From Actinomycetota bacterium (GTDB lineage: Bacteria; Actinomycetota; Acidimicrobiia; Acidimicrobiales; Aldehydirespiratoraceae): 64,000 nucleotides of DNA. Positions within the stretch are counted from its first letter, which is position 1, and each line of letters begins with the position of its first letter. The stretch covers positions 258 to 64,257 of the forward strand of contig JBCCYT010000004.1 in the NCBI GenBank assembly GCA_039188975.1. The letters run 5' to 3'. The notes beneath the pieces were generated by a model. The model was not told the origin of the DNA, searched no databases, and was given only the letters and a program-made list of their open reading frames with translations. The translations under genes and the position numbers were made by a program. Shown piece after piece: positions 1 through 64,000 of the stretch.

Positions 1-630
1 TGCGGGCAAAACGCAGAGCACCAGCGGCAACAGCATCAGCACCGGAAGTCGACGGGCCCTTGTCTGGGCACTGCGCCGCCGAACGTCGCGAGCCTCGGCG
101 GCGGCACGAGCGAGGTTGGGGCCGAGCGGCGCCCCGTCGCGGGTTGCCGCAACGATGACCGCGATTGGCCTCCGCCCAGATGGCGGCAACCCGCGCCCGA
201 GGTGGACGAACACGTCCGCCACCGGCGCGCCCGCATCGAGCCGGTCGAGCGAACCAGACACGACCTCTCGGAGCGACCCCGGTAGCCACGGTGAGATCGT
301 TCGCAACGCCGCCGGTAGCGACAACCCCGCCGACACGGCCAAACCGAGCTGGTCGATCATGTCGGGGAGAGCGGCCTCGAGTGATCGCTCTCGCATCGAG
401 GTTGCAGCTCGTTCCCGCCAAACACCGACCGCAACGAGAACGGAAGGACCCGCCACCAGCAACGGAGGAACGATCGCGGCGGCGACCACCGAACCGGCAA
501 CGCCGAACACGATCTCGCGGTCTCGAACCCGACACAACGACGGAACCCGAGGCTGCACCACCCGGCGAATCGCATCGACCCATCGCCCGCGCGCGCTCGG
601 AACTCCGCCCAGGGGCCGAGGTGCACTCAC
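1..630 (-). CDS. TadC-like type II secretion system F-family membrane protein; the 3' end runs off the left edge
   Basis: I translated the minus strand by hand from GTG at 630-628: VSAPRPLGG...LPDMIDQLGLAVSAGLSLPAAL...RRLPVLMLLPLVLCVLPA. The frame stays open to position 1. It is missing from the ORF track because it has no stop in the window. The GspF/TadC-like motif and its position directly after the TadB-like gene support the call. Confidence 0.55.
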   Translation of the reverse strand, partial: MSAPRPLGGVPSARGRWVDAIRRVVQPRVPSLCRVRDREIVFGVAGSVVAAAIVPPLLVAGPSVLVAVGVWRERAATSMRERSLEAALPDMIDQLGLAVSAGLSLPAALRTISPWLPGSLREVVSGSLDRLDAGAPVADVFVHLGRGLPPSGRRPIAVIVAATRDGAPLGPNLARAAAEARDVRRRSAQTRARRLPVLMLLPLVLCVLPA

Positions 631-640
631 CGGCGGGCCT

Positions 641-1279
641 TCATCGCACCGCCTCGACGAGCCGCCGCATCCACCAGAACCCGACCACGTCGAGCGCCAG
701 CCCCACGACGAGACAGAACCAACCCAGCGGTGAGGTGAGCAGCATCGTCAGACCGCGAGGGTCAGCGACACCGAGGACGAGAAGAAAGGCAGGTGGCGCC
801 GCCGCGATCATGAACGCAGACGCTCGGCTCTGGGCTGACAGGGACCGAAGTTCGGCGACCAGTTCCTCGCGTTCCTGCAGGATCAACGCCGCTCGATCGA
901 GGGCATCGGCAAGCGCTGCGCCTGTGGCGATACCCAGCCGAAGCACACCGCGAACGAGTGCGCCATCGGCGGGGGCAAGCGACTCGGTCCAGCGGTCGAG
1001 TTCCTCACCCAGCGAACCACCACAGGCCAAACGGCGGTGCACCTCCCCAAGCCCGAGATCGACCGCAGGGTCGATCGACCCGGTGGCCGACGCAAGCGTC
1101 GCACCACCCCGAAGTTCGCGGGAGAGGAGTTCCAGCACGAGCGCCAGGTCACCGCCGTCGCGATGCGTCCGCCACGAAGCAATGCGGTCGCGCCATCTCG
1201 ATGAACGGGCCCGCGTCGCGGTGAGCGGGCGGGGCCGAGCCCGTCCCCAACGGCGGGGGCGGAAGCTCATGCGGACCAC
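641..1279 (-). CDS. TadB-like type II secretion system F-family membrane protein
   Basis: 212-aa ORF with a hydrophobic C-terminus (LLTSPLGWFCLVVGLALDVVGFWWM). It overlaps the stop of the upstream CpaF-type ATPase gene, so it looks like operon context. Confidence 0.55.
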   Translation of the reverse strand: MVRMSFRPRRWGRARPRPLTATRARSSRWRDRIASWRTHRDGGDLALVLELLSRELRGGATLASATGSIDPAVDLGLGEVHRRLACGGSLGEELDRWTESLAPADGALVRGVLRLGIATGAALADALDRAALILQEREELVAELRSLSAQSRASAFMIAAAPPAFLLVLGVADPRGLTMLLTSPLGWFCLVVGLALDVVGFWWMRRLVEAVR

Positions 1280-2313
1280 CGCCGGTGCACCTCACCGTCG
1301 CCGACGTCGGCGATCTCGACGATCCGACGCCGGCCGTCTGGGGTCCGGGCAACATGCACGATCACGTCGATCGCCCGAGCCATCTGGCTACGGACCGCAT
1401 CGAGCGGAAACCCCTCGCCTCCCACCACGGCCAAACTCTCGAGCCGTCGGAGCGCATCGAGCGGACCGTTGGCGTGCACGGTCGACAAGCAACCGCGATG
1501 ACCCGTATTGAGGGCCTGCATCAGGTCGAAGGCCTCGTCCCCTCGCACCTCGCCGAGCACCAACCGATCGGGACGCATCCGCAGCGCATTCCGCACGAGT
1601 TCGCGCATCGTCACCCGACCGACGAGTTCGGCCGACTCGGGGCGGGTTTCGAGCCGGACCACGTGCGGGTGGGGAAGCCGGAGTTCGGCTGCGTCTTCGG
1701 CAGTGACGACCCGCTCGACGGAATCGACCCGCGCGGCGATCGCATTGAGCAAGGTCGTCTTTCCCGCGCCGGTGCCACCGCTGACGATGATGTTGCGATG
1801 ATGGGCAACGTCCGCTTCGAGCAGGCGGGCTGCCTCGCACCCGAACGCGGCGAGCTCGACGGCGCGGAGAACGAATCGACGAATCGTCACGTACGGCCCA
1901 TCGAGCGCGATGGGCGGCACGACGATGTGCACCCGGCTGCCGTCGGCCAGCCGTCCATCGACACACGGCGATCGTTGGTCGACCCGGCGGCCGATGGGCA
2001 CGACCAGCCGTTCGACGAGCAAATCGATCTCGGCGCGGTCGAGGGTGAGATCGGTGACGTGGATGACACCGTCTCGTTCCACCCAGACAGGCCCGGCGCC
2101 GTTGACCATCACTTCGCTCACCGTGGGGTCGGTCAGCAGTGGGTCGATCGCGCCGAGTCCGAGACGACGGGCTCGAACGAGCCGCAGCACATCATCGCGA
2201 TCGTCGCGAGGGAGCAGTGGGGCGAACCCGGCCAACACCTCCATCGGTGAGTCATCGGGATACTCGAGCAGGTGATGCTGGACCTGCTCGACCAGGGATC
2301 GCAGGCCGGTCAT
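1267..2313 (-). CDS. CpaF/TadA-type secretion ATPase (actinobacterial 'helicase/secretion neighbourhood' ATPase type)
   Basis: Walker A motif VSGGTGAGKTTLLNAIA and VirB11/CpaF-like blocks (RLVLGEVRGDEAFDLMQALNTGHRG). The start is trimmed to ATG 2313, which forms an ATGA overlap with the upstream stop at 2310-2312. Confidence 0.85.
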   Translation of the reverse strand: MTGLRSLVEQVQHHLLEYPDDSPMEVLAGFAPLLPRDDRDDVLRLVRARRLGLGAIDPLLTDPTVSEVMVNGAGPVWVERDGVIHVTDLTLDRAEIDLLVERLVVPIGRRVDQRSPCVDGRLADGSRVHIVVPPIALDGPYVTIRRFVLRAVELAAFGCEAARLLEADVAHHRNIIVSGGTGAGKTTLLNAIAARVDSVERVVTAEDAAELRLPHPHVVRLETRPESAELVGRVTMRELVRNALRMRPDRLVLGEVRGDEAFDLMQALNTGHRGCLSTVHANGPLDALRRLESLAVVGGEGFPLDAVRSQMARAIDVIVHVARTPDGRRRIVEIADVGDGEVHRRWSA

Positions 2314-2999
2314 GACGCCAACGGGTCGAGGGTCCGCAGCGAACGCGGCAACCGCGAGCTCAGCAGACCAGCATCGACCGACCGGGCGACGGCCGGATCG
2401 AGAACGAGGCGGCGCCACACCGGCACCCCCACCGCGGTGGCGACATCGTCAGCCCGTAGAGCCCGCCCCGGCTCCTCGATGACCACCAACCGAGCACGCG
2501 ACGGCAAGGTACCGGTGCGGCGAACGGCCAAGTAGCAAGCCCGCACCACCACGATTTCCTCGGCGCAGCCGCCCGCCCAGTGCACATCCGCAGCCACCCC
2601 GGCATCGACGATCACGGTGCGCGATGAGGCAGCGCATACGCGTGCGAGCACATCGAGGCGCGTGTCGGCTGGCAAACCGCCGCGAGCGAGCAACCGAAGG
2701 TGCGGCGCGACGTCGAGTTCGAGCGCCGCGAGGCCATCGAGCGGGACGTCGATGCCGCCGAGCCAATCGGTGACCCCCACATCCGGCGACGGGACTCCGA
2801 GGAGCTCGGGTTGATCGCCGGCCAGGTCGATCAACAACGTTTCGGCTCCCGAGCGGGAGCACTGCATGGCCATGGCGGCAGCCACGACCGAGGTTCCGAC
2901 GCCGCCCTTGGGCGATCGACAGATGATGAACACGACAGACTCCCGGAGACAGGGGCTCGACGGGGAAGTCGTGGTGGGTCCGGCCCTGAGGGCCGTCAC
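2310..2999 (-). CDS. CpaE/MinD-like P-loop protein (deviant Walker A)
   Basis: N-terminal motif VVFIICRSPKGGVGTSVVAAAMA, and translationally coupled to the CpaF-type ATPase gene. Confidence 0.6.
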   Translation of the reverse strand: MTALRAGPTTTSPSSPCLRESVVFIICRSPKGGVGTSVVAAAMAMQCSRSGAETLLIDLAGDQPELLGVPSPDVGVTDWLGGIDVPLDGLAALELDVAPHLRLLARGGLPADTRLDVLARVCAASSRTVIVDAGVAADVHWAGGCAEEIVVVRACYLAVRRTGTLPSRARLVVIEEPGRALRADDVATAVGVPVWRRLVLDPAVARSVDAGLLSSRLPRSLRTLDPLAS

Positions 3000-3032
3000 C
3001 TGACCCTAAACATCGACGCGTACGATGCCAAC

Positions 3033-3836
3033 GTGACCGAGGCCGCATTCTTCGATCTCGACAAGACCGTCATCGCCAAAGCCGCGATGCTCGCCTTTGG
3101 TCCCCGCCTTCACCAGGAGGGCATGCTCAACCGCTGGCTGGTCGCCCGCGCCCTGTGGGGCCAGATGGTCTTTCGGTACCTCGGTGCCGACGAGAGCCGG
3201 ATGGAAAAGATGCGGGAGACGGCCTTGAAGGTCGCATCCGGGTGGGAGAAGGAACGGATCTCCAACCTCGTCGACGAGGCGCTGACCGAGGTGATCGACC
3301 CACTCGTGTACGCCGAAGCACTCGAACTCATCGAATCCCATCAAGACGCCGGTCGCCGGGTCTATCTCGTGTCCGCATCACCGGAAGAGATCGTGATGCC
3401 GCTCGCCCGGCATCTCGGGGTCGATGCCGCAATCGCCACCCGGGCTCGGATCGATGCTGCTGGCCGGTACACCGGAGAAGTCGAGTTCTACTCTGCCGGC
3501 GAGCACAAGGTCACCGCCATCGAGGCCGAGCAGGAACGCTACGGCCTCGACCTCGACGGCTCGTACGCGTACTCCGACTCCGTCACCGATCTTCCGATGC
3601 TCGAACGGGTTGGGCATCCGGTCGCGGTCAACCCAGACAAAGCGCTGCTGAAGGAAGCCATCGACCGAGGGTGGGAGATCCGGGTCTTCGAAAACCCTCA
3701 GCCGCTGCGGGAAGGACGCACGGTTCGCCCGCCGAAACCGTCGACCGTTGCGTCGATCGCAGGTGGAGCCGCAATGGGTGCTGCCTGGTGGTGGCGGGCC
3801 AAGCGCCCGGTGCCGAAACGGCGGTGGATCCGTTGA
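3033..3836 (+). CDS. HAD-IB family hydrolase (SerB-like) with a C-terminal hydrophobic tail
   Basis: HAD motif I FFDLDKTVI, plus later VYLVSASPEEIV and YSDSVTDLPML. The in-frame GTG at 3033 is chosen as start; the upstream part of ORF 2700.. overlaps the divergent gene. Confidence 0.75.
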   Translation: MTEAAFFDLDKTVIAKAAMLAFGPRLHQEGMLNRWLVARALWGQMVFRYLGADESRMEKMRETALKVASGWEKERISNLVDEALTEVIDPLVYAEALELIESHQDAGRRVYLVSASPEEIVMPLARHLGVDAAIATRARIDAAGRYTGEVEFYSAGEHKVTAIEAEQERYGLDLDGSYAYSDSVTDLPMLERVGHPVAVNPDKALLKEAIDRGWEIRVFENPQPLREGRTVRPPKPSTVASIAGGAAMGAAWWWRAKRPVPKRRWIR

Positions 3837-5224
3837 GCGACGACCACGGCCATGGCGACCCCAGCCACGACCACAGCGACAGCCACGGTCACGGGCACAG
3901 TCACGGCCACGGCCACGGCCACGGCCTGGAAGGAGGCTGGTCCCAATGGGCGGCCGTGCCGATGCTGCGAATCGTCGCCGGGTTGGTCGCCGTCACCGCG
4001 TTCCTCACCCTGATCGCAGTCGTTGCCCTCTGGCCGACGGGCGAAGGTCGACGGCAGGCGATCGCCAACGCCGATGACCTCGGACTCGTCAGCGACCGGG
4101 TCAATGCCACGGTGCAAGAACAACGCGACGGCCCGTGCAGCTACTCGACCGACGAGAACCCGCAAACCTGTCGTGAAGTCACCCTCATCGTCGAGTCGGG
4201 GCCGGAGGCAGGAGCGCTGGTGATCCTGCCCGAGATCAATCTCCGGTTCGACAGTTCGATCCCGAGCATGTCGCCGGGGGACGCCGTCATTCTCGGCTAC
4301 GAGCCAACGACGAATACGTATTTCTTTGCCGACCTCGACCGTCGGGTTCCGCTGCTGTGGCTCGCAGTGCTCTTCGCCGTGTTCATCATCGGCTTCGGCC
4401 GGTCTCGAGGCGTACTGGCACTGTCATCGATGGCATTCACGATCGTTGCCCTCGTCGGCTTCATCGCGCCGTCGGTGCTCGACGGCAACAACGCGCTGCT
4501 CGTCGCGGTCGTCGGCGCGTCAGCCATCGCCTTCATCAGCTTGTACGTGACCCACGGATTTTCGCCGACGACAACCGTCGCGCTCGCCGGCACCCTCGGT
4601 GCGCTCGGACTCACCCTTGCCCTGTCGTGGATCTTCTTCGAGCTGACCCGTATCACCGGCCTCGGCACCGAAGAAGCGCTGATCCTGCCATTCATCGCCG
4701 CCGACATCGATCTCGCTGCTCTCCTGCTCGGCGGCGCCGTCATCGGGGCGCTCGGCGCACTCGATGACATCACGATCACCCAGGTCGCCACCGTCGCCGA
4801 GATTCACGACCGGCGCCCTGACCTCAGCCGCCGGGAGCTGTTCGCATCGGGTATCCGCATCGGCCAGGAACACATTGCGTCGACCGTCAACACACTGCTG
4901 TTGGCGTACGTCGGTGCGAGCATGCCGCTGCTCTTGCTCTTCTCGACGTCGGATCAATCGCTCGACACCGTCGCCAGTTCGGAACTGATCGCCGTGGAGA
5001 TCGTGCGCACCCTGTGCGGGTCGATGGGCCTGGTGGCTGCCGTCCCGATCACCACCGCGATGGCTGCGCTCGTCGTCACGGGGCGAGGGGCAAACGAAGA
5101 ACCCGTCGAGCGGCACGCCGAGACACCACCAACCGTGCAACCGCCCGTCGACCCCGACCCGAACCCCGAACCATCGTCGGCGCGTTGGGAGGACTTCTCA
5201 CCAGAGGAATCCGACGGGCTCTAG
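3833..5224 (+). CDS. YibE/F family membrane protein with a His-rich N-terminus
   Basis: Multi-TM body with GALGALDDITITQVATVAEI, which is typical of YibE/F. The N-terminus reads DDHGHGDPSHDHSDSHGHGHSHGHGHGHG. The start is uncertain: TTG 3833 overlaps the HAD stop, and the next in-frame ATG (PMLRIV) lies near 3960. Confidence 0.65.
   Translation: MSDDHGHGDPSHDHSDSHGHGHSHGHGHGHGLEGGWSQWAAVPMLRIVAGLVAVTAFLTLIAVVALWPTGEGRRQAIANADDLGLVSDRVNATVQEQRDGPCSYSTDENPQTCREVTLIVESGPEAGALVILPEINLRFDSSIPSMSPGDAVILGYEPTTNTYFFADLDRRVPLLWLAVLFAVFIIGFGRSRGVLALSSMAFTIVALVGFIAPSVLDGNNALLVAVVGASAIAFISLYVTHGFSPTTTVALAGTLGALGLTLALSWIFFELTRITGLGTEEALILPFIAADIDLAALLLGGAVIGALGALDDITITQVATVAEIHDRRPDLSRRELFASGIRIGQEHIASTVNTLLLAYVGASMPLLLLFSTSDQSLDTVASSELIAVEIVRTLCGSMGLVAAVPITTAMAALVVTGRGANEEPVERHAETPPTVQPPVDPDPNPEPSSARWEDFSPEESDGL
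3902..3925 (+). repeat. (CACGGC)x4 hexanucleotide microsatellite encoding HGHGHGHG
   Basis: Read directly: cacggc cacggc cacggc cacggc, preceded by imperfect His/Gly/Ser codon repeats from about 3842. Confidence 0.9.
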
Positions 5225-5868
5225 TCAGCAGCGTCGTTGGCGGCCGCCTCCCCAGCCGCCCGGAGCAGAACATAGAGCGCTCCGATGGTCGGATCGACCT
5301 CACCCTGGGGGACCGGTAGGTCGTAGCGGACGATCGTTCGGTCGTCGGGCAACGCCGCTCCTTGGGCGCCCAGGCCGTGCAGCACGCCTCGCATCGCTCG
5401 ATTCTCCGCCAAGACGTCGAAGCGCAAACTGCGTAGCTCGAGGATGCTGGCGGTGCTGAGCAGCAGCTCCATCAACAAACCGCCGAGCCCCCTTCCTTGA
5501 TAGGCGTCGACGACGGCGAGCGTCGCTTCTGCCACCTCGGGGTCGTCCGCATCGATGAACAACCGGGCGACACCGACGGCCAGGCCCGATTCGTCGTCGA
5601 CCTCGGACGCTTCAGAGGGGTCGAAGACCCCCCAGGCATACTGCCGATCGTCGTCGACCGCCGTCAGGCTGTCTTCCGCACCGGGCGTCAGACGAGGCGT
5701 CGGGGTGAAGAATCGGTAGTAGCGCGACTGCTCGGAGAAACGTTCGAAGGCGCCACGAAGCGCCGGGCCATCTCCGGTTCGGCCCGGCCGGATCCGAACC
5801 CGCGAACCATCGCCGAGCTCCAGATCGATGCCCGCCGGGTCGAGCGGTAAATCCCAGACGAGTTTCAT
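5221..5868 (-). CDS. GNAT family N-acetyltransferase
   Basis: Acetyl-CoA binding motif VVDAYQGRGLGGLLMELLL in a 215-aa ORF. Confidence 0.7.
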   Translation of the reverse strand: MKLVWDLPLDPAGIDLELGDGSRVRIRPGRTGDGPALRGAFERFSEQSRYYRFFTPTPRLTPGAEDSLTAVDDDRQYAWGVFDPSEASEVDDESGLAVGVARLFIDADDPEVAEATLAVVDAYQGRGLGGLLMELLLSTASILELRSLRFDVLAENRAMRGVLHGLGAQGAALPDDRTIVRYDLPVPQGEVDPTIGALYVLLRAAGEAAANDAAD

Positions 5869-5897
5869 GAACTCAGCCTGGCTGACTCACGGTCCGT

Positions 5898-5978
5898 TCA
5901 GACGTCTCGGACCTTGCGGGAGAGCATGGCCAGCAACGCAACCAGGACTGCGATCAACACGATGCGGTTCTTCGACAT
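5898..5978 (-). CDS. possible 26-aa single-TM micro-protein
   Basis: My own translation gives MSKNRIVLIAVLVALLAMLSRKVRDV*. It is too short to be in the ORF track, and the only evidence is the hydrophobic core. Confidence 0.25.
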   Translation of the reverse strand: MSKNRIVLIAVLVALLAMLSRKVRDV

Positions 5979-6073
5979 GGACCCCACGCTAATCAACCCC
6001 AGCGCCGGTGTCTGGTCGGCGCGCGCACCACACAACGCGTGGGACGGTCAGCCACACCGATAGGGTCGTCCGT

Positions 6074-6169
6074 GGAGGTGTCCGAGCGCCTGGTGGGCTC
6101 CCCCGCCTTCAAAGCGGGTGGGATGGGTGATCCCTGTCCGGCGGGTTCGATTCCCGTCCACCTCCGCCA
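6074..6169 (+). tRNA. selC: tRNA-Sec (anticodon UCA), 96 nt including encoded CCA
   Basis: Acceptor GGAGGTG.../...CACCTCC-G-CCA. Anticodon arm is CCCGC-CTTCAAA-GCGGG, and I recall the same CTTCAAA loop in E. coli selC. There is a long variable arm (GGGAT-GGGTG-ATCCC) and a T arm GCGGG-TTCGATT-CCCGT. Confidence 0.8.
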
Positions 6170-6200
6170 CTCAGGCTTCCCCACCCGGCCGTCTCTTGAC

Positions 6201-6647
6201 ATGACGACGACAACACGTCGTACCGTCAAGCGCATGGCGTCCTCGACCGAACCGCACACCCCGACCACACGACTCGATGTGGAGCGGAACGTCTGGATGG
6301 CGACAACTCGACCGGACGGGAGACCGCACCTTGCCCCTGTGTGGTTCGTCTATGTCGACAATCGCATCTGGATCGGCACTGGGGCCGGGTCGGTCCGGGT
6401 CGCCAACCTCACAGCAGACCCCAGGGCAGCTGTCTCGCTCGAGGATGGCAACACACCGATCGTCGCCGAAGGCACCGTCACGATCCATGTCGACCTGCGA
6501 CCGGCCGCGGTCGTTGCTGCCTTCGCCGAAAAGTACGACTGGGACATCCGCATCGCTGACGACGAGGATGTGGGCCGGGTTGTCTTACTCGAACTCCGCC
6601 CGACGAAGTGGCTGTTCGTCGATCTCGCCACCGTCGCCGCGGAGTGA
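6201..6647 (+). CDS. pyridoxamine 5'-phosphate oxidase (PPOX) family protein
   Basis: Contains WMATTRPDGRPHLAPVWFVYVDNRIWIGT, typical of the PPOX/F420-type split barrel. The start is ATG 6201 or 6234, because the upstream part of the ORF overlaps the tRNA. Confidence 0.7.
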   Translation: MTTTTRRTVKRMASSTEPHTPTTRLDVERNVWMATTRPDGRPHLAPVWFVYVDNRIWIGTGAGSVRVANLTADPRAAVSLEDGNTPIVAEGTVTIHVDLRPAAVVAAFAEKYDWDIRIADDEDVGRVVLLELRPTKWLFVDLATVAAE

Positions 6648-6679
6648 CCGCCGCGCCCGCTGGGGTGGGGTGCGGTGCG

Positions 6680-7414
6680 TCAGCGCGCGGCCTCGAGACA
6701 GTCGGTGAGGAACTGCCCGTACGCATCCAGCGCAGCCGAACCGCTCTGCGCGAGCGAGGCAACCGCAGCCGGATGATCGGCGAGGAACCGATTCATCTGC
6801 CGCCGATTGAAGACGGTATGGCCCTGGTCGAGTTCGATGTGATCGTTCAGGAAGCTGAGCAGGCCGATGCGGTCGGCCCCGCACACCCGAGCGACGTTGC
6901 CCATCAACATCGGTCCAGCGGTGATCGAGAGCAGTTCGATCTCGTACTCGATCGCAATCTGCGCAAACGGTTCCGTGCCGGCGATCACCGACTCGTGGAG
7001 ATCGATGTAGGCCTGTACGCCAGGGCTCACTGGCTGATCGAGGATCTCGCCCGCCGCGAGCGCGGCCTCGGGATGATCTCGATTCCACCGCTCGATCAGC
7101 GCATGGGTGTCGGCGATCATCATCTCGTGGTGACCTGCCTCGTGGACGGCGTGGCGCTGCAGCGCCTCACCGAGCTCGACGTGGCCCGCTGCGCTCGTCG
7201 CCGCACCCGCCCGACGAATCCAGCCGTCGACCGGCTCGGTCATCTGGACACCTCGTGCGCAGTACTGGATGAGAAACCGGTCGAGGAGGTTGGGGGCGGC
7301 GTTCGGATCGCTCAGCGTGGTGATGGTCGCGGACGTGAAAAACGCCTTCCGCGACGAGTCGACGAGCGGCTCGTACCGTTCGGCGACGAGGTCAACCCGT
7401 GTCTCGGTGGTCAT
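6680..7414 (-). CDS. heme-oxygenase-like iron-containing redox enzyme family protein (PqqC/CADD/HDO-like fold)
   Basis: 244 aa and predicted helical. Candidate metal-ligand motifs are HAVHEAGHHEMM and DHIELDQGH. It has a 4-nt overlap with the upstream acyltransferase gene. Confidence 0.5.
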   Translation of the reverse strand: MTTETRVDLVAERYEPLVDSSRKAFFTSATITTLSDPNAAPNLLDRFLIQYCARGVQMTEPVDGWIRRAGAATSAAGHVELGEALQRHAVHEAGHHEMMIADTHALIERWNRDHPEAALAAGEILDQPVSPGVQAYIDLHESVIAGTEPFAQIAIEYEIELLSITAGPMLMGNVARVCGADRIGLLSFLNDHIELDQGHTVFNRRQMNRFLADHPAAVASLAQSGSAALDAYGQFLTDCLEAAR

Positions 7415-8019
7415 CGGGGTGCTCCTGTCAGTTGGTCCTCAGAGGGGTTGGTTCGGTCGTCGACCGCAACGGCGGCCCGCAGATCGGCGATGTAGGGGGA
7501 CACGTCGTCGACCAAACGGCAGATCATGGGCACGACGGGCACCTGTTCAACCGGGTGGTGAAACTCGGGGCCAACGGCGTAGCCACCGGTGCGTTCGACG
7601 AGTGACACCGCCTGAGGACGAAGCGCTCCGACCAGATGGGTTGCACCCGCTTCGATTGCTCCCATGCCGAGGGCACCCAAGAGTTGGGCGCCGGCGGACG
7701 ATCGGCGCCTCGCGGCGTCGACGCAGAACATCGACCCATTCGACGCAACGCTGCCGGCCGGCAGGTGCGGCTCGAAATCGAAGAGCTCATCGCTGGGAAA
7801 CCCGAGGGGAGACGGGTTGGTCAGCCGAACGGTGCCAACGATCTCGTTGCCCTCGACCGCGATGTAGACGGTGTTCTCCTCGACCGTGTCGAAAATGTCG
7901 AACAAAGGGTCGTCCCCGGAGCCCCGCACGATGCCTTCACCAATGAAGACATCCCGCCGTAATGCGAAGGCTCCGGCGAGATCCGCCGCCGAAGTCGCCC
8001 GTCTGATTTCGATCGCCAT
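7411..8019 (-). CDS. GNAT-fold N-acyltransferase (N-acyl amino acid synthase / autoinducer-synthase-like)
   Basis: Begins AFALRRDVFIGEGIV...VYIAVEGNEIVGTVRLTNPSPLGFPSDELFDF, which resembles the FeeM/Acetyltransf_5 type. 202 aa. Confidence 0.5.
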   Translation of the reverse strand: MAIEIRRATSAADLAGAFALRRDVFIGEGIVRGSGDDPLFDIFDTVEENTVYIAVEGNEIVGTVRLTNPSPLGFPSDELFDFEPHLPAGSVASNGSMFCVDAARRRSSAGAQLLGALGMGAIEAGATHLVGALRPQAVSLVERTGGYAVGPEFHHPVEQVPVVPMICRLVDDVSPYIADLRAAVAVDDRTNPSEDQLTGAPR

Positions 8020-8079
8020 GCCCTGTACATCGTCGGCGTGACCCGAAGTCCGTCGCCGCCAGAACCCCTTTTTTGCGGA

Positions 8080-8958
8080 TCAAGGCGCGACGATCACCGC
8101 CAGCACGCCGAGGTGATCGCTGAGCGGTATCCCGTCGACGATCTCGTCGAGCACGACGTGGCTTTCAAGAACCCGCCCGCCCTTGCCGGGCCGCATGAAC
8201 GGGTCCCCGACGAAGACATAGTCGATGCGTTTGCGATGAATGTTGAGACCGTCGCCGAAGGGGTTGCGCCAATCGTTGGTGAAGCCGGAGCGCTCGTCGC
8301 CAGCGACCCGCCAGGCGTCTTGGTAGAAGGTGTCGACGCCGCCGAGGGGTGTGAAACCGCAGAGAAAGCGGATCTCGTCGCTCTCGGGTTCGGCATTGAA
8401 GTCCCCACACAGGATTGGTGGCGTCCCCGGACGGGTCGGGTCCCAGGGGTTGAGGTCGGAAGGACCGCGCGCGTCTTTGATGTGGCGATCGATGGCCTGC
8501 ACTTGGAGACGGCGATGATTGGCGTCCTTGGGCGCCGCACACAGGTGGGTCGAGAAAATGTCGAGCGGCCCCACCCGGGCATGGAGCAGTTCCCAGCCGA
8601 TCGCAACGACCGAGGGGTCACCTGGTTCGACTGGAAGCGCGTGGGTCGCGACATGTTCCACCGGCTCCCGGGCCACGATTGCGGACCCGAACCGTAGGTC
8701 GGGTTCGTCAGGGAACAAGGCCGATGTGAGCGGCAAGAGGCCATCGACCATGTGGGTGAGGTCACCGCCAAGGCGCTCGATCTCGCCGACGATCTGGGCC
8801 GCGGCGTTCGGGCGCGTCGACGATGCCGAGATCTCCTGCAGGCACACGATGTCGGGAGCCAACCGCATCAAGGCGTCCGCGATCCGTGGAGCCCGGAGCT
8901 CCCAGTGAGGTTCGAACAAGCTGCCGACGTTGAGGGTCACGACTCGTAGGGTCCGCAT
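8080..8958 (-). CDS. endonuclease/exonuclease/phosphatase (EEP) family protein
   Basis: Contains LRVVTLNVGSL...DIVCLQEI...ILCGDFNAEP...SDHLGV, which are the canonical EEP motifs. Confidence 0.8.
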   Translation of the reverse strand: MRTLRVVTLNVGSLFEPHWELRAPRIADALMRLAPDIVCLQEISASSTRPNAAAQIVGEIERLGGDLTHMVDGLLPLTSALFPDEPDLRFGSAIVAREPVEHVATHALPVEPGDPSVVAIGWELLHARVGPLDIFSTHLCAAPKDANHRRLQVQAIDRHIKDARGPSDLNPWDPTRPGTPPILCGDFNAEPESDEIRFLCGFTPLGGVDTFYQDAWRVAGDERSGFTNDWRNPFGDGLNIHRKRIDYVFVGDPFMRPGKGGRVLESHVVLDEIVDGIPLSDHLGVLAVIVAP

Positions 8959-8987
8959 CCGCAGAGTGTGGCTCAGCGGGCCGGCCC

Positions 8988-11045
8988 GTGCCGATCAGCG
9001 GATCACCTGCCGCCGGTAGGGTCACCCTGGTGAACGAAGAACGGCCGCTTCGGCACGAGCCAGGGCTCGACGGCGTCCGCGCGATCGGGCTCGCCATGGC
9101 GCTGCTCACCCATTCGGGCTACGCCTGGGCGCCGGGCGGATTCGTCGGCGTCTCCGTCTTCTTTGCCATGTCTGGCTTCTTGATCACGACCCTGTTGCTT
9201 CGACCGGCATCCGATCGGGCTGCGATGGCCGACTTCTGGATTCGTCGCTTTCGACGCCTCCTCCCCCCGGCACTTCTGATGATCGCCGGCACCCTCATCT
9301 TGGGCTTCCTGGTCGATCTCGGCCCGACCAGGGCCGACCTGCAGTCCGATGCGCTTGCGTCGTTGCTCTACTTCGCCAATTGGCACTTCTTGATCACGGG
9401 CAACACCTACGACGCGATCTTCACCGCGCCGAGCCCGTTTCATCACATGTGGAGTCTCAGCATCGAAGAGCAGTTCTACCTGTTCTTTCCGTTCGTGATC
9501 TTCGGCCTGCGGCGAGCCGGGTTGACGCTACGACAGATCGGGTGGGTCATGGTCGGGTTGTGGGCGCTCGCAGTCGCCGCCAATCTCTGGACGGGTGTGG
9601 TGTACGGCGCCGATACCACCTACCTTGCAACCCACTCTCGACTGTCGGAGATCATGGCCGGCGCCGCGCTGGCATGTCTCGTACCGGGGCTGCTCGACCG
9701 CGATCACCGAGTCGACATCTCGAATCGGGTTCGGTCATGGGTGCTGGCCGCTGCACTGATCGGCTCGATCGTCAATGTCGGCTTCTTCTTCACGATCCGC
9801 GATTCCGACCCAGAGATCGCACAGGGCGTGCTCCCGATCGTGTCGGTGGCGAGCGTTGCGATCGTCGCGGGCATCTTGCTGGTCCCCCGATTCTCCGCCG
9901 CCATGTCGGTTGGGCCGCTGCCCCTGATCGGGCGGATGAGCTATGCCGTCTACCTCATTCATTGGCCGATCTTCTTGTGGCTCACCCCCGAACGCACCGG
10001 GCTCGGTGACCTTCCCCTGCTGCTCCTTCGTCTCATCGTCACGTTCGCGCTCGCCGGGCTGAGCTACCGATTCATCGAAACGCCCAGCCGTCGGTACGCA
10101 ACGCGGCCCCCGCTGCCGGTGATTGTCGCTCCCGTGATGGCTGCCGTCGCCGCCGCCGTGCTGATCATCGTGCCCACCACCGATGACCTGTCGGTCGTCG
10201 AGGCGGCAGAAGCCGAGCTCGAAACCCTGTTCTCCGATCCAGTTGCGCCGACGTCGACCACGGCAGCACCCGTCGAGGCGACGGCTGCGACCGACGCGGA
10301 AACCGACGCCGCGCCGTCGCTCTCCACATCGTCCCCGACCACCGTGCCGAACGGACCGATCGTGGCGGCCATGTTTGGCGACTCGACCGCGTTCTTCACC
10401 CAGTTCGGGGTCGGTCGGTGGGCCCTCGAAAACACGGAGGAACTCGTGTTGGTCGAAGGCGGCGCCACCGTTGGATGTCCGCTCGGGCGGGGTGGGGAAC
10501 GGGACTTCGATCGAGGGATCACCGCTCCCGGCCCGGGGTGCGATTGGACCGACGCGTGGCCATCGATCATCGAACGCCAGGGCATCGAGATCGCAATCCT
10601 GCAGGTTGGTCCGTGGGAGGTCGCCGAGTACCGGGCGACGCCGTCAGCCCAATGGACCCGGATCGGTGAGCCCGAGCACGAGGCCTATCTCGAAGCCGAA
10701 CTTCGTGCGAGCGTGAACGCGTTGCTCGCCGGCGGCGCCGAACAGGTCATCGTGTTGACGAGCCCGTACATCCACGTTGGCCGGCTCGACCCGAGCCGAA
10801 CCGCCGGCGCAATCGCCGCGTCGGAACCCGAACGAATGGATGCATTCAACGCGCTGCTCCAACGCCTCTTCAGCACCGAAGAACGGGTCGCGGTCGTCGA
10901 TCTCGCCGGCCATGTTGCGTCGATCTCCAACGGTCTCGTCGATCCGGATCTGATGCCCGACGGCCTGCACTTCGACGAGGCCGCATCCAACCTGGTGGGC
11001 GAATGGCTGTCGCCCACCATCGTCGAGACGGCCAACGCACGGTGA
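8988..11045 (+). CDS. acyltransferase-3 (OafA-like) membrane protein with a C-terminal SGNH-like domain
   Basis: Contains LDGVRAIGLAMALLTH...FFAMSGFLIT, about 10 TM segments, a Thr/Ala-rich linker, and a C-terminal domain with GDSTAF and PDGLHF. An alternative start is GTG 9030. Confidence 0.8.
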   Translation: MPISGSPAAGRVTLVNEERPLRHEPGLDGVRAIGLAMALLTHSGYAWAPGGFVGVSVFFAMSGFLITTLLLRPASDRAAMADFWIRRFRRLLPPALLMIAGTLILGFLVDLGPTRADLQSDALASLLYFANWHFLITGNTYDAIFTAPSPFHHMWSLSIEEQFYLFFPFVIFGLRRAGLTLRQIGWVMVGLWALAVAANLWTGVVYGADTTYLATHSRLSEIMAGAALACLVPGLLDRDHRVDISNRVRSWVLAAALIGSIVNVGFFFTIRDSDPEIAQGVLPIVSVASVAIVAGILLVPRFSAAMSVGPLPLIGRMSYAVYLIHWPIFLWLTPERTGLGDLPLLLLRLIVTFALAGLSYRFIETPSRRYATRPPLPVIVAPVMAAVAAAVLIIVPTTDDLSVVEAAEAELETLFSDPVAPTSTTAAPVEATAATDAETDAAPSLSTSSPTTVPNGPIVAAMFGDSTAFFTQFGVGRWALENTEELVLVEGGATVGCPLGRGGERDFDRGITAPGPGCDWTDAWPSIIERQGIEIAILQVGPWEVAEYRATPSAQWTRIGEPEHEAYLEAELRASVNALLAGGAEQVIVLTSPYIHVGRLDPSRTAGAIAASEPERMDAFNALLQRLFSTEERVAVVDLAGHVASISNGLVDPDLMPDGLHFDEAASNLVGEWLSPTIVETANAR

Positions 11046-11067
11046 AGCTCGTCTAGCGTTCGTCGGA

Positions 11068-12228
11068 ATGAACGAGAACGAACCAACCGAGTCCGAGTCT
11101 GCGGCGACGGGGCTGTTCACGGGGGCCGAGGTTCATGACCTCTTCAACCGGCTCCACGAACTGATGCCGTCGACCGCAATGGCGCCGTCGTCGGCTCCGT
11201 ACGACTTCCCCGATGGCGAACCGTTCGAACTTCCGGCAACGCACGAGTTCGGTGGACAGGCCCGCGATACAGCGGAGTTCTTGGTCGACGGTGACACCGC
11301 CGCGCTGCTCGTCTTGCAGAACGGCGCCGTTCGCCACGAGTACTACGCGCTGACCGGCGGACGCGACGTCCAGTGGATTTCGTGGTCGGTGGCGAAGAGC
11401 TTCGTGTCGGCCCTGGTCGGTATCGCTGTCTCAGAGGGCCTCATCGCAAGCGTCGACGACCCCATCAACCGGTACGCCCCGGGCCTCGACGGCACCGCGT
11501 ACGACGGGGTGCGGATCGAGGACGTCTTGCAGATGTCATCGGGAGCCCGGTGGATCGAGGACTACAGCGATCCGACCTCCGATGTGCATCGGCTCGGTGC
11601 GGTGAACCGCGGCGAGATCACGCTCGACGAGTTCATGGCCGGGATGGTCCGAGAGTTCGAGCCGGCAACGCTGTGCCGTTACAACTCCGCCGACACCCAA
11701 GCACTTGGCATGCTGCTCGCCGGCGCAACCGGCCGCTCGATCGCCGACTACATGCACCAAAAGCTGATCGAACCGCTCGGTATGGAGAGCACGAGTCATT
11801 GGCTGACCGACACAGCCGGCATGGAGCAGGCGTTCGGCGGCCTGATGGTGACCGCCCGCGACTTCGCGAAGATCGGCGAGCTGTACCGGCGCGGTGGCGA
11901 CTGGCACGGCACACAGATCGTGCCGGCCGACTGGGTGCGGCAGTCGTTGGTGTTCGACAAGCCGCATCTGCATCCGGGCAAGACGATGATCGGAGGTGAG
12001 GTGTTGCCGACCGGCTACGGCTACCAATGGTGGCTCTACCCCGGCGACCGGGGCGACTACTCCGCCATCGGGATCTACAACCAGCACGTCTATGTCGACC
12101 CGCCGTCGGGAGCCGTCATCGTGAAGCTGTCCGCGAACCGAACGTACGGCCTTTCCCACAAGGAAAGCGACAACAAGTCGGGCCAGAACTACGCCCTCTT
12201 CCAAGCCATCGCTGCCGCCCTCGGCTGA
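11068..12228 (+). CDS. serine hydrolase (beta-lactamase/class C-related family)
   Basis: Contains an SxxK motif (WSVAKSF) and YGYQWW near the C-terminus. 386 aa. Confidence 0.75.
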   Translation: MNENEPTESESAATGLFTGAEVHDLFNRLHELMPSTAMAPSSAPYDFPDGEPFELPATHEFGGQARDTAEFLVDGDTAALLVLQNGAVRHEYYALTGGRDVQWISWSVAKSFVSALVGIAVSEGLIASVDDPINRYAPGLDGTAYDGVRIEDVLQMSSGARWIEDYSDPTSDVHRLGAVNRGEITLDEFMAGMVREFEPATLCRYNSADTQALGMLLAGATGRSIADYMHQKLIEPLGMESTSHWLTDTAGMEQAFGGLMVTARDFAKIGELYRRGGDWHGTQIVPADWVRQSLVFDKPHLHPGKTMIGGEVLPTGYGYQWWLYPGDRGDYSAIGIYNQHVYVDPPSGAVIVKLSANRTYGLSHKESDNKSGQNYALFQAIAAALG

Positions 12229-12346
12229 GTCACTCTGCGGGCAGCGACCCTGGTTCGATGTTGGGATGGTCGGGCTCAGGTAGCTCAGCGAAACGGCGAG
12301 CGGGGAGGCGCTCCGCATGTTCGACGACGGCTCGTACGGTCGGCAA

Positions 12347-12856
12347 TCAATCGGTGATGCGAGATGCCACCTCGATCGCATCCCAGTGGGAGATGATCCA
12401 GCCGATCGAACCGGCCCACACGCCGGTTACGGCTACCAGCCCGATCAGCCACCGCCCCCGGATGTTCGGGTTGATCCCGAAGATCCAGCCGATGAGGGCG
12501 ACCAGGCCGGTGAGCGTGACTGCGATCGGGATGATGGGCTCGTAGACGGCACGCGCATCGTCGTACACGCCCGCCTCCTCCAGCACCTGCTGGGCGGCGA
12601 TGAGACAACGATCCTTACCGTCTGCTGGCTCCGCATAGCCCATCAAAACGTCACGCTCACAAGGCAACGAACTCTCGATGACCGATGCGGTTCGATCGGC
12701 GGCAAGGGCGAGGTTGACCATCACCAATGCGGGGCCCGCAACGAGGAGCAACGCCACCGCGATCAGGGCCCACCGCTTTCGAGACTCTCGGCGAACGGCC
12801 GCAGGATTCGCAACAAGCGGCCGGGCCGACTGCGGGCCGGTCGCAGCCTCGGTCAC
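12347..12856 (-). CDS. hypothetical membrane protein (paralog of 12853..13281)
   Basis: The start is trimmed to a GTGA overlap at 12853-12856. It has the same layout as its neighbour: an N-terminal TM, a Cys pair (LPCERD...DRC), two C-terminal TMs, and the ending HWDAIEVAS. Confidence 0.45.
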   Translation of the reverse strand: MTEAATGPQSARPLVANPAAVRRESRKRWALIAVALLLVAGPALVMVNLALAADRTASVIESSLPCERDVLMGYAEPADGKDRCLIAAQQVLEEAGVYDDARAVYEPIIPIAVTLTGLVALIGWIFGINPNIRGRWLIGLVAVTGVWAGSIGWIISHWDAIEVASRITD

Positions 12857-13281
12857 TCGACGACCCAGGACGAGACCTCGAGCGCATCCCAGTGTTGGAT
12901 GAGTACACCGACAGCGACCACGGCCACCGCTGTCAGCGCCCCGAGCGGAAGCATCCATCGACCTCGGTGCGCACTCGCGAGGATCCACGCGGTTGCCAGT
13001 GCCATCGTCGTGGCGAACAGCACGAGTCCGAGCACCGGCCGATACACCGTCTCCGCAAACCCGGTCACACCCTCACGATCGAACGCAACGGTCGCCTCGG
13101 CCATACAGGTATCGGTGATCAGCGATGCGTCACACGGCAGCGTTGCAACGACCGCACCCGTTCGCTGGGCCGCATACGCCAGGTAGACCAACAGGCCGGT
13201 TGAACCGAGCACGAGCACCACGGCAATCACCACCCCGAGGGGGAGGTGTCGACTACGAAACCACGCCGCCACACGTTTCAT
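12853..13281 (-). CDS. hypothetical membrane protein (paralog of 12347..12856)
   Basis: 142 aa: an N-terminal TM, LPCDASLITDTC, two TMs, and the ending HWDALEVSS. Confidence 0.5.
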   Translation of the reverse strand: MKRVAAWFRSRHLPLGVVIAVVLVLGSTGLLVYLAYAAQRTGAVVATLPCDASLITDTCMAEATVAFDREGVTGFAETVYRPVLGLVLFATTMALATAWILASAHRGRWMLPLGALTAVAVVAVGVLIQHWDALEVSSWVVE

Positions 13282-13295
13282 GGGGCGACGGTACC

Positions 13296-13838
13296 TCAGG
13301 CCCGTTCGAGGATGAAGACCCGGATGTCGCGGTGGTCGGCCCGGCTGCGGTACTTCGTGTAGCCGCCATAGATCGAACCGCCCGCAGCGAAGACCTGCTC
13401 GTACTCCTCGTCGGTGGCGGGCCGAGCGACGACGGGCACCTCGACGGTGCGGTACTCGGCGACGGCGTTCGGGTTGGCTTCGAGGTTGTAGACCCAGGCT
13501 GGTGTGCGTTGGCCACCGAAGTTGGTGCCGAGCAGCGCGAGATCATCGCCGATGGGGACGGCGATGAGTGGCGCCGTGCGCGGCTCGCCGGACGTGCGGC
13601 CGGTGGTCGTGACATTGAGCACCGGCAACCCCGCCAGGAGTTCCGACAGTGTGGTTCGCCCCTTGGTTGCCGTGAGCACGGCGCCGTCCATCGGCTGGAT
13701 CGTCTTGGAGAAGAACCAGGCGCCCGGTTTGGACCCGGCGATCGCTCGGAGCCCGCGGTGAATGGGGTTGCCGGTCGAGTGGTGATAGGCGAGCGCCGAC
13801 TGGACGCCCCTGCCTGGCTCGGGTCGAGGTTTGATCAA
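13296..13838 (-). CDS. nitroreductase/deazaflavin-dependent (F420H2) reductase family protein (Ddn-like)
   Basis: Contains LNVTTTGRTSGEPRTAPLIAVPIGDDLALLGTNFGGQRTPAWVYNLEANP, typical of the PF04075 family as I recall it. The start codon is TTG at 13838, so the exact start is uncertain. Confidence 0.7.
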   Translation of the reverse strand: MIKPRPEPGRGVQSALAYHHSTGNPIHRGLRAIAGSKPGAWFFSKTIQPMDGAVLTATKGRTTLSELLAGLPVLNVTTTGRTSGEPRTAPLIAVPIGDDLALLGTNFGGQRTPAWVYNLEANPNAVAEYRTVEVPVVARPATDEEYEQVFAAGGSIYGGYTKYRSRADHRDIRVFILERA

Positions 13839-14773
13839 ACGCTCAGAAGATCGCGGGCGCCGGTATCGGACGACGGGTGACGAAGCTTCGACATCGCTCG
13901 GGCCTCGATCTGGCGGATGCGTTCACGGGTGAGGTTGAAGTGCTCACCGACCTCTTCGAGGGTGCGGGGCTCACCCCGGTCGAGCCCGAAGCGCAGCTTC
14001 AGGATCTCGCGTTCACGTTCGTCGAGCGGTGCGAGCAGTCGTGAGATCTCATCGGGCAGCAGTGCGGTGGCGGCGACCTCGAAGGGCGAGTCGGCGCCGC
14101 GGTCTTCGACGACATCACCGAGCTCGGCATCGCCGTCTTCGCGAAGCGGCTCTGACAACGACAGCGGTTCGGCTGCGAAGCGCAGCGCTTCGGTGACCTT
14201 CTCTTCGGGCATTTCGACTTCGATCGCCAGCTCGGCGAGCGTGGCCGGGCGGCCGTACTTGAGTTCGAGGCGGGCCCGCGCCTTCTGGAGCCGAGCCAAC
14301 GTGTCGCCCGCATGCACGGGAAGGCGAATCGTGCGTCCCGTATTGGCGATACCGCGGGTGATGGCCTGACGAATCCACCAGGTGGCGTAGGTCGAGAACT
14401 TGAAGCCCTTGCGCCAGTCGAATTTCTCGACGGCGTGCATGAGGCCGAGGTTGCCCTCTTGGATCAGATCGAGCAGCGGCAGACCCGACGCCTGGTACTT
14501 CTTCGCAATCGAAACGACGAGGCGAAGGTTCGACTGCACGAAGGTGCGCTCGGCCTGCTCACCCTTCTGCATGGCGCGACGCAGCTCGCGTTTCTTTGCG
14601 GGCGTCAGCTCGGTGTCGACCGATTCGAACTCGGCGCGCGCTTCCGCCCCGGCCTCGATGGCCTGAGCGAGGCGAACCTCGTCTTCTTTGGTGAGCAGGG
14701 GGTACTGCCCAATATCGGTCAGGTACAAGCGAACGAGGTCTTCTTCATCCCGTTCGACACGTTCCTTCGCCAC
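13835..14773 (-). CDS. RNA polymerase sigma-70 family factor (group 2, SigB-like size)
   Basis: Region 2 reads DLIQEGNLGLMHAVEKFDWRKGFKFSTYATWWIRQAITR, and region 4 reads LEEVGEHFNLTRERIRQIEARAMSKLRHP. The start is GTG 14773, preceded by AGGAGG at a 6-nt spacing. Confidence 0.9.
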   Translation of the reverse strand: MAKERVERDEEDLVRLYLTDIGQYPLLTKEDEVRLAQAIEAGAEARAEFESVDTELTPAKKRELRRAMQKGEQAERTFVQSNLRLVVSIAKKYQASGLPLLDLIQEGNLGLMHAVEKFDWRKGFKFSTYATWWIRQAITRGIANTGRTIRLPVHAGDTLARLQKARARLELKYGRPATLAELAIEVEMPEEKVTEALRFAAEPLSLSEPLREDGDAELGDVVEDRGADSPFEVAATALLPDEISRLLAPLDEREREILKLRFGLDRGEPRTLEEVGEHFNLTRERIRQIEARAMSKLRHPSSDTGARDLLSV

Positions 14774-14902
14774 CGAGGGCCTCCTACGTTTTCGCGCTGA
14801 GTGGAAGCGTACCCAGCGCGCGGGTGCGAACAACGGTCGGGCGCTTCCAGAACTGTGTCGGCACTGAAACCGGTCCGCATGAGGAAAGGTTCAGTCGCTT
14901 CG

Positions 14903-16630
14903 TCATCCGCGGTACCGGTTGATGATCGGGATGCGCCGGTCGCGGCCGAACGCCTTGCGGGTGATTCGGGTACCGAGCGGCGTCTGGCGGCGCTTGAACT
15001 CGGCGATGTCGACCAGGCGGCAGACCCGCTGCACGTCCTCGGGTTCGGCCCCCTCGATCTCCATGGCGAGGATCTCCGCAACCGTTTTGTTGCCTTCGAC
15101 GTAGGCCTGCAGGATCGGGTCGAGCACCTCGTACTCAGGCAGCGATTGATCGTCGCGCTGGTCGGGTTTGAGTTCGGCCGACGGCGGTTTGGTCAACACA
15201 TTGGTCGGAATGAGTTCGCGGCCGGCCGTCTCGTTGCGCCAGGCGCAGAGGTCATAGACGGTCAACTTCCAGACATCTCGGATGACCGCATAGGCCCCGG
15301 CGGTGTCCCCGTAGAGCGTCGAGTACCCGACCGCCGCTTCGGACTTGTTCCCGGTGGTGAGCACCAGCCAGCCGTGTTCGTTGGCCATCGCCATGAGGAT
15401 CACGCCACGCAGGCGCGACTGCAGGTTCTGGTCGGTGAGATCGCCGACCTCGATCTTCTGATCGGCCAGATTCGGAGCGAGCATGCCGGTGAACGCCGCA
15501 TGCGCGGGCTCGATCGGCACGGTGTAGGTGCCAATACCGAGGTTGGTTGCAAGCTGTTCGGCGTCGGAGATCGAATGGTCGCTCGAATAGCGCGACGGCA
15601 TCAAGACGCCGAAGACGTTCTCGGGACCGAGCGCTTCAGCAGCGATCGCGGCAACGATCGAGGAGTCAACCCCGCCAGACAAACCGAGGCACGCCCTGGT
15701 GAACCCTGACTTGCGGACATAGTCGCGAACGCCGACGACGAGGGTCTGCCAAATCTCGTCGAGTTCGTCGAGCGGCTCGACCAACGGCGGCGCCATCGGG
15801 GTGCGGCCATGGGCCACCGGTGGCGTGACTGAGATCGTGGGATAGCGGTCGTGGGTGGGACGAGGCGCAGGTAGCGCCACGTCGAACACATCGAGGGATT
15901 CGACGAAGCTCTCGCAGCGGGCGGTGACGACCGGGCCGTCGTCGGTTGGCGACATCACGAACGAGCCACCGTCGAACACCAATTCGTCCTGCCCACCGAC
16001 GAGGTTTGCGTAGACGACCGGCACGCCGGCTTCTTCGACCCGATGACGGATGACGCCCTCGCGGTCGTGCTGTTTGCCGACCCGAAACGGTGAGCCGTTC
16101 ACATTCATCACGATCCGGGCGCCACCACGGGCGAGCTGGGTGACCGGCCCGTCGGGAATCCACGAGTCTTCACAGATCGTCACACCGATCGGCACACCGG
16201 CGATCTCGAAGAGCTGGAGAGGCTCGTCGCCGACCCGGAAGTGACGGACCTCGTCGAACACGTCGTAATTCGGCAGGTGGCGCTTGTGATAGGTGCCGTG
16301 CACCTTGCCGCCCGCGCAGACTGCGACCGCGTTCCAGACATCCCTGTCGCCGCCATCGCGACCACCATCGGCGAACCCGACAACGGAGGCGGTGCGACCG
16401 GTTCCGGCGGCGAACTTCTCCAGCGATGCACGCACGTCGGCCAGGAAGCCCGGCTTGAACACGAGGTCTTCAGGCGGGTAGCCGGTGATGGTCATCTCCG
16501 GCAACAGCACGATGTCGGCGTCGGCTGCCTCGGCTTGCGCGACCATCTCCAGTGCCTTCGTGACGTTGCCGTCCAGATCACCGACCGTGCAGTTCAGCTG
16601 GGCGATCGCGATGCGAAGCGTGTCGACCAC
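14903..16630 (-). CDS. nadE: glutamine-dependent NAD+ synthetase
   Basis: N-terminal CN-hydrolase domain (LRIAIAQLNCTVGDLDGN) plus a PP-loop (GLSGGVDSS) synthetase domain. The start is trimmed to GTG 16630. Confidence 0.9.
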   Translation of the reverse strand: MVDTLRIAIAQLNCTVGDLDGNVTKALEMVAQAEAADADIVLLPEMTITGYPPEDLVFKPGFLADVRASLEKFAAGTGRTASVVGFADGGRDGGDRDVWNAVAVCAGGKVHGTYHKRHLPNYDVFDEVRHFRVGDEPLQLFEIAGVPIGVTICEDSWIPDGPVTQLARGGARIVMNVNGSPFRVGKQHDREGVIRHRVEEAGVPVVYANLVGGQDELVFDGGSFVMSPTDDGPVVTARCESFVESLDVFDVALPAPRPTHDRYPTISVTPPVAHGRTPMAPPLVEPLDELDEIWQTLVVGVRDYVRKSGFTRACLGLSGGVDSSIVAAIAAEALGPENVFGVLMPSRYSSDHSISDAEQLATNLGIGTYTVPIEPAHAAFTGMLAPNLADQKIEVGDLTDQNLQSRLRGVILMAMANEHGWLVLTTGNKSEAAVGYSTLYGDTAGAYAVIRDVWKLTVYDLCAWRNETAGRELIPTNVLTKPPSAELKPDQRDDQSLPEYEVLDPILQAYVEGNKTVAEILAMEIEGAEPEDVQRVCRLVDIAEFKRRQTPLGTRITRKAFGRDRRIPIINRYRG

Positions 16631-16634
16631 ACGC

Positions 16635-17291
16635 TCACTGTACGGCTTGGGCCCGCTGGCGCCGAGCTGGTTTCGGAAGGTGGACTGCGAGGAAGTCCAT
16701 CGCGGCTTCGGCCTGGGCCTGGTCCACCACATGCGGGACTCGATCGATCCGGCCGGCGACGCGGTGGCCGACCGCGGAAAGCCGCTCGATCGTCTCGTCA
16801 TGCCACGAGGCCGTGACGATCGGATCGAGCGTGCCGTTCATGACGAGGATGTCCAGGGGCCGATCCGTCGCAACGACGTGACGATCGGGCGGTAGTGCTC
16901 CTGCACCGGTCGCAACCACGCCGACGACATCGGGCCGGGCGGCCGCCACACACAGTCCGAGTGTCGCCCCTTGGCTGTACCCGAGGAGTGCGGTGGCGGC
17001 CGGGGGGATCCCGGTTTCGACCTGGGTCGCGGTGATCAATGCCACGACCCGGTCGATGGCTTGGTCGATGGCGTCGGTCGGCGCCAACTCGTTGCCGTCG
17101 GGCAGCCACCAGCCGAAGCCGGGCGGAACCCGATGCGGCGCTCGGGGATCGGCGATGGTGACGTCCAGCCCCACCGGCATGAGGCTGTCCATCTGGGCTT
17201 CGTCGGCGCCGTAGCCATGGAGGCGCACGACAAGGGCCGAACGCCCGTTGTCGTGACGACGAACAACCGGCGGTCGACGCCGACGGAGCAT
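16635..17291 (-). CDS. alpha/beta hydrolase (phospholipase/carboxylesterase type)
   Basis: Nucleophile elbow LLGYSQGATLG. The start is ATG 17291, in an ATGA overlap with the SRPBCC stop. Confidence 0.65.
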   Translation of the reverse strand: MLRRRRPPVVRRHDNGRSALVVRLHGYGADEAQMDSLMPVGLDVTIADPRAPHRVPPGFGWWLPDGNELAPTDAIDQAIDRVVALITATQVETGIPPAATALLGYSQGATLGLCVAAARPDVVGVVATGAGALPPDRHVVATDRPLDILVMNGTLDPIVTASWHDETIERLSAVGHRVAGRIDRVPHVVDQAQAEAAMDFLAVHLPKPARRQRAQAVQ

Positions 17292-17788
17292 CACGACGCA
17301 GCCAGCTTGGCGAGCTGCTTCGTCTTCTTCTTCGAGACCTCGCCCCGCTCGACGTAGTTGGTCAACTCTTCGAGATAGGTGTTGAGGGTCTGCTTCAGCT
17401 TGATGGCGAACATCGGTCCCATCACCTTGCCGACGGCGTTGGTCTCCATCGTGATGTCGAGCGTCACTTCGCTGCGCCCGGCGCCGGCCGGACGCACCGT
17501 CACGTGATTTTGCGCAAGCGTGATGAACGACGGCATGCCGCTGACCTGGAACGTGAACTCGGTGTCGGCTTCGGAGTACTGGGTGAACGTCTCCTTCAGG
17601 TCGCCGAACCCGGGCGTGGCGCACACCCGGCCGCCGACGGTCGCCCCGTCGGGAACCTGCGCGTCGAGATTGGGGCCGGAATCGGCGACGGCCGAGGACC
17701 ACTCCCCGACCTTGTCGAAGTCGTGAGCGACGACCGACCAGACCTTGTCGACCGGGGCCTCGATGATGGTGGATTTCTTGAACTGCAT
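17291..17788 (-). CDS. SRPBCC (START/polyketide-cyclase-like) family protein
   Basis: Begins MQFKKSTIIEAPVDKVWSVVAHDFDKVGEWS, and an AGGAG Shine-Dalgarno lies 7 nt upstream of ATG 17788. Confidence 0.7.
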   Translation of the reverse strand: MQFKKSTIIEAPVDKVWSVVAHDFDKVGEWSSAVADSGPNLDAQVPDGATVGGRVCATPGFGDLKETFTQYSEADTEFTFQVSGMPSFITLAQNHVTVRPAGAGRSEVTLDITMETNAVGKVMGPMFAIKLKQTLNTYLEELTNYVERGEVSKKKTKQLAKLAAS

Positions 17789-17983
17789 GGGGGTGTCTCC
17801 TTGGGGTACGGACTGGCGGGGGCTCAGCCCGATGACGCAACGATGCGCAGCCCGCCGTCGTGTGCACATCGCCCGTCAGCGGAAATCACCCGGGCTCACC
17901 CGCGCCCTCCTTCGCTGGAGCTCGACGGGTGATCTTCTCCAATGGGTGATGCTCGTCGTTGAAGCCTGCGGCACGCTGGAGGG

Positions 17984-20269
17984 GTGCACGGGTCTCCGAT
18001 CGCAATCGTTGCCGCAAAGCTGCGGCCGCCGATGCTGGCCAACCATCTGATCGAACGCAGCGACCTGGTCGCCGCCGAACCCGCCCATCCGGTTGCGTTA
18101 GCGGCGATCGTTGCACCCGCGGGATACGGGAAGACCACCGTTGCCGCCCAAACCGTTGCCGCAACCGGCCGCCCGCCGGCCTGGCTCGCACTGGAACCGG
18201 CGGACGATGATCCAGTGCGCTTCTGGGCCTACGTTGCGGCTGCGCTCGACTCGGTCGGCGTCAACACGGCTGACGCAATCCAGCGGCTCGCCGCAGCACC
18301 GGATTCCATCGACGACGTCATCAACGCACTTCGCACCGCAATCGAGGCCTACGGCGCGCCGGTCGATCTCGTGCTCGATGATCTTCACGTGATCACTGAC
18401 GACGCCGTCATGGGTCCGCTCGGCGATCTTCTGCGCCACCCCATTCCCACCCTTCGGATCGTGGCCACGTCGCGGAGCGAACTGGCACTGCCGGTCGGCC
18501 GGCTCCGGGCCCAGGGCCTGTTGCAAGAGGCGCGGGTCAGCGACCTTGCCTTTGCGCCTCGCGATGCGGCGACGCTGCTGGCGACCACGTTCTCTCTCGA
18601 CGATCTCGACGCCGACGAACTCGAACTCGTCTACCAGCGGACCGAGGGTTGGCCGGTCGGGCTCTACCTCGCCGGAATCTCGCTGCGGGACCAACCGGAT
18701 CGTGCGGAGTCGATCGTCCGCTTCGCCGGCGATCGGCGCCATCTCAGCGAGTACCTCCAGACCGAGGTGCTCGATGATCTCGACGCCGACACACGGGCGT
18801 TCGCGCTCGCAACGAGCATCGTCGGAATTCTCGACCCGGATCTCTGTGATCACCTGACCGGTCATCCCGGGAGCCTGGCCCGGCTTCGTCGTCTGCTCGA
18901 CAGCAACGTCTTCATCAACGCGATCGACGAGTCGGCGACGACCTTTCGCTACCACCCGCTGTTTCAAGAGCACCTCGGTTCGATGCTGCAGGAGCTCCAT
19001 CCCGAGCTGATCCCGGAGTTTCACGGCCGGGCCTCGACGTGGTTTGAAGCTCGTGGCGACAACGACCGGGCGATCATGCATGCCGCTCGCGCAGGCGATC
19101 TCGACCGGGTGGCGGCGTTGATCACCGCGTCGTGGATGTCGTATGCGACCGCCGGGCCGGGGGCGTTCACCGCACTCGAGGGGTGGGTCCGACTTCTCGG
19201 CGATCGGGCGGGGCGCGAACCGCAGGTCGCGATGTTGATGGCGTGGGGCATGCTCAACCTCGGCCGATACGACGAACTCGACCAGTGGACGCACGCAGCG
19301 CAACGGGCGGCCGAGAACGACGCCGGGTTGACTCGACTGATCGAAATGCAGGTGGGCGCAGTGCGGAGTCATCTCGGCCGGCACCGCGGCGACATCGGGG
19401 CAATGGTCGTGGCGGCCGAGCATGCGCTGCTTCACGCAGCCATGGACGCAACGCCGTCCGGCCCCGAGGCAGACTCGCTGCTCGCCGGGGCCATTGGCAG
19501 CGCACTTGCGGCTGGCGCGGCTGCGGCGTTCTGGGCCGGGGACCTCTCGCTCGCTCATGATCGGGCCCTGATGGCGGTGAACCAGGCGGGTGTGACGGGC
19601 GAACCGTCGACCGTGGTCATCGGGTACACCTACCTGGCACTGGTCGCAGTCGAGCGGGGAGACTTCGACGAAGCGCTGGCTCACGCCGACCAAGCACTCA
19701 AGTGCGTTCCCGACGCTGCGGCCGAGCAGTTTCATCGACCGACGCTCGTGCACGTTGCCCGGGCCCGGAGTCTGCGCCACGGGGGTCGCCTGGCCGAGGC
19801 CCTGGCCGCCATCGAGACGGCCGAGCGGATCGAGGAGCGTTCACCCGAACAGCTCCATCAGGCGATCGTCGCGATCGAACGGAGCCTCGTCGTGCACGGG
19901 ATGGGCGACCGGACCGCTGCTCGCGCGGCGCTTCGGGCCGCCCGGTCGACCGCCGACACCTGCCCGGACGCACGACTCGACCCGCTGCTGCGCACGACCG
20001 AGAACGCCATCCGCTTCACCGTTGCCGACGCTGTCAACGCCGAAACAGGCATGCCGATCGGCGTTCGAGAGTTGACCGACAAAGAGCATGCGGTGCTGGC
20101 ACTCCTCCCTCATGGACTCGGTCGACGAGAGCTCGCTGCGCAACTGCATGTCTCGGAGAACACGATCAAGACGCACCTGACATCGATCCGCCACAAGCTC
20201 GGCGTGCCCGGACGCGGGGATGTCGTCGAACGAGCCCGCCAGCTGGGCCTGCTCGGCGAGACTCGCTGA
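17984..20269 (+). CDS. large ATP-binding LuxR-family regulator (MalT/LAL type)
   Basis: N-terminal KLRPP... then Walker A APAGYGKTT. It has a long helical TPR-like middle region and a C-terminal LuxR HTH (LTDKEHAVLALLPHGLGRRELAAQLHVSENTIKTHLTSIRHKLGV). Confidence 0.8.
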   Translation: MHGSPIAIVAAKLRPPMLANHLIERSDLVAAEPAHPVALAAIVAPAGYGKTTVAAQTVAATGRPPAWLALEPADDDPVRFWAYVAAALDSVGVNTADAIQRLAAAPDSIDDVINALRTAIEAYGAPVDLVLDDLHVITDDAVMGPLGDLLRHPIPTLRIVATSRSELALPVGRLRAQGLLQEARVSDLAFAPRDAATLLATTFSLDDLDADELELVYQRTEGWPVGLYLAGISLRDQPDRAESIVRFAGDRRHLSEYLQTEVLDDLDADTRAFALATSIVGILDPDLCDHLTGHPGSLARLRRLLDSNVFINAIDESATTFRYHPLFQEHLGSMLQELHPELIPEFHGRASTWFEARGDNDRAIMHAARAGDLDRVAALITASWMSYATAGPGAFTALEGWVRLLGDRAGREPQVAMLMAWGMLNLGRYDELDQWTHAAQRAAENDAGLTRLIEMQVGAVRSHLGRHRGDIGAMVVAAEHALLHAAMDATPSGPEADSLLAGAIGSALAAGAAAAFWAGDLSLAHDRALMAVNQAGVTGEPSTVVIGYTYLALVAVERGDFDEALAHADQALKCVPDAAAEQFHRPTLVHVARARSLRHGGRLAEALAAIETAERIEERSPEQLHQAIVAIERSLVVHGMGDRTAARAALRAARSTADTCPDARLDPLLRTTENAIRFTVADAVNAETGMPIGVRELTDKEHAVLALLPHGLGRRELAAQLHVSENTIKTHLTSIRHKLGVPGRGDVVERARQLGLLGETR

Positions 20270-20327
20270 GCACGGCGGCGTCACGCCACCCTTTCGGATT
20301 TCCAACAGGTGACAGTAGGGTCGCCTA

Positions 20328-21473
20328 ATGCCGATCCCCCGCGCGCTTGCGGTCCTCGTCGCAACCGCCCTCCTTGCGACAGCGTGCGGCGGCGACGGGT
20401 CGGCCGACGATGCAGTCACCGCCGACGCGTCGTCGTCTTCCGCCGCCGCAACGTCGGCATCGTCCAGCCCGAGCGCCACACCCGAAACGGAGGCCGACGC
20501 TGACGCGGTCAGCGACGACGCAGCCGACGAACCCGGTGAGCTTTCGGTGCCGGCCGTCGAACCGGTCGAGTTCCCGCTGACCATCAATGACGCGATTGGC
20601 CGGGAGGTCACCCTCGATGGGCCGGCCCGCATCGGGTGCTACTGGACGGGCTGCACCGAGATCCTCGCAAGTCTGGGCATCGTCCCGGCTGCTGCCGCGA
20701 TCCCCGGCGGCACGACCGAAGACGACGTCTTCTACTACCCGGTCGGACCACCGGAGTTCGTCATCACGAACATCAACGACTTCGAGGCGTGGTCCGGGGC
20801 TGACATCAACTTCGTCATCAACCGCGGGCCCGAGGGTGCCCAAGACGCGATCATCGACAACTTCGTCGGCCGGTTCTATCTCCATGCACCGGGTCTGACC
20901 GACACGAACCTCACGGGCTACGACGCCCACAGTGCCAACATCCGGCTCGTCGGCCAGATCCTCGGCATGCCCGAGGAAGCCGAGGCAGCGGTTGCACGAA
21001 TGGAGACCGCGATCGCCACCCTCGCCGCCCTCTCCACACCGGACTTGGCCGAGCGTTCCTTCGCGTACCTCTTCAACGGCGAGGGCTACCGGGTCATGAC
21101 TGACGAGACACCGTTCTGCGCCGCCATCGCTGACGCCGGCGTCGGCACCTGCCTGCCCCTGAGCGAAGGCGAGCTCAACGCCGAAGCGTTCCTCGAACTC
21201 GACCCCGACGTCATTGCGGTGCAGGCCGGGTTCAACGATGTGGGCTACACCACCGAGACCCGTGATGATCCGGTGTGGGAACGCCTGTCCGCGGTGCAGA
21301 ACGGCACCGCCTACGACAGTGACGACCGGCTCTACTGGTGCTGCGGTCCGCGATCGTTGATCTGGGCGCTTCAGGATTTCGCCGCCTATGCGATTCCCGA
21401 CTCCGGTATCCCGGCGCCCGGGCCGCTCGGCGAGTTCGATCCGACGACCAGTCCGCTCGTCACCGGCGGATGA
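20328..21473 (+). CDS. ABC transporter periplasmic-binding lipoprotein (siderophore/cobalamin PBP family), paralog 1
   Basis: Lipobox LLATAC-GG, a Ser/Ala/Asp-rich linker, then VEFPLTINDAIGREVTLDGPARIGC and a PBP-like body. Confidence 0.7.
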   Translation: MPIPRALAVLVATALLATACGGDGSADDAVTADASSSSAAATSASSSPSATPETEADADAVSDDAADEPGELSVPAVEPVEFPLTINDAIGREVTLDGPARIGCYWTGCTEILASLGIVPAAAAIPGGTTEDDVFYYPVGPPEFVITNINDFEAWSGADINFVINRGPEGAQDAIIDNFVGRFYLHAPGLTDTNLTGYDAHSANIRLVGQILGMPEEAEAAVARMETAIATLAALSTPDLAERSFAYLFNGEGYRVMTDETPFCAAIADAGVGTCLPLSEGELNAEAFLELDPDVIAVQAGFNDVGYTTETRDDPVWERLSAVQNGTAYDSDDRLYWCCGPRSLIWALQDFAAYAIPDSGIPAPGPLGEFDPTTSPLVTGG

Positions 21474-22558
21474 TGGTGCGGCGGCGAGGGGCAGCGATCG
21501 CGTTGGTGATCGCATTCGTGATCGCCGCATGCGGCACCAGCAGCCCAGACTCGACCGGCCCAGACTCCACCAGCCCAGACTCGACCAGCCTGGACTCCAC
21601 GACCTCCACGACCACCACCGAGGCTCCAGCGCCGACCGTTCCTCCTGTCGAGTTTCCGCTCACGATCACCGATGCGCTCGGTCGTGAGCACACCATCGAC
21701 GGACCGGCCCGACTCGGCTGCGTCACGAGCCGATGCCGAGAGATCCTCGGCGGGTTCGGTGTTGCGCCTGCAGCATCGCCGTACGAACCGAGCGACTTCT
21801 ACTTCCCGGTTGGGCCGCCGGAGTACGAGGTGAGCGATGTCGCTGATCTCGAAGCATGGTCTGGAGCAAACATCGACTTCGCCGTCTTCGGTGGTGTGCC
21901 TGCGCCGCCGGCCTCGTATACGCTGGTCGAGCAGTTCGTCACCATCTTCTATGTCCACACGCCGGGACAGACCAACACCGACGGGATGGACGGAATCGAA
22001 GCCGCCATCTGGAACACCCGAGCCCTCGGTCAGCTGCTCGACATGAACGTCGAAGCCGAGGCCGAGATCGCCCGGCTCGAGCAGGCGATTGCGACGGCGA
22101 GCACGTTCTCGACTCCCGAACGCGCAACCCGTTCCTTCGTCAGCTTGGCCAACGACCCGGGCTACCGCGAAGACGGCACCACCTCGACATCTGAGCCAGG
22201 GTCATTCTGCACGCTGCTGATCGAGGTCGGTCTCGGGGAGTGCATCGAACTCCCGACCGAGGATCGGGAGATGTCGGCGGAGGCGTTTCTCGCGCTCGAC
22301 CCCGACCTGATCGTCATGCACGACGGTGTGGATTCGGTCGCGACTCGCAGCGATCCGACCTGGCAGCGGCTCTCCGCCGTGCAGAACGGCACCGCGTTCG
22401 ATGGCCAAGGCAACGGGTACCGAACGATCGGCGTGCGCTCGATGATCTGGACGTTGCAGGAATTCATCCATCTGACCGTGCCGGACTCCGGCATCGACCA
22501 CCCAGGACCCCTCGATCGATTCGATCCGACCACCAGCCCCCTGGTCTTGAAGGACTGA
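21470..22558 (+). CDS. ABC transporter periplasmic-binding lipoprotein, paralog 2
   Basis: Start ATG 21470 overlaps the paralog 1 stop. It has lipobox VIAAC-G, a PDST-repeat linker, and VEFPLTITDALGREHTIDGPARLGC. Confidence 0.7.
   Translation: MMVRRRGAAIALVIAFVIAACGTSSPDSTGPDSTSPDSTSLDSTTSTTTTEAPAPTVPPVEFPLTITDALGREHTIDGPARLGCVTSRCREILGGFGVAPAASPYEPSDFYFPVGPPEYEVSDVADLEAWSGANIDFAVFGGVPAPPASYTLVEQFVTIFYVHTPGQTNTDGMDGIEAAIWNTRALGQLLDMNVEAEAEIARLEQAIATASTFSTPERATRSFVSLANDPGYREDGTTSTSEPGSFCTLLIEVGLGECIELPTEDREMSAEAFLALDPDLIVMHDGVDSVATRSDPTWQRLSAVQNGTAFDGQGNGYRTIGVRSMIWTLQEFIHLTVPDSGIDHPGPLDRFDPTTSPLVLKD
21542..21601 (+). repeat. four tandem 15-bp units encoding (PDSTx)4
   Basis: Read directly: agcccagactcgacc / ggcccagactccacc / agcccagactcgacc / agcctggactccacg. 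Confidence 0.85.
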
Positions 22559-22559
22559 C

Positions 22560-23750
22560 ATGCGGCCTCGTTTTCCCTCGATCATGCTCATGACCGTCGC
22601 CCTGATCGCGAGTGCGTGCGGTGGCGATGCCGACAGCGTCGCTTCAGATCCAGCTGCCAAGGCGTCTGCCGTCGTCGACGAGACGCCCGACGACACCGAG
22701 GACGAAGAAGGAGAAGGCCAAGACGTCGGAGCCGACGGCGCCGAAGCTGAGCCAGACACAGCCGGCGCGACCTCGGAGGAAGCCGGACTCGAAGACACGC
22801 CCGAAGACGGCGGCACCCCCGAGGACGAAGGCGCGCAGAGCTCAGCCGTCGAGTACCCGATCACGGTGGTCGATGCGATCGGCGTGGAACACACGATCGA
22901 CGGTCCGGTTCGGCTCGGCTGTGTCGCGAAGATCTGCACCGAGATCCTGGCCGGACTGGGGATGGCCCCGGCCGCGTCGACCTACCGGGAGGGCGAGCCG
23001 TTCTTCTATCCGCTCGGGCCGCCCGAGTTCGTCGTGACGAACAACAACGACATCGAGGCGTGGGCGGGGGCCGAACTCGACTTCGCTGTGTTCGGCGGGC
23101 CCAAGATCAGCTTCCACGAAACGGTCGAAGACGTGGTGCCGCTCTTCTTCTTGCACACTGCGGGGCGAACGGCACCTGATCTGACCGGGTACGAAGCGAT
23201 CTACGAGAGCACTCGGGCGATCGCCCAGCTCGTCGATCGGGTTGCCGAGGGCGAGCAGCTGATCGCCGATCTCGAAACCGCGATCGCGACGGCCCGAACC
23301 TTTTCCACGCCGGAGCTTGCCGACCGCACCTTCGTCAACCTCTTCAACGGCGAGGCCTATCTGCTCGAGATCGGCAACGCCGATGAGGTCGGTTCATGGG
23401 CGTTCTGTTCGGTGATCCTCGCCGCCGAACTCGGTGTCTGTGCCGAGGTCGACATCGCCGCCCAGGAGGTGAGCGCCGAGGCGTTTCTCGAGCTCGATCC
23501 CGACATCGTCGCCATGCAGGCCGGCGCGTTGACGGTCGAGACGCGCGACGATCCGGTCTGGGGCCGGATCTCCGCCGTGCAGAACGGTCTGGCCTACGAC
23601 AGCGTCAACAACGGCTACCGGTTCAGCAACATCCGTTCGCTCATCTGGTCGCTGCAGGAGTACGTGCACTTCACCGTCCCCGACGCCGGCATCCCTCATC
23701 CCGGCCTTCTCGCCGAGTTCGTACCGGAAGACAGCCCACTCGTCTCATGA
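22560..23750 (+). CDS. ABC transporter periplasmic-binding lipoprotein, paralog 3
   Basis: Lipobox LIASAC-GG, a very acidic linker of about 70 aa (DETPDDTEDEEGEGQD...), and VEYPITVVDAIGVEHTIDGPVRLGC. Confidence 0.7.
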   Translation: MRPRFPSIMLMTVALIASACGGDADSVASDPAAKASAVVDETPDDTEDEEGEGQDVGADGAEAEPDTAGATSEEAGLEDTPEDGGTPEDEGAQSSAVEYPITVVDAIGVEHTIDGPVRLGCVAKICTEILAGLGMAPAASTYREGEPFFYPLGPPEFVVTNNNDIEAWAGAELDFAVFGGPKISFHETVEDVVPLFFLHTAGRTAPDLTGYEAIYESTRAIAQLVDRVAEGEQLIADLETAIATARTFSTPELADRTFVNLFNGEAYLLEIGNADEVGSWAFCSVILAAELGVCAEVDIAAQEVSAEAFLELDPDIVAMQAGALTVETRDDPVWGRISAVQNGLAYDSVNNGYRFSNIRSLIWSLQEYVHFTVPDAGIPHPGLLAEFVPEDSPLVS

Positions 23751-24823
23751 CCGACATCGTTTCTGGCCGTGCCGCGGCAGACGCCGCCGACGAAGCGGAG
23801 CAGCCAACCGGCACGGCCCGACGCAAGCTCGGGCTCGGCTGGCTGCTGCTCGCATGCCTCGGGATCATCGCCGTGTGTACGCTGCTGCAGCTCACCCGTG
23901 GCGAGCCGAGTCTCTCGATCAACGAGATGATCGATGCCCTGCGCGGCGACCAGAGCGACACGGCGTCGTTCGTGGTGCAGGAGCTGCGGGCCCCGAGACT
24001 GATCGCCGGCATCGTCATCGGCGCTGCGCTCGGCGCGGCCGGCGTGCTGATGCAGGACTCGCTGCGCAACCCGCTGGCCGATCCGTCGCTACTCGGGGTC
24101 GCCCAAGGTGCGTCATTCGCGGTTGCGATCGTCACTTTCTACCCCGAGATCGCGCCGCCACTCCCCCGACCGATCCTCGCCCTGATCTCCGGCACGGCCA
24201 CCGGCCTCCTCGTCGTCGTGATCGCCGGCAAGCTCCGAGATCCCATCCGGCTGCTGCTCGCCGGCGCAGTGGCATCAGCGTTCTTCGGCACGCTCACGTC
24301 GCTCGTCATCCTCTTCGCGCCCGAAGACCGCCTCGGCAACGTCGCCGGCTACCAACGCTTCGTCATCGGCTCGCTGAGCACCATGCAGTGGGAGACCGTG
24401 TGGCGAGTCGTGCCGTGGAGCTTGCCCGCCATTCCGCTGGTGTTCATCGCTGGCCGGGTGCTCAACGTCTTGAAGCTCGGCGACGACGTCGCCGTCACGA
24501 TGGGCCTCGACCCCGGCCGGGCCCGCATCGCGCTGATGTTGATCGCGATGGCGCTCGTCGCCCCCGGCTACGCGTTCGCCGGCCCGATCGCCTTCGTTGC
24601 CCTTCTCGCACCGCACATCGCCCGAGGTGCACTTCGATCGTCCGACGCTCGACCGGTCCTCGTCGGAGCAGCAGCGCTCGGCGCGACCCAGCTGATCGCC
24701 GCCGACGCGCTCGGACGACTCCTGCTGTTCCCATCGGAGATCCCCGCGGGGATCTGGACGATCGGCATCGCTGGGCTTCCCGCCATGTACTTCGTCGGCC
24801 GCATCCGGAGAACCGCCGCATGA
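23747..24823 (+). CDS. FecCD-family ABC permease
   Basis: ATGA overlap with the paralog 3 stop. Contains typical FecCD blocks (LRAPRLIAGIVIGAALGAAGVLMQ, NPLADPSLLGV). Confidence 0.85.
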   Translation: MTDIVSGRAAADAADEAEQPTGTARRKLGLGWLLLACLGIIAVCTLLQLTRGEPSLSINEMIDALRGDQSDTASFVVQELRAPRLIAGIVIGAALGAAGVLMQDSLRNPLADPSLLGVAQGASFAVAIVTFYPEIAPPLPRPILALISGTATGLLVVVIAGKLRDPIRLLLAGAVASAFFGTLTSLVILFAPEDRLGNVAGYQRFVIGSLSTMQWETVWRVVPWSLPAIPLVFIAGRVLNVLKLGDDVAVTMGLDPGRARIALMLIAMALVAPGYAFAGPIAFVALLAPHIARGALRSSDARPVLVGAAALGATQLIAADALGRLLLFPSEIPAGIWTIGIAGLPAMYFVGRIRRTAA

Positions 24824-25890
24824 TGACCCAAGACGACTTCGGCGCGCTGATGGGCGGCCACCGTCGCCGGCCGGTCCGAGCGATGGTGATCCTGGGGATC
24901 GGCAGCCTCGTCGCCTGGAGCCTGTCGGTGCGCTACTCGTACGGCCAGATCACCCTGAGCCCGGCCGCCGCGTATCGCGGTCTCTTCGAAACCGACGACG
25001 CCACCTTCCCGGAGATCATCGCCGTACTCGCCCGCATGCCGAGAGCCACGATGGCGATCCTCATCGGTGGCGGCCTCGGCATCGCCGGAGCCCTACTCCA
25101 GTCGGTGTACCGCAACCCGCTCGCTGGCCCGGGGATCACCGGCGTCAGTCCGGGAGCCACGACGGCCGTGATCCTCTGGGTCTTCTACGGGCCGGCAATC
25201 GACTCGGCGACCCAGGCCAACCTGACCCCGCTCGTCGCGGTCGCCGGGGGCGCACTCACCAGCCTCATCACCTTCGGTATCGCCAGCATGGCGGGCAAGG
25301 CCGACCCGATGCGGCTGATCCTGATCGGCATCCTGTTCGGTGGACTGCTCGGCATCGTCACCCAGCTGATCCTGCTCAACGCCGGTCAGAACGCCGTCTT
25401 CATCCTTCGCTGGCTGGCGGGCAGCATCGAGATCGTCGGTTGGCAACAGGTTCGGATCGTCGCCATCGCGCTGCTGCTGCTCTCACCACTGGTCGTGTAC
25501 TCGGTGTCGCTCGGGAACGTGCTGGCCCTCGGCGACGACCTCGCCCACGGTGTCGGCGAGCGGGTCACCCGAGCCCGGTTCATCATGCTGTTCACGGCCG
25601 CCGCGATCACGGCCGTGTCGGTTGCGTTCGTCGGCGGCATGATCTTCGTCGGGCTGATCGCGCCACACATCGCTCGTCGCTATGTCGGGGGCGACATGCG
25701 GCGACTGGTGCCCGCCGCCGCCATGACCGGCACGAGCCTCGTCATCGTCGCCGACCTGGCCGCGCGCAGCCTTCGGCCCGCTGAGTGGAACCTGCCGTTC
25801 CCCGTCAGCGCCGCGACCTTGCCCACCGGCATGATCCTCACCCTGATCGGGGCGGTCTTCTTCGCCCGGGTCGTCAGGAGAACCCCGTGA
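24820..25890 (+). CDS. FecCD-family ABC permease
   Basis: ATGA overlap with the previous gene. Contains RMPRATMAILIGGGLGIAGALLQSVYRNPLAGPGITGV. Confidence 0.85.
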   Translation: MMTQDDFGALMGGHRRRPVRAMVILGIGSLVAWSLSVRYSYGQITLSPAAAYRGLFETDDATFPEIIAVLARMPRATMAILIGGGLGIAGALLQSVYRNPLAGPGITGVSPGATTAVILWVFYGPAIDSATQANLTPLVAVAGGALTSLITFGIASMAGKADPMRLILIGILFGGLLGIVTQLILLNAGQNAVFILRWLAGSIEIVGWQQVRIVAIALLLLSPLVVYSVSLGNVLALGDDLAHGVGERVTRARFIMLFTAAAITAVSVAFVGGMIFVGLIAPHIARRYVGGDMRRLVPAAAMTGTSLVIVADLAARSLRPAEWNLPFPVSAATLPTGMILTLIGAVFFARVVRRTP

Positions 25891-26711
25891 CCGAAACCGA
25901 ACCGACCGTCACGGCGCTGTCCGCCGGCGCGATCCACGCCGGCTACGGCGCGGCGAAGATCCTCGACGACGTTGACATGGATGCCATGCGGGGCAAGATC
26001 ACGGTGCTGGTCGGGCCCAATGGTTGCGGGAAGTCGACCCTGCTGCGGGTATGCAGCCGACTGCTCGACCCGACCGAGGGATCGGTGGTGATCGATGGCG
26101 ATGACGTCGCCGCACTCGGCATGCGCGAGCTCGCCCGACGCATGGCGGTGCTCCCCCAGGCGCCGAACACCCCGCCCCACTTCACCGTTCGCGAACTCGT
26201 CGAGCAGGGGCGATACGCCCACATCGGGCCGCTCGGCATGCTGCGTCGCCACGACGACGAAGCCATCGACCGGGCGATCGAACGCTCCGGCATGTTGGCC
26301 TACGAGCACCGCGACGTCGACACCTTGTCAGGCGGCGAACGGCAGCGGGCCTGGTTCGCGCTCGCGCTCGCCCAGGACACCCCGCTGCTCGTCCTCGACG
26401 AACCGACCACCCACCTCGACATCGGTGCCCAATGGGACGTGCTCGAGCTGGTGCAGGAACTCAACGCCGACCACGGGGTGACCGTGCTGGCCGTCCTCCA
26501 CGACCTCAACCACGCCGCGACGATCGCCGATCACATGGTGGTGCTGCAGTCGGGACGGGTCGTGCGTTCAGGCCCGCCGTGGGAGGCGCTCGATCAGCAG
26601 ATCCTGGCTGACGTCTTTGGTGTCGACGCCACGATCACACCCGACCCTCGAACCGGCGTACCGGTCATCATCCAGCACGGCACCGCCAAGCGGGCCGGCC
26701 TCACGGCCTGA
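25887..26711 (+). CDS. ABC transporter ATP-binding protein (FecE/FhuC-like)
   Basis: GTGA overlap with the previous gene. Has Walker A GPNGCGKSTLL, signature LSGGERQR, and Walker B LLVLDEPT. Confidence 0.9.
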   Translation: MTETEPTVTALSAGAIHAGYGAAKILDDVDMDAMRGKITVLVGPNGCGKSTLLRVCSRLLDPTEGSVVIDGDDVAALGMRELARRMAVLPQAPNTPPHFTVRELVEQGRYAHIGPLGMLRRHDDEAIDRAIERSGMLAYEHRDVDTLSGGERQRAWFALALAQDTPLLVLDEPTTHLDIGAQWDVLELVQELNADHGVTVLAVLHDLNHAATIADHMVVLQSGRVVRSGPPWEALDQQILADVFGVDATITPDPRTGVPVIIQHGTAKRAGLTA

Positions 26712-26714
26712 CGA

Positions 26715-27800
26715 TCAGGTCTTGCGCCAGTAGCCGACAAGCGTCACCTGCGACGCCGGAATCTCCAGCTCGCGCCGCAGATACTTGCGGACCGATGTCA
26801 TCGTCCGTGACTCACCCGCACCGAAGACCTGGATGTCGTCGACCCGCTCGGTGATCAACGCCCGGGCCCGATCGACGAGTGCGGTTCCCGTGCCGGGTTC
26901 GGTGTCGCCTCGGTGGCACCAGTGCACGGTCACACCGGGGCGGTCGGTGAGGTCGAATTCGGCGGCGCCGTCAGCGATCTCCATCACGATGTCGGCTGGC
27001 ACATCGGTCGGCAGCTCGTCGAGCGACGCAAGGGTGGCAGCCGCGCCGGTTTCGTCACACACACCGACGAATCGGGAGACGCCGGTCAGGTTCTCGCCCG
27101 CCCGCCGAGGACCCCACACGGTGATCGAATCGCCAACCGATGCAGTCGCGGCCCAGCCGCCGATCGTGTGGGGGTCGTCGCCGTGCAACGCCACCCAGAC
27201 CTCGATGGTTTTCGCGTCCGGGTCGTAACGGCGCACCGAGTAGGTCGCCCCTTTCGGCCGGACGTCGGGGTCCATGGCCTGCAACTCCGACAGCCGAATC
27301 ACGTCGGGGATCGGTCGTCCCGGCAGATCGAGGAAGAGCGTCATCGACTGATCACCGCCCTTGTGATCCCAGCCTTCGACCGGACCGAGGGTGAACGCTC
27401 GCAGCTGGGCGTTGAGATCGACCGTCTGTTGGATGGTGCAGCGGTAGGTGCCCTGCAGCTCGTTGTTCGCCAGGCTGGCCTCGATCTTGGTCAGGGGATC
27501 GTCGGGGCGAGCGGCGCGGGCCTGATGGAGCAAATCGAGCAGCGCGTGTTCGAGACCACCCAGATCGGCAATCGGTTCGGCGAAATCGAACCGGACCGGG
27601 CGGGTTCCCGCAGGGGTGGTGACCTCGGCGTCGGCCCCACGCGGATCGATGCCCAGCAACGTTGCGTCGGCGATGTCGTCGTCGGCCTCGTACCACCGGC
27701 TCACGAAGGCGAAGGCATCGGAGAAGCCCTCGTTGATCAAATCGAGAATGCCGTCGATCTGATCAGCGGTTTCGGCGTCGAACGCAGCGGGCTCGGTCAT
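26715..27800 (-). CDS. siderophore-interacting (ferric-reductase) FAD-binding protein with an extra N-terminal domain of about 115 aa
   Basis: SIP-type core (YSVRRYDPDAKTIEVWVALHGDDPHTIGGWAATASVGDSITVWGPRR ... VFGAGESRTMTSVRKYLR). The start is ATG 27800. The N-terminal extension may be DUF2470-like, but that is unverified. Confidence 0.7.
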   Translation of the reverse strand: MTEPAAFDAETADQIDGILDLINEGFSDAFAFVSRWYEADDDIADATLLGIDPRGADAEVTTPAGTRPVRFDFAEPIADLGGLEHALLDLLHQARAARPDDPLTKIEASLANNELQGTYRCTIQQTVDLNAQLRAFTLGPVEGWDHKGGDQSMTLFLDLPGRPIPDVIRLSELQAMDPDVRPKGATYSVRRYDPDAKTIEVWVALHGDDPHTIGGWAATASVGDSITVWGPRRAGENLTGVSRFVGVCDETGAAATLASLDELPTDVPADIVMEIADGAAEFDLTDRPGVTVHWCHRGDTEPGTGTALVDRARALITERVDDIQVFGAGESRTMTSVRKYLRRELEIPASQVTLVGYWRKT

Positions 27801-27918
27801 GAGTTCACTCCAAGGGGCGTCGGTGATTCGGTGAACGCTGCGACGTCTCCGTGAGCATGGCACAGAAGCGAACGAGCGGCTGTGGAAGGGGTCAGACCAC
27901 CGTCGGGTTTCCTTCTCC

Positions 27919-28836
27919 ATGCGCCGTTTCGTCCCGTTTCTCGCTGCGATCACGATCATCGCGGCCGCATGTGGCGGAAGTGACGACACCGTTTCTGTCA
28001 CCGAGGGAACCATTCCACGGGTCGACACGTCGATCGCGTCGGTGCCGCTCGACGAGGTCGTGTTCGACACGTTCGACGGCGGGTCGGTTCCCCTGAGTGA
28101 GGCGGACGAGGCAACGATCGACCGGCTGCTCGATGCCATCCCCCCGGTCGACGACCCGACGTTCGAGTCGCCGTCCGATGCTGGTTGGCTCGATGACGAC
28201 GCACTGGTGATCGTGGTCGAACGCGACGACGTCAGCCGGGCGTACCCGATCTTGATTCTCGATCTCCACGAGATCGTGCACGACTCGATCGGCGATGACG
28301 AGTTCGTCGTGACCTACTGCCCGTTGTGCGGCAGCGCTCTCGTCTTCGACCGCGAGACGGATCAGGGCCTCATCACCTTCTCCAACACGAGCGCGCTCTA
28401 CGAGAACGACATGGTCATGGTCGACCGCGAAACCGGGAGTTACTGGTGGCAGACAGCCGGGCGATCGATCGTCGGACCGCGGACCGGCGAAACCCTCAAC
28501 TTGGTCTCGTCGCAGGTCGCCCGCTTCGGTGACTGGGCCGACGCTCACCCCCGCGGTGACGTGCTGGTTCGCCCGATCGAGGGCCGCAACTACAGCCGAG
28601 ACCGGTTCGCCGGCTACGCCGAACGCCTCGACGAGGGGCGCACGCCGTTTCCCGTGAGCCCAGAGGTGTTCGACGACGATCGTCTCGCGCCGAGCACTCG
28701 AGTCACGATCGCTCAGGTCGACGGGGTCTGGACCGCCTGGGTCGCCGGGACGGAACCAGACCTCGACGTGCCGACCGCATCGATGTTCTGGTTCGCAGCG
28801 GTGTCGGCCTACCCCACGCTCGAGCTGGGCGAGTAG
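27919..28836 (+). CDS. DUF3179 domain lipoprotein
   Basis: Lipobox IIAAAC-GG, and the VTYCPLCGSALVFDR motif I associate with DUF3179. Confidence 0.65.
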   Translation: MRRFVPFLAAITIIAAACGGSDDTVSVTEGTIPRVDTSIASVPLDEVVFDTFDGGSVPLSEADEATIDRLLDAIPPVDDPTFESPSDAGWLDDDALVIVVERDDVSRAYPILILDLHEIVHDSIGDDEFVVTYCPLCGSALVFDRETDQGLITFSNTSALYENDMVMVDRETGSYWWQTAGRSIVGPRTGETLNLVSSQVARFGDWADAHPRGDVLVRPIEGRNYSRDRFAGYAERLDEGRTPFPVSPEVFDDDRLAPSTRVTIAQVDGVWTAWVAGTEPDLDVPTASMFWFAAVSAYPTLELGE

Positions 28837-30005
28837 TGCCGCAATCGAGTCGTCTTCGGTCGCGGGCCGTGTGGATCTTGCCGGCTGCGTTCACCGTCGG
28901 TTGGGTTGCGTATGTGACGCTCGCCGGCCACGGCGAGCGGGTCATCGAACACTGGCGAGCGGCAGCGACGATGGCGTTCGGCAGCTTCGTCGCCGGCTCG
29001 ACGCCGCAAGGCGGAGGCGCCGTCGCGTTTCCGGTGTTCACCAAGGTGCTCGCCGTACCTGCAGAAGTCGCCCGATCGTTCTCCTTGAGCATCCAGGCCA
29101 CCGGCATGATGATGGCCTCGTTGACGATCCTCATCGCCGGTCGAGCAATCGATCGCAAAGCGCTCGGGCTGGCGACCGCCGGTGGTGCGATCGGGCTCGT
29201 CATCGGGCTGTTGGCGCTCGGCGATCCCTCCCGTTTGTTCTGGCCTTCTCGCCTCGATGCGGCCTATGTGAAGGTGGCATTCACGGTGGCCATCTTCGCC
29301 GTCGCCGTCGTCGTCTCCCTCTGCGCAGGCCGGTCGACGAAGAACGAGACCGTCCCGCACTGGAACGGTCGATCGGTTGGCGTGGTGCTCGGGTTCTCCA
29401 TGATCGGCGGCATCTTCAGCTCGCTCGCCGGTTCGGGTGTCGACGTGTTGCTCTTCATCTTCTTGGTCCTCATCGCCGACGTGCATCCCAAGGTCGCCAT
29501 CCCGACCAGCATCATCGCCATGGCCGTCGTGTCGTCGATCGGCTTCGTCCTACTCGGCTTCGTCGACGGCCAGCTGTCGATCGAACGGCTCGGCGATCAG
29601 GTGGTGGCGGTCGGTGGCGACCCGATCGAGGCATCCGCCGCAACCCGTTTCGATCTCTTCGGCATCTGGCTGGCCGCAGCACCCGTCGTCGTGTGGGGCG
29701 CGCCGCTCGGTTCGTGGGCAGCCGCGAAGGCGTCCGAACGGGCGGTGATCTGGTTCGTCGGGTTGATGGCGATGGCCGAAGTGATCACCACGGTCATCTT
29801 CCTCGACCGGCTCCGCACCGACCCGGCGTTGGCCGCGTTCGGTCTCATCGGCCTGATCGGGGTGATCGTCGGGATCCGTCGCATCGGTGCCCTCAGTCGC
29901 TACATCGCCATCGACACCGGGCGGGCACCGTCCTCGACGGACGCCGATCAGACCCCGCAGCCAACGTCGAGCACAGCTCGAGGCTCCGCGTCCTCGACGT
30001 CGTAG
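28836..30005 (+). CDS. TauE/SafE (TSUP) family membrane transporter
   Basis: Multi-TM protein with FGSFVAGSTPQGGGAVAFPVF in the first half and a repeated half. The C-terminal tail overlaps the convergent gene by about 58 nt. Confidence 0.65.
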   Translation: MPQSSRLRSRAVWILPAAFTVGWVAYVTLAGHGERVIEHWRAAATMAFGSFVAGSTPQGGGAVAFPVFTKVLAVPAEVARSFSLSIQATGMMMASLTILIAGRAIDRKALGLATAGGAIGLVIGLLALGDPSRLFWPSRLDAAYVKVAFTVAIFAVAVVVSLCAGRSTKNETVPHWNGRSVGVVLGFSMIGGIFSSLAGSGVDVLLFIFLVLIADVHPKVAIPTSIIAMAVVSSIGFVLLGFVDGQLSIERLGDQVVAVGGDPIEASAATRFDLFGIWLAAAPVVVWGAPLGSWAAAKASERAVIWFVGLMAMAEVITTVIFLDRLRTDPALAAFGLIGLIGVIVGIRRIGALSRYIAIDTGRAPSSTDADQTPQPTSSTARGSASSTS

Positions 30006-30913
30006 ATGACCGTTCCGGCGCCTTCGTAGTAGCGGTCGTTGACCGCGACCTCCATCCGGCCATCGCCATTCAGATCCGCTACCGCACCGACCCGGTAGGT
30101 CACGAGATAGATCGACGGCGCGTCCAGGTCGAGGTCGTAGCGGAAGAACCCGAGCACCGAGGTCTCGATCTCGCCATCGACGACGGTGCGCAGCAGCGCG
30201 ATCGAGTAGTCACCGTCCTCGAACGCGGCGTCTGGCCCAGAGAACACCCCGGCGTGGCCCGCGGTGATGATCACTTCGTCGACCCCGTCACCCTCCAGGT
30301 CAGCACGTATGACCTGACGCAAGACGGGAACGGCATTCGCCAAGCCTTGCTCAGCCAGCGCATCGGCGACGATCGCACGATACGTCTCACTGTCGTTGGA
30401 GAGCAGCTCGACGTCGCGGGGAACGACATCCCAATCCGCGGCAACCGCCAGCGCAGTGTTGTCGCCCCACGTGGACTCGATCACGCCATCCACCCAGCGC
30501 GCGCCGTCGACGAACTCGCAGCCGTTCCCGACCTCTCCCGACACCGCGCTGGTGACCTCATCACCGATGCGGACAACGGCGTAGGTCTCGCCCATCCTCG
30601 CGGGCAGCTCGCCCTCGCCGAGCGCGAACCACGCCCCGTCGGCGGACCATCCAGCGACGCCGGTCGCCGCCACGATCACGCCCGAGGCTGGTGGCACCGG
30701 AATCGTCGTGCTGGTTGTCGATGCGTCGATCGCTTCCGTTTCGGTCGGCGTCGGCGCAACGGTCGAGGTCGGGGCAACCGATGTGGTCGACTCCACGGCG
30801 GAGACTTCCCCCACCGGAGGTTCCGTTTCGGGCAGTCGGTTGAGCAGCGCCACGACGACCAACATCGCGACGGCGAGGCCCGCACCGACACCCACCATCA
30901 GCCGCTGGTTCAT
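29948..30913 (-). CDS. membrane-anchored hypothetical protein with FG-GAP/VCBS-like DxDGDG motifs
   Basis: Start chosen at MNQRLMVGVGAGLAVAMLVVVALL (a TM). A Thr/Pro linker follows, then DLEGDGVDE and DLNGDGRME. Confidence 0.5.
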   Translation of the reverse strand: MNQRLMVGVGAGLAVAMLVVVALLNRLPETEPPVGEVSAVESTTSVAPTSTVAPTPTETEAIDASTTSTTIPVPPASGVIVAATGVAGWSADGAWFALGEGELPARMGETYAVVRIGDEVTSAVSGEVGNGCEFVDGARWVDGVIESTWGDNTALAVAADWDVVPRDVELLSNDSETYRAIVADALAEQGLANAVPVLRQVIRADLEGDGVDEVIITAGHAGVFSGPDAAFEDGDYSIALLRTVVDGEIETSVLGFFRYDLDLDAPSIYLVTYRVGAVADLNGDGRMEVAVNDRYYEGAGTVIYDVEDAEPRAVLDVGCGV

Positions 30914-30933
30914 ACCCCGACCGTAGACGCGAC

Positions 30934-30959
30934 GGAGCGGCACCCGAAGGTGCCGCTCC
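30934..30959 (-). terminator. hairpin downstream of glnII (11-bp perfect stem, UUCG loop on the transcript)
   Basis: ggagcggcacc-cgaa-ggtgccgctcc, located 28 nt past the glnII stop. There is no U-tract. Confidence 0.5.
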
Positions 30960-30986
30960 GGTCAAGCCCTCGATCGGCGCTCTGGC

Positions 30987-32000
30987 TTACGCCAGCGCGC
31001 TACCGATCGTGTTGGTCAGCAGGGTGGCGACCACGTACGGGTCGGCGTTGGCGTTCGGGCGACGATCCTCGATGTAGCCCTTCTGATCCTGCGCGACCTG
31101 CCACGGAATGCGGATCGACGCACCACGGTCGGAGACGCCGTAGCTGAACTGGTCGTAGCGCTGGGTCTCATGCTCGCCGGTGAGGCGATCCTCGATGCCG
31201 ATGCCGTAGCCCTCGAGGTGCTTGGCGGGCACGCCCTCGGCGCCCATTGCCTCACACGCAGCGATGATGGGGTCGTAACCCTCACGCATGGCCTTGGTCG
31301 AGAAGTTGGTGTGCATACCAGCACCGTTCCAGTCGCCCTTCATCGGCTTGGCCTCGATCGAGACCTCGACGCCGTGTTCCTCAGCGAGACGGAAGAGCAG
31401 GTAGCGAGCAACCCACAGGTGGTCGCCGACGGCGACCGTGTCGGCCGGGCCGATCTGGAACTCCCACTGGCCGGGCATGACCTCGGCGTTGGTGCCCGAG
31501 ATGGCAAGACCAGCTTCGATGCACGCAGTCGTGTGGGCCTCGATGAGGTCACGGCCGTGGATCTTCACGGCGCCGACACCGCAATAGTAGGGGCCCTGCG
31601 GACCGGGGAAACCGCCAGCAGGGAAGCCGGCCGGCCAACCGGTGATCGGATCGAGGAGGGTGTACTCCTGCTCGAGACCGAACCACGGCTCCTGATCGCC
31701 GTACTTCTCGAACGCCTCGACGGCAGCCGCGCGGGTGTTGGTCGGGTGCGGCGACATGTCGGCGGTGAGCAGCGTCTCGCACAGCACGAGGATGTTGTCG
31801 CCGCCGCGGATCGGGTCCGGGCACTGGAAGACGGGCTTGAGGACGACATCGGAGTTGTCGCCGGTCGCCTGGTTGGTGCTGGAGCCGTCGTAGCCCCAGA
31901 TGCCGGGCTCAGCGCCGTCGGCGAGGATCTTGGTCTTGGAGCGGATCTCACGGGTCGGCTCGGAGCCGTCGATCCACAGGTATTCAGCCCGGTAGGCCAT
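30987..32000 (-). CDS. glnII: glutamine synthetase type II
   Basis: MAYRAEYLWIDGSEPTREIRSKTKIL...GYDGSSTNQA matches the eukaryote-like GSII that I recall. About 337 aa from ATG 32000, with an AAGGAAG Shine-Dalgarno. Confidence 0.85.
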   Translation of the reverse strand: MAYRAEYLWIDGSEPTREIRSKTKILADGAEPGIWGYDGSSTNQATGDNSDVVLKPVFQCPDPIRGGDNILVLCETLLTADMSPHPTNTRAAAVEAFEKYGDQEPWFGLEQEYTLLDPITGWPAGFPAGGFPGPQGPYYCGVGAVKIHGRDLIEAHTTACIEAGLAISGTNAEVMPGQWEFQIGPADTVAVGDHLWVARYLLFRLAEEHGVEVSIEAKPMKGDWNGAGMHTNFSTKAMREGYDPIIAACEAMGAEGVPAKHLEGYGIGIEDRLTGEHETQRYDQFSYGVSDRGASIRIPWQVAQDQKGYIEDRRPNANADPYVVATLLTNTIGSALA

Positions 32001-32274
32001 GTCGCTTCCTTGTTTGGTGTTGGGAACGGTGCCCGCAGTGCATAGCGCACGTCGGTTCTCTGTGCTGGGTTGCGCGGAGGTAGGCCGAACGCCGTTGTCC
32101 GGGTCATTCCAACGCTGAGCGCTGAGGCTTCCAGCCTCCAATTACTGAGCTGTTGCCCAATTGTGAACGGAGTGTGAACGGGCTCTCATCGCCCTGGCGG
32201 CGTTGTCAGGAACCCGGCACCCTTGGGCCAGCCCCGCACCTCGCGGGGTCGAGAACCGCCGCAGGAGCAGCCCG

Positions 32275-33603
32275 ATGAGCCGTGAACAGGAGTACGTCCT
32301 TCGCACCGTCGAAGAGCGAGGTGTTCGCCTCATCCGACTCTGGTTCACCGACGTCTTGGGCCAACTCAAGTCGGTGGCGATCTCCCCGGCTGAACTCGAA
32401 ACCGTGTTCGAAGAGGGCGTGCAGTTCGACGGCACTGCGATCGACGGGTTCAGCCGAATCCACGAATCCGACGTGTTGGCCCGTCCCGATGCCACGACCT
32501 TCGAACTGTTGCCGTGGGCCAAGGCCGATGAGCCGTCGGGCCGCATGTTCTGCAACATCGAGAACCTCGACGGCACCGCGTTCGAGGGCGACCCTCGACA
32601 GATCCTGCAACGCAACCTCGGCGTCGCCCGCGACAAGGGCTACACGTTCTTCGCTGCTCCTGAAGCCGAGTTCTTCTACTTCGAGTCCGCCACTGGGACA
32701 CCGACCCCGCTCGACAACGCGTCCTACTTCGACCTCACCACCGCCGACGTGTCGAGCGATCTGCGCAAGTCGACAATCCACATGCTCGAAGCGATGGGCA
32801 TCCCGGTCGAGTATTCGTTCCACGAGGACAGCCCGAGCCAGCACGAAATCGACCTGCGTTACACCGAGGCGCTCAGCATGGCCGACAACGTCATGACGCT
32901 GCGGCTCGTGGTGAAGAAGATCGCGATGGATCGGGGCGTGCATGCGACGTTCATGCCGAAGCCACTCAACGGTGTGCAGGGATCGGGTATGCACACACAC
33001 CTCTCACTGTTCGATGGCGAGACCAATGCGTTCCACGACCCCGACGACGAGATCGGCCTCTCGGCCATCGGCAAACAGTTCACCGCTGGCCTGTTGAAGC
33101 ACGCCCGCGAAATCACCGCGGTGACCAACCAGCTGGTCAACAGCTACAAACGACTCGCCGAGACGTCGGAGGCCCCGCCGTTCGTTGCCTGGGCTCGCAA
33201 CAATCGGTCGGCGATGATTCGAGTCCCGGTCCGCAAGCAGGGCAAAGCCGAATCGGCGCGGATCGAATATCGAGCACTCGACGGGGCGGTTAACCCGTAC
33301 CTCGCGTATTCGCTTATTCTCGCGGCTGGCATGCGCGGGATCGACGAAGGCTACGAACTGCCCGGCGAGACGAGCGAAAACCTGTTCGACCTGAGCGACG
33401 GCGAACGTCGTGAGCTGGGGGTCGAGCCGCTTCCTCGGTCGTTGAACGAAGCACTCGACGTCATGGAGGAGTCGAAGCTGGCCCGAGACACGCTCGGCGA
33501 GCACGTGTTCGAGTGGTTCCTGCGCAACAAACGAGCCGAGTGGACCGAGTTCCAGTCGAGGGTCACCCCCTTCGAACTCGATCGCTACCTGGGGAGCTGG
33601 TGA
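32275..33603 (+). CDS. glnA: glutamine synthetase type I family
   Basis: Contains IRLWFTDVLGQLKSVAISPAELE, GSGMHTHLSLF and NSYKRL, the characteristic GSI blocks. 442 aa from ATG 32275. Confidence 0.85.
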   Translation: MSREQEYVLRTVEERGVRLIRLWFTDVLGQLKSVAISPAELETVFEEGVQFDGTAIDGFSRIHESDVLARPDATTFELLPWAKADEPSGRMFCNIENLDGTAFEGDPRQILQRNLGVARDKGYTFFAAPEAEFFYFESATGTPTPLDNASYFDLTTADVSSDLRKSTIHMLEAMGIPVEYSFHEDSPSQHEIDLRYTEALSMADNVMTLRLVVKKIAMDRGVHATFMPKPLNGVQGSGMHTHLSLFDGETNAFHDPDDEIGLSAIGKQFTAGLLKHAREITAVTNQLVNSYKRLAETSEAPPFVAWARNNRSAMIRVPVRKQGKAESARIEYRALDGAVNPYLAYSLILAAGMRGIDEGYELPGETSENLFDLSDGERRELGVEPLPRSLNEALDVMEESKLARDTLGEHVFEWFLRNKRAEWTEFQSRVTPFELDRYLGSW

Positions 33604-34277
33604 TGGATCCTCTCCTTGTCTTCCCGACCGCTCCGCCCGAACTCGCTCAGGTACTCGATCTCGGCGGGTGGGCCTGGAAAGCCTCGCCCGACCTCGACAC
33701 GGCCCGGGCGGAACAGCCATCGGACGGTTGGGTCGGCGCCGTCGTGGTGGCCGGCGACGAAACCGAAGAGGCGTTTCGGCTGTGCCGATCGATCCGCAGC
33801 GGCGACATCCACGTCGGGTCGGTCCTGTTGTTGATCGGCGGCGGCCACCTCGCCTCGCTCGACTTCCGCGAGGATCTGTTCGACGACTTCTGTCTCAACC
33901 CGTTCCACCCCGTCGAACTCGAAGCGCGGCTCAAGCACCTGTTCCGTCGAAGCGGTCAGGTCGCCCGAGCCGAAGTGATCGAATACGGCCCGCTCGGCAT
34001 GAACCTCGAGACGTACCAGGCGGTGATCGAAGGCAAGCCACTCGACCTCACCTACATGGAGTACGAACTGCTCAAGTTCTTGGCGTCGCACCCGGGCAAG
34101 GTCTTCACTCGTGAAACCCTGCTGAGTCGGGTCTGGGGCTACGACTACTACGGCGGCGCTCGCACCGTCGACGTGCACGTTCGGCGGCTTCGTTCAAAGC
34201 TCGGTGAGGAACACGCCAGCCTGATCCAGACCGTCCGATCGGTCGGTTACAGCTTCGGTACCAGCCGCTGGGTGTAG
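33603..34277 (+). CDS. glnR: OmpR-family orphan response regulator, GlnR-like nitrogen regulator
   Basis: Has a degenerate receiver domain plus a winged-helix C-terminus (LTYMEYELLKFLASHPGKVFTRETLLSRVWGYDYYGGARTVDVHVRRLRSKLG). It is translationally coupled to glnA. The symbol is inferred from context. Confidence 0.65.
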   Translation: MDPLLVFPTAPPELAQVLDLGGWAWKASPDLDTARAEQPSDGWVGAVVVAGDETEEAFRLCRSIRSGDIHVGSVLLLIGGGHLASLDFREDLFDDFCLNPFHPVELEARLKHLFRRSGQVARAEVIEYGPLGMNLETYQAVIEGKPLDLTYMEYELLKFLASHPGKVFTRETLLSRVWGYDYYGGARTVDVHVRRLRSKLGEEHASLIQTVRSVGYSFGTSRWV

Positions 34278-34306
34278 CGCGACGTCGGCCGTCCGGTCAT
34301 CCGTGA

Positions 34307-34948
34307 TTGGCTGGTGCCATGCGGAACGGCATTGGGCGGAATCTGTTCGCGGGTGCGGCGTGCGCGCTCGCGCTGTCAGCGTGTGGGGGTGACCCAGCGA
34401 CCGAAACGCTGTCGAACGACGCCGCCGCACCGGCCGCGCCGATCCAGTCTGGCGGACCGCTCGTCGGTGATCACTGGCACTCGGTGTACGGCGTGTACGG
34501 ATGCGGCGATGGGTTCTTGCCGATCTTCGAGAGCACCTCGGACCCTGACGGCATTCACAGCCATCAGGACGGCGTCGTGCACGTCCATCCGTTCAAGGAG
34601 TCGGTCTCCCGGGAGCGAGCCACGTTCGCCGTGTTCCTGCAGGCGATGGGGTATGCCATGTCTGCGACCGGCATCACCGACGCCGACGGCAATGACCCGT
34701 TTGCCGACTGCGCGCCGAGCGACACCGCGAACCAGGTCATGCTCGTGCGGCGATCGATCGACAACCTGGACGCACCACCGGAGGTGTGGCACGGCTCATC
34801 GGCCCGCACAGCGTTCTTTGCCGAAGACGGCGAAGTGTGGGTGTTGGCCGTCGTTCCCACCGGCACCGACCCAGCGTCAATCCCGTTGCCGCCCGACGAA
34901 CGGTTCGATGCGTTCAACATGAGTTCGGGGCGGACACCGACGTCCTGA
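34307..34948 (+). CDS. hypothetical lipoprotein with His motifs
   Basis: Lipobox ALSAC-GG, with GDHWHS and GIHSHQDGVVHVHPF clusters. Confidence 0.5.
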   Translation: MAGAMRNGIGRNLFAGAACALALSACGGDPATETLSNDAAAPAAPIQSGGPLVGDHWHSVYGVYGCGDGFLPIFESTSDPDGIHSHQDGVVHVHPFKESVSRERATFAVFLQAMGYAMSATGITDADGNDPFADCAPSDTANQVMLVRRSIDNLDAPPEVWHGSSARTAFFAEDGEVWVLAVVPTGTDPASIPLPPDERFDAFNMSSGRTPTS

Positions 34949-35032
34949 CCGCGCCAGGAGAACCGCGTGTCGTTAAGCAAACCGAACACCTGCGTTCTCA
35001 TAGCGATTCAGCCCCGGATAGCCTCCATTTCC

Positions 35033-36052
35033 ATGCGCTCCGTCAACGCACGATTCATCCTCTTCGGCCTCTTCGCATCGGCCAGCGTCTTGCTGCTGGC
35101 CGCCTGCGGCGATGACGCCGAAGACACGCTGCAGGTCTACACCGGCCGCCACTACGACCTCGAAGCTGCATTCGAGGCGTTTGCCGAGGAGTTCGATGTC
35201 AACATCGAGTTCCTGGAAGGCTCCGACGCCGAGCTCCGTGAACGGATCGCCGCCGAAGGCGACGACACCCAAGCCGACATCTACATGACGGTCGACGCCG
35301 GCAACCTCGCCATCGCCACCGAACAGGGCTTGTTCGCGCCGCTCGACTCCAGCGTGCTCGAAGGCGCGATTCCCGACGAGCTCAGCGACCCGGACGGCTA
35401 CTGGTATGCGCTGAGCGCTCGGGCCCGCACCATCGTGTACAGCACCGAACGGTTGAGCGAAGACGAGATCCCCACAACCTACGAGGAACTGGCCGAGCCT
35501 CAGTGGGAGGGTCGGGTGTGTCTGCGCAACTCCTCGAACGCCTACACCCAGTCGCTCGTCGCCAGCCTGATCGGCAGTCTCGGCTACGACGAAGCGCTCG
35601 ACCTGGTGACGGGCTGGGCCGACAACGCTCGCATCATGTCGAACGACGTCATCGCGTTGAATTCGATTCGCGATGATCGCTGCGACGTTGCGATCTCGAA
35701 CCACTACTACCTCGCTCGCGAGCTCGAGGAAGACCCGAACTATCCCGTCGGCCTCGTCTGGGCCAACCAGGACGACCGCGGGGTGCATGTCAACATCTCC
35801 GGCGCCGGTGTGCTTGCCAACTCCGACAACCCCGAACTCGCCCAGCAGTTCATCGAATGGCTCGCCACCGACGGACAGAACCTGTTCGTCGACGGCAACA
35901 ACGAGTATCCGGTCAACCCCGACGTGGCTCCCGAGTCACTGATCGCCAGCGAGTTCGGCGAGACGTTCGTGCGCGACAGCACCAACGCAGCCGAGTGGGG
36001 GCTTCTCAACCCCGACGCGGTTCGTCTGCTCGACGAAGCCGGCTACGAGTGA
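35033..36052 (+). CDS. Fe(3+) ABC transporter substrate-binding protein (FbpA/AfuA type)
   Basis: Lipobox LLAAC-G, and LQVYTGRHYDL...ADIYMTVDAGNL, typical of ferric-binding proteins. Confidence 0.75.
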   Translation: MRSVNARFILFGLFASASVLLLAACGDDAEDTLQVYTGRHYDLEAAFEAFAEEFDVNIEFLEGSDAELRERIAAEGDDTQADIYMTVDAGNLAIATEQGLFAPLDSSVLEGAIPDELSDPDGYWYALSARARTIVYSTERLSEDEIPTTYEELAEPQWEGRVCLRNSSNAYTQSLVASLIGSLGYDEALDLVTGWADNARIMSNDVIALNSIRDDRCDVAISNHYYLARELEEDPNYPVGLVWANQDDRGVHVNISGAGVLANSDNPELAQQFIEWLATDGQNLFVDGNNEYPVNPDVAPESLIASEFGETFVRDSTNAAEWGLLNPDAVRLLDEAGYE

Positions 36053-36065
36053 TCTGAGCGCTTCG

Positions 36066-37742
36066 GTGGCGGCCATCGCTGAGCAGGCGGACGCCGCACC
36101 CGTCGAGACATCCCGATCCGATCGGGTCAGCCGTCGAGGTTGGCCCATCGGCGCCGTCGTCCTCGCGGCCTTCGTCGTCATCCCGATCGGCTTTCTCTCC
36201 GTCAGCATCATCAATCCCAACGTCGAGGTCTGGCGTCAGCAGTGGGACACCCGCTTACCGGGTCAGTTGCGCGACACCGCGATCTTGTTGGTGGGGGTGA
36301 GTCTTGGATCGCTGCTGCTCGGCAGCACGATGGCCTGGCTCGTTAGCGCCTACCGGTTCCCAGGCTCCCGCATCTTCGGCTGGCTCCTCGTCGCCCCACT
36401 TGCGATGCCATCGTACGTGCTCGGCTTCGTGACCTTGTCGGTGGTCGGGTTCACCGGACCGATCCAGAACCAATGGCGGGATTGGTTCGGGCGCGATGCC
36501 TGGTTCCCGGAGGTCGAGTCGATGGGCGGCGCGATCGTCGTGTTCACCCTGGTGCTCTATCCCTATGTGTTCCTGCTGGCTCGGGCTGCGCTCGCCGATC
36601 AGGCGGGCAACGCCTACGACGTTGCTCGCAGCCTCGGTGCCGGGCCGGTGGAGGCCGCCCGGCGGGTCGTCTTGCCGCTGCTTCGGCCTGCGCTGGCTGC
36701 GGGCGTCGCCGTCGTGATGATGGAGACACTGACCGATTTCGCCACCGTGCAGTACTTCGGTGTCGACACCGTGTCGGTCGGTGTCTTCCGCATCTGGCGC
36801 GGGTCCTTTGATCGAGACGCGGCCGCCGAATTCGCGACCCTGGTGCTTGTCGTCGCGCTGATGATCATCGGCATGGAGCGCGTCCTGCGAGGCCGAGCCC
36901 GGTTTGGCGAAGCAGCAGGTGCGGCTGCCGGGCTCGACGCCCGGCGTCTCTCGGGGCTGAAGGCTTGGGGTGCGTTCGCGGCGTGTGCATCCGTCCTGTT
37001 GTTGTCGTTCGGGTTGCCGACCATCCAGCTCACCTCGTGGACATTCCAGGAGATCACCGGACCGCGGGGCACACCGAACACCGAGCGGTTCCTCGAATTT
37101 CTCGGAAATTCGGTCCAGCTCGCGATCTTGACCGGTGTCGTCTGTGTGCTCGCCGCAATCTTCCTGGCAAACGGATCCCGCTTTGTCCAGGGCCGTGCGG
37201 TTGGTCTCTCCTCTCGACTCACCGCGGTCGGCTACGCGGTTCCCGGGCCGGTCGTGGCGATGGGGGTCGTGCTGGCCCTCGTTGCCCTCGACGATGCGCT
37301 CGAGGTCATCGGGCTCGGATTGCCGGGCGCAGTTGCGACCGGATCGCTCGTTGGACTCGTCTACGCATACAGCATCCGTTTTCTCGCGCCCGGGCTGAAC
37401 GCCATCGAATCCGGCATGGTGCAGGTCCCACAGGAGGTCACGGCGTCGGCTCGCAGCCTCGGAGCCCGTCCGTTCGAGATCGTACGCCGCATCCACATGC
37501 CGTTGGCCCGTACGAGCATCGTGACCGGCGCCGTCCTCGTCGCGGTCGACTCGCTCAAGGAGCTGCCGATCGCGTTGCTGCTTCGACCGATCGGCTTCAA
37601 CACGTTGCCGATCTGGACGTTCAACCTGGCCACCGAATCGCGTTTCGAGCAGGCCGCGCTGCCCGCACTCGCCATTATCGTCGTGGCCATGGTCCCCGTC
37701 GGTCTGCTGTCACGTCAGCTCGCTCGAGGAACCAGTCGATGA
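36066..37742 (+). CDS. iron ABC transporter permease, duplicated two-domain type (FbpB-like)
   Basis: 558 aa with two permease halves, each carrying an EAA-like loop (ARSLGAGPVEAARRVVLPLLRP and ARSLGARPFEIVRRIHMPL). Confidence 0.8.
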   Translation: MAAIAEQADAAPVETSRSDRVSRRGWPIGAVVLAAFVVIPIGFLSVSIINPNVEVWRQQWDTRLPGQLRDTAILLVGVSLGSLLLGSTMAWLVSAYRFPGSRIFGWLLVAPLAMPSYVLGFVTLSVVGFTGPIQNQWRDWFGRDAWFPEVESMGGAIVVFTLVLYPYVFLLARAALADQAGNAYDVARSLGAGPVEAARRVVLPLLRPALAAGVAVVMMETLTDFATVQYFGVDTVSVGVFRIWRGSFDRDAAAEFATLVLVVALMIIGMERVLRGRARFGEAAGAAAGLDARRLSGLKAWGAFAACASVLLLSFGLPTIQLTSWTFQEITGPRGTPNTERFLEFLGNSVQLAILTGVVCVLAAIFLANGSRFVQGRAVGLSSRLTAVGYAVPGPVVAMGVVLALVALDDALEVIGLGLPGAVATGSLVGLVYAYSIRFLAPGLNAIESGMVQVPQEVTASARSLGARPFEIVRRIHMPLARTSIVTGAVLVAVDSLKELPIALLLRPIGFNTLPIWTFNLATESRFEQAALPALAIIVVAMVPVGLLSRQLARGTSR

Positions 37743-38776
37743 CCGGCTCTGCGCCGCTGCGACTCGCCGCGTTGCGCAAGGCATTCGACGATGTCGTCGC
37801 CGTCGATGGCGTCGACCTCGACATGGCGCCAGGTGAGCTGCTTGCCCTGGTCGGGCCCAGCGGCTGCGGCAAGTCGACGCTGCTGCGTTCGATCGCCGGG
37901 CTCCACCCGATCGACGCCGGCATGATCCGACTCGGTGGCGATCTCGTCGACGACGGCGCCGAACGCCTTCCACCGGAACGACGCTCGGTCGGGCTGGTCT
38001 TTCAGGAGCACGCGTTGTTCCCCCACTTGACCGTCGCCGACAACATCGGCTTCGGGCTGCGCGATGTCGACGACGGTGCCCGCCGGATCCGAGTCGACGA
38101 GATGCTCGAACTGGTGAGCCTCCACGACTACGGGGATCGCTACCCCCATGAGCTGTCAGGCGGCGAACGTCAACGGGTGGCGTTGGCCCGAGCGCTGGCG
38201 CCCGCCCCATCGCTCATGCTCTTCGATGAGCCCTTTGCCAGCCTCGACCACAACCTCCGGGTGCAGTTGCGCAGTGATGTCGTTGCGGCGTTGAAGGCGA
38301 CAGGCACACCTGCCGTGTTCGTGACCCACGACCAGCAGGAGGCCCTCGCGATCGGTGATCGCATTGCGGTCATGCGATCTGGGCGTATCCGTCAACTCGG
38401 TACTCCCGCCGAGGTCTATCACCGGCCGGCGGATCGGTTCGTGGGGGCGTTCATGGGACCGGCGAGCTTTCTCCCCATCTCGTCGGGTGGACGGACACCG
38501 CTGGGGCTCATCGACATGGGCGGCAAGTCGCCTGCGGAAACGACGGCCATGGTGCGCCCTGATGATGTCGTGTTCATGCCGGCGGAAGACGGCGACGTTG
38601 AGATCACCCGAGCCGAGTATCGAGGAAGTGGCTGGCAGGTCCGGGCCGTGATTCCCGGAGGCGCGGAGATCGACTTCGCAACCGGGCATCTCGTCGCCCC
38701 GGCGATCGGCGGCCGTGGACGCATCTCGCTCACTCCGGGCCACCGGCAGGTCGTCGTGCCCGATCAGGCCGATTGA
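37739..38776 (+). CDS. ABC transporter ATP-binding protein (FbpC-like)
   Basis: ATGA overlap with the permease gene. Has GPSGCGKSTLL, LSGGERQRVALARAL and MLFDEPF, plus a C-terminal TOBE-like tail. Confidence 0.85.
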   Translation: MTGSAPLRLAALRKAFDDVVAVDGVDLDMAPGELLALVGPSGCGKSTLLRSIAGLHPIDAGMIRLGGDLVDDGAERLPPERRSVGLVFQEHALFPHLTVADNIGFGLRDVDDGARRIRVDEMLELVSLHDYGDRYPHELSGGERQRVALARALAPAPSLMLFDEPFASLDHNLRVQLRSDVVAALKATGTPAVFVTHDQQEALAIGDRIAVMRSGRIRQLGTPAEVYHRPADRFVGAFMGPASFLPISSGGRTPLGLIDMGGKSPAETTAMVRPDDVVFMPAEDGDVEITRAEYRGSGWQVRAVIPGGAEIDFATGHLVAPAIGGRGRISLTPGHRQVVVPDQAD

Positions 38777-39637
38777 TCAGCGGCTGAGCTGGTCGATCGT
38801 CTGCTTTGCGGCCAAGGCCACGATCTCCGGGCCCCGCTCGCGGCCGACGCGGGGCCAGCCCTTTGCGAGCTCGATGACCTCAGGCGTCGGTTCGATGACG
38901 ACGGTACGGGTGCCTGCTCGTTCGAGCGCAGCGATCTCCTGGCGAAGCTGGTGCCGGGCCCGCAGCTTGATCGGCCCGCGGCCGGGTCGAGTCATGACCG
39001 ACGAGATGACCACGATCGCGTGGCCGTCATCAGCCATGAGGTCGGCATGGGTCGCGGACGCAACCGCGCCGTCGACGTGAGCGACACCATCGATGCGTTT
39101 GGGCCGGAACATGCCGGGCACGGCAGACGTGGCTTCCAGGGCGTCGCGGATGTCGACGTCGGTACGGTCGCGTCCGAAGACAACGAGATCTCCGGTGTCC
39201 ATCCGCACGCTCGGAAGCCACAGCGTCTCGGGCCACTCGATGTCGGCATCGACGGGGAACCGGCGCAACGGAAACGTCGGGAACACCCCACCAGGCAGCA
39301 GGCCGACAGCAGCGGTGATCGGGGCAGTTGGAAGTCGCTTCACCGCGGTCATGGGGGCGAGCGGGCGCAGGAAGCGCCGCCAGCCCCGTCGATCCATCGC
39401 GGCTCGCATCTCGGCCTGATCGGCTTCGGTCATCGGTGCGGCGATCGAGCCAAGCACCGTTTCGGTGTCGGCGCCGCTCAGCAGCGACGCCGCGATGGCG
39501 CCGCCTGCCGAGGTGCCGACCACTCGCTGGGCATCGGCGGGTTCCACACCGAGGGCAGTGCGAATGCCGTCGAGAACGCCGAGGTGAAATGCCCAGCCGA
39601 GCGGCCCGCCGGCGCCGAGCGCAATACCGACTGTCAT
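38777..39637 (-). CDS. patatin-like phospholipase
   Basis: Oxyanion GAGGPLG and the GTSAG nucleophile motif. The start is trimmed to ATG 39637, just after the VOC gene stop. Confidence 0.75.
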   Translation of the reverse strand: MTVGIALGAGGPLGWAFHLGVLDGIRTALGVEPADAQRVVGTSAGGAIAASLLSGADTETVLGSIAAPMTEADQAEMRAAMDRRGWRRFLRPLAPMTAVKRLPTAPITAAVGLLPGGVFPTFPLRRFPVDADIEWPETLWLPSVRMDTGDLVVFGRDRTDVDIRDALEATSAVPGMFRPKRIDGVAHVDGAVASATHADLMADDGHAIVVISSVMTRPGRGPIKLRARHQLRQEIAALERAGTRTVVIEPTPEVIELAKGWPRVGRERGPEIVALAAKQTIDQLSR

Positions 39638-39638
39638 G

Positions 39639-40043
39639 TCAGACCGGGCCCATCGCATGGCTCGACGTGATCGTGATCGCTGTGCCGCTTGGATCGAGCA
39701 CGGTGAAGCTGGAGTGGATACCGCCTCGCTCGATCCGGCTGGGTTCGATGCCGGCCGCCGTTGCGTCGGCGTGTGCGGCGTCGATGTCGTCGACCATCAG
39801 ATCGAAGGGTGCGCGAGCGCCCCGATCGACCTTGTTGACCTTGCGGACAATGAGGTGGGTACCGCCTCGAAGTTCGAGGATCGCCATCTGACCCATGTTG
39901 GCAACGGTACGGGTCCCGATTTGCTCGAAGAACCGCACGGCGGCGTCGAGGTCGGTGACCGGGTGGGGACCGATGTGGCCGATGGCGACGCCCGGGCGAG
40001 GGTCGGTGGTGGTGGTGTCTGGTTGGGTGGCGGTGAAAGCCAT
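39639..40043 (-). CDS. VOC/glyoxalase-bleomycin resistance fold protein
   Basis: 134 aa with HIGPHPVTDLDAAVRFFEQIG...FDLMVDDIDAAH, typical of the glyoxalase fold. Confidence 0.6.
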   Translation of the reverse strand: MAFTATQPDTTTTDPRPGVAIGHIGPHPVTDLDAAVRFFEQIGTRTVANMGQMAILELRGGTHLIVRKVNKVDRGARAPFDLMVDDIDAAHADATAAGIEPSRIERGGIHSSFTVLDPSGTAITITSSHAMGPV

Positions 40044-40139
40044 GGGGTGTCCCTACTTTCTGGGGTTTTGGGTACACCAGAAAGAACCGCACGAACGGCC
40101 CCACTATTCCAATTTACGAGACAAATTGTCTCGTGCTCG

Positions 40140-40334
40140 TCAATCCTCGTACGGATTGGACTCCGACAGCGTCAGATACTCGTTCGGCTCACCCTCATCG
40201 TCGGTGTTGTCGAGGTCGCTGTTCCGGCCGATCAACCAGCCGATCGCGCCGGCCAGCCCACCCATGCTCATGAGCACGCCTACCGGCATGATGACGAGCA
40301 GCATCGCGATGAAGATGATGGTTCCGACGTCCAT
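40140..40334 (-). CDS. small membrane protein with an acidic tail
   Basis: 64 aa: two hydrophobic segments followed by DLDNTDDEGEPNEYLTLSESNPYED. Confidence 0.4.
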   Translation of the reverse strand: MDVGTIIFIAMLLVIMPVGVLMSMGGLAGAIGWLIGRNSDLDNTDDEGEPNEYLTLSESNPYED

Positions 40335-40383
40335 GGGCGCCAGTCTGCCAGAACCGCGCAGCAGAACGACGAGCCGGACGTGA

Positions 40384-40728
40384 TCAGACGGTGGCGATCG
40401 CCTCGATCTCGACGCTGGCTCCCAGCGGAAGCTCCTTCACCGCAACTGCGGATCGGGCCGGGCGATGATCGCCGAACTCCTCCATGTAGATCTCGTTCAT
40501 CACCGCGTAGTCGCCCATGTCGGCAAGGAACACGGTGGTCTTCACGACATCGGCAAGCGAGGCGTTGGCGCTCGACAGCACCGAGCGCAAGTTGATGAAC
40601 ACCTGGCGCAGTTCTGGTTCGAGACCACCCTCGACGATGGCACCGTCGGAGATCCCGACCTGACCGGCCGTGAAGAGAAGATCGCCACCGCGGACGATGG
40701 GCGTGTAGGGACCGACGGGCTTACTCAT
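40384..40728 (-). CDS. ridA: RidA/YjgF family reactive-intermediate deaminase
   Basis: Contains GPYTPIVRGGDLLFTAGQVG...VKTTVFLADMGDYAVMNEIY...PARSAVAVKELPLGASVEIEAIA. Confidence 0.85.
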   Translation of the reverse strand: MSKPVGPYTPIVRGGDLLFTAGQVGISDGAIVEGGLEPELRQVFINLRSVLSSANASLADVVKTTVFLADMGDYAVMNEIYMEEFGDHRPARSAVAVKELPLGASVEIEAIATV

Positions 40729-40761
40729 GGGCCGAGCGTAGGCGCTCGGCCACCCCTAACC

Positions 40762-40823
40762 CTCCAACACCCGCATGAACGCGGAGGGAACATCCGTCGG
40801 CTCCCCCACCGTCGCCAGCTGAG
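40762..40823. repeat. direct repeat copy A (62 bp); a detached duplicate of the vWA gene 3' end
   Basis: 60 of 62 nt are identical to 43001..43062. On the minus strand it still reads QLATVGEPTDVPSAFMRVLEG*. Confidence 0.85.
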
Positions 40824-40844
40824 TAGTTCGTCGGTACCCGCCGC

Positions 40845-40964
40845 TCACCCACCCGCCAGCACCAGGAAACCGACGGCAACGCCGACGCCGAGACAGCAGA
40901 CGGTCACGAGCGCCACGAGCGCGCCCGAGAAACCGCAGTCCCGTTGATGTTGCTCGGAGTCCAC
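40845..40964 (-). CDS. possible 39-aa membrane micro-protein downstream of the metzincin gene
   Basis: GTG 40964 lies 25 nt after the upstream stop: VDSEQHQRDCGFSGALVALVTVCCLGVGVAVGFLVLAGG*. The evidence is the hydrophobic core and position only. Confidence 0.3.
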   Translation of the reverse strand: MDSEQHQRDCGFSGALVALVTVCCLGVGVAVGFLVLAGG

Positions 40965-40989
40965 GACCCAGCCTTTCAATCCGTCCGGT

Positions 40990-42927
40990 CTAGAAGAGGG
41001 AGCAGAACCGAGATGTGCGGAGCAAAATTCGCTGATCTCGGCCAAGCGTTGGGTCGGTTGGCGTGCAGGACTCTCGCATCAGGTTGTCTTCCCCGCCGAC
41101 ATGCCAGAGACCGCAGGCATGACCGACCTCATGTGCAAGCGTGCATATCTCGGGTTCGGCTTCGACAAAGACATAGTCGGTGAGCGGGCCCAGTGATACC
41201 CCACTCTTGTCGGGATCGTTGTCCACGACAAAGACGGTGAGCGTCGGACTCACTCCGACGAGACGCCGTGCCGATCCCCGAAGACCGAGGTCGGCGTTGG
41301 AGTTCGACCAGAGGTCGTGAAGCAACTGACCCGAGCCGTCGAGCGGAACCTTGGTGTCGTGAGCGCGCGTGTCGGCATACACCTCATCGATCGATACCAC
41401 TCGCAAACCAACGTTGGCTTCGCGGTCGAGTGTGTCCTGCGCGAACCGCAGCCATGCATCGACGGCAAATCGTTCTGCTACCGGAACGTACTCCGCCAAT
41501 CCAGCGTCGTAGCTCGTCCGGATGGCCACCCGCACGCGGATCTTCTTCCGAAGTGCCCCCCACGTGACGAGCTCGACGATGCCGTGAAAGAGGCGCCTTG
41601 CGACTTCAACCCACGTGCGGGCGATGTAGCCGAGAGCGGTGCCCACGAGCGGAATCGCGAACACAAGCTGAACTCCAAACGCGAGCACGTCCAAGACGAA
41701 GACCACGGCGGCGACAACGGCCTTCACGACCTGCCATATCGCCGAGACCCCTCCCTTGACCGCTCCCCATGCCTTCGCCAGCCAGGAACTGTCCTCGGCG
41801 GGACGCTGGTGATGGAGTTCATGAAGGCGACCGGTGTCATCGAAGTACGCGATGTGCTGGGTCCGCCCCCAGGTCCAAGCCGCAAGCTGCACAAGACTGC
41901 TGCTCGCTCGCGGAGCACCGGCCTCGACGGTCAGATCCTTGTGCCGCCACCCGGCGTTGCGTTCATAGACGAGTTCGTGGATGTGGGCGTCGTCTCCGAG
42001 GTACACGATGTGTTGTTGATCCTCGAACGTATATGCCGCAAGTGGGCCCCCGGCTGGAGGCGGCGAACCCTGGGCGGCGGTCGACAGATCCTGGTGCTGC
42101 CAGCCATTGCCATCACGTCGGAACACCAGCTCGTGGATGTGATCGTCGTCTCCTCGATAGACGACGTGCTGAGCGTTTCCCCACGAGTAACCAACGAGGT
42201 GTTCGCGTCCCGAGGCGACGGGCGGAGCCTGCGGGAGACCGGAGAGGAGGTTCTCGTTGTACCTCCAGGGTCCTCCGTTCTCGAAGTAGAACTCGGCGAC
42301 GGCCGGCCAGCGACGGCCAACGACATGTTGCCCGCCGTCCCATTCGTATCCCGTGAGCGAATCACCGATGGTGTTTTCCGCGTTGGTGGCTCTCGCATGA
42401 AGATCGGTGAACTTCCACGCGCCCGATCCTCGCCACAACTCTGCGACGGCGTTGTAGCCCCGGGGGTCAGCCTTGCGTTGCGTGTACACGATGTGCTGGT
42501 CACCGCGATATCGGTACTCCGCGAGGGGCGAGCTTGCTGTGGCTTGGGGTCCGCCCGCGGCGTCGTTCAACCAGTTGAGATCCCACGGCTGGTCGGGATG
42601 TTTGACCAGTTCCGCCACACCCAGTGGTCCCGATGGAAGACGCCGAGCAAGGGCAAGGACGTGCTGGGCTCCGCCATGCATGTAGCCGCGTAACGCTGCA
42701 GCGGAGGTCCATTCGAGCGGACCAGAATTCGCCGCATCGGTGAGGTTGTTCTGCAACCAACCCCGCCCGTCTCGGCGAAAGTAGAACTCGTGGACATGGT
42801 CATCAGCACCGCGAAACACCAGGTGCTGCGAGTCTCCCTTCGCGTATCCGGCCATTGGGCCAGTCGCCACAGGCGCGGTGCCTTTCACCGAGGCGGACAG
42901 CGCGGTGTATCGCCATGAGCTCGACAT
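40990..42927 (-). CDS. multidomain protein: 7 propeller-like repeats, a 2-TM hairpin, and a C-terminal metzincin-type zinc metallopeptidase
   Basis: Seven repeats of about 45-50 aa fit the pattern G[YW]x5QH[VI]V[YF]...D.H[IV]HE[LF]...W...L. The hydrophobic hairpin is AIWQVVKAVVAAVVFVLDVLAFGVQLVFAIPLVGTALGYIA. The C-terminus has HEVGHACGLWH (HExxHxxGxxH) followed by NLM. The start is ATG 42927, with GGGAGG 5 nt upstream. Confidence 0.7.
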   Translation of the reverse strand: MSSSWRYTALSASVKGTAPVATGPMAGYAKGDSQHLVFRGADDHVHEFYFRRDGRGWLQNNLTDAANSGPLEWTSAAALRGYMHGGAQHVLALARRLPSGPLGVAELVKHPDQPWDLNWLNDAAGGPQATASSPLAEYRYRGDQHIVYTQRKADPRGYNAVAELWRGSGAWKFTDLHARATNAENTIGDSLTGYEWDGGQHVVGRRWPAVAEFYFENGGPWRYNENLLSGLPQAPPVASGREHLVGYSWGNAQHVVYRGDDDHIHELVFRRDGNGWQHQDLSTAAQGSPPPAGGPLAAYTFEDQQHIVYLGDDAHIHELVYERNAGWRHKDLTVEAGAPRASSSLVQLAAWTWGRTQHIAYFDDTGRLHELHHQRPAEDSSWLAKAWGAVKGGVSAIWQVVKAVVAAVVFVLDVLAFGVQLVFAIPLVGTALGYIARTWVEVARRLFHGIVELVTWGALRKKIRVRVAIRTSYDAGLAEYVPVAERFAVDAWLRFAQDTLDREANVGLRVVSIDEVYADTRAHDTKVPLDGSGQLLHDLWSNSNADLGLRGSARRLVGVSPTLTVFVVDNDPDKSGVSLGPLTDYVFVEAEPEICTLAHEVGHACGLWHVGGEDNLMRESCTPTDPTLGRDQRILLRTSRFCSLF

Positions 42928-42994
42928 CGACACCTCCCACGAAGATCATCTGACCGCGGCGCAACACGGGAGTCAAGCGACAGCTCCCCGGCGC

Positions 42995-44017
42995 TCAGCG
43001 TTCCAACACCCGCATGAACGCCGAGGGAACATCCGTCGGCTCCCCCACCGTCGCCAGCTGAGCGCCGACCGAGCGGGCGAAGTCTTCAGCGTCGTTGGCG
43101 TCGTCGGTCGGTGCGATCACACACAACTCATCGAGCCCTCTCGCCACCGGGACGGCGTCACCGCCAGTCGTCGCTCGGCAATCCGACATCAGGATCGTCA
43201 CCCGCCGCTTCGCTCGGCTGCGGTCGAGCTGGCGCGCAGCCGCAACGAGCGCGCCGGCCAGGTCGGTCGTGCCCTGCCCTCGCAGCCGGAGCAGATCATC
43301 GACAACCGCCAACGACGATCGTGAATCGTCCTGGCTCTTGATCGCGATCACCCGATCGGCGAACGCAAGCACCGACCAATCAACCGGGGCGCGATGCGCA
43401 CAGGCCGCCGCGGCAACCGCCGCCGTCGCCAGCCGTTTGCCACTCATCGAACCGCTACGGTCGATCACCAGCGCAAGCGCCGTCGCCGGTTGGGTCCAGT
43501 GCCGAACCCGCAGCTCGGCGGCATCCACCAGCTCGCCGGTTGCCCGGGCATGCACCAACCCATCGAGGCTGGTGTCGAGATCGAGGTCGCCATCGGCTCG
43601 ATCAGCCGGCGACGAAGCCATCGACCCGACACCACGAGCCTGGACCGGTCCGGCCTTCGCCACGTCGAGCACGAGGCGCCCCGCGAGGCGAGCAGCCATC
43701 GCTGCCAGCTGGCGATCGGTCGCACCCCGCATCTGCGCGAGGAGAGACATCGCATGATCGGGGTCTTCATCGACGAGATCGGCCAGCGCATCGTCGTCGA
43801 TCTCGCCGACGTCGGGACTGATCTCCTCGAACTTCGGATCGCGTGCGAGTTGCGGACGAGGCGTCGTACGGCGATTGTCGTCCTCGATGGCCTGACGGGC
43901 GTCGTCGCCCTCCAAGGTCAGGGGGACGCCGGAGTCGCCCCGTCCGGGGCTGTCGCTTTTCCCGAGGAATCGCCGGCGTCCGGCGAAGGGTTTTCGCGAG
44001 CGAGTACGGCGTCCCAC
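42995..44017 (-). CDS. von Willebrand factor A (vWA) domain protein
   Basis: MIDAS motif LVIDRSGSMSG. It lies immediately downstream of the MoxR-like ATPase. The true start is probably nearer 43915 (TTG), because the long model overlaps the MoxR gene by 100 nt. Confidence 0.75.
   Translation of the reverse strand: MGRRTRSRKPFAGRRRFLGKSDSPGRGDSGVPLTLEGDDARQAIEDDNRRTTPRPQLARDPKFEEISPDVGEIDDDALADLVDEDPDHAMSLLAQMRGATDRQLAAMAARLAGRLVLDVAKAGPVQARGVGSMASSPADRADGDLDLDTSLDGLVHARATGELVDAAELRVRHWTQPATALALVIDRSGSMSGKRLATAAVAAAACAHRAPVDWSVLAFADRVIAIKSQDDSRSSLAVVDDLLRLRGQGTTDLAGALVAAARQLDRSRAKRRVTILMSDCRATTGGDAVPVARGLDELCVIAPTDDANDAEDFARSVGAQLATVGEPTDVPSAFMRVLER
43001..43062. repeat. direct repeat copy B (62 bp); the functional 3' end of the vWA gene
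   Basis: Encodes QLATVGEPTDVPSAFMRVLER*. See copy A at 40762..40823. Confidence 0.85.
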
Positions 44018-44859
44018 AGGTCGGTGATGACCGACTCCGGCGTTGCGCTGCCGCCCTCGTGGAGCCGTATCCGGCCCGAAAGCGCCGTGAGCGCAGCGTC
44101 GAGACCGACGGCGGCGTCGGTTGGGTCGAGGCCTCGCATCGACGCCAGCGCATGGCCAACTTCAACAAGGTCGATGGCGCCGCGAACCGATGAACCAACC
44201 CGAACCTCCGGATGCGTGCGGGTCCCGCGGGTGACGGCGACCGCCCGACGCCGCAGGATCCGGTCGTCGTCGGAGGTGTTGCGGACCACGATGTCGGACT
44301 CGTCGTCGAGCGACTGATACCCCATTGCGATGCGACACATCCGGTCATAGACCGCTCCTGACACCCGAGCGGTGCCGATGTTGTCGAACGGATTCATCGC
44401 AGCAACGAGACGGAACCCGTCGGCGGCCGGGATCGTGCCAATCCGGGGCAAGGTGAGCTCACCTTCGGACATCACCGTGATGAGCAGATTGACGGTCTCT
44501 TCGGGCACCCGATTGAGTTCCTCGACGTACAGCAGCGAGCCGTTGCGCAGCGCTTCGACCAACGGACCGTCGACGAAGACGTCCGGTGTGTAGCCGTCCT
44601 CGAGCACCCGCGACGGGTCGAACTGACCGGCGAGGCGGGCCGGAGTGAGTTCGGCGTTGCCTTCGACGAACACGAACCCGGTCCCGGCGGCAGCGGCAAC
44701 CTCCCGCAAGATCGTCGATTTCCCGGTTCCCGGCGGCCCCTCGAGCAGAACATGGCGGTCGGCCGCCAGTGCAGCGACGAGCACCTCGAGCTCGCGGCGC
44801 CGACCCACGACGCGCTGACACAGCGCGTCGATGACACCCAGATCGGTCAAGCTCGTCAT
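43918..44859 (-). CDS. MoxR-like AAA+ ATPase
   Basis: Walker A LLEGPPGTGKST and Walker B LLYVEELNR, with the MoxR/AAA_5-like size (313 aa). Confidence 0.8.
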   Translation of the reverse strand: MTSLTDLGVIDALCQRVVGRRRELEVLVAALAADRHVLLEGPPGTGKSTILREVAAAAGTGFVFVEGNAELTPARLAGQFDPSRVLEDGYTPDVFVDGPLVEALRNGSLLYVEELNRVPEETVNLLITVMSEGELTLPRIGTIPAADGFRLVAAMNPFDNIGTARVSGAVYDRMCRIAMGYQSLDDESDIVVRNTSDDDRILRRRAVAVTRGTRTHPEVRVGSSVRGAIDLVEVGHALASMRGLDPTDAAVGLDAALTALSGRIRLHEGGSATPESVITDLWDAVLARENPSPDAGDSSGKATAPDGATPASP

Positions 44860-44892
44860 GGAGCCAGTCTGCCGTCGATCGGTCGAGGAAGG

Positions 44893-46005
44893 TCAGTCGA
44901 AGGTGATGACGCCACGGACGTTCTTGTTCGCCATCATGTCGGCGTAGCCCTCGTTGACCTCGTCGAGCGTGTACGTGTTGGTGATCATCTCATCGAGCTT
45001 GAGCTGACCAGCCTGATACATCGACAGCAGGTGCGGGATCTCTTTGCGAGGTGCGGTCGAACCGAACAGGCAGCCTTTGAGCTCCTGATTCATCATCGAG
45101 AACATAAACAGGTTGAGCTGCACGTCCATCTGCGCGGCCGGAGCGACCGCAGTCGCCACCACCGTGCCGCCCTTGCGGGTGAGGAACTGAGCGGGGGCGA
45201 TCAGGTCACCGGTCAGCACCGACGGCGTGAGGATCACCGAGTCGGCGTTGACGCCTTCGGTCAGCTCGCCGACCAGACCCATCGCTTCCTCCATCGACGG
45301 TGCCGTGTGGGTTGCACCGAACTGCATGGCGCTCTCCCGCTTGAACTCGCTCGGGTCGATGGCGACGACATTTTTGGCGCCAGCCACCTTGGCCCCCTGA
45401 ATCGCAGCGGTGCCGAGCCCGCCACAACCAACCACGACGACGGTGTCGCCCGCCGTCACCTCAGCCCGATTCACCGCCGAGCCATAGCCGGTCGTCACAC
45501 CGCACGACACCAGAGCCGCCGGGCCGGGCGGGACATCCTTTTGAATCTTGATGGCGGAGTCGACGCTCAACACCATGTGTTCGGAGAACGTGCCGAGCTT
45601 CAGCAGTGGCGAGAGCGGATTACCCGCTGAGTCGTGATGACGGTAGGTGCCATCGATCATTCCCGGCTCCATCAGCTTGGCACCCAGGTCGCAGAGGTTC
45701 TGCTGACCACGGGCACACCAGGTGCACTTTCCGCAGCTGGGGATGAAGGAGCAGGAGATCTGATCGCCGATCTCGAACTCGGTGACACCTTCACCCAACC
45801 CGATGACCGTGCCGGACCCCTCATGCCCGCCGATGATCGGCAGTGGGGCTGGCATCGTGCCGTCGTGTGCGTGCTCATCGGAATGACACATGCCGGCGGC
45901 ACCGGTCTTGACCAGGATCTCGCCCGCCTTGGGATCGTCGAGCTCGATCTCCTCGACGTTCCACTCGGCACCGACTTCACGCAGGACGGCAGCACGGGTC
46001 TTCAT
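44893..46005 (-). CDS. zinc-type alcohol dehydrogenase, NDMA-dependent (nicotinoprotein) subfamily-like
   Basis: Contains GMCHSDEH, FIPSCGKCTWCARGQQNLCDLGA, GCGGLG and LLSMYQAGQLKLDEMITNTYTLDEVNEGYADMMANKNVRGVITF. The subfamily assignment is from memory. The start is ATG 46005, with a GAGGAG Shine-Dalgarno. Confidence 0.75.
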   Translation of the reverse strand: MKTRAAVLREVGAEWNVEEIELDDPKAGEILVKTGAAGMCHSDEHAHDGTMPAPLPIIGGHEGSGTVIGLGEGVTEFEIGDQISCSFIPSCGKCTWCARGQQNLCDLGAKLMEPGMIDGTYRHHDSAGNPLSPLLKLGTFSEHMVLSVDSAIKIQKDVPPGPAALVSCGVTTGYGSAVNRAEVTAGDTVVVVGCGGLGTAAIQGAKVAGAKNVVAIDPSEFKRESAMQFGATHTAPSMEEAMGLVGELTEGVNADSVILTPSVLTGDLIAPAQFLTRKGGTVVATAVAPAAQMDVQLNLFMFSMMNQELKGCLFGSTAPRKEIPHLLSMYQAGQLKLDEMITNTYTLDEVNEGYADMMANKNVRGVITFD

Positions 46006-46152
46006 GACGATCTCCTCAGGGCTGGGTGTGCGCGGAACGTACCAGTGCGAGCCTTTTTCTGTCACGTACGAGAGTCGTTCTCAGTACCGACGGCGGGGTG
46101 ATTTCATGCGCCCGAGAGGTGGCCACGGACGCAATCAGCCGGGGGGCGAGCC

Positions 46153-46581
46153 TCAGCAGTCGGCGAGCGTTGCGTGAGCTGCGGCCACCTGGTCCACGTC
46201 GAGAAGCTCGCGCTCACCGAGCCGGTCGACGAAACCCGCCGCGACCTCGAACTGCTCGGCGACCATCGGGCCGTTGGTCGTCAGTCTGAGCCCATCGAGC
46301 GACCGCTTTGTCTCGAACTCACCGACGAAATCTCGCTTCGCTCCTCGCACCGAGTACCAGAGCGCAGGCAACAGGCCGAAGAGCCAAGTGATACCAACGG
46401 TTCGGGTCGCCGTTCGCGTTCGGGCCTTCGATGCGTGTAGCAGGTTCGGTCGATGTCGGGTCACGCCGGCCCCACCGAACGCCGTGGCCAGCACCGATTC
46501 AAGCAATGCACTCGCCTTCTCCTCGGTCAACGCAGTAACCGGAAGTTCGAGATCGACAACCGGCTCGAGGTTGCGGACCAC
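46153..46581 (-). CDS. hypothetical protein
   Basis: 142-aa ORF. Its GTG start lies 2 nt after the upstream stop, which suggests coupling. I recognise no motif. Confidence 0.4.
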   Translation of the reverse strand: MVRNLEPVVDLELPVTALTEEKASALLESVLATAFGGAGVTRHRPNLLHASKARTRTATRTVGITWLFGLLPALWYSVRGAKRDFVGEFETKRSLDGLRLTTNGPMVAEQFEVAAGFVDRLGERELLDVDQVAAAHATLADC

Positions 46582-46583
46582 CG

Positions 46584-46973
46584 TCAGCCGGCCGCCTTCC
46601 AGGCTTCTTCCTCCGCGGACCCGGGCTCGGGCAACAAGACGCCGCCCTCCATCGTGAACGACGCCTGCACATCTCGGGTGGCGGCCGTGATTGTCGAGGC
46701 CTCGACCCCACCATGACCGGCCAGCGCCGCGGCCATGCGGTCGCAGATCTCGGCTTTCTGCTCACCGGTGCGGCCGAAGCGGATCGTGCCGTTGATGGCG
46801 CCGTTCACCCCATCGGGAAGAGATCCACTGGAGTCCTCGGTGACGTACAGATGCACGAACGACGGCGGCGCGCCGGTGACACCACAGTGAATGTCGACGA
46901 CATCACCAGAGAACGCAGCGCGACCGTCGAGGTCGAGCAAGCCGGGGCGAACGTGGGCATGGTAGAAGGGCAT
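46584..46973 (-). CDS. tautomerase-superfamily-like protein (Pro-1 present)
   Basis: Starts MPFYHAHV..., so Pro follows the initiator Met. 129 aa. The family call is tentative. Confidence 0.45.
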   Translation of the reverse strand: MPFYHAHVRPGLLDLDGRAAFSGDVVDIHCGVTGAPPSFVHLYVTEDSSGSLPDGVNGAINGTIRFGRTGEQKAEICDRMAAALAGHGGVEASTITAATRDVQASFTMEGGVLLPEPGSAEEEAWKAAG

Positions 46974-46975
46974 GA

Positions 46976-47299
46976 TCAGGCCTCCGGGCCGGTCTCGGTG
47001 ATCGAGACGACGATCTCGTGGTCGGTACACCCCGTCTCCGCAGACCACAGGTCGCACACGCCACGCATGAACGATTCTCGTTGATCGAGCGTCGTCGGCC
47101 CGGGGATCAAACAGGCGATGATCGACGAGGTGCTCGGCTTGGCTTCGGTGAACATGTAGCCGTCGGCGGCGACCGTCCAGCTGACCGTCGCCTCGCCGAC
47201 ACCGTGCTCGGCGGCGTGCGCCTTGAGCCGCGCCTCGAGGGCAACCTGGCGTTGCTCGGCCGGGCTGGCTTCTTGGACGATGCACCCGAAGTGACTCAT
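46976..47299 (-). CDS. tautomerase-like paralog lacking Pro-1
   Basis: 107 aa, starting MSHFGCIVQE.... It has similar length and layout to its neighbour. The call is tentative. Confidence 0.35.
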   Translation of the reverse strand: MSHFGCIVQEASPAEQRQVALEARLKAHAAEHGVGEATVSWTVAADGYMFTEAKPSTSSIIACLIPGPTTLDQRESFMRGVCDLWSAETGCTDHEIVVSITETGPEA

Positions 47300-47384
47300 G
47301 CTGCGGACGCTATCCCACCCCCTGTTCTGGGGTCCCATTCGCCCGCTCCGCGGGCGGTGGGGTACCCAAATCGGCAACACCGTC

Positions 47385-47433
47385 GTTCTGGGGTCCTCGC
47401 CACCCGCCCTGCGGGCGGCGGGGACCCCAGAAC
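47385..47433 (-). terminator. 49-nt GC-rich hairpin after the Anbu operon (12-bp perfect outer stem)
   Basis: GTTCTGGGGTCC...GGACCCCAGAAC with an inner CGCCC-TGC-GGGCG stem. A degenerate copy lies at 47324..47367. There is no U-tract. Confidence 0.4.
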
Positions 47434-47462
47434 GCAGGGAGCGGGGGTGAGGGCGTGCGGGG

Positions 47463-48215
47463 TCAACCCCGGTTGGGGAGCGAGCCGAGGTCCGGGTCGG
47501 GGAGCGAGTCGAATGCGGTACGCAGGGCATCGCCCCAACCCGACGACACCGCCACCCAATCCGGGTTGTCGCGACTGATCCGGCGCGGTGGCATCACCGC
47601 AAACGAGTCGTTGTCGTACCAGGAGACGTCGAGGGGGGCGCCGACCGACAGATTGGCCTTGATCGTCGAGTCGAACGACACGAGCAGCAACTTGACCGCT
47701 TCGGAGAACGACATCGCCGGATCAAAGGCCCGAACGAGGATCGGCTTTCCGTACTTCGTTTCGCCGATCTGCAGGAACGGGGTGTCGTCGCTCGCTTCGA
47801 TGAAGTTTCCCTCGGGGTACACGAGGAAGAGCCGGGGCGGCATGCCATCGATCTGGCCACCGACGATCAGCGTGGCGTTGAAGGTCGACTCTGCCTCCTG
47901 CCCTTCGCCCTTGTGCCGAGCGATCGCGCCCCGGAGGACATCGCCGACCAGCTCGGCCACTCGAAACATCGTCGGCGCGTCGAGAATTGACGGGTCGCGC
48001 TCAGCGGGCACCTTCGTGCGCTCGTCGAGCACCGACATGACCGCCTGGGTGGTCGCCAGGTTGCCGGCCGCCATGATCGTGATCACCCGCTCACCGGGAA
48101 TCGACCACTGATGCATCTTGGTGAACGTCGAGATGTTGTCGACGCCCGCGTTCGTGCGGGTGTCGGACATGAAGATCAGGCCGTGGGCGAGTTTCATCCC
48201 GACGCAGTAGGTCAT
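47463..48215 (-). CDS. proteasome-type Ntn-hydrolase (Anbu, ancestral beta-subunit type)
   Basis: Begins MTYCVGMKLAHGLIFMSDTRTNAG, with Thr after the initiator Met. It has an ATGA overlap with the transglutaminase gene. Confidence 0.75.
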   Translation of the reverse strand: MTYCVGMKLAHGLIFMSDTRTNAGVDNISTFTKMHQWSIPGERVITIMAAGNLATTQAVMSVLDERTKVPAERDPSILDAPTMFRVAELVGDVLRGAIARHKGEGQEAESTFNATLIVGGQIDGMPPRLFLVYPEGNFIEASDDTPFLQIGETKYGKPILVRAFDPAMSFSEAVKLLLVSFDSTIKANLSVGAPLDVSWYDNDSFAVMPPRRISRDNPDWVAVSSGWGDALRTAFDSLPDPDLGSLPNRG

Positions 48216-49024
48216 TGTTGCGCGCTCCCGGATTGGGTGACGGACACGTCGACCTCGAGTGTCTCGCCTCCAGCTCCGCGTCGCACCCCGGAGATCGGTG
48301 CCGCCTCTCGATAGTCGAGTCCAACGGCGAGCCGGACATAGTGTTCGTCGGGCGAGATCTGGTTGGCGACGTCGAAGCCGACCCACCCGAGCCCCTCGAC
48401 CGAGACCTCGGCCCACCCGTGGCTGGCGTCCTCTTGGCCATCCTCGACGAAGAGATAGCCAGAGACGTATCGGGCCGGGAAACCCAGCAGCCGAGCCGTG
48501 GTGACGAAAACGTGGGCGTGGTCCTGGCAGACCCCGCTCCCCGAGTCGACGACCGCTTCGGCGGGTGTGTCGACATCGGTCGTGCCGGGTACGTAGTCGA
48601 CGGCGTCGCGCACGAGCGCCGAGAGGCGGTGGAGCGTCTCGACGTCGTCGGCTTGTCGGTCCAGGCCGCGAATGAGCCGACGGGTGTTCGTCCCTGGTGC
48701 GGTGAGCGCGGTGTTGCGCTGGTACAGCCAGCGAGGGGTGTGGCCTTGATCCGGCCCGACGACGCCGGCGGTGTTCGACGTTTCGACACCACCCGACGCA
48801 ATGACGTCGGTCTGGGTTGCGCCCGCATCGACCCGAACCAGTTCGACGACATTGCGATGATGGTCGGCAAAGCGGACCTGACGATGCCCCCCTTCGATCC
48901 GGGTGTCCCACCATTCGACGACCTGCGTGGCACCTGTACGCGGAATCAGACGCAGTTCGTGCAGGCCGTAGGCGACGGGCTCGTCGTAGCGGTATCGGGT
49001 GGTGTGGGTGACGGTGAGCCGCAT
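48212..49024 (-). CDS. transglutaminase-family protein
   Basis: N-terminal MRLTVTHTTRYRYDEPV (Bact_transglu_N type) plus a Cys core (GSGVCQDHAHVF). Confidence 0.75.
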   Translation of the reverse strand: MRLTVTHTTRYRYDEPVAYGLHELRLIPRTGATQVVEWWDTRIEGGHRQVRFADHHRNVVELVRVDAGATQTDVIASGGVETSNTAGVVGPDQGHTPRWLYQRNTALTAPGTNTRRLIRGLDRQADDVETLHRLSALVRDAVDYVPGTTDVDTPAEAVVDSGSGVCQDHAHVFVTTARLLGFPARYVSGYLFVEDGQEDASHGWAEVSVEGLGWVGFDVANQISPDEHYVRLAVGLDYREAAPISGVRRGAGGETLEVDVSVTQSGSAQQ

Positions 49025-49965
49025 CAGCTGTTGAACCGATAGTCGAGTTCGATCTGCGCACCGACGTCGTTGTTGGCGCGGATGCAGTCGGAGAGAAACT
49101 CGTGGAGCCCGTCGTCGATGATCGAGTCGATCGACCGGCCCGAGAGCCGCAGACGAAGGTCGTGCGACAGTTCATGACAGCGGTGCTGTTGGCCGTAGTC
49201 GCTGGCCAGGTGCACGAGATTGCGGTCGATCTTGTCGTAACAGAAGGCGAGTGAGCGCGGCATCTGGGGATCGAGGATCAAGAAGTCAGCGATGCCTGAG
49301 GCGGTGACGAGGCCACCATTGCGCCAACGGAACGCGCGCTGGGCGGACACGCTGCGCAAGATGGTCTCCCACTGGGCGTTGTCGAGCGAGCTGCCGACAT
49401 CGAGCGGCGACGGCAACAAGACGTAGTACTTCACGTCGAGGATGCGGGAAGTGTTGTCGGCCCGTTCGAGGAAGGTGCCGAGTCGAGCGAAGTTGTAGAT
49501 GTCGTTGCGCAGCATTGTGCCGTGCAGCGCGCCTCGCACGTAGGCGCTTTCTTGTCGAATGAGGCTGAGCACCCGGGGGAGGTCGCGAGTTGCGATCGGT
49601 CGTTGTAACGCATCACAGACAGCCAGCCAGGTGGCATTGGTGGCTTCCCACACCTCGCGGGTGAGCGCGGTGCGAACTTCGCGGGCGTTGGACCGGGCCT
49701 GATCGACGACCGATCGCACGCTCGACGGGTTGTTGCGGTCGCGTAGCAAGAAGTCGACAACGGCGGCGCCGTCGACCTCGCCGTGGCGATCGACATAGCC
49801 GTCGCGCTGCCCGGCGGTGGAGAGAACCGAATCCCATTCGTCGTAGAGGTCGTTGGTGCGGGTCAGGGCAATCCGCATCCCCGCTTCGATGAGACGGGCG
49901 GTGTTCTCACTGCGTTCGAGGTAGCGGAACATCCAGTAGAGCCCGCCCGCGGTGCGTCCCAGCAT
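49024..49965 (-). CDS. alpha-E domain protein (DUF403)
   Basis: Begins MLGRTAGGLYWMFRYLERSENTARL, typical of alpha-E, and is coupled to both neighbours. Confidence 0.75.
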   Translation of the reverse strand: MLGRTAGGLYWMFRYLERSENTARLIEAGMRIALTRTNDLYDEWDSVLSTAGQRDGYVDRHGEVDGAAVVDFLLRDRNNPSSVRSVVDQARSNAREVRTALTREVWEATNATWLAVCDALQRPIATRDLPRVLSLIRQESAYVRGALHGTMLRNDIYNFARLGTFLERADNTSRILDVKYYVLLPSPLDVGSSLDNAQWETILRSVSAQRAFRWRNGGLVTASGIADFLILDPQMPRSLAFCYDKIDRNLVHLASDYGQQHRCHELSHDLRLRLSGRSIDSIIDDGLHEFLSDCIRANNDVGAQIELDYRFNS

Positions 49966-51398
49966 CAGTCGTCCACCACCCACGTGTCTTTGGTGCCGCC
50001 GCCCTGGCTGGAGTTCACGACCAGCGAGTTCTTCTTCATTGCGACCCGGGTGAGCCCGCCCGGGCTGACCTGGATACGGCCGGGGCCGACGAGGGCAAAC
50101 GGTCGCAGATCGACATGGCGAGGGGCGAGCCCGGAGCGGGTGAGCACGGGCACGGTCGACAGCGCAATGGTCGGCTGGGCGATGTAGTTGGAGGGGCGTG
50201 CGGCGAGTTTCTTGGCGAACTCGCGCAGCTCCTTCTTCGATGCGGCCGGCCCGACGAGCATGCCGTAGCCGCCGGAGCCGTGGACTTCTTTCACGACGAG
50301 TTCGGCGAGGTGGTCGAGCACATACGCCAGCGAGTCGGGTTCGCCACATCGCCAGGTGGGCACGTTGTCGAGGATTGGTTTCTCACCCGTGTAGAACTCG
50401 ATGATCTCCGGGACATAGCTGTAGATCGCCTTGTCGTCGGCGATGCCGCCACCCGGCGCGTTGGCGATGGTGATGCCACCAGCTCGGTAGATGTCCATGA
50501 TCCCAGGGACCCCGAGCAGCGAGTCGGGGTTGAACGCAAGCGGGTCGAGGTACTCGTCGTCGACTCGCCGGTAGAGGACGTCGACGGGCATCGGGCCCCG
50601 CGTCGTGCGCATCGCGACTCGCCCGTCGACGATTTCGAGATCGCGGGCTTCGACCAGTTCGGCTCCCATCTGATCGGCGAGGAACGCATGCTCGAAGTAC
50701 GCCGAGTTGTGGATGCCAGGCGTGAGTACGGCGACAACCGCTTGCCCGTCGCCGGCTGCCGGTGGGGCCGACGAAGAGAGCGCGGCTCGGAGGTTCTGTG
50801 GGTAGTCACCGACCGGACGGACCCGGTGGGTGGCGAAGAGCTCCGGGAACATCTGCATCATCGTTTCCCGGTTCTCGAGCATGTACGACACACCGGACGG
50901 GGTGCGGCAGTTGTCTTCGAGCACCATGAAGCGGTCTTCTCCCGCCCGGATGATGTCGACACCAACGACGTGGGTGTAGACCCCGCCGGGCGGCGAATGA
51001 CCGATCATGGCGGGCAGGAAGGCGGCGTTCTCTGCGATCAACGACACCGGGATTCGCCCGGCGCGGAGGATTTCGCGTCGGTGGTAGATGTCATGCAGGA
51101 AGGCGTTGAGGGCTCGGACCCGCTGCTGAACACCGCGTTCGATCGTTGCCCATTCAGCCGTGCCGATCACTCGGGGCACGATGTCGAAGGGGATCAACCG
51201 CTCTTCGGCGTCGTCATCGCCGTAGACATTGAACGTGATGCCGGTGCGCCGAAAGACCCGTTCGGCTTCGGCTGATTTGGCCAGGAGGCGCCGCGGCTCT
51301 TCGCCGGCGAACCAGTCCTCATAGGCGCGGTAGGGCGCTCGGACGACACCATCGCCCGAGCCGTACATCTCGTCGAAGAACCCCTCCCGTGGCTCCAT
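49965..51398 (-). CDS. circularly permuted type-2 ATP-grasp protein (DUF404/DUF407)
   Basis: 477 aa from ATG 51398. Blocks are ITFNVYGDDDAEERLIPFDIVPR, and VVKEVHGSGGYGMLVGP near the C-terminus. Confidence 0.75.
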   Translation of the reverse strand: MEPREGFFDEMYGSGDGVVRAPYRAYEDWFAGEEPRRLLAKSAEAERVFRRTGITFNVYGDDDAEERLIPFDIVPRVIGTAEWATIERGVQQRVRALNAFLHDIYHRREILRAGRIPVSLIAENAAFLPAMIGHSPPGGVYTHVVGVDIIRAGEDRFMVLEDNCRTPSGVSYMLENRETMMQMFPELFATHRVRPVGDYPQNLRAALSSSAPPAAGDGQAVVAVLTPGIHNSAYFEHAFLADQMGAELVEARDLEIVDGRVAMRTTRGPMPVDVLYRRVDDEYLDPLAFNPDSLLGVPGIMDIYRAGGITIANAPGGGIADDKAIYSYVPEIIEFYTGEKPILDNVPTWRCGEPDSLAYVLDHLAELVVKEVHGSGGYGMLVGPAASKKELREFAKKLAARPSNYIAQPTIALSTVPVLTRSGLAPRHVDLRPFALVGPGRIQVSPGGLTRVAMKKNSLVVNSSQGGGTKDTWVVDD

Positions 51399-51462
51399 GG
51401 TGCAGGAACCTAACGAGGATCGGTCTCGCTGTCCCGTGGCGAAACAGACTGGTAACAGGAAG

Positions 51463-52380
51463 TCAGGTGGCGGCCATCCACGCCACCATCGCTTCGGCGA
51501 TCGCTGGCCCTTGGTCGTCTTGCAGGAAATGGCCGCCCGGTTGGAACTCCTGGTGGGGTTGGCCGGCTGCGCCCGGAACCCGTTCGATGAACTCGGCGGC
51601 CAACCCTCCGAGTACGGGATCCTCGGGACACCACAGCGTGAGGAACGGTTTCTCGAACGCGGTGAGACCCTGCCACGCGGCAAGGTTCTCGGCGACACCA
51701 GCCTGCTCCGGCGTGATCGGCACGAGGGTCGGGAACACCACTGCGCCCACTCGATGATCGGCCGTGGGGAACGGCGCGTCGTATGCGGCGATCTCGTGGT
51801 CGGTGAGCTGGCGGGCCGTGATCGCCCGTGAGAAGAGACCGCCGATGTCGGTCAATTGCGAGTCCTGAGAGAAGGCAAGCCAGAAGTCGAACCCATCGCC
51901 CAACGACTCGCCGACCGGCAGCCCGGTGTTGCCGATGACGACCCGAGCGAAGCGATCCGGTTGGAGGCCAACGAGCCGCAGGCCGATCAGGCCGCCCCAG
52001 TCCTGAGCGAAGATGGTGCACGGTTCGTGGACGTTGGCGTCGAGAAAGAACTCGACGTTCGCGACGTGCTGGGCGTAGGTGTAGTAGCCGGGGTCGGTGG
52101 GTTTGTCGGAACGACCGAACCCGATGAGGTCAGGGGCGACGACTCGATACCCAGCGTCGAGCAGACCCGGAAGCATACGGCGGTACAGGTAGCTCCACGA
52201 CGGCTCACCGTGCAGCAACACGATCGGATGCCCGTCCTCGGGGCCCTCGTCGATGTACGCCATGCGAAGGCCGTCGACCTGGCCGTACTTCGGTTCGTAC
52301 GGGAAGTCGTCGAGTCCGTCGAAGCGATCGTCGGGAGTGCGGACGAAGTCGATGCCGCTGTCGGTCGTCTGGGTCGTCAT
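51463..52380 (-). CDS. haloalkane dehalogenase-type alpha/beta hydrolase
   Basis: Contains MAYIDEGPEDGHPIVLLHGEPSWSYLYRRMLP...APDLIGFGRSDKP and the nucleophile motif QDWGG. Confidence 0.75.
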   Translation of the reverse strand: MTTQTTDSGIDFVRTPDDRFDGLDDFPYEPKYGQVDGLRMAYIDEGPEDGHPIVLLHGEPSWSYLYRRMLPGLLDAGYRVVAPDLIGFGRSDKPTDPGYYTYAQHVANVEFFLDANVHEPCTIFAQDWGGLIGLRLVGLQPDRFARVVIGNTGLPVGESLGDGFDFWLAFSQDSQLTDIGGLFSRAITARQLTDHEIAAYDAPFPTADHRVGAVVFPTLVPITPEQAGVAENLAAWQGLTAFEKPFLTLWCPEDPVLGGLAAEFIERVPGAAGQPHQEFQPGGHFLQDDQGPAIAEAMVAWMAAT

Positions 52381-52438
52381 GGCGCCACGGTAGGTCTGGA
52401 CTTCGACGGCGGCCAGGCGACCTCGCTACCGTTCGGAC

Positions 52439-53536
52439 ATGGAACCGTCGGAGGTCGTCAAGTCGTCACGAACGCCGGAGCAGCTGCAGGCTCGTCTGCA
52501 GTCCTGGCTCCGGGAGACCACGAGCGATGCTGCGGCGACGGTCGGGCCCGTGCATTCGCCCGAATCGAACGGCATGTCGAGCGAGTCGTTGTTCTTCGAC
52601 GCGTCGTGGAACGGCGAGTCGGGATCGTTCGTGGCTCGGGTTGCGCCGGCCGCGGAGGACGTGCCGGTCTTCCAGACCTACGACCTCGAGAAGCAGTACC
52701 GCCTCATCTCGCTGGTCGCCGAGCACTCCGAGGTGCCGGTACCCAACTTGGCGTGGCTCGAACGCGACTCGGCGTTTCTCGACCAGCCGTTCTTCGTGAT
52801 GCACAAGGTCGAAGGACGAGTGCCGCCCGACATTCCGCCCTATGCGATGGGTGGCTGGGTTCGCGATCTCAGCGACAACGACCGCATGGCGCTGCAACGG
52901 GCGAGCGTCGCCGCGGTAGCGGGCGTGCACGCGATCGACATCAGCGACGGCAAGGCCGACTTTCTCGAACTCGACTCGACACTCGGCGACACACCGCTTC
53001 GGCGGCACTACGCCGCCGAGCAGGCCTACTACGAGTGGACGTGTGAGGGCGCGGGGCGCCGCTTCCCGACGATCGAGCGGGCGTTCGACTGGATCGAAAC
53101 GAACTGGCCGACCGACGAGGGGCGCTCGGCGATCTGTTGGGGCGACAGCCGCATCGGCAACATCATGTACGCCAACGACGGCGTGGAGCCGGTGGCGGTG
53201 CTCGACTGGGAGCTGGCGACGATTGCCCCACCGGGGCTCGATGTCGGCTGGATGTGTTTCCTGCACCGGTTCTTCGAGTTCGTTCTCGGCAAGTACGAGA
53301 TCGAGACGTTGCCGTCGATGCTTCGACCCGAGGATGTCCGTGAGCAGTACGGCGAGGTCAGTGGCGTCGACGTCGGCGACCTTCGTTTCGAGATGGTGTA
53401 CACCGCGCTGCGTCACGCAGCGATCATGAGCCGAATCCATGTCCGCAACGTGCACTTCGGCACCCACGAATGGCCCGACGACCCCGACGACGCGTTCTTG
53501 TTCAAGGACCTGCTGGCCGAGCTGATTTCGGACTGA
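52439..53536 (+). CDS. phosphotransferase (APH/choline-kinase fold) family protein
   Basis: Catalytic loop ICWGDSRIGNIMY and VLDWELA. Confidence 0.7.
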   Translation: MEPSEVVKSSRTPEQLQARLQSWLRETTSDAAATVGPVHSPESNGMSSESLFFDASWNGESGSFVARVAPAAEDVPVFQTYDLEKQYRLISLVAEHSEVPVPNLAWLERDSAFLDQPFFVMHKVEGRVPPDIPPYAMGGWVRDLSDNDRMALQRASVAAVAGVHAIDISDGKADFLELDSTLGDTPLRRHYAAEQAYYEWTCEGAGRRFPTIERAFDWIETNWPTDEGRSAICWGDSRIGNIMYANDGVEPVAVLDWELATIAPPGLDVGWMCFLHRFFEFVLGKYEIETLPSMLRPEDVREQYGEVSGVDVGDLRFEMVYTALRHAAIMSRIHVRNVHFGTHEWPDDPDDAFLFKDLLAELISD

Positions 53537-53566
53537 CGGTGAGCGCCGCTGTGCGACGATGGAGCA

Positions 53567-54169
53567 ATGGTCTCCCGCCGCTACGAAACCGGCCCTGACG
53601 CGACAATCCGGGCCACCGACGAGGCACTCACCCGGGCCGTCGATGCTCGTGCCGTCATCTTGGTCGAAGGCACGAGCGACCAAATCGTGCTGGAGTCGCT
53701 CGCGACCCGACTCGACCGAGATCTTGATGCAGATGGCGTCGTGGTTGCGCCAATCGGCGGCGCCCACGCAATCCGCAACATCATCGACCACTTCGCCCAC
53801 CGGACCGACCTTCGACTGAGCGGACTCGTCGATCGAGCCGAAGCCGACGTCTTCGTCGCGGCAGCCGCGGCGACACCACTTCTCGACCCGTCACGCATCC
53901 ATGTGTGCCACGACGACCTCGAAGACGAACTCATTCGAGCGATGGACCCTGACGAGCTCGAAACGCTGCTCGACGCTGAAGGCGACCTCGGCGCATTCCG
54001 CACGATGCAGCATCAACCGGCGTGGCGCGAGCAACCTGTCGGCGACCAGATGCACCGGTGGATGCGATCGATCTCCGGCCGAACCAACACCTACGGCGAT
54101 CTCATCGTCCGTCACGCCGAGACCAGCCGCCTACCGAAGCCACTCGTTGCGACGATCGAGGGTGCCTAG
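53567..54169 (+). CDS. stand-alone TOPRIM-like domain protein (OLD-nuclease C-terminal type)
   Basis: Has VILVEGTSDQIVLESLA (Toprim Glu) followed by acidic clusters (LVDRAEADV, HDDLEDE). 200 aa, with a GGAG Shine-Dalgarno. Confidence 0.5.
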   Translation: MVSRRYETGPDATIRATDEALTRAVDARAVILVEGTSDQIVLESLATRLDRDLDADGVVVAPIGGAHAIRNIIDHFAHRTDLRLSGLVDRAEADVFVAAAAATPLLDPSRIHVCHDDLEDELIRAMDPDELETLLDAEGDLGAFRTMQHQPAWREQPVGDQMHRWMRSISGRTNTYGDLIVRHAETSRLPKPLVATIEGA

Positions 54170-54960
54170 GGCGTTGCTGTCATGCCACCGTCCACCGGGA
54201 TCACCGCTCCGGTGATGGCGGACGACTGAGGCGAACACAGCCAGGCGATCGTCGAGGCGACTTCACGTGGCTCGATGAGGCGGCCCAACGGTTCCTGGTG
54301 GCGGACAAAGTCCTCCACCGACGCGAGGTCATAGATGCGGGCCGACTCGTCGAGCCCAGCGGTGGTGGTCGAACCGGGCGACACGCCGTTAGCGGTGATA
54401 CCGGTGCCCGCGAGATCGGCGGCCAACGAACGGGTGAAGCCGATCACGCCGTGCTTCGCCGCCGCATACGGCGCCATGTGCCGCAACCCGAGAGAACCGG
54501 CCGCCGACGCGACCGTGACGATGCGACCACCCGGCGTCTCGAGAAGAGTCGGAACGGCTGCCCGGACCGTCACGAACACACCGGTCAAGTCGGTGCTGAT
54601 GACCGCCTCCCACTCGGCGTCGTCGACGTCCCATGCGGGTGCCCCTCCAGCGACAATCCCCGCCGCACAGACGACGGCATCGAGTCGGCCATGGTCAGCG
54701 ACGATGTCAGCCACCACAGCCTGCATCGCCGCTGCGTCGGCCACATCCGCATGAAACGATGACGCCGAACCATCCGCAGCATCGACCACCGCGGCGAGTT
54801 CGTCAGCCGACGCCATGGGATACGCAATCGCAGGGTGAGGCGTACAACGATCCACGGCGGCCACCCACCACCCATTCGCGACGAGCTCGGACACGGTGGC
54901 GGCACCGATGCCTCGGCCAGCACCGGTGACGAGCGCGACGGGCTGCTTCATATGGGTCAT
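54166..54960 (-). CDS. SDR family oxidoreductase, mycofactocin-coupled subfamily-like
   Basis: Contains TGAGRGIG and YAAAKHG. The insert DRCTPHPAIAYPMASADELAAV after the first beta-alpha unit is what I associate with mycofactocin-coupled SDRs. It has an ATGA overlap with the creatininase gene. Confidence 0.65.
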   Translation of the reverse strand: MTHMKQPVALVTGAGRGIGAATVSELVANGWWVAAVDRCTPHPAIAYPMASADELAAVVDAADGSASSFHADVADAAAMQAVVADIVADHGRLDAVVCAAGIVAGGAPAWDVDDAEWEAVISTDLTGVFVTVRAAVPTLLETPGGRIVTVASAAGSLGLRHMAPYAAAKHGVIGFTRSLAADLAGTGITANGVSPGSTTTAGLDESARIYDLASVEDFVRHQEPLGRLIEPREVASTIAWLCSPQSSAITGAVIPVDGGMTATP

Positions 54961-55631
54961 CGTGTCAGAAGCTGCGCAACCTGATCGACCCACTCGTCGA
55001 GGATGCGGGCCCCTTCGTCGGCGCAGGCACCGGTCGGGTCGCCGAGAACGCCGTTGGGCGAGACCGCTTTCACGCCGCGCTCCATCAGCTCGCGAATGAG
55101 ACCCTCCGAGCCTTCGCTCACCCCCGGCTCCGCGGCACCAAGGCGGACTCGCTCCGGCGCGATCGCCAACATGATCGATGTTTCGATTCGCCCGGCATGC
55201 AGGTCGAATCCGATCGCGGCCTTGTCGAGTCGGGCCGACCACGCTCGGATCGGTCGGCCCTCGAAGTCGCACGTCTTGACCGCGCTGCGGATGGCGCCAA
55301 CATTGCCGCCATGGCCGTTCACCAACACTGTTCGCTCAAACTCCGGCCCTGCCGTCCGCACGATCTCGACGATCGCGGACGCGAGCACCTCGGTGCCGAT
55401 CGAGAGCGTGCCCGCAAACCCTGCGTGTTCTCCGGCCGCCCCGATCGCCAGCGCAGGCGCGACCACGGCGGCCGGGATGCGAGCGGCAGCGCGGGTTGCC
55501 ACCGTCGTCGCAATCACGGTGTCGGTGTCGAGCGGAAGGTGCGCACCGTGCTGCTCAGTCGACCCCAAAGGCAACACGAGCGTGCGCCGCTCTCCCACCT
55601 CCGGGAAGGCGAGATCGCCCAACAACACCAT
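54957..55631 (-). CDS. mftE: creatininase-family protein, MftE-like (mycofactocin precursor peptidase candidate)
   Basis: Contains LPLGSTEQHGAHLPLDTDT and NGHGGN. The symbol is inferred from coupling to the SDR and the presence of an MftD-like gene 6 kb away. Confidence 0.5.
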   Translation of the reverse strand: MVLLGDLAFPEVGERRTLVLPLGSTEQHGAHLPLDTDTVIATTVATRAAARIPAAVVAPALAIGAAGEHAGFAGTLSIGTEVLASAIVEIVRTAGPEFERTVLVNGHGGNVGAIRSAVKTCDFEGRPIRAWSARLDKAAIGFDLHAGRIETSIMLAIAPERVRLGAAEPGVSEGSEGLIRELMERGVKAVSPNGVLGDPTGACADEGARILDEWVDQVAQLLTR

Positions 55632-55701
55632 GACCGGAGCGTAGGCCGACGATCGGTGGTTCCGCTCTCGGTGGTGGTGCCCTCATCACTACACTCGCCC
55701 G

Positions 55702-57735
55702 ATGGCTGAGCGTGAGCGACACCTGGCGCACATCCCCGCGCTCGACGGCATCCGCGGCCTCGCCGTCGTTGCGGTGCTGTTCTTCCACGGTGGGTTCAGC
55801 TGGGCGGTCGGCGGCTGGCTCGGAGTTTCGCTCTTCTTCACCCTCTCGGGTTACCTGATCGCCTCGGTGACGATCGTCGAGTTCCAGGCCGAGGGCCGCG
55901 TCTCGCTTCGTGGGTTCTGGGAACGGCGACTGCGGCGACTGCTTCCGGCGGCGCTGGTCACGCTGACCGGGGTTTCGTTGCTGAGTCGCTGGTTGGTCTT
56001 CGACAACCAGCTCGACGCATTGCGAGGCGACATCATCGCTGCGCTGTTCTATGTGGCCAACTGGCGTTTCTGGGAGCGAGGCGAGTCGTACGCCGACGTC
56101 TTCGGAGCGCCATCGCCGGTCGTGCACTTCTGGAGCTTGTCGATCGAAGAGCAGTTCTACTTCGTCTTTCCCGTGATTGCCGTCGTCGCCCTCGCGACAG
56201 GCGGCCTGCGGCGACTCGGGATCGTCATCGGGTTACTCGCGGTTTCGTCGCTCGCCGCAGCGTTGCTGATCACCGGCGCCGACCGCTCCTACTTCGGTAC
56301 CGACACCCGAGCGTTCGAGATCTTGCTCGGCGTGCTCGTCGCGATCTGGCACCGGGCGCCCCGCACCGAGCATGCGATGGTCGAACGGGCGGTGACGTGG
56401 ATGGCGTGGCCGGCATGGATCATTGCCGTCATCGCCGTGAACACGATCAGCACCTCTGACCCGCGGGTGTCGAGCTGGTTGCTCCCTGCGTTCGCGGTGC
56501 TCTCGGTCGTGGTGATCCTCGCGGCGACCGTACGAGAGCGTCCACTGTCTCGCGCCCTCGCCAACCCCGTGTTCACCGGCCTCGGCACCCTGTCCTACGG
56601 CATCTACCTCTACCACTGGCCAATCTTCGGGCTGCTCACTGCGCAGCGAGTGGGTTTCGGCGGCTGGTCGCTGTTCGGCCTACGGATCGCCGTCACCCTC
56701 GTCGTTGCGGCGGTTTCCTACGTGCTGATCGAAGCGCCCGTGCGCCGGCGTCGGGCGCTGGTCACGCCACGACAGCTCGGCGTCGGGCTCTCCGCCGGGG
56801 CGGCGCTGGCGGCGATGCTCGCCTTCGCGATCGTGCGCACACCAGCAGCCGAACCGGTCGACCTCACGATCGCGGCGGCTGTCCCCACCACCTCGACCGT
56901 CCCGACGACGACATCAGAACCCGCGGCGGCCGACGACGCCGACGCCGAAAGCGAAGACGAAGACGAGCCAGACCCGGCACCCGCAGACACGACCCCGCCT
57001 CCCCCGCCCCCGCCGACATTCGAACGCCCGGTCCGGATCCTTGCCGTCGGCGACTCGACTGCCCGATCCGCAGGCGAGGGGCTCGAAGCATGGGGCCTGG
57101 CGAGTGGCGATGCCGAAATCAGCATCATCGACGCGCCCGGCTGCGGGGTGATCGACGAAAACAAGTTCCGGCACCAAGCGGACGATGTCGGTGGCGCGAT
57201 CGTTCCGGACTACTGCCGGAACTGGGTCGAGCAGTGGACGACCCGCATCGAAGGATTCCAGCCCGACATCATCACCGTCTTTTACGGCCCGTTCGACACC
57301 GTCGACCGCGATGTCGACCTCGACGACGACTGGGAAAGCCCCGGCGAACCATCCCACGACGCGGTGTATGCCGCTGACTTCGCCAAAAAGATCGACGTGT
57401 TGGCCGCCAGCGAGATCCCGGTCGTCTGGATGGCCCCGCCGTACGTGTGGGCTGACTCGCCCCGGGGCAGCGGCAACCGGTCTCTCACCACCCTTCCCGA
57501 CCGGGTCGATGAGCTCACCAACCTGCTCACCACGCTGACGGAGGCCGACGATCGAGTCCGGCTCGCGCCCTACGGCCGCCTCGTCGATGGCGGCGAGCAA
57601 GAGGTCGACTTCGACCAGCGTTACGACGGCATCCACTTCAGCGATGGCGTCGCGGCAGCCCTGGCCCGCGACGGCATGTTCGCCATGATCCTCGACGAAG
57701 CCGCTGCCTTACTCGTGGCCCAGGCGGAGCCGTGA
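55702..57735 (+). CDS. acyltransferase-3 membrane protein with a C-terminal SGNH-like domain (paralog of 8988..11045)
   Basis: Contains LDGIRGLAVVAVLFFH...FFTLSGYLI, a Pro/Thr/Asp linker, GDSTARS and DGIHFS. Confidence 0.8.
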   Translation: MAERERHLAHIPALDGIRGLAVVAVLFFHGGFSWAVGGWLGVSLFFTLSGYLIASVTIVEFQAEGRVSLRGFWERRLRRLLPAALVTLTGVSLLSRWLVFDNQLDALRGDIIAALFYVANWRFWERGESYADVFGAPSPVVHFWSLSIEEQFYFVFPVIAVVALATGGLRRLGIVIGLLAVSSLAAALLITGADRSYFGTDTRAFEILLGVLVAIWHRAPRTEHAMVERAVTWMAWPAWIIAVIAVNTISTSDPRVSSWLLPAFAVLSVVVILAATVRERPLSRALANPVFTGLGTLSYGIYLYHWPIFGLLTAQRVGFGGWSLFGLRIAVTLVVAAVSYVLIEAPVRRRRALVTPRQLGVGLSAGAALAAMLAFAIVRTPAAEPVDLTIAAAVPTTSTVPTTTSEPAAADDADAESEDEDEPDPAPADTTPPPPPPPTFERPVRILAVGDSTARSAGEGLEAWGLASGDAEISIIDAPGCGVIDENKFRHQADDVGGAIVPDYCRNWVEQWTTRIEGFQPDIITVFYGPFDTVDRDVDLDDDWESPGEPSHDAVYAADFAKKIDVLAASEIPVVWMAPPYVWADSPRGSGNRSLTTLPDRVDELTNLLTTLTEADDRVRLAPYGRLVDGGEQEVDFDQRYDGIHFSDGVAAALARDGMFAMILDEAAALLVAQAEP

Positions 57736-57755
57736 TCGGCGGTTAACGTCCGCCC

Positions 57756-59417
57756 ATGGCAACGCCCCAGCAGATCACCTGCTTCGGACCTGACTTCCCG
57801 TTCGACTACCCGACCTGGCTCACTCACCCCGCCGGTCTGGCCCGGGTGCCGGAGACCCAACAGGGATCCGAAGTCGCGATCGTCGGCGCGGGAATCGCGG
57901 GCATCGTTGCCGCTCACGAGTTGATGAAACTGGGGCTTCGACCAGTCGTGTACGAGTCGGGTCGGATGGGCGGTCGCCTCCGGTCGCAGCGGTTCGGCGC
58001 GGCTGACGACGTCATCGCGGAACTCGGCGGTATGCGGTTCCCGCGGTCGGCGGCGTCGTTCTTCCACTATGTCGATCTCCTCGGCCTGCGAACCCGACCA
58101 TTCCCGAATCCGCTGACCCCAGCAGCTCCCACCACGGTCATCGACCTGGCCGGCAAGACCATCCACGGCGAGACGCTCGATGATCTCCCGCCGCTGTTTC
58201 GAGAGGTCGCCGACGCGTGGAACGACGCACTCGAAGAGCATGCGTCGTTCTCGACGATGCAGGCCGCCATGCGGGCCAAGGATCCGGCTGCGGTTCGGGC
58301 GATCTGGTCCGACATCGTCGAGGAATGGGATGAGCGCACGTTCTACGACTTCGTCGCATCGGCCGAGTCGTTTCGGCGCCTGACGTTTCGACACCGCGAG
58401 ATCTTCGGCCAGGTCGGGTTCGGCACGGGCGGCTGGGACAGCGACTTCCCGAACTCGATGCTCGAGATTCTCCGGGTTGTCTTCACCGCCATGGACGAAG
58501 ACCAGCACCTGATCGTCGGTGGCGCGGAACAGGTCGTTCGGGGGCTGTGGGCTCACGCCCCGGCGGCCGACGAACTCGTGCACTGGGAACCGGGCACCAG
58601 TCTCGACTCGCTCCACGGTGGCGCCCCCCGGCCGGGGGTCGCGGCGATCGAACGCGACGGGGTCAGCCTGGCCGTCACCGACCGCAACGGGGTCCGGCGT
58701 TGCTATCCCGCCGTGCTCGTCACGACCCAGAGTTGGTTGTTGACGACGTCGATCGATGTCAACGAAGGACTGTTCTCCCAAGACCACTGGATGGCGCTCG
58801 ACCGAACCCGGTACATGCAATCGGCGAAGACGTTCGTGATGGTCGACCGGCCGTTCTGGAAGGACATCGACCCGGAAACCGGCAAGCCAGTGATGGGCAT
58901 GACCCTCACCGATCGCAACACTCGGGGGACCTACCTGTTCGACAACGGCGACGGGCAACCCGCCGTGATTTGCTTGAGCTACTCGTGGGAAGGCGACGCC
59001 GCGAAGGTGCTGGCGAAGAGCGCCGCGCAGCGAGCACAGCTGGCACTTGCGACGCTCGAGAAGATCTACCCCAAGACCGACATTCGCAGCCACGTCATCG
59101 GCGAACCGATCACGGTGAGCTGGGAAAGCGACCCCGATTTCCTCGGCGCGTTCAAAGGCGCCCTGCCCGGCCACTACCGCTACAACCGCCGCATGTACAC
59201 CCACTTCATGCAGGACGATTTCCCGGCTGTGCACCGCGGGATCTTTCTCGCTGGAGACGACGTCAGCTGGACGCCCGGATGGGCGGAAGGCGCAGTGCAG
59301 ACCGCGCTCAACGCCGTGTGGGGCATCGCCGCCCACTTCGACGGCGGAGCCGACCCGGCCAACCCCGGTCCCGGCGACGTGTGGGCTGACCGAGAGCCGT
59401 TCGCCCGCCCCAACTGA
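57756..59417 (+). CDS. FAD-dependent amino-acid 2-monooxygenase-like flavoprotein (lysine/tryptophan 2-monooxygenase family)
   Basis: Dinucleotide fold VAIVGAGIAGIVAAHELMKLGL...GGR. The N-terminal FGPDFPF and C-terminal FLAGDDVSWTPGWAEGAVQTALNAVWG resemble DavB/IaaM as I recall them. Confidence 0.65.
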   Translation: MATPQQITCFGPDFPFDYPTWLTHPAGLARVPETQQGSEVAIVGAGIAGIVAAHELMKLGLRPVVYESGRMGGRLRSQRFGAADDVIAELGGMRFPRSAASFFHYVDLLGLRTRPFPNPLTPAAPTTVIDLAGKTIHGETLDDLPPLFREVADAWNDALEEHASFSTMQAAMRAKDPAAVRAIWSDIVEEWDERTFYDFVASAESFRRLTFRHREIFGQVGFGTGGWDSDFPNSMLEILRVVFTAMDEDQHLIVGGAEQVVRGLWAHAPAADELVHWEPGTSLDSLHGGAPRPGVAAIERDGVSLAVTDRNGVRRCYPAVLVTTQSWLLTTSIDVNEGLFSQDHWMALDRTRYMQSAKTFVMVDRPFWKDIDPETGKPVMGMTLTDRNTRGTYLFDNGDGQPAVICLSYSWEGDAAKVLAKSAAQRAQLALATLEKIYPKTDIRSHVIGEPITVSWESDPDFLGAFKGALPGHYRYNRRMYTHFMQDDFPAVHRGIFLAGDDVSWTPGWAEGAVQTALNAVWGIAAHFDGGADPANPGPGDVWADREPFARPN

Positions 59418-59430
59418 CGGGGCCGAGCCG

Positions 59431-59457
59431 CAGCTTAGCTAACCTTGGCTAAGCTGT
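59431..59457 (+). promoter_or_regulatory. 9-bp inverted repeat (cagcttagc-N9-gctaagctg) overlapping the antitoxin start; candidate TA operator
   Basis: Read directly. It sits in a locally AT-richer patch immediately 5' of the Phd/YefM-like gene. Confidence 0.45.
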
Positions 59458-59710
59458 GCCCGTGTCGACGCATGTGGTCAATACCCATGAGGCCAAGAGC
59501 AGGTTGTCCGAACTGATTCGCGCCGCCGAGGCCGGCGACGACGTGATCGTCGCCCGCAACGGGGAGCCAGTCGCTCGGATCGTGGCGTGGCAACCCGAGA
59601 GCAAGCGGCGAAGCCCAGGCGCCTGGAGTGGTCGCGTGCGAATCGATGACGACATCGTCACCTCGGACCCAGAGATCGTTGCACTCTTCGACGAATCCCC
59701 CGCAACGTGA
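59456..59710 (+). CDS. type II antitoxin, Phd/YefM-like
   Basis: Contains NTHEAKSRLSELIRAAEAGDDVIVARNGEPVARIV, and has a GTGA overlap with the PIN toxin gene. Confidence 0.8.
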   Translation: MPVSTHVVNTHEAKSRLSELIRAAEAGDDVIVARNGEPVARIVAWQPESKRRSPGAWSGRVRIDDDIVTSDPEIVALFDESPAT

Positions 59711-60084
59711 GGCTCCTGCTCGACAGCCATGCCGCCTTGTGGTGGCTCGCCAACGACGGACTCGGCGACGGATGCCAACAGATGATCAGCGAGGCGGACG
59801 AGGTCTTCATCTCACCGGTCACGCCATGGGAGCTCGGCATCAAACGCGCACGCGGCAAGGTCGACTTCCCCGCCGGGTTGCTGGAGGAACTCGAAGCGAC
59901 AGGTTTTGTGGAGCTGCCGATCACGAGCAGACATGCCGAGATGGCGGCCGAGCTTCCCGACCTGCACCGCGACCCGTTCGACCGCATGCTGGTGGCTCAG
60001 TCTAAGGCCGAGCATCTGACACTTGTCACGGCCGACGGCTCTCTCGCCGTGTACGGCATCGACATCCTCGACGCCGCGGCCTGA
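59707..60084 (+). CDS. vapC: type II toxin, PIN-domain VapC family
   Basis: Contains LLLDSHAALWW..., ISPVTPWEL and DPFDRMLVAQS. 125 aa. Confidence 0.8.
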   Translation: MRLLLDSHAALWWLANDGLGDGCQQMISEADEVFISPVTPWELGIKRARGKVDFPAGLLEELEATGFVELPITSRHAEMAAELPDLHRDPFDRMLVAQSKAEHLTLVTADGSLAVYGIDILDAAA

Positions 60085-60102
60085 TGCGCTAGACCGAGCG
60101 TC

Positions 60103-61449
60103 ATGACGCCCGACGAGTATCAAAGGCTCGACGCCACGGCGATCGCTGCCGCGGTCCACGCCGGCGAGGTCACCATCGCCGAGATCCATACGGCGGCGAC
60201 GACCATGCACGAGCGCACCCACGCCGACATCAACGCGGTGGTCGAGTGGTACGACGACCCGTCGGTTGGCGGCGACACCGGCCCGCTGGCTGGCGTGCCG
60301 TTCCTGCGCAAGGACTACGGCTCCACCGAAGCGGGCCGGCTGCAAGAGATGGGAAGCCGGTTGTGTGCTGGCGTTCGGGCGTCGACGACCAGCCCGATGT
60401 ACCGACGGCTCGCCACCGCCGGCGCCCAGATCGTCGGTCGTTCTGCGGTGCCGGAGTTCGTCATGCACGGCACGACCGAATCGATCGCAACCGGGGCCAC
60501 CCGCAACCCGCATGACCTCTCGCTGTCGGTCGGCGGGTCGTCCGGTGGCTCGGCCGCGGCGGTCGCTGCGGGGGTCGTACCCGCCGCCCACGCCACCGAT
60601 TGCGCGGGGTCGATCCGCATCCCCGCTTCGGCCTGTGGCCTCTACGGGTTGAAGCCGACCAGTCGCATGATCCCCCTCGACCAGGGCGACTGGGGCGGGA
60701 TCGCGGTCGAGTTCGTCGTCAGCCGGTCGGTTCGCGACCAGCGGCGCTTTCTCGAAGTGCTGGCCGACGGCACCTTCAATCCGCAACGCGGTGCCCTTCG
60801 CATCGGGATGACCACGGTGCACTGGGGTGGCATGCCGATGGGCCCGGGCATGGTCGACGGGCTCGAACGGGTGGCGGAGGTGCTGACCGAGGCCGGCTAC
60901 GAGGTCGTGCCGATCGATCCGCCAGTCGACCTCGCCACGGTGATGCGGGGGTGGGATGCCCACTTCGGGCGCTGGGTTGCGCTCGATGTCGAGCGATGGG
61001 CCGGGGCCACGGGGCGACCAATCGACGACACCACACTCGAGCCGATCACGCTGCGCCAGCTCGAGCAGGTGAACGCCACCACGGTCGGTCAGCTCAGCGC
61101 CGACCAGCTCGCCGCCGATCGGGCGCTCGCCGCGATGGACGCATCGCTCGACGAGCGAGGCATCGATGTCGTGTTGAGTGCCACCAACGACATCGCTGCG
61201 CTGCCGCTCGACTACATGTCTGGCCTGCTCCCCGACATGGCGACCTACCTCGAACGCAACGACGAGTTCTTCTCGTCACTCTTCCCGGCCAACATCAGTG
61301 GCCGACCCGCGATGTCGGTGCCGATGGGACGAGTCGGATCGGCACCGGCCGGCGCGCAACTGATGGGGCGTCGGGGTGACGATCAGCTGCTGCTCGATCT
61401 GGCGGCCGTGGTCGAGACGGCTGCGATCGCAACGGTACCGCTCGGGTAA
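60103..61449 (+). CDS. amidase-signature (AS) family amidase
   Basis: Contains the [14 protein letters not shown] signature and the Ser-cisSer-Lys context (FLRKDY...). Confidence 0.85.
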
Positions 61450-61458
61450 CGTCGACCT

Positions 61459-61869
61459 GTGACCGACGCCTGGGTGACGGAGATCGAGGAGCTACACGCC
61501 TTCTTCGAGGCGTACTTCCTCGGCACCATCTCGGTCGACGACATCAGCCGGTTCGCTGAGGTACTCGATCCCCACTTCGAGATCGTTGCCCCGAACGGAA
61601 GCGTGAGCGATCGGGCGGGGACGATCACCGCTGTCTCGGCTGGTCACGGGCATGCGGTCGACATGGCGATCATCACGCGAGATCACCAACTCGTCCACGC
61701 CGACGACGCCATCGTTGTCGCGTCGTACGTCGAGCGTCACGAGTGGAGCGACGGACGCGAGAACGAGCGGCTCAGCACCGTGGTGTTTCACCGCGACGAC
61801 ACGAAGCCGAACGGTCTGCGTTGGCGACGCGTCCACGAGACGTGGACCCAGCACGAGTCGCTCAGCTGA
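61459..61869 (+). CDS. SnoaL/DUF4440-like (NTF2-fold) protein
   Basis: 136 aa with EELHAFFEAYFLG..., typical of DUF4440. The start is GTG. Confidence 0.5.
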   Translation: MTDAWVTEIEELHAFFEAYFLGTISVDDISRFAEVLDPHFEIVAPNGSVSDRAGTITAVSAGHGHAVDMAIITRDHQLVHADDAIVVASYVERHEWSDGRENERLSTVVFHRDDTKPNGLRWRRVHETWTQHESLS

Positions 61870-63042
61870 TCAACCGATTCGAGGGGGTGAAAAGCCGTCG
61901 GGGACGATCACGTGATCAGGCGTGAGGTCGCCGATCGCGCCGACACCAATGCCACGCATCGTCGCATCGATCCCGCCGCGGATGACATCGAGCACGTTCT
62001 CGACACCGGCCGTGCCGTTTGCGGCGAGGCCCCACAGGTAGGCACGACCGATCAGCACGGCATCCGCGCCGAGGCAGAGCGCCTTGACCACATCGGAACC
62101 GCGCCGGATGCCACCGTCCATCACGACCTGGATGTCGTTGCCAACCGCAGCGGCGATCTCGGGCAGCACCCGGATCGAGGCCGGCGCCGAGTCGACATTG
62201 TTGCCGCCGTGATTCGACACGGAGATCGCGGTGCAACCAGCGTCGACGGCCCGGCGGGCCTCGTCGGCGCGCACGACACCTTTCACCATGAACTCGCCGT
62301 CCCACTGCGAGCGCAGCCACGCCACGTCCTCCCACGTGGGAGGTGGGGTCATCATCCACGCGCCGTACGCCTCGAAGAACACCGGGGGCTTCGACCCATC
62401 GGTCACGAAGTTCGGGACGCCGAGCATCGGGATGGTGCCAGCCTTGATCCACGACCACATGAACTTCGGCTTGCGGATCACCGACGGCACCTGGGGCAGG
62501 AGTTCCTTGATGGTGAACGCTTGGGGAATCTGCGGACTGCCCCAGTCGCGACCATGGCTGAACGACCAGTCGAGGGTCAAGATCATGCCGACCGCACCCG
62601 CCGCCTTCGCTCGTTCCATGCGGGCGACCATCGAGTCCTTGTCGCCTGCCCAGTAGATCTGGAAGAAGGTCTGACCGTTGACTTCGACGACGTCTTCGAT
62701 CGGCATCGACGCAAACGACGAGAGCCCCATCGGGATGCCGCGGTTGGCGGCCGCACGGGCAACGCCGACCTCGCCATGCGGGTGGATTCCCTGGGCGCCG
62801 GTCGGCGAGATCATCACCGGCATCGACGACGGCTGGCCCATGATCGTCGTGTCCATCTGCCGCTCGCCGGGCTGACCGGCGGTGACGGGGCGGAAGCCCA
62901 ACTCATCGAAGGCGGAGGTGTTGTCGCGCATGGTGACGCCGGCTTCGGCGCCGGCGACGATGGCGCCGTACGACGAAGCAGGGAGCCTTTTCTTGGCTCG
63001 CTGCTGGGCGATGGCGATGGTTTCGAACCAGGGATTGGCCAT
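61870..63042 (-). CDS. mftD: FMN-dependent alpha-hydroxy-acid dehydrogenase family, MftD-like (pre-mycofactocin synthase candidate)
   Basis: N-terminal WFETIAIAQQRAKKRLP, plus SVSNHGGNNVDSAPASI and GGIRRGSDVVKAL. It resembles Rv0694-type proteins as I recall them. The start is ATG 63042. Confidence 0.6.
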   Translation of the reverse strand: MANPWFETIAIAQQRAKKRLPASSYGAIVAGAEAGVTMRDNTSAFDELGFRPVTAGQPGERQMDTTIMGQPSSMPVMISPTGAQGIHPHGEVGVARAAANRGIPMGLSSFASMPIEDVVEVNGQTFFQIYWAGDKDSMVARMERAKAAGAVGMILTLDWSFSHGRDWGSPQIPQAFTIKELLPQVPSVIRKPKFMWSWIKAGTIPMLGVPNFVTDGSKPPVFFEAYGAWMMTPPPTWEDVAWLRSQWDGEFMVKGVVRADEARRAVDAGCTAISVSNHGGNNVDSAPASIRVLPEIAAAVGNDIQVVMDGGIRRGSDVVKALCLGADAVLIGRAYLWGLAANGTAGVENVLDVIRGGIDATMRGIGVGAIGDLTPDHVIVPDGFSPPRIG

Positions 63043-63212
63043 GGGGAACGCTCCGAACGATCGGCTGCCGAGGGTACTGGCGCCCCGAACCGCCCCGACA
63101 ATTCGGGCTCCGAGGGCAAAACGGCATCGACCGGCCCAATCGGGCCGGTCGATGGACACCGCTCAGGCCCGGGGGCCGGCGGTCAGATCACGTCACGGAC
63201 GCTGGCCAGCGG

Positions 63213-63407
63213 TCAGTCTTCTTCGCCGTCGATCTTGTCGGCCATGTCCTTGGCCTTCTCGGCGGCCATGTCGACCTTGTCGTCGTGCTCGTCGGGCACG
63301 AGGCCCTTCGCCATGTCGGCGGCCTTGTCGATGCCGTCCTCGACGACATCTTCGAGCTTGTCCGCGTTGCTACCGAGCAGACCCTTGGCCTTGTCGAAAA
63401 TCCCCAT
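63213..63407 (-). CDS. Rv0909/MT0933-like small protein (putative antitoxin family)
   Basis: Begins MGIFDKAKGLLGSNADKLEDVVEDGIDKAAD. 64 aa and acidic. Confidence 0.55.
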   Translation of the reverse strand: MGIFDKAKGLLGSNADKLEDVVEDGIDKAADMAKGLVPDEHDDKVDMAAEKAKDMADKIDGEED

Positions 63408-63519
63408 GATGGTCCTCCTTGTGGGGTCAGCCTGACCCTATCGGCCTGCCGTTCGCGAAGGAACGGTCGAGCCAGACGTGGGTAGACTGGTGGGAAACCA
63501 GGTTCACAAGGAGCGGTCT

Positions 63520-64000
63520 ATGTCTTACAGCGAGGTTGATCTTCGACCCGTTATCCAACTCGATGAAGACACGCGCGGTGACTTCATCGTTCGTGTGTAT
63601 CAGCATCTCCTCGGCGCCATCGCTGCCTTCGTCGGCTTCGAAGCGCTGTTGTTTGCGACCGGCATCGCCGAGAGCATCTACGACTTCCTCGCCGGATCGG
63701 GCGGTGTTGCGTGGCTGCTGATTCTGGGCGGCTTCATGGTCGGCCAGATGATCGCCGCCAATGCGGCCGCCGATCTCCTCAACCCCGGCAAGCAGTACGC
63801 CGCGTTGTTCGGTTCGGCACTGCTTCAGGCGTTCATCTTTGCGCCGTTCCTCTACTACGCGTTCAACGCCCAGACCGGCGGCACCGCGACGGTCGGCGCA
63901 GCCGCGGTGCTCACTGCGGTCGGCTTCGCGGGTCTCACCGTCATTGCCTTCATCACCCGCAAGGATCTGTCGTTCATTCGGCCGATGCTGATGTTCGGCG
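63520..64000 (+). CDS. Bax inhibitor-1/YccA family membrane protein (3' end off the right edge)
   Basis: My own translation from ATG 63520 (AAGGAG Shine-Dalgarno): MSYSEVDLRPVIQLDEDTRGDFIVRVYQHLLGAIAAFVGFEALLF...FITRKDLSF. The frame is open to the window end and is not in the ORF track. Confidence 0.7.
   Translation, partial: MSYSEVDLRPVIQLDEDTRGDFIVRVYQHLLGAIAAFVGFEALLFATGIAESIYDFLAGSGGVAWLLILGGFMVGQMIAANAAADLLNPGKQYAALFGSALLQAFIFAPFLYYAFNAQTGGTATVGAAAVLTAVGFAGLTVIAFITRKDLSFIRPMLMFG

Follow-up and report, generated by a model that had tools for sequence, protein, structure and literature searches.

Prophage e14 in icd is an integrative element that targets the 3′ end of a gene and restores it. 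Elements of the CIME type keep attL and attR and have lost their integration and transfer genes (PMC5704250). In conjugation experiments with E. coli, circular DNA bearing a truncated homologous gene end gave, by single crossover, end duplications of 109–950 bp, and single crossover was far commoner there than homology-facilitated illegitimate recombination (HFIR) (PMC3240628). In T6SS and Rhs loci orphaned 3′ ends are left by HFIR and C-terminal displacement (PMC5361080). In the beta-propeller MoxR–vWA ternary system, the vWA protein ends in a propeller of about four blades, and a conserved third component, co-inherited with the pair, combines an N-terminal region that varies with a TM segment and a C-terminal TPR plus propeller (PMC7159879).

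The locus described here lies in a 64-kb window, the whole stretch of DNA that was analysed, which comes from one contig of a metagenome-assembled genome (MAG). Downstream of a MoxR–vWA gene pair the 3′ end of the vWA gene is present twice, on either side of a segment carrying one cargo gene. The features are as follows.

40384–40728, minus strand: ridA (Ribonuc_L-PSP), found directly after vWA in four relatives
40729–40755, minus strand: spacer between the relic and ridA, with a perfect 9-bp hairpin (40730–40738 / 40743–40751); aligns with the vWA–ridA spacer of the L013 empty site
40756–40762, minus strand: relic tail GGGTTAG (…E-G-stop), its in-frame stop at the same codon position as in the canonical end
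40763–40823, minus strand: repeat copy A, the orphan relic of the vWA 3′ end, 60/61 identical to copy B
40824–43001, minus strand: inter-repeat segment, 2,178 bp (2,239 bp with one repeat), absent from 16 related loci
40845–41045, minus strand: micro-ORF of 66 aa with TTG as start, or of about 39 aa if started at an internal GTG past the cargo stop; its C-terminus is hydrophobic
40990–42870, minus strand: cargo gene, 626 aa (NCBI call), PLL-like propeller, helical hairpin and metzincin
42995–43915, minus strand: vWA gene, 306 aa, Pfam VWA_2/VWA, with VWA_CoxE among precomputed matches
43002–43062, minus strand: repeat copy B, the 61 nt just before the last 7 nt of the live vWA gene, these 7 being ACGCTGA (…E-R-stop)
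43918–44859, minus strand: MoxR-type AAA+ ATPase (AAA_5, 84 bits; bpMoxR a partial match of 35 bits only)

A repeat search followed by alignment in register defines a direct repeat of 61 nt, with copies spaced 2239 bp apart. Its edges are sharp, similarity being lost immediately on either side, and just past the repeat only two of seven coding-strand bases agree (ACGCTGA versus GGGTTAG). Exactly two copies occur in the window when three mismatches are allowed, and none in 100 dinucleotide shuffles searched in the same way. The earlier note had reported a repeat of 62 bp, identical at 60 positions, with one synonymous serine difference and another altering the last residue. Formal alignment of both copies and their flanks upholds the repeat itself and corrects its extent to 61 nt. 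The serine difference (TCC/TCG) stands, but the other one, at position 40762/43001 (C/T), is GAG versus GAA on the coding strand, both Glu, so that both mismatches within the 62 bp are synonymous. The R versus G difference at the last residue belongs to the next codon (CGC versus GGT), outside the repeat.

The two copies differ in status, as the earlier note had also recognised. Copy B is the true end of the vWA gene and closes its ORF on the minus strand (…QLATVGEPTDVPSAFMRVLER-stop, that is …VLER-stop, stop at 42995–42997). Copy A reads …QLATVGEPTDVPSAFMRVLEG-stop (…VLEG-stop, TAG at 40756–40758) and sits orphaned 27 nt upstream of ridA; 5′ of the repeat its frame continues into unrelated Arg/Gly-rich sequence, and the ORF listing contains no ORF of at least 40 aa in that frame upstream of the repeat. 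Copy A is a dead relic. Among the relatives …LER-stop is the most frequent C-terminus, while …LEG-stop is found in none of the vWA homologues inspected. In agreement with the proposal that the DNA following copy B restores the ORF, the canonical …LER-TGA end is present there, and the 12-mer tail GAACGCTGAGCG is identical to that of the relative L007. A random insert would not provide the canonical vWA tail seen at the live copy, which argues that the incoming DNA already had a vWA 3′ end. We also considered whether the 60-nt stretch from the vWA stop to the cargo start is homologous to the vWA–ABC intergenic region of L007, and rejected this: local alignment scores were at most 22, not above those for matches to unrelated coding sequence, and only the 12-mer is therefore claimed. 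A near-identical 11-mer, TGAGCG[G/C]CGGG, follows both the micro-ORF stop and the vWA stop; by our estimate, comparing the ends would turn up a match of this kind with a probability of about 0.4, and it was set aside as evidence.

Copy A, its in-frame stop and the spacer with its hairpin align with the L013 empty site (GGAG…GGGG.GGCCGAGCGC..TACGCTC…ATG), which indicates that the vWA end adjoined ridA before the insertion. Both copies carry lineage-specific codons (VGEPTDVPSAFMR), and 26% of the 61 repeat positions are different in the closest relative sampled, suggesting that donor and recipient belong to the same lineage and that the event is recent.

Comparison with related Acidimicrobiia MAGs points the same way. 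Empty sites, which the earlier note had proposed to look for, exist in four relatives (L013, L004, L002 and L008), at genus-like divergence only (about 80–85% DNA identity), where the vWA stop lies 34–92 nt before the ridA start. The relatives retain the order ADH–MoxR–vWA followed by ridA–h64–glyoxalase–patatin, both flanks show a uniform 79–87% DNA identity to L013, and relative to L013 the sole interruption is the 2,239-bp block. The inter-repeat segment is missing from 16/16 related loci. Together, the empty sites and the synteny on both flanks imply that the 2,239-bp block was inserted here. In blastn against the relatives, the insert gave nothing below E = 0.007; among the tblastx matches listed, against the relatives and the rest of the window, all were short, scattered and low-scoring, and were read as GC-rich noise. 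The contents of the vWA–ridA interval vary in the relatives (empty, a lipoprotein-like ORF, an ABC pair, or an unknown gene with an ABC pair), so that this interval can be flagged as a variable slot in the clade. Such variability would suit a scenario in which the cargo is an old resident of the slot that the relatives have lost, the orphan copy being a small local duplication. We consider this highly improbable, since the relic adjoins a spacer of the empty-site type, so that the vWA end once stood beside ridA, the cargo is absent in all 16 relatives and atypical in codon usage, and no mechanism accounts for a copy of 61 nt at precisely this place, complete with an in-frame stop.

The insert holds just the propeller–TM–metzincin gene, which is well supported, and the micro-ORF, as first described, the latter lacking both an NCBI call and a Pfam match; it is doubtful as a gene and may be truncated trailing sequence of the incoming fragment. 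In the cargo protein, residues 1 to about 367 form a seven-bladed PLL-like lectin propeller, followed by two long helices, probably a membrane-spanning hairpin, and then by a metzincin domain, in which HEVGHACGLWH and an NLM Met-turn occur. An alternative start is possible at an upstream GTG/ATG near 42927–42933, behind a GGGAGG motif. The GC3 of the cargo gene (0.70) is the lowest of 22 neighbouring genes (the others range from 0.73 to 0.86) and its codon fit is also the poorest, which is consistent with recent foreign origin. The GC content of the insert, 62–64%, is inside the range of its neighbours and alone is not diagnostic. Searches of 5.8 billion proteins and of 1.84 billion representatives gave no close homologue of the cargo, the next-best homologue reaching about 41% over one third of its length. 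Plasmid and phage collections gave a single weak plasmid match, to the protease part, and neither vWA nor cargo had a significant match in PADLOC. The protein is a new member of a rare architecture in which a PLL-type lectin propeller is followed by a membrane hairpin and then by a metzincin protease, and may have a putative role in glycan-guided proteolysis at the membrane.

We give an even chance to the explanation that the block was acquired from a close relative by one-sided, homology-anchored recombination, either a Campbell-type single crossover or HFIR, and the locus looks like a one-off recombination scar rather than a demonstrable mobile cassette. There would have been a single recent insertion through ordinary host recombination, and the 61-bp repeat would be its scar, not an att site. 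In the starting state the vWA end would have lain about 30 nt upstream of ridA, as in the four empty-site relatives, with a predicted resident allele …GTGTTGGAGGGTTAGGGGTGGCC…. The donor would have been a very close relative, with about 98% identity in the repeat, and the incoming molecule would have carried, in this order, at least the last 68 nt of the donor's vWA (…LER-TGA-GCG), the propeller–TM–metzincin gene and a trailing sequence of about 170 nt. Recombination with the resident vWA would have been one-sided, by way of the short homologous tract: a Campbell-type crossover for a circular molecule, or homology-facilitated illegitimate joining for a linear one. Both routes would leave a homologous tract on each side of the insert. 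The incoming copy would now complete the live vWA gene, and the resident copy (…LEG-TAG) would have been pushed 2,239 bp downstream, dead before ridA. The repeats would also permit RecA-mediated precise loss of the block as a 2,239-bp circle. A duplicated homologous tract is indeed present, with the live copy leading into the canonical tail and the relic into the empty-site spacer; the recombination route, which of the copies was resident, and a donor in which the vWA end adjoined the cargo are inferred.

Some points weigh against this explanation. In the collections searched we found neither a strain-level relative nor a donor with a vWA end beside the cargo, and the need for such a donor moves the first association of vWA and cargo just one step back. 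The …LEG-stop end that the resident vWA would have had is shown by no vWA homologue inspected. Moreover, RecA-type recombination would have had a tract of 61 bp to work on, which is short. The insertion may also be read in mirror image, with the canonical end as the resident one and the insert bringing copy A and GGGTTA at its right end, in which case a GGGG microhomology would be present at both junctions.

That same microhomology, at both outer junctions if the canonical end was resident, would fit capture of foreign DNA during break repair, in which a staggered double-strand break or a template switch at the vWA end (NHEJ, alt-EJ or MMBIR) is followed by fill-in or re-copying that duplicates about 61–80 nt of the target. 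Ku/LigD NHEJ is known in several Actinobacteria, and the sharp boundaries, without recombinase or terminal inverted repeats, are also as this explanation would have them. It is nevertheless distinctly unlikely in view of the tails: a pure target-site duplication predicts the native tail after the downstream copy, but the canonical tail follows the upstream one. The captured fragment would in addition need to start, by chance, with an in-frame A-CGC-TGA-GCG, and an extra micro-replacement (CGCTGA…CC to GGTTA) would be needed in a relic otherwise changed at 1/61 positions.

Since the sequence is a single metagenome-assembled contig, and the two tails resemble two haplotypes of one gene end, an assembly artefact also has to be considered, in which two strain haplotypes (vWA–ridA and vWA–cargo) were joined via their shared 61-mer. 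We find this very unlikely, because no k-mer assembler could put out the junction that joins the insert end to copy A (…CGAACTA/CTCAGCTGG…) unless reads contained it, and the one-base difference between the copies means that they were assembled separately. A sister MAG of the same accession series has k141-style contig names; if a comparable final k was used for this MAG, a 61-bp repeat would presumably not tangle the graph.

The earlier note had taken this geometry as the footprint of site-specific integration into a gene's 3′ end, by a cassette without integrase that seems to target the end of the MoxR–vWA operon or to have been captured there. On the site-specific reading, the integrase-less element would be moved by functions acting in trans or in cis and would be the CIME-like remnant of an integrative element; the 61 bp would be its att core, attB would be the vWA 3′ end, and the element would supply the replacement gene end. 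The geometry fits, as there are direct repeats at both ends of the 2.18-kb segment, a gene 3′ end as target, an ORF restored by the insert and the original end displaced, and an empty target site exists in the four relatives named above; 61 bp is also within the range of att identity blocks. As a CIME, the locus has repeats that could be attL and attR without integration or transfer genes, a state indistinguishable from a plain recombination scar. However, we regard site-specific integration as unlikely. No integrase, transposase or recombinase gene was detected by Pfam in the insert, where the note had already seen no integrase, or among the called genes within about ±10 kb. At the 16 related vWA loci there is no integrative element, no second copy of the vWA end and no repeat-flanked filling of the slot; the absence of a related ICE/IME downstream of vWA is judged from tblastn matches, from ORFs and from an alignment of the 3-kb stretch that follows vWA. 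The repeat core and the cassette do not recur in the genome, metagenome and viral collections searched: the exact 61-mer has no match in genome_contigs, nor a 24-mer of its core in viral_contigs, and a 20-mer of the core gave six matches in metagenome_contigs, all chance ones within unrelated genes. The same cassette was likewise not found behind other vWA genes in these collections, and the five neighbourhoods of distant cargo homologues that we inspected had no MoxR or vWA gene beside them. The repeat has no special fold (z = −0.03 against shuffles), and the tail brought by the insert is the native vWA end of the relatives, which points to a chromosomal donor over an independent attP.

Other element types fare no better. 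For a transposon or IS, terminal inverted repeats are lacking (the alignment score of the insert ends equals the shuffle mean), the duplication of 61 bp is not short, and there is no transposase gene; for an integron cassette, there is neither an attC-type palindrome, the repeat folding like its shuffles, nor an integrase gene. Nothing that we found at this locus points to a mobile element that is self-contained or recurrent, and the locus does not reveal a new class of such elements. The claim of a site-specific cassette is thus not borne out, and of the two observations on which the note had made it depend, empty sites in relatives were found while the repeat or cassette elsewhere was not, in the collections searched.

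If acquisition by one-sided homology-anchored recombination is the true reading, the locus is a clean natural case of foreign gene gain without detectable mobile-element machinery at the site, in which the incoming DNA needs no more anchorage than some dozens of bases from the end of a conserved gene, and the end that was displaced keeps a record of the event. A broader idea, which we hold to be improbable, is that the vWA 3′ end is a recurrent recombination anchor and the vWA–ridA interval a docking slot, with the propeller-protease plugged into the MoxR–vWA pair as sensor or effector. If so, marine Acidimicrobiia would exchange cargo at this slot (nothing, a lipoprotein-like gene, an ABC pair or a lectin-propeller/metzincin gene), and the propeller-protease together with the MoxR–vWA chaperone pair would be a nascent ternary system just after its assembly.

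With regard to the MoxR–vWA ternary conflict systems (Kaur et al. 2020, PMC7159879), the likeness lies in a pair followed by a gene that combines beta-propeller, protease and membrane segment, and, as in these systems and in the Esr sensing pathways of Actinomycetales (bioRxiv 10.64898/2026.09.08.750141), variable components lie downstream of a conserved pair. In contrast, the vWA protein is short here, without fused propeller or effector, the pair is kept without a propeller gene in all relatives, and cargo homologues are unlinked to MoxR/vWA in the five neighbourhoods inspected. We therefore rejected membership in the MoxR–vWA–propeller systems, as the 306-aa vWA protein has VWA_2/VWA (and VWA_CoxE) matches only, and we rejected the cargo as a third component, as its PLL-type propeller is N-terminal, its metzincin C-terminal, a TPR is lacking, and none of the relatives with the pair has the gene.

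The locus shares with CIMEs and other elements that restore gene 3′ ends (PMC5704250) the direct repeats at a gene 3′ end, an insert that completes the ORF and the lack of integration genes, but for this site neither a cognate integrase nor a parental ICE/IME is known, recurrence was not seen in the collections searched, and the tail brought by the insert is the native vWA end of the relatives. There is a likeness to HFIR and C-terminal displacement in Rhs and T6SS effector–immunity loci (PMC5361080), in which the conserved upstream gene is the anchor, the new cargo comes to lie downstream, and the old 3′ end is displaced downstream as an orphan. Unlike in those loci, there is one relic here and not an array, the cargo is not an effector–immunity pair on a delivery system, and repeated use of the anchor is not documented, the other fillings of the slot being without relics or flanking repeats. 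Compared with the Campbell-type single crossovers that gave lacZ-end duplications in E. coli conjugation (PMC3240628), the tract is of 61 bp and not of 109–950 bp, the donor circle is hypothetical, and the event is a natural one in an uncultured Acidimicrobiia genome. As in those crossovers, a homologous gene-end tract is directly duplicated around the insert, no site-specific recombinase is needed, and homologous recombination can reverse the event.

The 3' end of the vWA gene is present twice in the window, as a direct repeat of 61 nt (40763-40823 and 43002-43062, 60/61 identical, spacing 2239 bp), which confirms the duplication described in the earlier note. Copy B ends the live vWA gene and copy A lies orphaned upstream of ridA; the insert consists of one repeat plus a 2,178-bp segment, and we call its 626-aa gene the cargo. 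All genes of the region are on the minus strand.

Features of the locus in transcription order (window positions)
ADH: 44893-46065, minus strand
MoxR-type AAA+ ATPase: 43918-44859, minus strand
vWA: 42995-43915, minus strand
Cargo gene, 626 aa: 40990-42870, minus strand
Micro-ORF, 66 aa: 40845-41045, minus strand
Orphan repeat copy A: between the micro-ORF and ridA
ridA: 40384-40728, minus strand

The apparent vWA start is a TTG two bases past the MoxR stop (window 43915-43920, …TGACCTTGGAG…), as also seen in the related locus L006; a start so near this stop suggests tight translational coupling of the MoxR-vWA pair, and a longer 340-aa GTG ORF overlapping MoxR is probably not the real vWA start. 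Upstream of ADH-MoxR-vWA (L001 1473-5408, window about 47.5-51.4 kb, minus strand) there is a run of genes with precomputed Pfam matches to CP_ATPgrasp, Alpha-E and transglutaminase-core, and faint matches to proteasome families.

When the two copies are aligned in register, identity drops at once beyond both edges, and a search of the 64-kb window allowing up to three mismatches recovered only these two copies (none in 100 shuffles). The 61-mer folds no better than shuffled sequences. Copy B is the true vWA end (…FMRVLER-stop), and copy A translates as …FMRVLEG-stop, with unrelated same-frame sequence upstream of the repeat. A second mismatch (40762/43001), previously thought to alter the last residue, is synonymous, GAG versus GAA for Glu; what sets R apart from G is the following codon, outside the repeat, where only 2 of the 7 adjoining bases match.

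The sequence past copy B is A-CGC-TGA-GCG, with GAACGCTGAGCG identical to the related locus L007, and …LER-stop is the commonest vWA C-terminus among the relatives, which also have …LEH, …LDA, …LDR and one extension, and in none of which …LEG-stop was seen. The DNA that completes the live vWA is thus a bona fide vWA end, supporting the earlier proposal that incoming DNA restored the ORF, and therefore the incoming DNA would already have been joined to a vWA 3' end. Plain duplication of the target site around random foreign DNA does not account for this, because the insert would have to start by chance with an in-frame A-CGC-TGA-GCG. Past copy A the sequence reads G-GGT-TAG, and this stop occupies the codon position of the canonical stop; next come GGGT, then a perfect hairpin of 9 bp and finally the ATG of ridA. 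Since this stretch aligns with the spacer of an empty site, L013, where the vWA stop directly precedes ridA (GGGGAC-GGCCGAGCGC-AC-TACGCTCCGG-ATC-ATG; sole difference, about 9 nt (CGCTGACCC) replaced by GGTTA), the relic, spacer and ridA appear to be a former vWA-next-to-ridA arrangement. The hairpin (window 40730-40751, GGCCGAGCG / CGCTCGGCC, loop 4) is GC-rich and lies one base ahead of the ridA start codon; it lacks a T-run, and in L013 it is conserved in part. It may mark an mRNA end, act as an attenuator or control the translation of ridA. The two copies also have lineage-specific codons in common, while 26% of the 61 positions are different in the nearest relative sampled; the event is therefore recent, and both vWA ends stem from one lineage.

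Scanning a single genome for each species yielded 18 loci that encode vWA relatives, at 68-94% identity in amino acids; every one belongs to an Acidimicrobiia-type MAG. In the 16/18 that extend beyond the vWA stop, a stretch of 3 kb beginning at the 3' end of vWA was aligned and searched with the proteins of the window. The slot between vWA and ridA varies in content across this clade, and some loci are the empty sites that the earlier note had proposed to look for.

The interval downstream of vWA in related loci
L013 (10919-10955): empty site, 34 nt from vWA stop to ridA start
L004, L002: empty sites, about 92 nt from vWA stop to ridA start
L008: empty site, about 55 nt from vWA stop to ridA start
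L006 (4297-4858), L009: about 560 nt, with a lipoprotein-like ORF of ~168 aa
L016 (1416-4206): 2.8 kb, then ridA; a 319-aa gene without assigned function and an ABC ATPase/ABC-2 permease pair
L007, L003, L005, L019, L010, L011: ABC pair after vWA, no ridA in the sequence covered
L012, L014, L017 (the most distant): neither ridA nor ABC pair recognisable downstream

The cargo gene is absent from 16/16 of these loci, none of the 16 has a second vWA-end copy, and the other slot fillings have no flanking direct repeats. DNA identity between the window and L013 is even across both flanks (79-87%), and therefore the 2,239-bp block is the sole synteny break between them. The insertion is real and recent. 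An assembly artefact is very improbable, and an old resident gene combined with a local duplication scarcely credible. Among 22 neighbouring genes, GC3 is lowest and codon fit poorest in the cargo gene. In a metagenomic relative (P0014, L031 2200-2301, vWA 91% identical) the vWA stop codon is again the site of a change: the canonical stop is missing and the ORF runs seven codons longer (…VLERWATADSP-stop), the contig ending 61 nt past it.

The cargo protein has no Pfam match above threshold, no signal peptide seen by eye, and no close homologue, the next best having about 41% identity over about a third of its length. Its description as a propeller-TM-metzincin protein proved correct. In the AlphaFold2 model, residues 1 to about 367 form a β-propeller (pLDDT about 85-93); in the PDB it most closely resembles the seven-bladed Photorhabdus PLL/PHL fucose lectins (TM-score 0.72-0.77 on target). 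The C-terminal 253 residues, modelled with 29 homologues, show two long helices, probably a membrane hairpin, and a metzincin fold that matches fragilysin and adamalysins best; the His, Glu, Gly, His and His of HExxHxxGxxH and the Asn and Met of the NLM Met-turn are invariant in the alignment. Proteins homologous to this C-terminal part are stand-alone and matrixin-like, about 220-400 aa long. When 1.84 billion representatives were searched exhaustively with HMMER, a large propeller family was recovered, and among the 150 best matches listed the same full architecture is found in one other protein, P0230 (25% identity, full length); other relatives have the propeller joined to Peptidase_A4 or trypsin domains.

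The micro-ORF has no Pfam match, is absent from the NCBI gene calls and may be mere trailing sequence of the incoming fragment. It shares 56 nt with the 3' end of the cargo gene, and on the JGI contig of P0230 the end of the homologous gene shares 49 nt with a 155-aa gene; the micro-ORF might be a truncated remnant of a conserved downstream partner.

In β-propeller ternary systems the vWA protein carries a fused propeller with some four blades, and a third component has TPR and propeller domains; both are absent here. The MoxR protein matches bpMoxR only partially (35 bits versus 84 bits for AAA_5), and all relatives keep the MoxR-vWA pair without any propeller gene. A functional link between cargo and MoxR-vWA is therefore unsupported, though conceivable. 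No MoxR or vWA family match was found among the neighbours of the cargo homologues P0002, P0010, P0011, P0133, P0135 and P0230; in the case of P0230, the upstream stretch covered (L032) is unlike the vWA of the window.

The idea of an integrase-less cassette targeting vWA ends is likewise unsupported: the genes called between about 31.9 and 52.9 kb of the window include no recombinase families, there are no terminal inverted repeats at the insert ends, and no repeat core was found in the genome, metagenome or viral collections searched. With PADLOC, neither the vWA nor the cargo protein had a significant match, and phage and plasmid collections contained nothing related, bar one weak plasmid match to the protease part. 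A CIME-like site-specific origin (as defined in PMC5704250) is unlikely.

Any model must cover both the canonical tail on the upstream copy and the downstream copy abutting the empty-site spacer. The most economical reading, to which we give about half of the probability, is a one-sided homologous recombination, in which a putative resident vWA end would have recombined, on one side only, with an incoming molecule from a hypothetical donor carrying a vWA end plus cargo, which would have entered either as a circle, by Campbell-type single crossover, or as a linear fragment, by homology-facilitated illegitimate recombination (HFIR). Its weak points are that 61 bp is short as a substrate, that the donor arrangement is hypothetical and that …LEG-stop was seen in no relative. 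Break-repair or template-switch capture is rather improbable. Exactly such duplications, 109-950 bp long, are documented as products of a single crossover through the truncated end of a gene, which gave them far more often than HFIR did (PMC3240628). For the orphaned 3' ends at T6SS and Rhs loci, the accepted explanations are HFIR and C-terminal displacement (PMC5361080). We regard the locus as a well-preserved recombination scar of an already known kind, with an unusual cargo protein.

Follow-up and report, generated by a model that had tools for sequence, protein, structure and literature searches.

What does the 645-amino acid protein encoded at 40990-42927 do, and on which side of a membrane does its protease act? 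To answer this, we performed structure prediction, fold and profile searches, and comparative genomic analyses of the gene and its relatives; the window refers here to the whole stretch of 64,000 nucleotides that was analyzed. A first-pass annotation had proposed a seven-bladed propeller-like repeat domain, two transmembrane helices and a C-terminal metzincin, with both domains facing the cytoplasm and a likeness to effectors of conflict or abortive-infection systems. Our analysis supports with high confidence a three-part anatomy, consisting of: (i) a PLL/AAL lectin-type propeller; (ii) a helical hairpin with an IPxxG turn; and (iii) a small, apparently active metzincin endopeptidase (Table 1). 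AlphaFold2 (AF2), Foldseek and cluster searches agree with the earlier proposal that this architecture is real and rare; the proposed topology and function fared less well.

The gene is intact and located on the minus strand. The longest ORF in this frame (40990..42933) runs out to a GTG at 42933, but because the ATG at 42927 has a GGGAGG sequence 5 nt upstream, the 645-amino acid start of the first-pass annotation is the best choice; the NCBI start call for the near-identical protein of a metagenome-assembled genome (MAG) is V20. The N-terminus (MSSSWRYTALSASVKGTAPVATGP) has no hydrophobic core by direct reading, and since the ORF opens at the first start codon past a stop, it cannot be extended upstream, in agreement with the earlier claim that a signal peptide is absent.

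Table 1. Features of the gene and of the encoded protein (coordinates within the window).
Feature	Coordinates	Strand	Basis or remark
Complete CDS, 645 aa plus stop	40990..42927	minus	ORF list and direct sequence reading
Shine-Dalgarno-like GGGAGG	42933..42938	minus	5 nt upstream of ATG 42927; read directly
Seven-bladed PLL/AAL-type lectin beta-propeller, residues 21-386	41770..42867	minus	Repeats, AF2, Foldseek, profile
Blades ~21-61, 77-140 (degenerate), 143-179, 191-224, 244-280, 292-331, 348-386		minus	AF2 strands
Hairpin helix 1, residues 392-423	41659..41754	minus	Hydrophobic, contains K402 and D413; AF2
Hairpin turn I425-P426-L-V-G429	41641..41655	minus	I, P and G invariant in family alignment
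Hairpin helix 2, residues 428-455	41563..41646	minus	Amphipathic, charged (R, E, R, R, H, E); not TM-grade
Compact metzincin catalytic domain, residues 458-645	40993..41556	minus	AF2, Foldseek, profile
Zinc-binding motif H599-E-V-G-H603-A-C605-G-L-W-H609	41101..41133	minus	Sequence and alignment
Met-turn N615-L616-M617	41077..41085	minus	N and L invariant in family; Met 8 residues past H609

Seven QH-centred repeats can be read in the N-terminal part, and AF2 builds seven four-stranded blades across it, in line with the six or seven such blades that characterize the AAL/PLL superfamily; blades 2-4 are degenerate, and blade 2 (about 77-140) also has low pLDDT. Foldseek matched this domain to PLL3, PLL5 and PHL (E 3e-11 to 1e-9; TM 0.58-0.65, target-normalised), and the top PDB fold matches were PLL3, PLL5, PHL, AAL and FleA (E 3e-11 to 1e-7), while a profile built from the propellers matches FleA at E 3.7e-4 and AAL at 2-3e-3. 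The window protein itself has no PF07938 match in a Pfam search; three relatives (P0003, P0006 and P0011) score above the threshold of this model. The repeats and the propeller fold claimed earlier are therefore confirmed, whereas the description of the propeller as sensor-like gives way to a lectin-type fold. The closest folds are those of the Photorhabdus PLL/PHL and the fungal AAL/FleA fucose lectins (PF07938), with a profile-level link at E 4e-4. These lectins likewise lack a signal peptide, and PLL has seven blades, as does the window protein; they differ in that identity to the window propeller is about 10-13% and that the known members are stand-alone lectins, whereas the window propeller is fused to a protease and its glycan binding is putative. 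In the profile alignment, no conserved Arg of the window protein's propeller subfamily aligns with the AAL-type site Arg. Some other propeller relatives have signal peptides of their own, and some are fusions with peptidases of secreted type: A4, and a trypsin that has a signal peptide. The characterized relatives of the lectin fold act outside the cell without a signal peptide, and PLL2 and PLL3 have been found extracellularly (PMC12203525).

The C-terminal domain was modeled by AF2 with a pLDDT of 87 and a pTM of 0.85. In Foldseek, it matched fragilysin/BFT (E 2e-7) and adamalysins/ADAMs (about 1e-6 to 1e-5); there were 151 PDB fold matches at E<=1e-3, and all 50 listed are fragilysin, adamalysin, ADAM or ADAMTS structures. 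A profile search of PDB sequences retrieved matrix metalloproteinases (MMPs) at E 1e-3 through the zinc motif only, a direct search with the full-length protein retrieved nothing from PDB sequences, and NCBIfam gave nothing meaningful. In a 24-sequence alignment, the H, E and H of the zinc motif are invariant (H599, E600 and H603) and the third His/Asp (H609) is nearly so. The spacing of 8 residues from H609 to the Met is the same as in MMPs, with whose Met-turn that of the window protein aligns. The HEVGHACGLWH signature and NLM Met-turn pointed out before are thus intact, and AF2 and Foldseek recovered both the propeller and the zincin fold on which the first-pass annotation depended. With the HExxHxxGxxH/D motif, the Met-turn and the catalytic fold of five-stranded sheet, active-site helix and C-terminal helix all present, the protein belongs to the metzincin clan, and its catalytic domain is apparently active, with putative zinc-dependent proteolysis.

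Within the clan, the protein falls outside the matrixin and reprolysin/adamalysin families. Fragilysin (the Bacteroides fragilis toxin, M10C) and the adamalysins/ADAMs (M12B) are the closest structures (TM about 0.5-0.6 normalised to the mature enzymes), sharing with it a compact catalytic domain of ~190 amino acids that carries the HExxHxxGxxH motif and the Met-turn. Identity is 12-16%, however, and the window protein lacks the signal peptide and N-terminal prodomain of these enzymes, with a helical hairpin standing ahead of the domain in place of their pro-segment; the Asp that follows the third His in adamalysins is a variable residue in this family (Val here). The reprolysin/adamalysin model (PF13688/M12B) scores the window protein at 15-17 bits against a cut-off of 27; reprolysin-type Pfam models match nine of 24 relatives at E<=0.01. 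The likeness to matrixins (MMPs, M10A) consists of an HExGHxxGLxH-x7-M pattern aligned with identical spacing (E about 1e-3) over only about 30 residues; the window protein scores 15.2-17.3 bits with PF00413/M10A (cut-off 24) and has neither the Ser after the third His, nor the cysteine-switch prodomain, nor the hemopexin domain.

Between the two domains, the sequence shows a single 46-residue hydrophobic stretch (394-439), which AF2 folds into two helices joined at the family-invariant IPxxG turn. On a crude Hessa-scale sum, where we took segments at or below +1 kcal/mol as TM-grade, the best 19-23-residue window is 403-425 in helix 1, which at +1.5 to +1.9 kcal/mol is marginal and is the only such candidate in this hairpin. 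Helix 2 carries six D/E/K/R residues and one His, and its summed free energy exceeds +11 kcal/mol. By the same crude sum, TM-grade segments are absent from 70% of 240 family members, single in 24% and paired in 6%; family-wide, the hairpin helices are hydrophobic yet dotted with conserved acidic residues, and mostly fall below TM grade. Both flanks are basic. A RKKIRVR stretch that contains a family-invariant Lys starts five residues past helix 2, and the residues that follow the candidate segment include R, RR, RKK, R and R. Of the two adjacent TM helices proposed previously, what stands is the hydrophobic stretch and the hairpin, whereas the split between helices differs, helix 1 is marginal and helix 2 is charged. 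Consequently, an even TM count, and with it the placement of both domains in the cytoplasm, is not established for the window protein, and the count across the family is 0, 1 or 2.

The hairpin and the metzincin form one conserved module, always at the extreme C-terminus and ending in a SR[HF]x[TS][YLF][FLW]-type tail. At E<=1e-3, the module is present in 248 representative clusters, of which 69 also pass E<=1e-10; a profile search added a further 179 proteins, and 119 of 185,579 species genomes contain it. It occurs in Chloroflexota, Bacteroidota, Actinomycetota, Proteobacteria, Zixibacteria, Calditrichota, Acidobacteriota and Gemmatimonadota, as well as on a Bacillus cereus plasmid. No curated Pfam or NCBIfam model is reached above threshold. 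The module defines an undescribed bacterial family that is sparse but very widely distributed. Its N-terminal partners swap between the PLL propeller, DUF5648 (E 1e-37 to 4e-42), FG-GAP and a weak CBM-like match, and other members have short cationic or Cys-rich N-termini instead of a glycan-binding module. In the BSAP antibacterial toxins, DUF5648 serves as the receptor-binding domain and recognises glycans (bioRxiv 10.1101/2025.01.06.631476). In the searched collections, the propeller and the module occur together in a 99.8%-identical MAG copy and otherwise only in clusters P0087, P0024 (partial) and P0182 (partial). In a large subfamily of ~220-246 amino acids, which includes diderm Bacteroidota, the protease is preceded only by a cationic amphipathic N-terminal helix that resembles the membrane-targeting sequences of MinD/FtsA type. 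Among the roughly 260 members surveyed, P0236 alone may have a classical signal peptide. An N-myristoylation-like reading of the conserved MG[FLW]WS N-termini was dropped, since the aromatic residue after Gly and the Lys at position 6 in many sequences do not fit the consensus.

Two further features of the family bear on its cellular location. One is a set of covarying cysteines in the catalytic domain: columns 529/577 have Cys at both positions in 191 sequences and at neither in 16, and columns 466/548 at both in 48 and at neither in 153. As these pairs are gained and lost together, the pattern is the one expected of disulfides in an exported domain, which they may form, with a structural zinc site as the alternative; the window protein lacks the main pair (L529, V577). 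A mean-field direct coupling analysis (DCA) of 240 sequences, aimed at packing of the hairpin on the catalytic domain, gave mostly gap artefacts in helix 1; its one informative pair, 596/624, is the top non-local pair and fits the same disulfide pattern. The other feature is a small protein with two TM segments and a CGC motif, encoded adjacent to, and often overlapping, the protease gene in ~20 of 86 related loci across phyla, and also found next to the copy on the Bacillus cereus plasmid. It was found by clustering the flanks of 80 loci, where the first five contexts had shown unrelated genes. This partner has no Pfam match and no signal peptide, and a cytoplasmic-side position is predicted for its CGC motif; it is a candidate immunity protein or inhibitor in many relatives. 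The window contains no gene for it.

The neighboring genes raise the possibility of a housekeeping membrane protease, or of a client or partner of MoxR-vWA, encoded in a co-transcribed ADH-MoxR-vWA-protease-RidA unit. A vWA gene lies upstream on the same strand across a gap of 67 nt, without a terminator-like site in between on the coding strand, and the MoxR further upstream scores 35.5 bits with PF20030 (bpMoxR; threshold 27). A MoxR AAA+ protein and a vWA protein directly upstream of a propeller protein with a membrane-spanning-like segment also recall the MoxR-vWA ternary systems (Kaur et al., 2020; PMC7159879). Those systems have a conserved three-gene linkage and often a GxxxTAKS P-loop in MoxR, whereas the MoxR of the window has a normal GPPGTGKS P-loop and scores far higher with the generic AAA_5 model (84 bits), and the vWA protein (~306 amino acids) has VWA_2, VWA and VWA_CoxE domains only, without the fused propeller of the propeller-type systems. 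In addition, close homologues of the vWA number over 600 in the searched collection, against essentially one cluster for the protease; no MoxR, vWA, RidA or ADH homologue was found near any of 86 related loci; and a syntenic contig with 81.5% DNA identity keeps ADH-MoxR-vWA and RidA with an unrelated 155-amino acid ORF in place of the protease gene. The latter fills a variable slot between the conserved vWA and RidA genes, and the upstream MoxR-vWA pair is incidental to it: a housekeeping role or a functional partnership with this pair is very improbable, and the lead towards a ternary conflict system was abandoned. The GC3 of the gene (0.71, versus 0.76-0.84 for its neighbors), the variable slot and the relatives on mobile elements are signs of accessory-gene status. 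Two relatives are located in conjugative elements and one lies beside a type I R-M system, while most related loci sit among ordinary housekeeping genes. Searches of PADLOC-DB 2.0 gave no match for the protease or the vWA and only generic P-loop matches for MoxR, which, together with the missing linkage to MoxR-vWA, leaves the proposed conflict or abortive-infection effector without backing. A phage origin was rejected, as tblastn against 50,697 phage records gave no match and a BFVD fold search returned generic viral matrixin-like proteases only.

How the protein meets a membrane can be read in several ways. We tentatively favor, at somewhat less than even confidence, a protease of the toxin or bacteriocin kind that was acquired horizontally, targets glycans and associates with membranes. 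Its swappable N-terminal part, which is the lectin propeller in the window protein, would recognise a glycan at a surface; the hairpin, acid-studded and only marginally hydrophobic, would serve as a conditional membrane-binding or insertion element rather than a constitutive two-pass anchor; and the metzincin would cut envelope or membrane-proximal proteins. Lacking a signal peptide, the protein may reach its target by a non-classical route or by release, as PLL lectins may do, and the CGC-motif neighbor would act as immunity protein or inhibitor in many relatives, the window copy having no partner. Export, target, hairpin role and partner role are what we infer in this protease-toxin reading. 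Several observations count against it: the short subfamily with a cationic helix fits peripheral binding at the cytoplasmic face of the producer at least as well; with basic residues on both flanks of the hairpin, the positive-inside rule favors an N-in/C-in orientation; the CGC motif of the partner is predicted on the cytoplasmic side, and the Cys-rich charged N-termini of many members resemble cytoplasmic zinc-binding modules; the main Cys pair is lost in the window protein; contexts are mostly housekeeping, and neither an export signal nor a link to a secretion system was found for any family member; and the propeller is degenerate, with putative sugar binding. A more specific version, in which the family is a new class of single-chain, signal-peptide-less protease toxins made up of an exchangeable glycan receptor module, the hairpin and the metzincin, appears rather unlikely. 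Here the hairpin would enter or cross the target membrane, by analogy with the diphtheria-toxin TH8-9 or the colicin hairpins, and the two-TM neighbor would be an immunity factor whose invariant CGC acts as a "cysteine switch" from a separate gene, capping the catalytic zinc in trans.

Under the model of the first-pass annotation, the hairpin would instead anchor the protein in the membrane of the producer, as a two-pass or in-plane monotopic element, with a ligand-sensing propeller and the protease both in the cytoplasm, acting in conflict, abortive infection or another regulated intracellular process. We consider this unlikely. The absence of signal peptides in about 260 members from monoderm and diderm phyla, the basic residues on both sides of the hairpin with the invariant Lys past helix 2, the MinD/FtsA-like subfamily, the partner without a signal peptide and with a cytoplasmic-side CGC motif, and the sporadic, accessory distribution all agree with it; against it stand the null results for PADLOC and phage homologues, the absence of a conserved link to MoxR-vWA or to any NTPase or sensor gene in the contexts surveyed, glycan-binding N-terminal modules of typically extracellular kinds, the covarying Cys pairs, and a TM-grade count that is inconsistent family-wide, with a helix 2 below TM grade in the window protein. 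The membrane-tethered FtsH and HtpX and the cytosolic archaemetzincins provide precedents for zincins on the cytoplasmic side, but they differ in fold and family (FtsH is M41, HtpX is M48, and the archaemetzincin motif is HExxHxxGxxHC...Cys4), have neither a lectin propeller nor an IPxxG hairpin, and showed no homology to the window protein in the Pfam, NCBIfam, PDB profile and Foldseek searches. A bitopic type II ectoprotease, with helix 1 (about 403-425) as signal-anchor, the propeller in the cytoplasm, and helix 2 and the metzincin outside, is improbable. It would accommodate the single marginal TM candidate, the polybasic N-terminus followed by one hydrophobic segment in many short relatives, and the Cys pairs, and characterized metzincins are almost all extracellular. 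It would, however, put a lectin-type propeller, DUF5648 or FG-GAP in the cytoplasm; the strongly basic segment past the candidate TM disfavors a C-out orientation, and on the crude scale a TM-grade segment is missing from 70% of members.

By functional analogy only, the protein can be compared with modular bacterial toxins that join a receptor-binding domain to a membrane-active element, some of them with an enzymatic domain as well: diphtheria toxin, AIP56, colicins, BSAPs and lectin-like bacteriocins. Shared features are a glycan-binding module, an acid-bearing hydrophobic helical hairpin, an enzymatic domain, the frequent lack of a signal peptide and a small adjacent, immunity-gene-like membrane protein, and BSAP-2 and BSAP-3 have DUF5648 in common with some family members. 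We found no homology of the hairpin region to toxin translocation domains by sequence or fold; the domain order of diphtheria toxin and AIP56 is the reverse of that of the window protein, whose export, uptake and toxicity are putative.

Metzincins are among the best-studied proteases, yet the hairpin-metzincin module lies outside all curated Pfam and NCBIfam thresholds. It occurs in at least nine phyla of bacteria, on plasmids and in conjugative elements, and joins a fragilysin-like catalytic domain of minimal size to a helical hairpin whose IPxxG turn is invariant. The swapping of glycan-binding modules and the frequent CGC partner suggest a self-contained two-gene system that delivers or restrains a protease at a membrane. 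An exported toxin would add a new protease family to the bacteriocins or toxins, with a new logic of receptor modules; an intracellular protein would be a rare cytoplasmic-face metzincin with a lectin fold.

The gene at the center of this locus was delimited from the longest ORF (see the feature list below). Its ATG at position 42927 follows a GGGAGG motif at a 5-nt spacing, so the 645 amino acid protein of the first-pass annotation is the best call. The N-terminus lacks a hydrophobic core and the reading frame allows no extension upstream, in line with the earlier statement that no classical signal peptide is present. The gene has a GC3 of 0.71, versus 0.76-0.84 in neighboring genes, in a window of ~66% GC. 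A near-identical protein (P0001), annotated as hypothetical, is encoded in an Actinomycetota MAG that shares the gene order, and differs only by E613K. Residue 613 (GGEDNLM in the window, GGKDNLM in P0001) lies two residues ahead of the invariant Asn of the Met-turn.

Features of the window and of related loci (L-numbers)
Feature	Position	Strand	Remark
Protease gene (longest ORF)	40990..42933	-
Codon of residue 613	41089-41091
vWA-RidA slot, window	40741-43016		2,275 bp; 1.94-kb protease gene
vWA-RidA slot, L095	7794-8361		567 bp; 155-aa Cys-rich ORF
RidA gene			downstream of protease gene
vWA gene		-	upstream of protease gene
MoxR gene	43918-44859	-	AAA_5, 84 bits; PF20030, 35.5 bits
Alcohol dehydrogenase (ADH) gene			ahead of MoxR and vWA
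Glyoxalase-like and patatin-like genes	38777-40043
Segment unaligned to L095	~38580-40140		L095:8951-9206
ATP-grasp (CP_ATPgrasp), Alpha-E, transglutaminase, proteasome-type subunit cluster	~47463-49175 and farther upstream; L089:1473-5408	- (window)
Partner genes	L006:6484-6990; L013:5212-5643; L094:1449-1889		~17 further loci

The head of the protein contains the seven QH-centered repeats noted before, and the proposed seven-bladed propeller was recovered in the AlphaFold2 model of the full protein (pLDDT 80, pTM 0.58) as seven four-stranded blades spanning residues 21-386, with a degenerate blade 2 that is modeled poorly. In the PDB, this domain structurally best matches PLL3, PLL5, PHL, and PLL2, lectins of Photorhabdus with seven blades (E 3e-11 to 3e-9; TM 0.58-0.65 per target), and next AAL, AOL, and FleA, fucose lectins of fungi, so that by its predicted fold the head is a PLL/AAL-type propeller. 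By sequence, this assignment is weakly supported: a profile of the window propeller and eight relatives matches FleA (E 3.7e-4) and AAL (E 2-3e-3), and several relatives pass the Pfam threshold of PF07938, which the window protein itself does not match above threshold. Propeller relatives are either stand-alone proteins that carry signal peptides or fusions to Peptidase_A4, to trypsin, or to another zincin. PLL lectins have no recognizable signal peptide, and PLL2 and PLL3 are nonetheless found in the extracellular proteome (PMC12203525).

The remainder, comprising the hairpin and the protease, forms a conserved module. Residues 378-645, queried against a collection of 1.84 billion representative proteins, gave 248 matches at E<=1e-3 (69 at E<=1e-10), and a profile search added 179 proteins; in all family proteins found the match reaches the last residues, and in full-length ones it takes in the hydrophobic region too. 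The family alignment has an invariant I-P-x-x-G, an invariant Lys ahead of the first strand, conserved GCSLGP and HExGHACxLxH motifs, an invariant N-L preceding the Met, and a conserved Q...R.S tail (consensus SRHVTYF). Pfam returned M10 and reprolysin matches for the module, all below threshold, and NCBIfam none; the family profile matches MMPs at E ~1e-3, confined to the zinc motif and Met-turn, with identical spacing. In the AlphaFold2 model of the module (pLDDT 87, pTM 0.85), helices of 37 and 28 residues, in that order, flank the IPxxG turn and precede an alpha/beta domain that matches fragilysin (E 2e-7), adamalysins, ADAMs, and ADAMTS; the metzincin assignment proposed from sequence is therefore solid. 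With its catalytic residues intact, the window protein belongs to the metzincin clan and is predicted to work as one, but on the criteria tested it is neither a matrixin nor a reprolysin. Covarying Cys pairs are conserved in the family: columns 529/577 both hold Cys in 191 sequences and both lack it in 16, the corresponding counts for columns 466/548 being 48 and 153, and 596/624 is the top non-local DCA pair. The window protein does not have the 529/577 pair, and retains C595 and C621.

As for the proposed two-TM hairpin, the two helices are predicted, but a pair of TM grade is not. Helix 1 (392-423) is hydrophobic with one Lys and one Asp inside, and helix 2 (428-455) carries six D/E/K/R and one His; Hessa-scale sums, which ignore position dependence and are only indicative, reach +1.5 to +1.9 kcal/mol for the best 19-23-residue stretch of helix 1 and exceed +11 kcal/mol for helix 2. 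Family-wide, both helices have regularly placed acidic residues and a median longest uncharged run of 13-14 residues, and, by the same rough sums, 70% of members (n=240) have no segment at <=+1 kcal/mol, 24% one, and 6% two. Since this parity is inconsistent and signal peptides are absent from all members, TM segments could not put one conserved domain on one side, and the helices are probably not constitutive TM segments of the ordinary kind.

What precedes the module is swapped across the family, glycan-binding heads included: a PLL-type propeller (window protein, P0087, and, as partial sequences, P0024 and P0182), repeats of DUF5648 (E 1e-37 to 4e-42) or FG-GAP, a domain with a weak CBM-like match, charged segments rich in Cys, or short cationic helices. 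DUF5648 is a glycan-recognizing receptor-binding domain in the antibacterial toxins BSAP-2 and BSAP-3 (bioRxiv 10.1101/2025.01.06.631476). A large subfamily of 220-246 amino acids has a cationic amphipathic N-terminus, MG[FLW]WS..KK..KK, instead of helix 1. In members of 220-250 amino acids (P0211-P0271, P0056, P0088, and others), a strikingly conserved MG[FLW][WF]S is followed by a polybasic amphipathic helix.

The distribution is accessory and in part mobile: the module is present in 119 of 185,579 species genomes, and the ten other contexts annotated hold mostly housekeeping genes, besides two conjugative elements and one adjoining type I restriction-modification system (L090). The conjugative-element members, from Mycolicibacterium mageritense (L002) and a metagenome (L093), neighbor a VirD4/TraG-type coupling protein, a relaxase, ParB, and a VirB4-like AAA_10 protein. 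Clustering of flanking ORFs from 80 family loci yielded one conserved neighbor, a partner protein of 130-170 amino acids whose N-terminal part is soluble and which carries an invariant [FY]xCGCxxG motif and two TM helices and has no Pfam match. Its gene adjoins the protease gene on the same strand, often overlapping it, at ~20 loci in six phyla plus a Bacillus cereus plasmid; the window has none.

The linkage of the protease to MoxR-vWA, ADH, and RidA is incidental, because homologs of these neighbors are absent from 86 of 86 related loci, because vWA has >600 close homologs versus one cluster for the protease, and because the syntenic locus L095 (81.5% DNA identity) keeps ADH-MoxR-vWA and RidA with an unrelated ORF in the slot. 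The absence of propeller-type ternary system features argues likewise: these systems are defined by a vWA-fused propeller and a GxxxTAKS P-loop (PMC7159879), neither of which occurs at the locus, and we rejected this candidate. MoxR does pass the PF20030 (bpMoxR) gathering threshold of 27 bits, yet every other feature of these systems is missing; the model seems to capture CoxD/MoxR-like ATPases of the ordinary type. A housekeeping role linked to MoxR-vWA is accordingly very improbable. Elsewhere in the window, the segment with the glyoxalase-like and patatin-like genes looks, from the alignment, like a second indel. The ATP-grasp/proteasome-type cluster resembles an Anbu/BPH proteasome-homolog operon, and a 570 amino acid ORF in its region is probably over-extended at the N-terminus.

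The main rival is the model of the first-pass annotation, in which an effector is tethered to the membrane on its cytoplasmic side. In favor of it, export signals are universally absent, the hairpin flanks are basic on either side, a cationic-helix subfamily exists, and the CGC motif of the partner is predicted to be cytoplasmic; the suggested likeness to conflict or abortive-infection systems found no support, as PADLOC gave no defense-system match and the MoxR-vWA linkage is incidental. We regard this model as unlikely, and a type II anchored ectoprotease as less likely still.

We tentatively favor a protease toxin that would be aimed at glycan and associate with membranes. Made without a signal peptide, it would be released non-classically, its hairpin may bind or insert into membranes conditionally, and the partner could be an immunity protein or inhibitor. 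Since the hairpin has no detected homolog among toxin translocation domains, the likeness to toxins is one of analogy.
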